Origin: a virus
Taxonomy: Duplodnaviria; Caudoviricetes
Virus record (IMG/VR): IMGVR_UViG_3300049844_000188
Coordinates: 1-24,212 of that record
Length of the DNA stretch: 24,212 bases
Reading direction: 5' to 3' (one strand)
Position numbers and translations under genes: made by a program. Every line of letters starts with the position of its first letter. Positions within the stretch are counted from its first letter, which is position 1. The notes beneath the pieces were generated by a model. It worked only from the letters and a program-made list of their open reading frames with translations, was not told where the DNA came from and ran no database searches. Below are positions 1-24,212 of this stretch, in pieces.

Positions 1-14
1 AAACTGGGTGGCTG

Positions 15-833
15 CTACTCTGCCATCCAGGGTGGCGAATCGCGGCTCAAATCGCTGTAATTCCCGTACTTCTCGTGCAGGTAGTCCAGGTCCTCGCGCG
101 GGTCCGATGACCGGCGAGCCTTGCTGGTCATCTCCCAGAACAGCAGAGCGGCAGCAGCGTGCTGCGCGGCTTCGTAGCGGGCACGTTGCAGGAGTCCGTC
201 CTTGACAGATGCCTGCTCAAACGCACTGATGCTTGGTGCTCCAAGTTTCTTGACGGCTTGCAGGGTCAAGGCCTCGTTTCTGTCGACTAGGGCACGTTGG
301 TGGGCTACGAGTTTGTTCGCGTCATCGAGTTGTTTCTTGAATTGCTGCTCGATTGTTTTCTGGAATGCCTTTGTGACTGCGAACAGATACTCTCGCACTT
401 GGTAGCCCTTCTCGTTGTCGAGTCTCGCGGCTATGTGCTGTGCCGTGTTCAGCAACAAGTAATAGTCCTTCCGCGCTCGACCACCAGCTTTCATCAAGTC
501 TGGCCAGTTTTCCTTCTTGCTCGGATCTGTCATGACCATGACGTAGTGGACGCCTTCAATCAAGTTCATTGACTTGATGGTGCTGGTTATCCACGTCGAG
601 TAATCTCGACCGATGCCCAGGGCCGCGTGCAAGTCCCTTGTGTTCACGGTATCGCCCGGTTCCGCGTCTGTGGCAAACAGCTTTGACACTATGGGCAGCA
701 CGGGTATCAGTGCCTCGAATATTGGGTTTACTGACACTGTCACCGACTCGGACCCGTGGCGCAGGGTCACTGTTGGCAGCTTGGACTCATTGTGTTGCTT
801 GACGTAGGCGTCAAGCAGGTCTGTATTGATCAT
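15..833 (-). CDS. AntA/AntB-family phage antirepressor (272 aa) with C-terminal coiled coil
   Basis: Motif VNTRDLHAALGIGRDYSTWI...GGRARKDYYLLLNTAQHIA...EKGYQVREYL is typical of AntA/AntB domains. Start moved from the ORF track's 965 to ATG 833, which has a GGAGAG RBS. Confidence 0.8.
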   Translation of the reverse strand: MINTDLLDAYVKQHNESKLPTVTLRHGSESVTVSVNPIFEALIPVLPIVSKLFATDAEPGDTVNTRDLHAALGIGRDYSTWITSTIKSMNLIEGVHYVMVMTDPSKKENWPDLMKAGGRARKDYYLLLNTAQHIAARLDNEKGYQVREYLFAVTKAFQKTIEQQFKKQLDDANKLVAHQRALVDRNEALTLQAVKKLGAPSISAFEQASVKDGLLQRARYEAAQHAAAALLFWEMTSKARRSSDPREDLDYLHEKYGNYSDLSRDSPPWMAE

Positions 834-955
834 TGTTGGGCTCTCCGAAATTTTGGGCAGCCTGCTGATGTGCGGTCGAAGAGGGAGCAAGGCCCAACGC
901 ACAGCAACAAACTGCCCGAAATTGCTTGCTAGACAGGCTTCGACACCTTGGCAGT

Positions 956-984
956 ATTCTAGCAAGCAGGGGGGGGGGAGTCAA
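956..984 (-). promoter_or_regulatory. sigma70 promoter TTGACT-N17-TAGAAT with extended -10 (TGn) and a C10 tract in the spacer
   Basis: Minus strand reads TTGACT cccccccccc tgcttgc TAGAAT; it lies upstream of the antirepressor. Confidence 0.75.
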
Positions 985-1361
985 GCCCGTATGAAGCCTT
1001 CATGCCTGAAGAACGAGCGCTTGCTAACTGTCCCGTCAGGCAGGGTGCTTTCAAAGACTGTACGCTTCGTGAAAGCGTACACAGGTTGAATCTGCCACAA
1101 CCTCAGTGTTGCTTCCAAGTGGGGCATCAGGTACGGTGCGCCGCCGATCATGGCGCGTACCACGTAGCCATCCTTGTAGTTGACGTTATAGGCTGCCAGT
1201 TCTGCTATCTCCTGTGCCGTTTTGTGAAGCATGAGCTGGGTCGGCATCTCGTCGAACGTCAAAAGGGCGTGCAGGGTCGCCTGCTGGTCTTCTGGCAGGT
1301 CCACGACTCCGGCGAAGACCTGCTCGGGCGTTGCCTTGTGTTGCGTCAAGTTCAAGATCAT
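981..1361 (-). CDS. Conserved phage protein resembling Csx20-like CRISPR ring nucleases (126 aa)
   Basis: GAAAGGA RBS; N-terminal LNLTQHxATPEQ and C-terminal PVYAFTKR...E...DG.V.K.S.F.H.GF match my recollection of the Csx20 consensus. The CDS is well supported; the function is tentative. Confidence 0.55.
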   Translation of the reverse strand: MILNLTQHKATPEQVFAGVVDLPEDQQATLHALLTFDEMPTQLMLHKTAQEIAELAAYNVNYKDGYVVRAMIGGAPYLMPHLEATLRLWQIQPVYAFTKRTVFESTLPDGTVSKRSFFRHEGFIRA

Positions 1362-1372
1362 GGTTAGTCCTT

Positions 1373-1570
1373 TCAGGGTTTATTGTTGAGGGCGTAGAGT
1401 GCGGCGTCAGTGGCAGAGTCACTGACGTAGCGGACGGAATAGTCATCGCGCTCGAAGCGCACGGCGTAGTCTGATTGTCCTCTGCTGTCGGTGCTGCCAA
1501 GGTAGACGAAAGATTTGTGGCCAAGGATTCTGGCGGCTGCGACGACTGCTTCCGACTCTTTGCGGGTCAT
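1373..1570 (-). CDS. Hypothetical protein (65 aa)
   Basis: ATG 1570 follows a TTGAAAGGACC RBS; the stop overlaps the RBS of the next gene. Confidence 0.7.
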   Translation of the reverse strand: MTRKESEAVVAAARILGHKSFVYLGSTDSRGQSDYAVRFERDDYSVRYVSDSATDAALYALNNKP

Positions 1571-1587
1571 GGTGGGTCCTTTCAAGT

Positions 1588-1632
1588 AGGCAGTATTGCC
1601 TGCCCTGCCACCCTCGTTGGAAGGGGCAGGGC
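1588..1632 (-). other. Intergenic tandem hairpins
   Basis: gccctgcc (1602-1609) / ggcagggc (1625-1632) and aggca-gtat-tgcct (1588-1601), between a stop codon and the next RBS. Confidence 0.5.
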
Positions 1633-1636
1633 GCGG

Positions 1637-1840
1637 TTACTGCTGGGGGTCGAACAGGTGCCTTGTCTGCACCACGTAGGACAGGCCCGGATGTCTTTGG
1701 GCAAGGCGTGCTAACTCGGCCTCGTTGTTGAACGGGTACTCGGCCACGTCGACGTAATTGTCCTCGTCTTCGGTCTCTCCTTTGACGAGGGCGACGAACA
1801 GGACGCGGTCCTGCAGCCAGTGCATTTTCTTGTGCTTCAT
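1637..1840 (-). CDS. Hypothetical protein (67 aa)
   Basis: ATG preceded by the same TTGAAAGGACC RBS; co-oriented with neighbours. Confidence 0.7.
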   Translation of the reverse strand: MKHKKMHWLQDRVLFVALVKGETEDEDNYVDVAEYPFNNEAELARLAQRHPGLSYVVQTRHLFDPQQ

Positions 1841-2354
1841 TTTGGTCCTTTCAAGGTGTGATTTTGCATGTCATGTGGATATTGCTGTGCATGACATTCG
1901 GGAATGGCCGAGTAAAGTGCAGGACATTGGCATGGTGCCTAAAAAATAGGCAGGTTCGTCGTTTTGTCCCCCGGAAACCCCCCGAAATGGTGGTCAATCC
2001 CCCAAAAACGGGGGATTGGGGATTTGTTCACCTATTTTTCGGGCTTGTCAAGAGGGGGTTTGGCCGATGGTGCAGTGCAGCACCCCAAATTTGGGGGATT
2101 GGGCCACGGTTTGGGGGACTACTTTTGGCAAAAATCGCTTAATTGTTGGGCCATACTGCCGATTGCCATGTGGCAAAAGGGAATAAATGGCTTTTACAAG
2201 CACGGGTCGGGCAGGTCTGTCAAGTGCTGGTTGCAGTTATGCCAACGGTGTGCAATCCGCGTTTTTTCCTTTAAAAACAACGGAAAAGTGCCATTTTTTA
2301 ATAATGACAACGGACTCAAGGGGTGGCTCAACTGGACACTTTTTTCAAGTGCTG

Positions 2355-2413
2355 CAAGTCTTATATAAGAGTAAAAAAATAGTAAAAAAATCGTTACTCT
2401 TATATAAGACTTG
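2355..2413. repeat. Perfect 20-bp inverted repeat with A-rich 19-bp spacer
   Basis: caagtcttatataagagtaa (2355-2374) / ttactcttatataagacttg (2394-2413); each arm contains the palindrome tcttatataaga. Confidence 0.9.
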
Positions 2414-2709
2414 AGAGGGTCTTGATATTTCCCTTAAATAACAAAGAAAGACCTGCAATAGTTGCCTATTGGAAAATTTTAATCAATGACAGTGGCAAGC
2501 AAATTTTTTGAAAACAATGCTTGACAAGCCTCTGGATTTATGGTTGAAAACGGCACATTTTTTGAACGTGATTTTGAAAAATTTTATGTTTTTTTCATCT
2601 TTTATGACATAGGCATAGTCATTTTATGCACAATGACTAGAATGTAGTCGCCGCCCAAAAAGGGGCCTAAAACAGGTCCAAAGTGGGGAAAAACGCTGCC
2701 GATTGTCAT

Positions 2710-2768
2710 AAAAAAAGGTCGTTTCCCAAAAAGTGCCCTAAATTAGGCCCAAAGTGGGAAACGACCTT
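2710..2768 (-). terminator. Probable intrinsic terminator (14-bp stem, T-run)
   Basis: aaggtcgtttccca (2715-2728) / tgggaaacgacctt (2755-2768), ending in T7 on the minus strand (A 2710-2716), downstream of the 99-aa ORF. Confidence 0.5.
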
Positions 2769-2920
2769 CCGAGGCGTCATAAATGACATTCGCAATGTCA
2801 ACGACCCTCAGCGAAGGCTGTTGACGTTGCGGCCAGTGGGGAAACTGGCCTTGGTTTTAGAGGACCCAGATGATAGTGTGGGCCTTGAGAGCGTACCGAA
2901 GGGCACGCAAGGTGATTGTG

Positions 2921-3220
2921 CTAACTTGCATAGATCTCTTGCTCCTCTATGATGGTGCTGGCCAAACTGTGTCCGAATTCGATTACCGTTTCCAGATCCC
3001 TGAGTTTGCTGTTGACTTTCCAGATCCCGTTGTCGTCAAGGTACAAGACCCAGACTTCGCCATTGACTGCTGGACAGGCTTGATAACGGACGCCCTCAAA
3101 ATTCCAAAGTATCGCAGTATCATTTCTGTAGAGAATGCTGCCATCTGATTGCTGGACCTGGCCTTCCCTTTCGGGGCTGATGTTGTAGTGGTCCAGGATA
3201 TTGATGATGGTGTTAAACAT
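2921..3220 (-). CDS. Hypothetical acidic protein (99 aa)
   Basis: GAGGAG RBS 8 nt before ATG; globular-looking composition. Confidence 0.75.
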   Translation of the reverse strand: MFNTIINILDHYNISPEREGQVQQSDGSILYRNDTAILWNFEGVRYQACPAVNGEVWVLYLDDNGIWKVNSKLRDLETVIEFGHSLASTIIEEQEIYAS

Positions 3221-3246
3221 TTGTCGTGCTCCTCAAAACGGCCCTA

Positions 3247-3308
3247 TGGCCTTGCCTATGAATTGGTTTTCCATAGGCAAGGCCAGCAGAAACAACCTGC
3301 TGGCCTTG
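3247..3308. other. Overlapping double-hairpin element, copy A
   Basis: 14-bp IR 3247-3260/3272-3285 overlaps 12-bp IR 3278-3289/3297-3308. Confidence 0.7.
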
Positions 3309-3744
3309 TTTTGTTCTTTCAAGTCGCCCAGGTTTTGCCCGGTCAAGGTTTCAGGAAAACGCGAATGCGCTGCTGAATTGCAAAACCTTTAAGACAACTT
3401 GGCGCTTTAACGTTGCGCTAACGGGATTATTAGCTTTGCCTGCTTGATTGCCCTGACCATGTTTTAATCGAATCGGGAATTATTACACATATGCTCTCAG
3501 TATTAGTTAGCATTGCTAGTGCTAAGCGAATCCTAGTCCTTTTAATTTCGACCTTGTTTTCGCCACTATACTATCTGAGTTTTTAACCTTCGATAGTTGG
3601 CTCCTTTTCCTGTTATGTTTTTCACCCAACGTCACATGATCATGCTTTCTGCCTATTTCAATTTTGACTAGGCAATACTCTACCCTGCCTGAAAAATGGC
3701 ACATTTTTGAAATTGGCCTGATAGTGGAATTACAAAGCGATTGA

Positions 3745-4020
3745 TTCCAGGTTGCCCTATGGCTCGCTTCCAGGTTGCCCTATGGCTCGCTTCCAGGTTG
3801 CCCTATGGCTCGCTTCCAGGTTGCCCTACGGCTCGCTTCCAGGTTGCCATATGGCTCGCTTCCAGGTTGCCCTATGGCTCGCTTCCAGGTTGCCCTATGG
3901 CTCGCTTCCAGGTTGCCCTATGGCTCGCTTCCAGGTTGCCCTATGGGTCGCTTCCAGGTTGCCATATGGCTCGCTTCCAGGTTGCCCTATGGCTCGCTTC
4001 CAGGTTGCCCTATGGGTCGC
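3745..4020. repeat. Tandem array, 12 x 23 bp (ttccaggttgccctatggctcgc)
   Basis: Units start at 3745, 3768 ... 3998; single substitutions in units 4, 5, 9, 10 and 12; no spacers. Confidence 0.97.
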
Positions 4021-4251
4021 TTAGACCACTATCTAATTGCTGGTCTTAAAGCTGACTTGGGTTCGCTTAGTTCGCTTTGACTCTGCCAAAGTCTCATATA
4101 GTCGCCAGACCATAATCGAGATTGTTTAGCTGGATGTGGATTTCCACAGTCAGAATACAGAATCGCTGCGCTTTCACTACTGCAAGCGCTTTTCAGTTCA
4201 TCTCCCGATGAACCTATTAAGACCAGATTGTAAAAGAGCGAAAAGGCGACT

Positions 4252-4306
4252 GCCTTTAGTATGGTCTATTGCCAGACCATACTAAAGGCCACTTGTTAGT
4301 GGCCTT
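4252..4306. other. Overlapping double-hairpin element, copy B
   Basis: 16-bp IR 4252-4267/4274-4289 overlaps 9-bp IR 4285-4293/4298-4306, immediately after the stop at 4312. Confidence 0.7.
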
Positions 4307-4311
4307 GTCGG

Positions 4312-5223
4312 TTAAGCTGCCTTTGCGCCGAATTCCAATTGATCAAGGGCTTTCAACTGCGCTGAACTCAGCTTGATTCCAAGTTCGTTTGCCAGATCAA
4401 CGAAGGCGTGAATCTTAGCGATTGTCGATTCTCCCTCGCGCCTAAGCTGGCGAGCGACCATTGCCTCATGCTCTGCCTTCTCAGTGGCCAGCCGGTGCGC
4501 GCGCGCTGTCTCTAGTCTGGCCACTTGGCTGGTTTCTTCAACCATATCATCAAACGTCGTGTTATCCAGATCAGCGCCAAGCATAGCGACGCCATCATTC
4601 CACGCCTCTTGAGTGATCTTGATCTGGGTCTTTTCTTCTTCTGCAGCAATCATTGCCGCAATTTCAGCGGCTTTCTTTTCCGCCTCAAGCTTTGCCAGCG
4701 CTTCCTTACGCGCCGCTTCAACAGTCGGGTCTTCGGATGTTTTCTTGGTGGCTGCCGGCGGCGCTAGCATTCCGCCAAGGACCGGAGATTTGCCAAACAA
4801 CTCAACCAAGTTGAATTCGCTTACGGTGGCCACATTAAGGATATTGCCGCGCAGCGCCTCGCCGATTGAAACCGCTTCGCGCAAGATACCAAGGCGCTTG
4901 CCGATGGCGCCAGAAATAACACCAGCCTTTGTTTTCTTGTAGTCCGGCAAGCTTGCTGCGTACTTCTCGCAACGGTCAAGGCGGGAATGCTCGCCGAAAA
5001 CCATTTTTGTCAATGCCAGTGAGAGTACTTTACAAGCCAGCGCATCATTTGTCGCACAACTCGATACACCCGCGAAGGCGTTAGAATCGTCGGCCCATAA
5101 CTTACGGGCAAGTTCCTTGGCTTCGTCCCGACTGACTGTGCAAGGCAGCAAAAGACGCGAACCCAGTTGGAACTTCGGGGCGCTGGCGATGGAAGCAGCA
5201 GGTGTTTGAATGATATTAGACAT
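4312..5223 (-). CDS. Hypothetical protein (303 aa) with Ala/Glu/Lys-rich helical/coiled-coil C-terminal half
   Basis: Long ORF; ATG 5223 has an AGAGGT RBS. Confidence 0.85.
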   Translation of the reverse strand: MSNIIQTPAASIASAPKFQLGSRLLLPCTVSRDEAKELARKLWADDSNAFAGVSSCATNDALACKVLSLALTKMVFGEHSRLDRCEKYAASLPDYKKTKAGVISGAIGKRLGILREAVSIGEALRGNILNVATVSEFNLVELFGKSPVLGGMLAPPAATKKTSEDPTVEAARKEALAKLEAEKKAAEIAAMIAAEEEKTQIKITQEAWNDGVAMLGADLDNTTFDDMVEETSQVARLETARAHRLATEKAEHEAMVARQLRREGESTIAKIHAFVDLANELGIKLSSAQLKALDQLEFGAKAA

Positions 5224-5239
5224 TTTGATACCTCTTATA

Positions 5240-5292
5240 GTGGATTGACGATGCACAAATGCACATCAATCACGGCCAAACCGTGATTGATG
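5240..5292. other. Intergenic overlapping hairpins
   Basis: 12-bp IR catcaatcacgg (5264-5275) / ccgtgattgatg (5281-5292); the left arm can alternatively pair with gtggattga near 5240. Confidence 0.6.
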
Positions 5293-5297
5293 CACAC

Positions 5298-5513
5298 TCA
5301 TCTTGGAGTCCAGTGCAGCATCATGCCGATTGCCTTGTATCCGGTCATAACGGCCATAACTACATCGTCGTCATTAGAGGCATACTCTGCAGCTTTCCAG
5401 AATGCGGCGAGTGCAGCTTGGCGACGTTTGTCGCGCTCTACCTGCCCAACGGCAGGATGAAATTGCAAACCCTCAAAATGAGAATCTGCAAGAGCTTGTA
5501 GTCTATCTCTCAT
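5298..5513 (-). CDS. Hypothetical protein (71 aa)
   Basis: ATG 5513 with AGGGG RBS; operon packing. Confidence 0.65.
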   Translation of the reverse strand: MRDRLQALADSHFEGLQFHPAVGQVERDKRRQAALAAFWKAAEYASNDDDVVMAVMTGYKAIGMMLHWTPR

Positions 5514-5523
5514 TGTATTGCCC

Positions 5524-5604
5524 CTATGCGTCAAAGTGCCAATAGATGCGACGCGCCAGCCAGAGGATGATGATAAGACCTAAGACATTAAGCACGGTTT
5601 CCAT
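5524..5604 (-). CDS. Membrane micropeptide, 26 aa (METVLNVLGLIIILWLARRIYWHFDA)
   Basis: Manual translation; AAGGGA RBS; one hydrophobic segment followed by RR. Confidence 0.6.
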   Translation of the reverse strand: METVLNVLGLIIILWLARRIYWHFDA

Positions 5605-5605
5605 G

Positions 5606-5701
5606 TTAGTCCCTTGTCGAAAAAGTAGAGTACAGAAAGCAAGCGATAAAACCTGCGAACCAGAGAATCATCGCAAATCCAATTACATCTAACATGAGCA
5701 T
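5606..5701 (-). CDS. Membrane micropeptide, 31 aa (MLMLDVIGFAMILWFAGFIACFLYSTFSTRD)
   Basis: Manual translation; GGAG RBS 8 nt upstream; stop is 1 nt before the next ATG. Confidence 0.6.
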   Translation of the reverse strand: MLMLDVIGFAMILWFAGFIACFLYSTFSTRD

Positions 5702-5741
5702 TTCATACACTCCAGGTAGTGATTAAACGGGATACAACGCA

Positions 5742-5769
5742 ACTATAAACCTTTAGTGTATGTAGTCAA
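5742..5769 (-). promoter_or_regulatory. sigma70-like promoter TTGACT-N16-TATAGT heading the leftward arm
   Basis: Near-consensus boxes, AT-rich upstream sequence, ~40 nt before the first leftward ORF. Confidence 0.65.
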
Positions 5770-5823
5770 ATTGATTGTGTTTATACGGGCATTGACGTTG
5801 TTTATAACGAGGATGTGATCTAG

Positions 5824-5940
<117 letters not shown>

Positions 5941-6082
5941 GATCGAGCGAACCGACATTGATCTGGCCGTCGCCCTGGCTTTCCTGCAGAATCAGGAAGA
6001 CGTAGTAGCTTTTGTGCGGGTTCAAAAACGGGTCGAGTCGCCTATTCCCGCCCAAAAATTTTCAAAATTTTCAAACTTTCTA

Positions 6083-6091
6083 TGGTATAGT
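6083..6091 (+). promoter_or_regulatory. Extended -10 promoter candidate (TGgTATAGT) for the rightward unit
   Basis: Follows A/T tracts (aaaattttc x2); no clear -35. Confidence 0.4.
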
Positions 6092-6319
6092 CACATATCG
6101 TGAATAACCACAAGGACAATACCAATGTCATACACAATGCCAATAACGTGGTCAAGGTCGTTGTCCTCTTACTGAGTGTGGCCGAGGTCCTCGTCGTTGT
6201 CCTCTAACAGACTGTGGTCGTGGTCCAGGACCTCGCTAACTAACTGGCCCAGGACCGCGTCCCAACCAGATGCCGTAATCCCAGCATCGCCCCTCAGCCC
6301 TTACACCACAAGGACCATC

Positions 6320-6604
6320 ATGCGAACCGCCATAACAATCACCCTGCCCACAGCAGCCAACGCCCTGCTAGGACACAATGCCTCAAATGCAGTTAGCAAG
6401 TTGATAACGGCCTGCGAAAGTCCGCAGGCCGTGATAGATCATCTTTCTACTCGACGCACAAGCTGCACCCTGAGCCCTGCAGCAGCACGCAGGCTAGCTG
6501 AACTGGAGCAGGAGATAGGAGAGCCTGCACCAACAATAGTTAGGGCCTTGGTGGATCTGGCTGTGGCACACTCAATGACAAATGGAGTACAATCTCTAGT
6601 ATGA
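6320..6604 (+). CDS. Small DNA-binding protein, probably tandem ribbon-helix-helix (94 aa)
   Basis: AAGGA RBS before ATG 6320; RTAITITLP.. and RRTSCTLSPAAARRLAELEQEIGEPAPTIVRALV fit a beta-helix-helix pattern. Confidence 0.55.
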   Translation: MRTAITITLPTAANALLGHNASNAVSKLITACESPQAVIDHLSTRRTSCTLSPAAARRLAELEQEIGEPAPTIVRALVDLAVAHSMTNGVQSLV

Positions 6605-7419
6605 ACACACCGTCCAATCCAATCACGCCTCCACCGACCACAGTACGTGAACTGATCAAATCAGTCAGCCCAATAGCAAGACACCTGAAGGTGTCGAAGT
6701 CAGCGGTGTACCGTTGGATAGGGGTTAACAGAGTGCCAGGAGAGCACCTGTTAAAACTGGCTGCACACTATAAGTATGATCCAACGGACTTGCTACACCT
6801 GACTGGGTCGGAAAAGACCAACAACACGAGGGTGGTGTTGAAGCCAAGGAGTGTTCTAGCCACGTTATTGGAAGTGTACAAGGGTGAAAAGACCCTGGAA
6901 GACGCCCTGACAGAGACCGGGCAGACTCGAATATCATTGACACTGATTCAGAAGTGTTGGGGGGACAGGCTACCGACCCTGTACACAACGCTGGAACAGT
7001 TGGACCAATCAAGAATAGGACTTGACGACGCCTGTAAGCGGCTCAATGTAACTAGGTGCACAATGCACGGGATACGCAGGAAGTACGGTTATCAGCCGGG
7101 GCCAGTAAAAGCTAAAGAGAAGCCTGAACGTAAGTCTAACAGAAAGGAGGCATGTAGAGTAGCCGCACTTGACTGTATATCTGGGCGCACAACTATAAGG
7201 CAGGCGGCTGAGCAAGTTTATGTGTGCGAAAGAACACTTATGCGTGCTATAGCTAGGCTTTCAGTGGTAGGTGTAAGCCAACTTAATCAGTTACTAGCTA
7301 TAACTAGATCAGCATACGCTGCAGATATAGCGGAAAACGACGAGGATTATAGCCATTTAACAGCCCTAAAAAGCACTGAAAGCCACTGGTTGCTGTCAAA
7401 AATAAAGGGAAAACAGTGA
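6601..7419 (+). CDS. Multi-HTH DNA-binding protein (272 aa)
   Basis: Cro-like IARHLKVSKSAVYRW plus further HTH-like segments LDDACKRLNVTRCTMH and TIRQAAEQVYVCERTLMR; ATGA overlap with the upstream gene. Confidence 0.75.
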   Translation: MNTPSNPITPPPTTVRELIKSVSPIARHLKVSKSAVYRWIGVNRVPGEHLLKLAAHYKYDPTDLLHLTGSEKTNNTRVVLKPRSVLATLLEVYKGEKTLEDALTETGQTRISLTLIQKCWGDRLPTLYTTLEQLDQSRIGLDDACKRLNVTRCTMHGIRRKYGYQPGPVKAKEKPERKSNRKEACRVAALDCISGRTTIRQAAEQVYVCERTLMRAIARLSVVGVSQLNQLLAITRSAYAADIAENDEDYSHLTALKSTESHWLLSKIKGKQ

Positions 7420-7658
7420 AAACGTTCATTTTTGGGAAGACATTTACGGACGGTGAGCACTATAAACAACGTCAATTTATCACTCAAGCCGACGTAATAA
7501 CTGGATTTGCACCCTTGAAAGAGCAGGCTGGATGCACTTTACATCTTGTAGGGCCGTACTATTTATCGAAGAATTGGCCTGAATTGGAGTTGTTTTTGAT
7601 CCATAACAGGAAAAAACTGGGTATAAACGTGATAAATAGAGAGTGGGACTATGATTGA
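7416..7658 (+). CDS. Hypothetical protein (80 aa)
   Basis: GTGA overlap, AAGGGA RBS. Confidence 0.7.
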   Translation: MKTFIFGKTFTDGEHYKQRQFITQADVITGFAPLKEQAGCTLHLVGPYYLSKNWPELELFLIHNRKKLGINVINREWDYD

Positions 7659-8130
7659 CGAAGCAAAACTGGCGGCATTAAAGACTCAGCAGTCACGCAC
7701 ACATGTCCGTGGGCAGGTGCTTGCACCTGCCCACTTACCAGTGCCGACTCTGCGCGAACAACTGCAGTCTATGTCTGAAAAGGACCTGAGAACGTTACAG
7801 GACCTGCTTAACGAACTATTGCCAGAACAGTCAGTCAAAGAACTGAACCTTGAAGACGAGTTGTTGCAACAGTACACGAAGACAAAGCGGTTAATGGACG
7901 ACGTAATGGATGATATTGACGTTGCCCCTAATCAAAAGGCACAGGTAGCTAACTCAGTTGTGGGCACACTTGGACAACTGGTTAAACTTCAAGAAGACCT
8001 GAAGTTGCAAGAAGCCATGAAATTGATGGAGGCAACGCTTATAGATGTTATAAAGACACTGCCGCAGGATGTGAAGGACGAGTTCTTCTCCGTGTACGAG
8101 GCGCAAGCCAAGAAAGCAGGACTTGCATGA
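7651..8130 (+). CDS. Putative terminase small subunit (159 aa)
   Basis: All-helical, typical size, overlaps the start of TerL; positional call. Confidence 0.6.
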   Translation: MIDEAKLAALKTQQSRTHVRGQVLAPAHLPVPTLREQLQSMSEKDLRTLQDLLNELLPEQSVKELNLEDELLQQYTKTKRLMDDVMDDIDVAPNQKAQVANSVVGTLGQLVKLQEDLKLQEAMKLMEATLIDVIKTLPQDVKDEFFSVYEAQAKKAGLA

Positions 8131-9845
8131 GCATTCAAAAACAAGCATTTAGTGTGCACCTGCAAAGACTTAAAGCAGGAGCGTCACAAGCTACGGCCTT
8201 GAGTGAGACTTCAAGGTGGATTTCGGATAATACGTTTTCTGGAGGCAGACCTTATAGTTATAAGGGTAGAGAATTCCAGAAGAAGATACTTGATAGTTCG
8301 GCTAAAGAAACGGTTATCAGGAAGTGCAGCCAGATAGGCCTGACAGAAGTGTCGACTAGGCGAGCGTTAGCCCTGTGTGGGATGATCAAGAAGTTTACAA
8401 CCATCTATACCCTGCCAACGGCCACATTGTCAGTTATTATTGCAAAGACGCGAATTAACCCGATCATTAAGGATTCGCCGTATCTAAGTTCGATAATGAA
8501 CGGCTCTGACAACGTCGACGTTAAAGAGTTCGACAACAACTCATTCCTCTATTTGAGGGGTGCGGCGTCAAGCAATGCTCCTATCAGTATTCCAGCAGAC
8601 TTTCTAGTGCACGATGAACTAGACTTCAGCGACGGCCTTGTCATCAGCCAATACCACTCACGTCTCACGGCTTCGCCATATAAGATGAAAATGAAGCTAT
8701 CAACGCCCACGCTACCAGGTAAAGGCATTGACTACGAGTTTAGCCGTTCAAGACGCCACTTTAACTTTGTGAAGTGTGACCATTGCGGACACCAGTTCAT
8801 ACCCCATTACTATGACCACGTCAAAATCCCAGGCTTTACAGGGGACTTGATGGAGATAACGAAGAAGAATATCCACACTATCAACTATAATGACGCTTAT
8901 GTGGAATGCCCAAGGTGCAGGAAAGCACCTGATCTGGGCATTAACCATAGAGAGTGGGTGTGTGAGAACCAGGAAGATAACCATGTAGCAGAAGGGTTCC
9001 AAGTGAGCCCGTTTGACGCGCCAACGATCATTACGCCTGGCTATCTAGTGGAATCGTCAACTGTCTATCAAAACGTGGCTGAATTCGTAAACTTTAACTT
9101 AGGCTTGCCGTTCTTCTCTAAAGAGAGCGTACTCTCACCAGACGAGATACGTGGGACTATAATCCCAAACAGACTTGATGGAGCCAGATACTGTGTCATG
9201 GGCGTCGACTTTGGCAAAACATGTCACGTAGTCGTAGCCAACTGCTCTTACGACGGCTCTATGCAGGTAGTGCACAGAGAGGCAGTACCACTTGCGAATT
9301 TGAAGATGCGCTACAAAGAGTTGCGGGTGCAATTTAGGGTGCGGACAACTGTAATGGACTCGCTACCCTACACAGATATGGTCATGGCCCTACAATCTCA
9401 AGACAGGAACTCATGGGCCTGCGTGTATACACAATCCAAAGGAACGACCCTGTACACGATTCATAAGAAAGAGGACGAGGACAATACCGGGGAACAGGAA
9501 CAGAGGCAACTTAACGTGGCCAGAGACAGAACCTTTGACTCGCTCATGTCCTATATTCGCTCCGGTGACTTTTCAATATGGCAAGGAACCAGAGAACTGG
9601 ATGAAGAGTTCATAACGCACTGCACGGACATGAGAAGGGTCAAGGACTGGAACATGAAAACGCAGACCATTGAGTTCAGGTGGCTGAAGTCTGAAGAGGG
9701 CAATGACCACTATTGGTTTGCGCTTAGTTTTGCATACCTCGCAAAGTTCATTATAGGCCAAACAACTGGGGAAGGTGGCGGAACCCTGACTATGTTGAGT
9801 TCTTTTAAAGTGACACAGCGCAAATCTCTAAGCAGTGTAGCATGA
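8127..9845 (+). CDS. terL: Terminase large subunit, lambda GpA-like
   Basis: KCSQIGLTE Walker A variant, FLVHDELD Walker B, STPT coupling motif, two CxxC pairs, RNase H-like VMGVDFGK. Confidence 0.93.
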   Translation: MSIQKQAFSVHLQRLKAGASQATALSETSRWISDNTFSGGRPYSYKGREFQKKILDSSAKETVIRKCSQIGLTEVSTRRALALCGMIKKFTTIYTLPTATLSVIIAKTRINPIIKDSPYLSSIMNGSDNVDVKEFDNNSFLYLRGAASSNAPISIPADFLVHDELDFSDGLVISQYHSRLTASPYKMKMKLSTPTLPGKGIDYEFSRSRRHFNFVKCDHCGHQFIPHYYDHVKIPGFTGDLMEITKKNIHTINYNDAYVECPRCRKAPDLGINHREWVCENQEDNHVAEGFQVSPFDAPTIITPGYLVESSTVYQNVAEFVNFNLGLPFFSKESVLSPDEIRGTIIPNRLDGARYCVMGVDFGKTCHVVVANCSYDGSMQVVHREAVPLANLKMRYKELRVQFRVRTTVMDSLPYTDMVMALQSQDRNSWACVYTQSKGTTLYTIHKKEDEDNTGEQEQRQLNVARDRTFDSLMSYIRSGDFSIWQGTRELDEEFITHCTDMRRVKDWNMKTQTIEFRWLKSEEGNDHYWFALSFAYLAKFIIGQTTGEGGGTLTMLSSFKVTQRKSLSSVA

Positions 9846-9927
9846 CACGTACTGGGTGCTGTGTAGTTGGCATTTTAATAGCCCATGCCTATTGTTTGAG
9901 CACCACCTGATAGCGTACAATTCGTGC

Positions 9928-10330
9928 ATGAAGTCAATTCGATCTCTGATACACTTTCTGCTACTGATAGGGTGTTTTGCTGCCTTTTCAATTGCGAGTA
10001 CGGCTGGGGCAGTTCTAGCGTGGTTAGCGATTCTCGCTAGAAAAGTCCACCCTCAAGCGACAGTTGGTAACTGTTGGACACACGCACTGCCAAATTGGTG
10101 GGTGTACGGCGGGTATCTGGCCATGAGATCGGCAGACGGTCAGAAGTTCTTGGGCATCTTTCCGGTCATGCACGTTATTTGGGTAAAGTCCCTGCCAAGG
10201 GAAAACAGGCCTTGAGCAGTACGTGCCAATTAAACGTCATACCAGTGCTATCTTGCCGTGGTACACAGTTGCGTATAGGGGCGTTGTGCGTAAAGTAGAA
10301 GCTCCGCACAATGCTAGATTAGAAGGATAA
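9928..10330 (+). pseudogene. Membrane-anchored hypothetical gene apparently split by a +1 frameshift near 10199-10205
   Basis: Frame 0 stops at 10215; the +1 frame continues TGLEQYVPIKRHTSAILPWYTVAYRGVVRKVEAPHNARLEG to TAA 10330, 2 nt before the portal ATG. Confidence 0.55.
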
Positions 10331-10332
10331 GT

Positions 10333-11841
10333 ATGTTCGATGACATCAACGGTGTCGTAGAGTTCTTTAGTGCGACCCAACTCCCCGCTGTAGCCCCGCC
10401 CAAGGTAAGGCCTGGGTCCTTGACGTATCCAAGCTACTTGAGGACTACGACGCCGTCGACCAGCGTGTTGCCTCAAACAGATAGGCGATTGGCGAGCACG
10501 GACACAACGACTCTGCGATATGGTAATAGCACTAACGAAATCATTCGCAGTTTTGTGGCGTCGTCACCGGACTTGTCCGCCGCAGTATGGGCATACGCCC
10601 GCCTTGGCATTCCACAAAAGTGGACCGCAGTCGCAAAGAACCCAGACAACACGTTCAACAGAGAAGCCACCCTGCTTGTACAGCAACTGGCCACTCGCTT
10701 CGACCTACTCCCTGACTATGTCACGGACGGCTTCACTGGCCCACAATCCATCAGGGCCACGTCGGAGTCGTTGGCACGGGAGATTATGCAGTACGGGAGT
10801 TGCGCCGGAGAAGTGGTCCTCGGCAAAGACAGGCTTCCGAAGCGGATTCAGCCCATCAGCACGACACAGATCAAGTTTGTTGCCGACCCTGACAAAACCC
10901 TGATTCCGTACCAATATGTGGGCAGTGAGAAAATCAATCTCGATTACCCAACCTTTATCTATGTGTCATTGGACCAGGACCTGCTTGAGCCCTACTCATC
11001 GAGCCCTATCGAGAGCGCGATAAAGCCAGTGATCTACTCGGAGCAGTTCTCTAACGACATCACAAGGATCGTGGGCAAGGTCATTCACCCGCGGCAAAAG
11101 GTGAGGATCAATGAAGAGAGGGTTAGGAAGTTCCTCAGCCCTGAAGCACAAGTTGACAACGACAAAGCCAACGCAGAACTGAACGTGATCACGTCCAGTA
11201 TTGAGCAGAAGATTAACTCTCTGGCCCCTGAAGATGCCCTGGTTTATCTCGATTCACTGGAATTTGAAGTAGAGAATGCCAGCAACGCAGGCCTGTCCGC
11301 TGAATACGAAGTGCTACAGGACATGGCCAACGCCCGCCTAAGCACTGGCAGCAAGACCAACGGCACGGTATTGGGCTTTGCCAGCGGAAGCAGCAACATC
11401 GCGTCCAGCGAGATTATGCTGTTCATGAAGAGTTGCACAGGAGCGGTCAAAGCCCCGGTCGAGGAGTTCTGGAGTCGTGCATTCACCCTGTCGGCCCGCC
11501 TGTTTGGCTTTGACGTGGTCGTTGAGTTCAAGTTTGCCTCAATCGACTTGAGGCCCGACAACGAACTGTTGGCCTTCAAACAGACAGAGCAAATGATCGT
11601 GCTGGAACAGTTGAGTTTGGGCATGATCTCAGACGATGAAGCGTGCCTGCAATTGACAGGTAAGCTGGCACCACCAGGCATGAAGCCTCTGTCAGGCACA
11701 ATGTTCAAGAGTGCAACGGCTGCGCCAGCAGTTGCAGAGCCTAGCAACAGCGGGTCTACATTGAACCAGAACCTGAAACCGACGACGCCGACGACTGGCA
11801 GGGGGCAGAACAAGAAGGCTGAAGCGGGTGACCTTCTATAG
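10333..11841 (+). CDS. Portal protein (502 aa)
   Basis: Size, position after TerL, AAGGA RBS, low-complexity C-terminal tail. Confidence 0.85.
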   Translation: MFDDINGVVEFFSATQLPAVAPPKVRPGSLTYPSYLRTTTPSTSVLPQTDRRLASTDTTTLRYGNSTNEIIRSFVASSPDLSAAVWAYARLGIPQKWTAVAKNPDNTFNREATLLVQQLATRFDLLPDYVTDGFTGPQSIRATSESLAREIMQYGSCAGEVVLGKDRLPKRIQPISTTQIKFVADPDKTLIPYQYVGSEKINLDYPTFIYVSLDQDLLEPYSSSPIESAIKPVIYSEQFSNDITRIVGKVIHPRQKVRINEERVRKFLSPEAQVDNDKANAELNVITSSIEQKINSLAPEDALVYLDSLEFEVENASNAGLSAEYEVLQDMANARLSTGSKTNGTVLGFASGSSNIASSEIMLFMKSCTGAVKAPVEEFWSRAFTLSARLFGFDVVVEFKFASIDLRPDNELLAFKQTEQMIVLEQLSLGMISDDEACLQLTGKLAPPGMKPLSGTMFKSATAAPAVAEPSNSGSTLNQNLKPTTPTTGRGQNKKAEAGDLL

Positions 11842-11940
11842 CCTACGCAATGTTTTCACAGCTTGTTTATAGTTTCGCGCTATAATGAGAACTGTGAAAA
11901 GTTGCCAGAAATGGCAGCAGCATAAGAATTTGGAGATGGC

Positions 11941-12327
11941 ATGGTTCAGCCCACAGACCGCAGGCGTGACGACCAGCACTTGACGGTGTTGAACACGATT
12001 CTGCAGCAACTCGGGGAAATGCACAACAAAGTTGAACGCATGTCAGAACTGGAACCGGCCCTCAAAAACCACATCGAGGAAGAGGAAAAGTTCCAACAAG
12101 AGTTGAGGACCATGGCCCTTGAGGCCTTCCCTGGCGGAGACATGGTCCTGCACAGAATGGAGCACGAGGCTGCAAGAGAGCGAGCCAAGTTGTGTAAGGC
12201 GTTTTGGCAGAGTTTGTTGGCTAAGCTAGGTGAGAAATCAATATTCGCCATATTAGCTGTAGCGGGCCTTATTATCATGTACTGGTGGAACGGACACATC
12301 CCCAGCAGTGGTGCGCTTATTAAATAG
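11941..12327 (+). CDS. Membrane protein, possibly holin-like (128 aa)
   Basis: N-terminal DRRR, coiled coil, FPGGD..HR.EHEA, single C-terminal TM segment; GGAG RBS; TATAAT at 11881. Confidence 0.55.
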   Translation: MVQPTDRRRDDQHLTVLNTILQQLGEMHNKVERMSELEPALKNHIEEEEKFQQELRTMALEAFPGGDMVLHRMEHEAARERAKLCKAFWQSLLAKLGEKSIFAILAVAGLIIMYWWNGHIPSSGALIK

Positions 12328-12492
12328 ATGGATACGAAGCCTTCTACGTTTGACGAAGAAGCGTACAAGAAGGGCCTGCTCGGCCCAGTGATCAGGTTTG
12401 GAAAAACAGTCAGCAGCCAATACAAGGGCTGGACTCAGAAGCAGTACCAAAAAGAGACGCCGGATGACGGCCTTAATTTAAAGACAAGTTAG
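12328..12492 (+). CDS. Hypothetical protein (54 aa, MDTKPSTFDEEAYKKGLLGPVIRFGK...)
   Basis: Manual translation; starts directly after the previous stop and fills the gap; weak RBS. Confidence 0.5.
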   Translation: MDTKPSTFDEEAYKKGLLGPVIRFGKTVSSQYKGWTQKQYQKETPDDGLNLKTS

Positions 12493-12502
12493 GAGATTCA
12501 CA

Positions 12503-12970
12503 ATGGCTACAGGCGACATCAAATGGTTTCCGGCGGCACTGCTGGACCTTGGCAATAAAATCCACAATCTGAGTTCCGACACGCTGAACCTTGGTATTGT
12601 GACTACAGCGACAGTACCGGCACTGAGCACCGCTGCTCCGCACTGGGGTGGTACGGGCACTACCAACTTTGCAACTAACCAAGTTGGCACTGGTGGCGGA
12701 TACACAGGCCCAATCACACTTGCGTCAGTCACGTGGACTAATGTGTCTAATGTGCCGACTCTGCGAGCAACTGACGTAGTCATTCCACAGAACGGTAGCG
12801 GCTTCAGTAACGGGGCCTACGGCATCATCTACAACAACACTGATGCCAATAAGCGTGCTTTGGGTTGGATTGAACTGAGTTCTGGAGGTACGGCCAGTAT
12901 TGTCTCAGGCAGCCTCACTATCGACTTCCAGGGTGGCGGAACTGATATTCTGAAGATCACGCAAAGTTAA
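12503..12970 (+). CDS. Putative virion structural protein (155 aa, Gly/Thr-rich beta protein)
   Basis: AGGAG RBS; composition typical of fibre/appendage subunits. Confidence 0.65.
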   Translation: MATGDIKWFPAALLDLGNKIHNLSSDTLNLGIVTTATVPALSTAAPHWGGTGTTNFATNQVGTGGGYTGPITLASVTWTNVSNVPTLRATDVVIPQNGSGFSNGAYGIIYNNTDANKRALGWIELSSGGTASIVSGSLTIDFQGGGTDILKITQS

Positions 12971-12980
12971 GGAGCACACC

Positions 12981-13454
12981 ATGGGCCTCAATACCGAACA
13001 ACTGCAAGCGCTCAAAACCGTCGCGCTTGCAGATCAGATCGCCGCCGACTTTATTGCCAGTGCGCAAGATCAGGAGTTGGCGAACTGGTTCAACTTCAAT
13101 GCTGGCACGTTCTACGCATGGCGGTCGAGCCTTCGCCCAGATCAAAGCCGGAATGCGGTGATGGTGGGAGCAACGCAGCTCGATGCTCTGACAGCCGGCA
13201 AGCGTGATTCGCTGTTCTGGATTTTGTCCGAGGTAATCGACTGCCGCGACGCCAATGTACGGGCCGCGCTTGACGATCTGTGCGGCACGCAGAATACACT
13301 GAAGAACGCCATCATCGCCGCCACAAAGCGCACCTGCACGCGCGCAGAGCAGGCGTTGAAGATCGCCGGCACGGGTACGTCGGCAGCACCGGCTACGCTT
13401 GGCTACGAGGGCTTCCTGTCGGCTGGCGACGCATCAGGAGTGAGGGTAGCATGA
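12981..13454 (+). CDS. Hypothetical protein (157 aa)
   Basis: AAGGAG RBS; operon packing. Confidence 0.8.
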   Translation: MGLNTEQLQALKTVALADQIAADFIASAQDQELANWFNFNAGTFYAWRSSLRPDQSRNAVMVGATQLDALTAGKRDSLFWILSEVIDCRDANVRAALDDLCGTQNTLKNAIIAATKRTCTRAEQALKIAGTGTSAAPATLGYEGFLSAGDASGVRVA

Positions 13455-13957
13455 CCTATTTGCGAGACCTCCAGGCAGAGATTCTGTCTGGTCCGCGTGC
13501 TGCCGATTGTGCGCAGTACGTCAATGACGGAACCGACCAATCACGCAAACATACGGCCCGAGAGGACGATGCGGCTATTGCAGCGATTCTCAGCGAAGGG
13601 CGGACAAAGGTCGTCTCGAAGTTGATCGGTGACAGCGACGTAGCGGTGGCTCTCGGCATTCCAGCCGGCCCACTATTCCTGTACCGCCTGGAATCGCTGG
13701 CCACAACGCCACCGTCGTCAGAAGCGACCGAACAACAGGTGGTCGCGCACGCTGTTGCGCGGCAGGCGTGGCGCTCGCTCGAAAGGGGCCTATTCAACAT
13801 GGGAGATTCGTCTGTACGGGCGGCAATCGACGCTTTTGTCGGAACGCTCCTGACTGCTGAAGAAGCTGTCGCCGTGAAGGCAATGGCGGAAGTTTCGGCG
13901 CCGATAAGTGCCGCCGATGTCAGCAACGCAATGCGTGGCCCTTGGGGAGATGAATAA
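13451..13957 (+). CDS. Hypothetical protein (168 aa)
   Basis: ATGA overlap at 13451 with GAGGG RBS; the ORF track's 13280 start overlaps the previous gene. Confidence 0.75.
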   Translation: MTYLRDLQAEILSGPRAADCAQYVNDGTDQSRKHTAREDDAAIAAILSEGRTKVVSKLIGDSDVAVALGIPAGPLFLYRLESLATTPPSSEATEQQVVAHAVARQAWRSLERGLFNMGDSSVRAAIDAFVGTLLTAEEAVAVKAMAEVSAPISAADVSNAMRGPWGDE

Positions 13958-14385
13958 TGGCATCATCAATCAATGAACAGCAGGTGCTCTGGTCATCTGC
14001 ATCAAGCATTTCTCTCAACTCTGCGTCTCGATTCGATAGCGATGCCATCTCGCTTAACATCGAGGATTGGGATGGAGCGCTGCAGGTGTCTGCCGACAAC
14101 TCTGGTACTCCGGCGTCTGGCGATACCGTCGATGTTTATGTGAAATGGACGACTGGTGATGTGCTTGGCGACTCGTCGGACGACTACGATACGGATGAAC
14201 ACGCCGAATTTGTCTGCCGGCTCGACACGTTTTCAACCAACACTCCGGGCGAAGACCCGGCGCGCAAGACAGTGACCATCGACGTTAGTGGTAAAAAGGG
14301 CCTGAAGATCTGTGCGGTCGCAGCACAGGGTGCTTCTCGCGCAATTACCCTCCGCGCACGCCTTGTTACACATCGCCCACAGTAA
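13957..14385 (+). CDS. Putative structural beta-sandwich protein (142 aa)
   Basis: TAATG overlap; beta-strand-rich sequence. Confidence 0.7.
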   Translation: MASSINEQQVLWSSASSISLNSASRFDSDAISLNIEDWDGALQVSADNSGTPASGDTVDVYVKWTTGDVLGDSSDDYDTDEHAEFVCRLDTFSTNTPGEDPARKTVTIDVSGKKGLKICAVAAQGASRAITLRARLVTHRPQ

Positions 14386-14391
14386 GTCGCA

Positions 14392-16161
14392 ATGATCATC
14401 GTTCCGAAACGAGAGATATGGACTAGGCAGCCCCAAATCGGGCTTGATGAAAGTGATCTAGCTCCAGGCCGTATCTGGGCGTGTGTATCTGTTGGTGCAT
14501 ATCAAAAAGCGTTTGGAACAGCAAAGCCCGTTGAAACTCAAGTAGGATCAGGCGCTGCTGCCGGTATTGGTCAAGGAGGGAAGTGCCTTAACATTTCTAC
14601 CGTTGGCGATTATTTGTCATACGGCGCAAATGACGGAATGCAGCTTTCGGCGTCGTCAGGCATTATTGTATTTGACGCTCCAGCAGGAGCCTTTACCTTA
14701 TTCACGACTAGCTATAGCGCCAATGGTGGAGATGGAAAAGGATTTTGCATACTCATAACGTCTGCCGGGCACGTAGAGGTAACAAAGCAAGATCACGCAT
14801 ACATCATTAATGTTAATAATCTTTTCACGGCAGATAAGCTACACAAACTTGCTTGGAGTTACAACAATGTAACAGGTAGCGCTAGGTTGGCTTTTGATGG
14901 AAATTTATATAAAGCAACGAGTGCTCAAACACTGACTCACAGCACCGTTGCGAGAGGCAGATATTATGACTCTAGTACGGCAATTGCTAACCAGCATAAA
15001 CAATACCTGTTCGCATTATCTCCAGACACATCAATATCAGACGCGGAACTCGTTAGAAACTCAATAAACCCGTGGGAAATTTTCAAAAAGCGCAGTCGCA
15101 AGATATTTTTGTCGGGTGTTGGTGGAGGTGGGGCTACTACAGTTACGGGCATAACTGGAAATGCAGTAGCAGAAGGCGTAGCAGCTAAAACAAACCTGTC
15201 AGTGGTAACTACTCCGGCCAATGCAGTAGCAGAAGGCGTAGCAGCTAAAACAAACCTGTCAGTGGCAACTACTCTGGCCAATGCAGTGGCAGAGGGCTTA
15301 GCAGCTAGAACAAACCTATCACTGGTAACTACTCCGGCTAATGCGGTAGCTTCTGGAGTTACCGCACAATCAGCAGCGGATATAGTGGTGCAAGCCACTG
15401 TGGCCAATGCAGTAGCAGAAGGCGCAGCAGCTAGGACAAACCTGTCACTGGCAACTACTCCGGCCAATGCAGTGGCAGACGGAGTAGCAGCGAGAACAAA
15501 CAGAACACTTATAACTACTGCAGCTAATGCAGTAGCAGAAGGGGTCGCAGCTAAAACAAACTTTGCCCTGGTAACTACTCCGGCTAATGCAGTAGCTGCT
15601 GGAGTTCAGGCATCACTTGACGGTTCGGCCAGAGTAACTACAACACCTGCCGATGCAGTGGGTGCTGGCACAACTGCCAACGTATCACTGACGCTAATTA
15701 CTAGCACAGGTTCAGCAATTGCAGAAGGCGTTACTGCTTCACTTAACACTGCTATTACGGTAACATGCACGCCTGCTGATGCAGTGGCTTCAGGCACTAC
15801 AGCGCAAGTAAATCAGGCCATAAATTGTGCAGCAGCGTCTGCAGCAGCAGAAGGTGTAACGGCCTCTTTGGTGGTTGGCGGCATTGATATTACGATCACT
15901 GCCACTGCCGGAGACGCTGTAGCGGAGGGCGTAGCAGCCGATGTAGTCACGATGGTGACGCTGGTTACCACGCCAGCAAATGCAGTCGCTGATGGTGTCT
16001 CGTCAAGTGTGTCTGGCCCAAGCTATGTCACATGTTCTGTGGCCAACGGTGTAGCTTCAGGCACTATGTGCCTCATCACTGTAAATGTGCCATTCGAGGC
16101 AGAAGTAGTGAACTTGAGGTCAGCTTTAACAAAACGTGTCAGCCTGCGGTCTGCGCTATAG
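14392..16161 (+). CDS. Putative fibre/adhesin: lectin (LamG/ConA-like) N-terminal domain plus ~15 Ala/Thr/Val-rich 20-22-aa repeats
   Basis: HKLAWSYN...ARLAFDG and ISDAEL...NPW resemble LamG signatures; GVGGGG linker; NAVAEGVAAKTNLSVVTTPA repeats. Confidence 0.65.
   Translation: MIIVPKREIWTRQPQIGLDESDLAPGRIWACVSVGAYQKAFGTAKPVETQVGSGAAAGIGQGGKCLNISTVGDYLSYGANDGMQLSASSGIIVFDAPAGAFTLFTTSYSANGGDGKGFCILITSAGHVEVTKQDHAYIINVNNLFTADKLHKLAWSYNNVTGSARLAFDGNLYKATSAQTLTHSTVARGRYYDSSTAIANQHKQYLFALSPDTSISDAELVRNSINPWEIFKKRSRKIFLSGVGGGGATTVTGITGNAVAEGVAAKTNLSVVTTPANAVAEGVAAKTNLSVATTLANAVAEGLAARTNLSLVTTPANAVASGVTAQSAADIVVQATVANAVAEGAAARTNLSLATTPANAVADGVAARTNRTLITTAANAVAEGVAAKTNFALVTTPANAVAAGVQASLDGSARVTTTPADAVGAGTTANVSLTLITSTGSAIAEGVTASLNTAITVTCTPADAVASGTTAQVNQAINCAAASAAAEGVTASLVVGGIDITITATAGDAVAEGVAADVVTMVTLVTTPANAVADGVSSSVSGPSYVTCSVANGVASGTMCLITVNVPFEAEVVNLRSALTKRVSLRSAL
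15160..16065 (+). repeat. Coding 60-66 bp tandem repeats
   Basis: Units begin at 15160, 15220, 15280, 15340, 15406, 15466, 15526 and 15586, then diverge. Confidence 0.9.
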
Positions 16162-16169
16162 GATAACAA

Positions 16170-16448
16170 ATGACTACTGTATATACCGGAGACGTGGGCA
16201 CTGAGATAATCCTTGACTGTATAGAGGATATTACTGCGTCTACTGTACGGACCATCAAAGTTCGCAAGTCCAATGGCGTTAAAACTACATGGACAGCGGC
16301 ACTCGAAGGAACGACGCAGATTAAGTACGTCATCCTGGCAGGAGACCTTGACGTTGTAGGTGACTGGACTCTACAGGCATACATAGAAATGACTGGTTGG
16401 AAAGGCAGTGGCGAACTCGTCACACTCAGGGTTAACAGGCCCATATAA
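16170..16448 (+). CDS. Small beta-rich adaptor, BppU-N-like (92 aa)
   Basis: GDVGT...YV..AGDLD.VG.W.LQAYIE pattern; AGGA RBS. Confidence 0.6.
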   Translation: MTTVYTGDVGTEIILDCIEDITASTVRTIKVRKSNGVKTTWTAALEGTTQIKYVILAGDLDVVGDWTLQAYIEMTGWKGSGELVTLRVNRPI

Positions 16449-16461
16449 TTGGAGAAACACT

Positions 16462-17889
16462 ATGAGCGTTAGAGAAGAAAGAGTGTGGGCGGGGTCAGAA
16501 GCTGGCCTACAGGCTGCCTTAGATGCCGAGGTTAAGATTTCTGCTGGAGAGTGGGAGCCTGTAGAAGATGAGTGCCCTAGACTCCTCAGTGTGTCTGATG
16601 GCCTTGCCACAATCACTATCAAAGGTCCACTAGTAAACAGCGACAGCCCCTACCAGAGGTACTGCGGTGTAACCGGCTACCCGGAGATTAGGGAAGCCTT
16701 GATTGCTGCCGTGAATGATGAGACAGTCAAGCAGATTCTACTGGACATTGACTCTGGTGGCGGTGCTGTCTCTGGCTGTGACGACACTGGTAACCTGATT
16801 CGTCAAGTGCACAAGGTGAAGCCTGTCACTGCTTACGGTGAAACAATGGCCAGTGCCGCGTACTGGCTTGGCTGCTCAGCAGGTAAGGTCTACTCTGGCA
16901 AGGCATCTTTGGTTGGCTCTATTGGTGTCAAAGCCACGTTCCGTGAATACTCCAAGGCCAATGAGATGGAGGGCATCACAGTTACTGTCATCAGGGCTGG
17001 CAAGTACAAGGCGTTGGCAGATAGCAACGAGCCTTTGTCCAAAGAGGCTGAGGCCCAGATTAAGGCCATGGTTGATGCCAGCTACGGAGTCTTCATTGAT
17101 CACGTTGTTGAAATGCGTGGTCGTACCTATGAATACACTGACAAGACTATGGCTGACGGTCAGGAGTTCATTGGACAGGCTGCTGTTGATGTCGGTCTAG
17201 TTGACGGCATCGCAACTTACGACGCAGTCGTTGGTGGTCTAAAGAAAAATATTCTTGCATCATTGACAAAAACTAAGGATAATGTCAGCCATAATAAGTT
17301 TTCGCTATCGGGCTCTGTGTCCGACCACTCTGGAGAAGTAACCATGGCCAAAAAAGCCCTGACAGAAGCTGACATCGCCGCTTTGGCTGCTGGTGTTCAA
17401 CTCGATGTCAAACCCGTAGAGATCGAAGGAGCCGTAGATGGCTTGCAAAACGAAGCGCCCGCCGAAGAAAAGGTAGAAGCGACTGTTGCCGCTGTTCCTG
17501 AGCAGAAGACTGAAGAAATCCCTAATCAGGCACTGCAGTTCATGCAAGCCCAAATCGCGGCCAAAGACGAAGCCATCCTCGCAGCCGGCATCAAGATCGC
17601 CAAACTCGAAGACAAGCTGGCAGGTTTTGAAGCCACGCACAAGCCACTGCTTGAGATTGCCAGCAAGAGCGTTCGCAATATGACCGTCGCCATGAACGGC
17701 GTGTCGTTGGTTTCGGAAGACATGGACGCAACACAAGTTCTGGCAGAGCATGTTCGTGTATCAGAGTTGTTCCAGAAGCAGTTCCCAATTGGTGGCGTCG
17801 CAGCTATCTCAAGCAACGACGCATCCGTCAAGACGCAAGTTGATCCGCGTCACCTCGCCCGCGTGAATGCGGCTCGTTTTCAAAAGTAA
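16462..17889 (+). CDS. S49 (SppA-type) prohead protease fused to scaffold (475 aa)
   Basis: ILLDIDSGGG, MASAAYWLG, VGSIGV, AGKYKA motifs; GGAG RBS before ATG 16462. Confidence 0.92.
   Translation: MSVREERVWAGSEAGLQAALDAEVKISAGEWEPVEDECPRLLSVSDGLATITIKGPLVNSDSPYQRYCGVTGYPEIREALIAAVNDETVKQILLDIDSGGGAVSGCDDTGNLIRQVHKVKPVTAYGETMASAAYWLGCSAGKVYSGKASLVGSIGVKATFREYSKANEMEGITVTVIRAGKYKALADSNEPLSKEAEAQIKAMVDASYGVFIDHVVEMRGRTYEYTDKTMADGQEFIGQAAVDVGLVDGIATYDAVVGGLKKNILASLTKTKDNVSHNKFSLSGSVSDHSGEVTMAKKALTEADIAALAAGVQLDVKPVEIEGAVDGLQNEAPAEEKVEATVAAVPEQKTEEIPNQALQFMQAQIAAKDEAILAAGIKIAKLEDKLAGFEATHKPLLEIASKSVRNMTVAMNGVSLVSEDMDATQVLAEHVRVSELFQKQFPIGGVAAISSNDASVKTQVDPRHLARVNAARFQK
17344..17889 (+). CDS. Nested in-frame scaffold protein (181 aa)
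   Basis: GGAG RBS before internal ATG (MAKKALT); TTGCAT-N17-GATAAT at 17255-17283; analogous to lambda C/Nu3. Confidence 0.6.
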   Translation: MAKKALTEADIAALAAGVQLDVKPVEIEGAVDGLQNEAPAEEKVEATVAAVPEQKTEEIPNQALQFMQAQIAAKDEAILAAGIKIAKLEDKLAGFEATHKPLLEIASKSVRNMTVAMNGVSLVSEDMDATQVLAEHVRVSELFQKQFPIGGVAAISSNDASVKTQVDPRHLARVNAARFQK

Positions 17890-17898
17890 GGATATAAA

Positions 17899-18459
17899 AT
17901 GGCTAAGTTTAAGATGTTGGAAATGGTTGAAAGCGAGCCCATTACTGCCCGCTTGGGAGTTGGCTCGGTATCCACCACGCCTGCAAACGCCTACACCGAT
18001 AAAGAAATCGGCAAGTTCGTTAAGCGTTCTGGCGACAGTGCTTTCGTGCTGTGCGCGGCTGGTGATGCGATTGAAGGTATTATCGTTGCCGTTGAGACTT
18101 ACACGGCTGACGACTTCTCTATCGGCAGCATCCAGCTTGAAGACCGTAAGCGTGTTACGCTTGACGGCCTCCAAGCAACACCGGGCACTGGCGTTGTAGC
18201 AGTCGGTGACTACGTTGTTTGTGGTACTGTTGTTGCACTTGGCACGGCTCTTTCTGGTCCTCCCAAAGTCTGCACGGCGACCAATCAGCCTGGCGTGACC
18301 ACTATCACTACCGCTGATAACACTAAGACCAACATCGACATCGCAATTGCCAAGCTGGTTGAAGCTACTCGTAACGGCATTAACGCATGGCGCGTTGTTT
18401 CCGAAGAAGGCACTACGGCTGTCGGCCAGTATGCCACAATTGAACGTGTCAACGGTTAA
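17899..18459 (+). CDS. Capsid decoration/cement protein (186 aa)
   Basis: Between scaffold and capsid gene; Gly/Val/Thr-rich; AAGGA RBS. Confidence 0.7.
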   Translation: MAKFKMLEMVESEPITARLGVGSVSTTPANAYTDKEIGKFVKRSGDSAFVLCAAGDAIEGIIVAVETYTADDFSIGSIQLEDRKRVTLDGLQATPGTGVVAVGDYVVCGTVVALGTALSGPPKVCTATNQPGVTTITTADNTKTNIDIAIAKLVEATRNGINAWRVVSEEGTTAVGQYATIERVNG

Positions 18460-18471
18460 GGAGAACTAGAC

Positions 18472-19659
18472 ATGGCTGCTTTTATCGACGCACAAGGTGC
18501 GACCCAGCAATTTGAAATGAATCTCGATGTAATTCGGGACGCCGCCTCTGCCTCGTTGTCCGTTCGTGACTACGTCAATGGGCTGCTGACTACTGATGTC
18601 AAGGCTTACGGCGACCCCTTCTCTCAGCTTTGCGAGAGCGAAGGCATCGTTCTGGTCCCCAGCAAGAAGTATGGCATCCGTTCCCCAACTCTGGGGTCAG
18701 TTGTTGACGGTGGTAGTTCGGGCCGTCCGCTGCTTGAGGCTGGCGCTGTTGTCAAACAGCCGACCAACCAAGCTCGCGTTCTTCTGATGCCGGCTATCGG
18801 TGCCCTAATCGAAGACAAACTTGTCTCCGACATGGACATGAACGCCAACGCTTTTGATGCAATGATCGCGCAAGACGACACGATTGCTGACGAGTGGATG
18901 CTCTGGCCGGAAATCAACTTTGCTGGCCCTGAAGCTGGTCGTTCGCAGGTTATCTCGCAATTGGCTAAGCCTGCATCGTTCCTGTCGGTCACGACTGCTG
19001 AGAAGTCGGTTCGTATCCCGACCTTCTCGCTGGGCATCGAGTGGAGCCAACAGGTCACCAAGTATGTCAACCTTGACCTGATCGCTCTCGCTATCAGCCG
19101 TCAAGTGTCCAACGAGCGCAATGCTCGTGCCAACGAGAACCTGCTAGCGCTGGTTGCTGGTGATCCTGACATGGGCCAGGCATCGCTGTCGTCCCTTGGT
19201 AAGGTCGTCGCCGCCTCTACTTACGATGCTCTGGCTACATCGGGCATCACGCAACTGGCTTGGATGTCCTACCTGTACAACAACAGCAAGAAGCGCCGGA
19301 TTACCCATCTGGTCTGCAACATTGCTGGTGCGATGGCAATCGAAAATCGGACGAATCGCCCGAACGTGTCTCAAGACAATCCTGGCAGCAAGCGGATTGA
19401 CTCGACCGTTTATGTGTCGAATCCGACGTGGGCACCCGACCTGCCGATCTTCATTGTCGATTCCAGCGTTGGTTGGACCGACAAGCTGATTCTTGGTATT
19501 GACTCTCGTTACGCCATCCATCGCGTTACGAGCACCAACGCCAGCTATCAGGCTCAAGAAGACTTCGTGCTCCGTCGTGGTTCAGCGATGCGGTACGATT
19601 TCGGACAGATCACGCGCCGCCTGTTCCTGGATGCGTTCGATGTCCTGACCTACGCCTAA
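18472..19659 (+). CDS. Major capsid protein (395 aa)
   Basis: Position, size, AAGGAG RBS, followed by a terminator. Confidence 0.88.
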   Translation: MAAFIDAQGATQQFEMNLDVIRDAASASLSVRDYVNGLLTTDVKAYGDPFSQLCESEGIVLVPSKKYGIRSPTLGSVVDGGSSGRPLLEAGAVVKQPTNQARVLLMPAIGALIEDKLVSDMDMNANAFDAMIAQDDTIADEWMLWPEINFAGPEAGRSQVISQLAKPASFLSVTTAEKSVRIPTFSLGIEWSQQVTKYVNLDLIALAISRQVSNERNARANENLLALVAGDPDMGQASLSSLGKVVAASTYDALATSGITQLAWMSYLYNNSKKRRITHLVCNIAGAMAIENRTNRPNVSQDNPGSKRIDSTVYVSNPTWAPDLPIFIVDSSVGWTDKLILGIDSRYAIHRVTSTNASYQAQEDFVLRRGSAMRYDFGQITRRLFLDAFDVLTYA

Positions 19660-19675
19660 TCAGGCTGAAGCAAAC

Positions 19676-19706
19676 ATCCCCGGCCAACGCCGGGGATTTT
19701 TCTTTT
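19676..19706 (+). terminator. Intrinsic terminator
   Basis: atccccggc-caac-gccggggat followed by ttttctttt. Confidence 0.9.
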
Positions 19707-19748
19707 CAGATCACAGCCCTATGGTAAAATGGCAGCAAGGAGCCACCT

Positions 19749-20234
19749 ATGCTGACTGACTACACGACCTACAATGACCTTCGCGCAGCCCTAGGAGTCA
19801 GCAGCACCGATCTCCCTGACGAAGTTCTCTCCCTCAACCTGTACGAGTTGATGCTCAAGCAGGAGTTCGACGCAATCGACCTGACCCTTGAGAGCACATA
19901 CATTACGACGGAAGAATTGACAGCGCCGACTGCCGCGGAGATGCGCTTTCTGTCGGCCACTGACCTGTTCGCAACCTACGCAGTGGCCAAGCACTTGACA
20001 GCCTCGCTCCCAATGTTCTCCTTCAGGCAAATGACAGACGGCAAGGCCCAGGGCACGCGCTTTGACAATCCGTACAAAGACACTATTGCCTATGTCATGA
20101 GCCAGTACGATACAGCCAAGACGAAACTGGTTGAGGCATTCGCCGCTGTTGGGACTGTGACCACCACTACTGTGGCTAAGTCGTACTTTGCTGTCATATC
20201 ACCATCTACTGATCCAGTAACGGGTACAGTATGA
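19749..20234 (+). CDS. Head-tail adaptor (161 aa)
   Basis: YTTYNDLRAALGV start typical of gp6/gp15-like adaptors; AAGGAG RBS; TGgTAAAAT upstream. Confidence 0.7.
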   Translation: MLTDYTTYNDLRAALGVSSTDLPDEVLSLNLYELMLKQEFDAIDLTLESTYITTEELTAPTAAEMRFLSATDLFATYAVAKHLTASLPMFSFRQMTDGKAQGTRFDNPYKDTIAYVMSQYDTAKTKLVEAFAAVGTVTTTTVAKSYFAVISPSTDPVTGTV

Positions 20235-21058
20235 ACCTTGAAAAAGTAGCTCGTCGGTTCGACACAACTATCGCCACAGACGCCTATAGTACTGCCACAT
20301 TTCTGTGCCAGTTCGAGGTACTGTCTTATAGCAAGATCGACGGCGTAGCTGTTAAGAAGCGTACCATCTCAACTGCTGAGAATATAACAGTACCAGCACG
20401 GAGAGTAGTTGACATAGGTGGCCAGAAGTATCTGCTTGGCACTCCAGCCCCAGACTATTGGGACAATGGCACAATACGGCTCAACTTCGTTATTCAGGGC
20501 GCGGACGGACTAGCTGACCTGACTACAATTGCCGCTGAACTTGCTGGCACTCCACCAGCTACAGCTTATGCCGCGCTGGCTTTCGCAAAGTACCTGCCGG
20601 ATGCAGAAGACTCAAGTCGTTATCCACCGCAGTATCAAGTGTTCTTATCGGGGACCGAATCAGCACCAGCCGACTCACTGGTTAAATTGAATTCTGTGTG
20701 GTATCTGATCAAAGAGTCTTACATCTCTACGTCTGGATTAAGGGTGTCACTGGCCAATGCGATTGATTCACCGAACTTTGAGACGGCCACATTTTCTTCA
20801 CGTGTTTATAATCCTGTGACAGACACGCACACGACAACTAACACGACAATGAAGATATTCAGGGTCAAGTGGAGCGAGCACTTTCGTTACCTGTCAAAGG
20901 CGTCAGAGCAATACGAGCGAGGAGACCAGCAGGTATTTACGCTCAAGTCAGTTACACCTGACCCACCCGATAACTTCGTTTTGTCTGATGGGACGTGGAA
21001 AGTGGTGTCGTCTCAGGACGAGGGTTTGACATGGAGTTGTCATGTTCGTCGGGCTTGA
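20231..21058 (+). CDS. Putative head-closure/neck protein (275 aa)
   Basis: ATGA overlap; beta-rich; positional call. Confidence 0.55.
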   Translation: MNLEKVARRFDTTIATDAYSTATFLCQFEVLSYSKIDGVAVKKRTISTAENITVPARRVVDIGGQKYLLGTPAPDYWDNGTIRLNFVIQGADGLADLTTIAAELAGTPPATAYAALAFAKYLPDAEDSSRYPPQYQVFLSGTESAPADSLVKLNSVWYLIKESYISTSGLRVSLANAIDSPNFETATFSSRVYNPVTDTHTTTNTTMKIFRVKWSEHFRYLSKASEQYERGDQQVFTLKSVTPDPPDNFVLSDGTWKVVSSQDEGLTWSCHVRRA

Positions 21059-21569
21059 TAGTTTTCACGCTGATGTCAAGGCGTGGGTCAACTCAGTTGA
21101 GAAAGCTGCACAAGAGGCTGCAGCCGGCCTCGGACAAATAGCCCTGACCTATATCCTTGAGGAGGGGCCACAGTATTCTGGCGACTTTGTAGCTGGCTGG
21201 GAAGTGGGCTTCAACGTGCCAGTAAATATCTGGAGACCCCCTCAGTCTGGTGGGGCGGCGCTGATCAAAAAAGGCCTGGCCGACCCACTTGAGAAGGGCG
21301 ACCCGTATGCCATTGACTATGCCCTGAACAAGGCCTACCCTCGCTTCGAGGCTGCGGCCAAGCAGCCTCTGGGCACGCCAATCTTCTTGTCCAACTCTGC
21401 TGTTCACGACGAACCTTATGCCTGGAAAATCGAACGCAACGAGATCAACTTTAGACCAGAAAACCCAGATGCTGGTAGGTTAGTTGGGAGGTCAGTGGAC
21501 TACGTCGGCAGGCGCTTTGCAACCATTGGCAGATCGCAGTTAAGTGTTCTCAGGAGTCTCGGAGTATGA
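21042..21569 (+). CDS. Neck/tail-completion protein, HK97 gp10-like (175 aa)
   Basis: PQYSGDFVAGWEVG and IFLSN...PYA..IE motifs. Confidence 0.7.
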   Translation: MFVGLDSFHADVKAWVNSVEKAAQEAAAGLGQIALTYILEEGPQYSGDFVAGWEVGFNVPVNIWRPPQSGGAALIKKGLADPLEKGDPYAIDYALNKAYPRFEAAAKQPLGTPIFLSNSAVHDEPYAWKIERNEINFRPENPDAGRLVGRSVDYVGRRFATIGRSQLSVLRSLGV

Positions 21570-21970
21570 CCACAGAAGTACAGGCAAGAGACGCTATCGT
21601 GGCCTATCTGCACCCAGCATGGACCACGGCCTACCCTACCATCAAGGTCTTCTACGAAACCGCGTCAGTTGATCTGGACGCTGTCGGAAGCACCTTCCTG
21701 AGAGTGAGCATTGACTTCACCGATAGTTTGAGACAGGGCGTTGACCTTGTTCCGATAACTGGAAGCTATGGAGAAGTGGTTCTGCAGATGTTCATGAAGG
21801 ACGGCAGTGGCACACGTGACCCACTGGCCAGGATCAACTTTTTGCGAGAGTTGTTGAAGTATCAGCGGCTCTCCGGCGTCACACTGGATTGCCCTCGTCC
21901 AGGGCGTAAGCAATCACGGTCTGGCTGGACCAGTGTCGACCTGATTGTGCCATTCCAGTTCTGGCAGTAG
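21566..21970 (+). CDS. Tail terminator (134 aa)
   Basis: Position, size, GW....L.VPF C-terminus. Confidence 0.7.
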   Translation: MTTEVQARDAIVAYLHPAWTTAYPTIKVFYETASVDLDAVGSTFLRVSIDFTDSLRQGVDLVPITGSYGEVVLQMFMKDGSGTRDPLARINFLRELLKYQRLSGVTLDCPRPGRKQSRSGWTSVDLIVPFQFWQ

Positions 21971-22180
21971 TCAGTCTACACGCCAGTCAGACCCTGACAG
22001 CGTCAGTCGCTGTGGCTTCGTGATCGTCAACACAATGTGGTTCCAGTTGTTGACAGTTATCTTTCGGCTACCTGCCAACCAGTGATTTACTGACCTTACG
22101 CTCACAGGCAGCAACCCTGCCAGCTTCTTTGCGTTCAAGTGGTGCGCGTCCATCATGGACCGAAGCATCTCAGGTGTCAT
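21971..22180 (-). CDS. Small XRE/Cro-type HTH protein (69 aa), counter-oriented
   Basis: LNAKKLAGLLPVSVRSVNHWLAGSRKI; GAGGAGG RBS before ATG 22180. Confidence 0.8.
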   Translation of the reverse strand: MTPEMLRSMMDAHHLNAKKLAGLLPVSVRSVNHWLAGSRKITVNNWNHIVLTITKPQRLTLSGSDWRVD

Positions 22181-22328
22181 GTTCGACCTCCTCAACTTAT
22201 TTTAGCACAGAGTTCCTAGTTCTGGAACGCTGTTCCCACGATTTCAACCTCACAGATACCATGAGGGTAGAATGCAGCTAGGCCCGATATGGATGTTGTG
22301 GCCACAAATCACTCTATAGGAATATGAC

Positions 22329-23000
22329 ATGGCCATTACACTATCGACTGGCGCAACCGTCGCCGTTGCCAAGACCTACAGCCCCGCTCTCAGCAGCGCG
22401 GGCACGACAACTACGGCTCTCTCGAATGCTTCTGAATGTGTGGTTACGGCCACGCACTCTTTGTCCGCTGGCGACTACGTCGTCATGGAATCTGGCTGGG
22501 GCCTGCTTGACCAGCGCGTTGCTCGCGTCAAGTCTGTCTCAACAACCGTTTCTTTCGTTCTTGAAGGTGTCGATACGACGGACACGACCAAATATCCGGC
22601 GCTTGGCGGCACGGGCACTTTCCGCAAGATTACGGCGTGGTCTGTTCTTAGTCAGATCCAAGCGGTTTCTGCCACTGGTGGCGCTCAGCAGTTTGCGGAC
22701 ATCACCTCGATTTCTGACACCACCATTCGTCAGATTCCGACCGTCAAAGATGCTATCAACATGACTATTGACGTGTACGATGACCCGGCTCTGGCATGGT
22801 ACGCCGACGTTACTGCAGCCGACACGGCCCGCACTCCGTACGGCCTGCTCATGACCTTTACCAATGGCTCGCGGCTTGTCGCTAATGCGTACTGGAGCAT
22901 CATGAAGGTCCCGATGATCGAGACCAACCAAGCCCTGAAGACTCAGATCAGCTTGAGCTATGCCGCTGAGCCACTTCGTTACGCTACGGCTGCCCCATAA
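22329..23000 (+). CDS. Major tail tube protein (Phage_tail_3-like, 223 aa)
   Basis: ESGW..L..RV.RV, LEG.DT.DT.KYP.G.G.G..RKITAW, GG.QQF, QIPT.K motifs. Confidence 0.9.
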   Translation: MAITLSTGATVAVAKTYSPALSSAGTTTTALSNASECVVTATHSLSAGDYVVMESGWGLLDQRVARVKSVSTTVSFVLEGVDTTDTTKYPALGGTGTFRKITAWSVLSQIQAVSATGGAQQFADITSISDTTIRQIPTVKDAINMTIDVYDDPALAWYADVTAADTARTPYGLLMTFTNGSRLVANAYWSIMKVPMIETNQALKTQISLSYAAEPLRYATAAP

Positions 23001-23033
23001 TACCATTAAGCCGGGTCTCCCGGTGCAATGAAC

Positions 23034-23117
23034 CCATCGGCCACCAGTTTCTGGGCACGTTCCGCCTCACGTGCAGGCCGATGGTTAAACCCGAGGCGGA
23101 CCTACACATGAGGCGAA
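23034..23117 (+). ncRNA. Candidate cis-regulatory RNA (three-way junction plus pseudoknot) in the chaperone leader
   Basis: Nested stems, with loop tccgcctc complementary to gaggcgga 23093-23100. Confidence 0.55.
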
Positions 23118-23120
23118 ACC

Positions 23121-23441
23121 ATGTTTACACTGAACCCAAACCCTACATTCAAAGTTGACGTGACCATTCCCACCACTGATGGTGATGGCGTGATGGAGAT
23201 CGAGTTCCGGCATAAGGGCCGCAAAGCCCTCAAGGCCTACTTCGACTCACTTGGCGAAGGCGACGACGCTCGCAAGGACACGGATGCACTGTCCGAGTTG
23301 ATCGCTGGCTGGGGCAAGATTGACGCCGAGTATAGCGTAGAGGCTCTGGAAACTCTGCTCGACAACTACCCGACCGCGGCCAAGGCTATCTTCGAGGCAT
23401 ACAACAAGGGCTTGTTTGAGGGGCGGCAAAAAAACTCGTAG
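23121..23441 (+). CDS. Tail assembly chaperone (gpG-like, 106 aa)
   Basis: F.LNPNPTF...V.IP start, follows tail tube, ends QKNS at a slippery site. Confidence 0.88.
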   Translation: MFTLNPNPTFKVDVTIPTTDGDGVMEIEFRHKGRKALKAYFDSLGEGDDARKDTDALSELIAGWGKIDAEYSVEALETLLDNYPTAAKAIFEAYNKGLFEGRQKNS

Positions 23442-23743
23442 ACCTGGCTGCCCGACTATATGACTCTGGGCCGTCAGAAGAGGAGTTAAGGGCCATCGGC
23501 CTGCTGCGGGAAGATGTGATGGACACGAGCGACTTTGGAGTGTGGCCAGAAAACTGGGTGCCCTTCAAAGTTTTCTCAGAAGTCTCCACACAGTGGCGCA
23601 TGGGGCAGGGTGGGCCAATAGGCCTGGACTACGTGGCCGTGAAGTGGGTAATGAGCCTGATGAAGGTCAAGAACAAGTTTGAAGTGCTGCGTGCAATAAG
23701 GGCCATGGAGTCGTCAGCAATAACGCAAATGGCCAAGTCTTAG
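23429..23743 (+). CDS. gpGT-like extension reached by -1 frameshift (DUF1799-like)
   Basis: A AAA AAC at 23429-23435; the -1 frame is open through VWPENW...TQWR.G.GG..GLDY to 23743 (fusion 207 aa). Confidence 0.85.
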   Translation, partial: KKLVDLAARLYDSGPSEEELRAIGLLREDVMDTSDFGVWPENWVPFKVFSEVSTQWRMGQGGPIGLDYVAVKWVMSLMKVKNKFEVLRAIRAMESSAITQMAKS

Positions 23744-23753
23744 GGGGATAGAG

Positions 23754-24212
23754 ATGAGCGAGACCGGGGGCACTAACGCAGCAGCAACACTATCCCTTCA
23801 GATTGAAACCGCCAGCGCACTTGCCAATATAAAGGCACTAAATGCCGAGTACATGTCGCTCCATGCGAACATGTCAAAGAAGCTGGACACTAATATTGGC
23901 CGTGACATCGGCCAGTCAGTAAAGGGGCTACAAGCAAGTTTAGCCTCCGTGTCTGGCGGTATAGCCTCAATAAACAAAGCACTTGACGACATAGTTTCCG
24001 CTGGTGGAAGAAGTTTTAATCCTCTTGCTAGTGGAGCCAAGGCTGCCGCAGCAGCCGTGTCGGCGTTATCAGTAGCTACAGCCGCCAACGCCTCTGCTGC
24101 GCAAGCAGGAAATAATGCCTCTACAGCCAAACTATTGAGAGAACGGGCAGAGGCAGCCACACTGGCAGCGGAAGCTGAGAAGAGGTTAGCTCAGGTAGCT
24201 GCGTCGAACACT
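23754..24212 (+). CDS. Tape measure protein, N-terminus (truncated by window)
   Basis: ATG 23754 (MSETGGTNAAATLSLQIETA...) open to the window end; Ala-rich; follows the chaperones. Confidence 0.85.
   Translation, partial: MSETGGTNAAATLSLQIETASALANIKALNAEYMSLHANMSKKLDTNIGRDIGQSVKGLQASLASVSGGIASINKALDDIVSAGGRSFNPLASGAKAAAAAVSALSVATAANASAAQAGNNASTAKLLRERAEAATLAAEAEKRLAQVAASNT

Follow-up and report, generated by a model that had tools for sequence, protein, structure and literature searches.

A Csx20-like gene of a mostly virus-borne clade in a freshwater phage encodes a candidate cA4 ring nuclease

Introduction

Two families of viral ring nucleases, AcrIII-1 and AcrIII-2, have been characterised, and a third has been proposed. 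The first of these is the subject of a review (PMC8284326), and the available text of two further reports covers Csx15, sponges and a proposed AcrIII-3 (bioRxiv 10.64898/2026.10.26.761840; PMC13148439). Csx20 was found in four phage genomes (4 of 28,114) in the data given by PMC12409355, and such curated phage sets had suggested that it is rare in phages. In PMC13551039, csx20 homologues under Aca14 control are proposed to be a counter-defence co-opted by phages; the experiments in the available part of that report addressed the regulator, not the Csx20 homologue.

The concept of csx20 as a phage counter-defence is thus already in print (2025–26), and the claim of a first, sequence-only reading that the gene described here belongs to an undescribed system does not survive these two reports. 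We found neither a published test of a viral Csx20 nor a name for the clade defined below in the literature searched, whose scope did not extend to subscription journals.

Results

The window, by which we mean the whole stretch of DNA analysed, is a 24,212-base virus record of a freshwater phage (a 30% complete contig). Its plus strand carries terminase, portal, head protease and capsid genes, and its minus strand a divergent arm of small genes with these features:

15..833, minus strand: AntA-domain antirepressor-like gene, conserved downstream boundary of a variable interval
956..984, minus strand: sigma-70-like site (10/12, extended -10) at the end of the Csx20-like gene, a consensus match only
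981..1361, minus strand: Csx20-like gene, 126 aa, NLTQH/GGAP clade (Pfam PF27247 MJ1673), candidate cA4 ring nuclease
1368..1375, minus strand: Shine-Dalgarno-like site of the Csx20-like gene; an identical 8-mer stands before the ORFs that start at 1570 and 1840
1373..1570, minus strand: 65-aa ORF, no assigned function, probably co-transcribed with the Csx20-like gene; missing in the X4 strain
1637..1840, minus strand: 67-aa ORF with an acidic stretch, no assigned function, probable first gene of the operon; missing in the X4 strain
1868..1897 (arms 1868-1875 and 1890-1897), no strand: 8-bp perfect inverted repeat just upstream of the operon, putative operator read from the sequence
4312..5223, minus strand: gene of about 303 aa, no assigned function, conserved upstream boundary of the variable interval, with a 39% identical counterpart in the sibling phage L238

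The Csx20-like ORF is intact from ATG to TGA and encodes 126 aa; the sequence-only reading had its bounds exactly right and gave no strand, which is minus. Contigs from runs X1 and X2, possibly the source of the window, cover the gene without other letters. All motifs quoted by that reading are present: H8-K-A-T11-P-E13-Q14 and L22-P-E-D-Q in the N-terminal part, a strand, G73-G74 and a helix in succession in the middle, and P93-V-Y-A-F-T-K-R100...E104...D109-G110...K114-x-S-x-F118-x-H120-x-x-F123 at the C terminus. The N-terminal histidine is His8, not His7 as first numbered. We located no cas gene among the 14 window ORFs scanned and no match to PF08960 (AcrIII-1) in the window, which is a fragment of the phage genome.

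The Csx20-like gene is the last of three small ORFs, which share an identical, strong Shine-Dalgarno-like 8-mer (at 1368, 1577 and 1846); the AntA antirepressor gene then comes downstream. A related strain in run X4 retains the Csx20-like gene, with 52 other letters over 838-1154, and joins 1357 to 1837, thereby skipping both ORFs upstream of it. The gene thus appears to persist while its neighbours turn over. The inverted repeat at 1868..1897 is a possible operator of the small operon; it is not the Aca14 site, as the Aca14-type operator pattern has no match in the window. The sigma-70-like site at 956..984 probably serves the antirepressor gene (the count of such sites in the window is not above that in shuffles).

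Several non-coding elements lie nearby. The stretch 1841-2920 is AT-rich; it holds a perfect inverted repeat of 20 bp (2355-2374, 2394-2413) as well as 6-base motifs that recur. At 3741-4030 a 23-bp unit is repeated in tandem about 13 times, possibly as an origin or a protein-binding array, within 1.1 kb of non-coding DNA; an X4 strain skips 242 bases there, and the corresponding position in L238 is taken by a different repeat. A GTCGTT-type low-complexity repeat is found upstream of the early arm (5824-5939).

Searching NCBIfam with the 126-aa protein returned Csx20 (NF040559) as the sole match (E 8.9e-8, 32.5 bits, residues 4-123), below the curated equivalog cut-off of 70 bits, and the PADLOC Csx20 model matched with an E-value of 1.9e-7. 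Against a profile built from 27 genome-derived canonical Csx20 proteins the protein scored 26.3 bits, and the best of 1000 shuffles 6.5; its likeness to Csx20 is beyond chance. A profile of its clade aligned with the canonical Csx20 profile over 107 columns (hhalign, 98.2%, E 4e-14). The resemblance to Csx20 seen in the sequence-only reading is hence borne out at the profile level that it had named as a check. Our homologue search yielded 309 proteins from 316 candidates, and PF27247, named MJ1673, was found on all of the 120 matches listed. We aligned 87 of these 120: every one matched NF040559, and none matched another ring-nuclease model at E<=0.1, the NCBIfam Csx15 model included. Judged by these comparisons, the phage protein is a true but distant Csx20 homologue.

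The protein falls into a clade with NLTQH and GGAP motifs, which a quick tree separates from canonical Csx20 (SH-aLRT 100) and which, by sequence, is a mostly virus-borne sister group; the nearest atlas clusters are 50-82% viral among their few members with a record. Eight residues (H8, Q14, G74, Y95, R100, E104, F118, H120) are common to both groups, with conservation of 80-100% among 143 clade members and 93-100% among 30 canonical Csx20 proteins. The Csx20 hallmarks, an N-terminal His and Gln (H8, Q14), Y-x-x-x-x-R (Y95, R100) and F-x-H (F118, H120), are present in our protein. The QGDFG loop and the C-terminal F-R-x-Y are absent from it: it has GGAPY and F-I-R-A, and the clade G-G-A-P and F-V. 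Fold comparison, likewise named earlier as a check, returned a predicted CARF/SAVED-like fold with weak scores, full-length matches including SAVED domains; generic fold hits rank equally high.

With the clade profile we obtained 924 clusters at 50% identity clustering (E<=1e-30) and 2574 representatives at E<=0.001, a number that may include canonical Csx20. Clade members were confirmed in 193 of 217 candidate stretches from IMG/VR viral contigs, in 75 of 106 from genome contigs, and in 3 of 50,697 curated phage records. Canonical Csx20 served as the control: in 22 of 31 genomes, one contig carries both it and cas10, at most 15 kb apart. A Cas10 domain occurs in none of 50 viral records of the clade (50 of 79 loci; 15 records are at least 90% complete). 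Among 50 cellular carrier genomes, drawn from 74 loci, 18 have a Cas10 match above cut-off and 32 do not, and cas10 adjoins the clade gene in two (L126 and L134). The gene in our window itself sits in a phage early arm, not in a type III CRISPR locus. Viral and mostly cas-independent occurrence, in line with the first proposal, is thus supported for the clade, with exceptions.

Both exceptions are type III-D loci. In L126, a WYL-WCX protein with a C-terminal clade domain (8645-10387) stands at the end of the operon, and a cluster of 17 members carries a similar WYL fusion. The clade gene in L134 is divergent from cas10 and three RAMP genes. A Csx3-domain neighbour adjoins the clade gene in two Saccharibacteria loci (L138, L139).

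Other settings differ. TrmB-type HTH neighbours occur at L099, L103, L104, L107, L115, L129, L132, L143 and L150, mostly in Patescibacteria genomes without cas10. A degenerate homologue that has lost the His and GGAP (L171:7995-8372) is found on large enterobacterial plasmids between ssb-recT-exonuclease genes and a MoxR-vWA cluster. The clade domain also appears in WYL, HTH and DNA-methylase fusions. Four observations count against a simple anti-type III reading: Cas10 is missing from all 17 Patescibacteria carriers tested, TrmB-type regulators adjoin the clade gene at 9 loci (108 neighbours scanned), no CARF-HEPN fusion is present among 47 longer clade matches, and the common plasmid form has lost the key residues. 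Two or three tandem clade domains are present in proteins P0122-P0138; one copy lacks the His in all four inspected, which fits a dimeric site.

The 37-nt Aca14 operator, given as an oligonucleotide in the supplement of PMC13551039, matches Pasteurella phage Pm86 at L169:223-259 in 37/37 bases. Immediately downstream of it is a truncated clade member comprising the C-terminal half only, and next come a ribbon-helix-helix (RHH) gene, an acidic ORF of 106 aa and a Csy2-like gene. Because the operator is identical and the gene layout is the same, the csx20 homologue described in the available part of PMC13551039 very likely belongs to the NLTQH/GGAP clade. A Thauera locus has the order clade member, acidic ORF, Csy2-like gene. 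By their gene order, some clade members lie in anti-CRISPR-type operons.

A related terminase is present in ten viral contigs, of which only L238 (84% identical) spans the full interval from the 303-aa gene to antA. We found no clade member across this interval in L238. It contains an AcrIII-1 family gene (L238:4903-5214, minus strand; PF08960, 40.3 bits versus a cut-off of 26) with PDB matches 2j6b, 2x4i, 2j85 and 6scf. The encoded protein has GH, NR and RLPEG motifs, and its best cultured match is Thermoanaerobacterium phage THSA-485A (43%). The two genes share the interval but occupy different slots, as the AcrIII-1 gene sits behind the hairpin element that precedes ORF 2921-3220 in the window. 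This hairpin-rich leader (window 3221-3290) is conserved in L238 (80% over 65 bases), where it precedes a short ORF plus the AcrIII-1 gene, and may mark a slot for accessory-gene expression. Since AcrIII-1 was reported from no more than 36 of the 28,114 phage genomes in PMC12409355, its presence in a sibling suggests, from this one pair, that the uncultured phage group of the window and L238 encounters cA4 signalling. The anti-defence setting envisaged at first gains support from this gene, from the Aca14 operator at the Pm86 member and from the nearby Csy2-like genes.

Discussion

We favour, with a probability of roughly 0.6, the reading by analogy that the gene product is a ring nuclease with which the phage removes cA4 to counter type III CRISPR. 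As a stand-alone divergent Csx20 homologue, the protein would bind cyclic tetra-adenylate (cA4), cleave it and thereby dampen type III CRISPR signalling in the host. Modelled on Csx20, Csx15 and Crn1, a homodimer of a CARF-like alpha/beta fold would hold one cA4 across its two-fold axis, contacted by the beta1-alpha1 loop (N4, T6, Q7, H8), the GGAP loop, Y95/F97/R100 and a long C-terminal hairpin (K114, F118, H120). His8 in the motif-I loop is predicted to be catalytic because the matching histidine is catalytic in Csx15 (PMC13148439), and Arg100 and Lys114 may hold phosphates. Cleavage would be metal-independent and release short linear adenylates; in buffer with EDTA, degradation of cA4 by canonical Csx20 was complete (PMC12409355). 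The position of the gene points to early expression, which would leave Csx1/Can/Cam-type effectors inactive early in infection.

The protein could alternatively be a sponge that binds cyclic oligoadenylate, cuts it inefficiently and titrates cA4. Loss of the QGDFG loop and of the C-terminal Arg, the persistence of degenerate repeats and of plasmid copies without the His, and the precedent of orphan PfCsx15 (PMC13148439) are consistent with titration. However, His8, Arg100, Lys114 and His120 are 97-99% conserved across the 143 clade members, and two members lie at type III loci, a common setting for off-switch enzymes; we consider a sponge unlikely.

We also think it improbable that the protein, as a ring nuclease or as a binder, is directed mainly at a different signal (cA3, other cyclic trinucleotides of CBASS, or more than one signal). 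Canonical Csx20 breaks down cA3 at 10 uM (PMC12409355), Csx15 is reported to cut CBASS signals (bioRxiv 10.64898/2026.10.26.761840), the pocket motifs are altered relative to Csx20, and both the 32 carrier genomes lacking a Cas10 match above cut-off and the weakly scoring SAVED matches would agree with a different ligand. The AcrIII-1 family of the sibling's gene is, however, cA4-specific, and both defence-linked members reside at type III loci.

Least probable is a nucleotide-binding Rossmann-like protein without an immune role, such as a regulator partner acting in early transcription of the phage or in Patescibacteria, as the TrmB neighbours, the WYL, HTH and DNA-methylase fusions and the generic fold hits ranking level with CARF/SAVED might indicate, but full-length homology is to Csx20 only, the Aca14 operator and Csy2-like, Csx3 and cas10 neighbours point to defence, and the sibling has AcrIII-1 in its interval.

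A bolder conjecture, which we regard as doubtful, takes the NLTQH/GGAP clade for a very large and as yet unnamed group of ring nucleases carried by viruses. Remodelling of the pocket would have broadened or moved their specificity, to cA3 or CBASS trinucleotides in addition to cA4; a single enzyme would then counter both type III CRISPR and CBASS, could stand in for AcrIII-1 in early regions (and the reverse), and would also be kept by cas10-less Patescibacteria.

If cA4 ring nuclease activity is borne out, the clade would amount to a major anti-type III family that has been under-counted and falls below the standard Csx20 cut-off (193 IMG/VR stretches, 924 clusters). This window newly contributes a sibling phage with AcrIII-1, two clade members linked to CRISPR loci and a connection to the Aca14 operon. 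Concrete targets for a simple assay are those two members and the related phage pair, whose shared early interval holds a Csx20-like gene in one phage and an AcrIII-1 family gene in the other.

Among known systems, the closest is Csx20 (NF040559; PF27247 MJ1673; PADLOC PDLC01384), described as a cA4 ring nuclease (PMC12409355). It shares with our protein its length, a full-length profile match, the Pfam family and residues H8, Q14, G74, Y95, R100, E104, F118, H120 and F123. The clade has NLTQH and GGAP(Y/F) where canonical Csx20 has (F/M)(S/N)H and QGDFG, and unlike Csx20 it has lost the C-terminal Arg and fixed Lys114. Canonical Csx20 is CRISPR-associated, whereas the clade is mostly viral and rarely beside cas10, and its activity is predicted only. 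The Aca14-controlled csx20 homologues (PMC13551039) have the same proposed role as our gene, but the window has no Aca14-type site, we identified no RHH gene beside our gene, and the Pm86 copy is a C-terminal half. Csx15 and its proposed viral form AcrIII-3 (PMC13148439; bioRxiv 10.64898/2026.10.26.761840), as far as their available descriptions go, share with the clade a CARF/SAVED-related fold (predicted, with weak scores, for the clade), the motif-I histidine, orphan and viral copies, and tandem fusions with one degenerate site; the clade differs in lacking an NCBIfam Csx15 match in 87/87 aligned members. AcrIII-1 (DUF1874/Crn2, PF08960) is likewise a small viral protein with the same inferred job, but it belongs to a different family, and its activity is proven where that of the Csx20-like protein is predicted.
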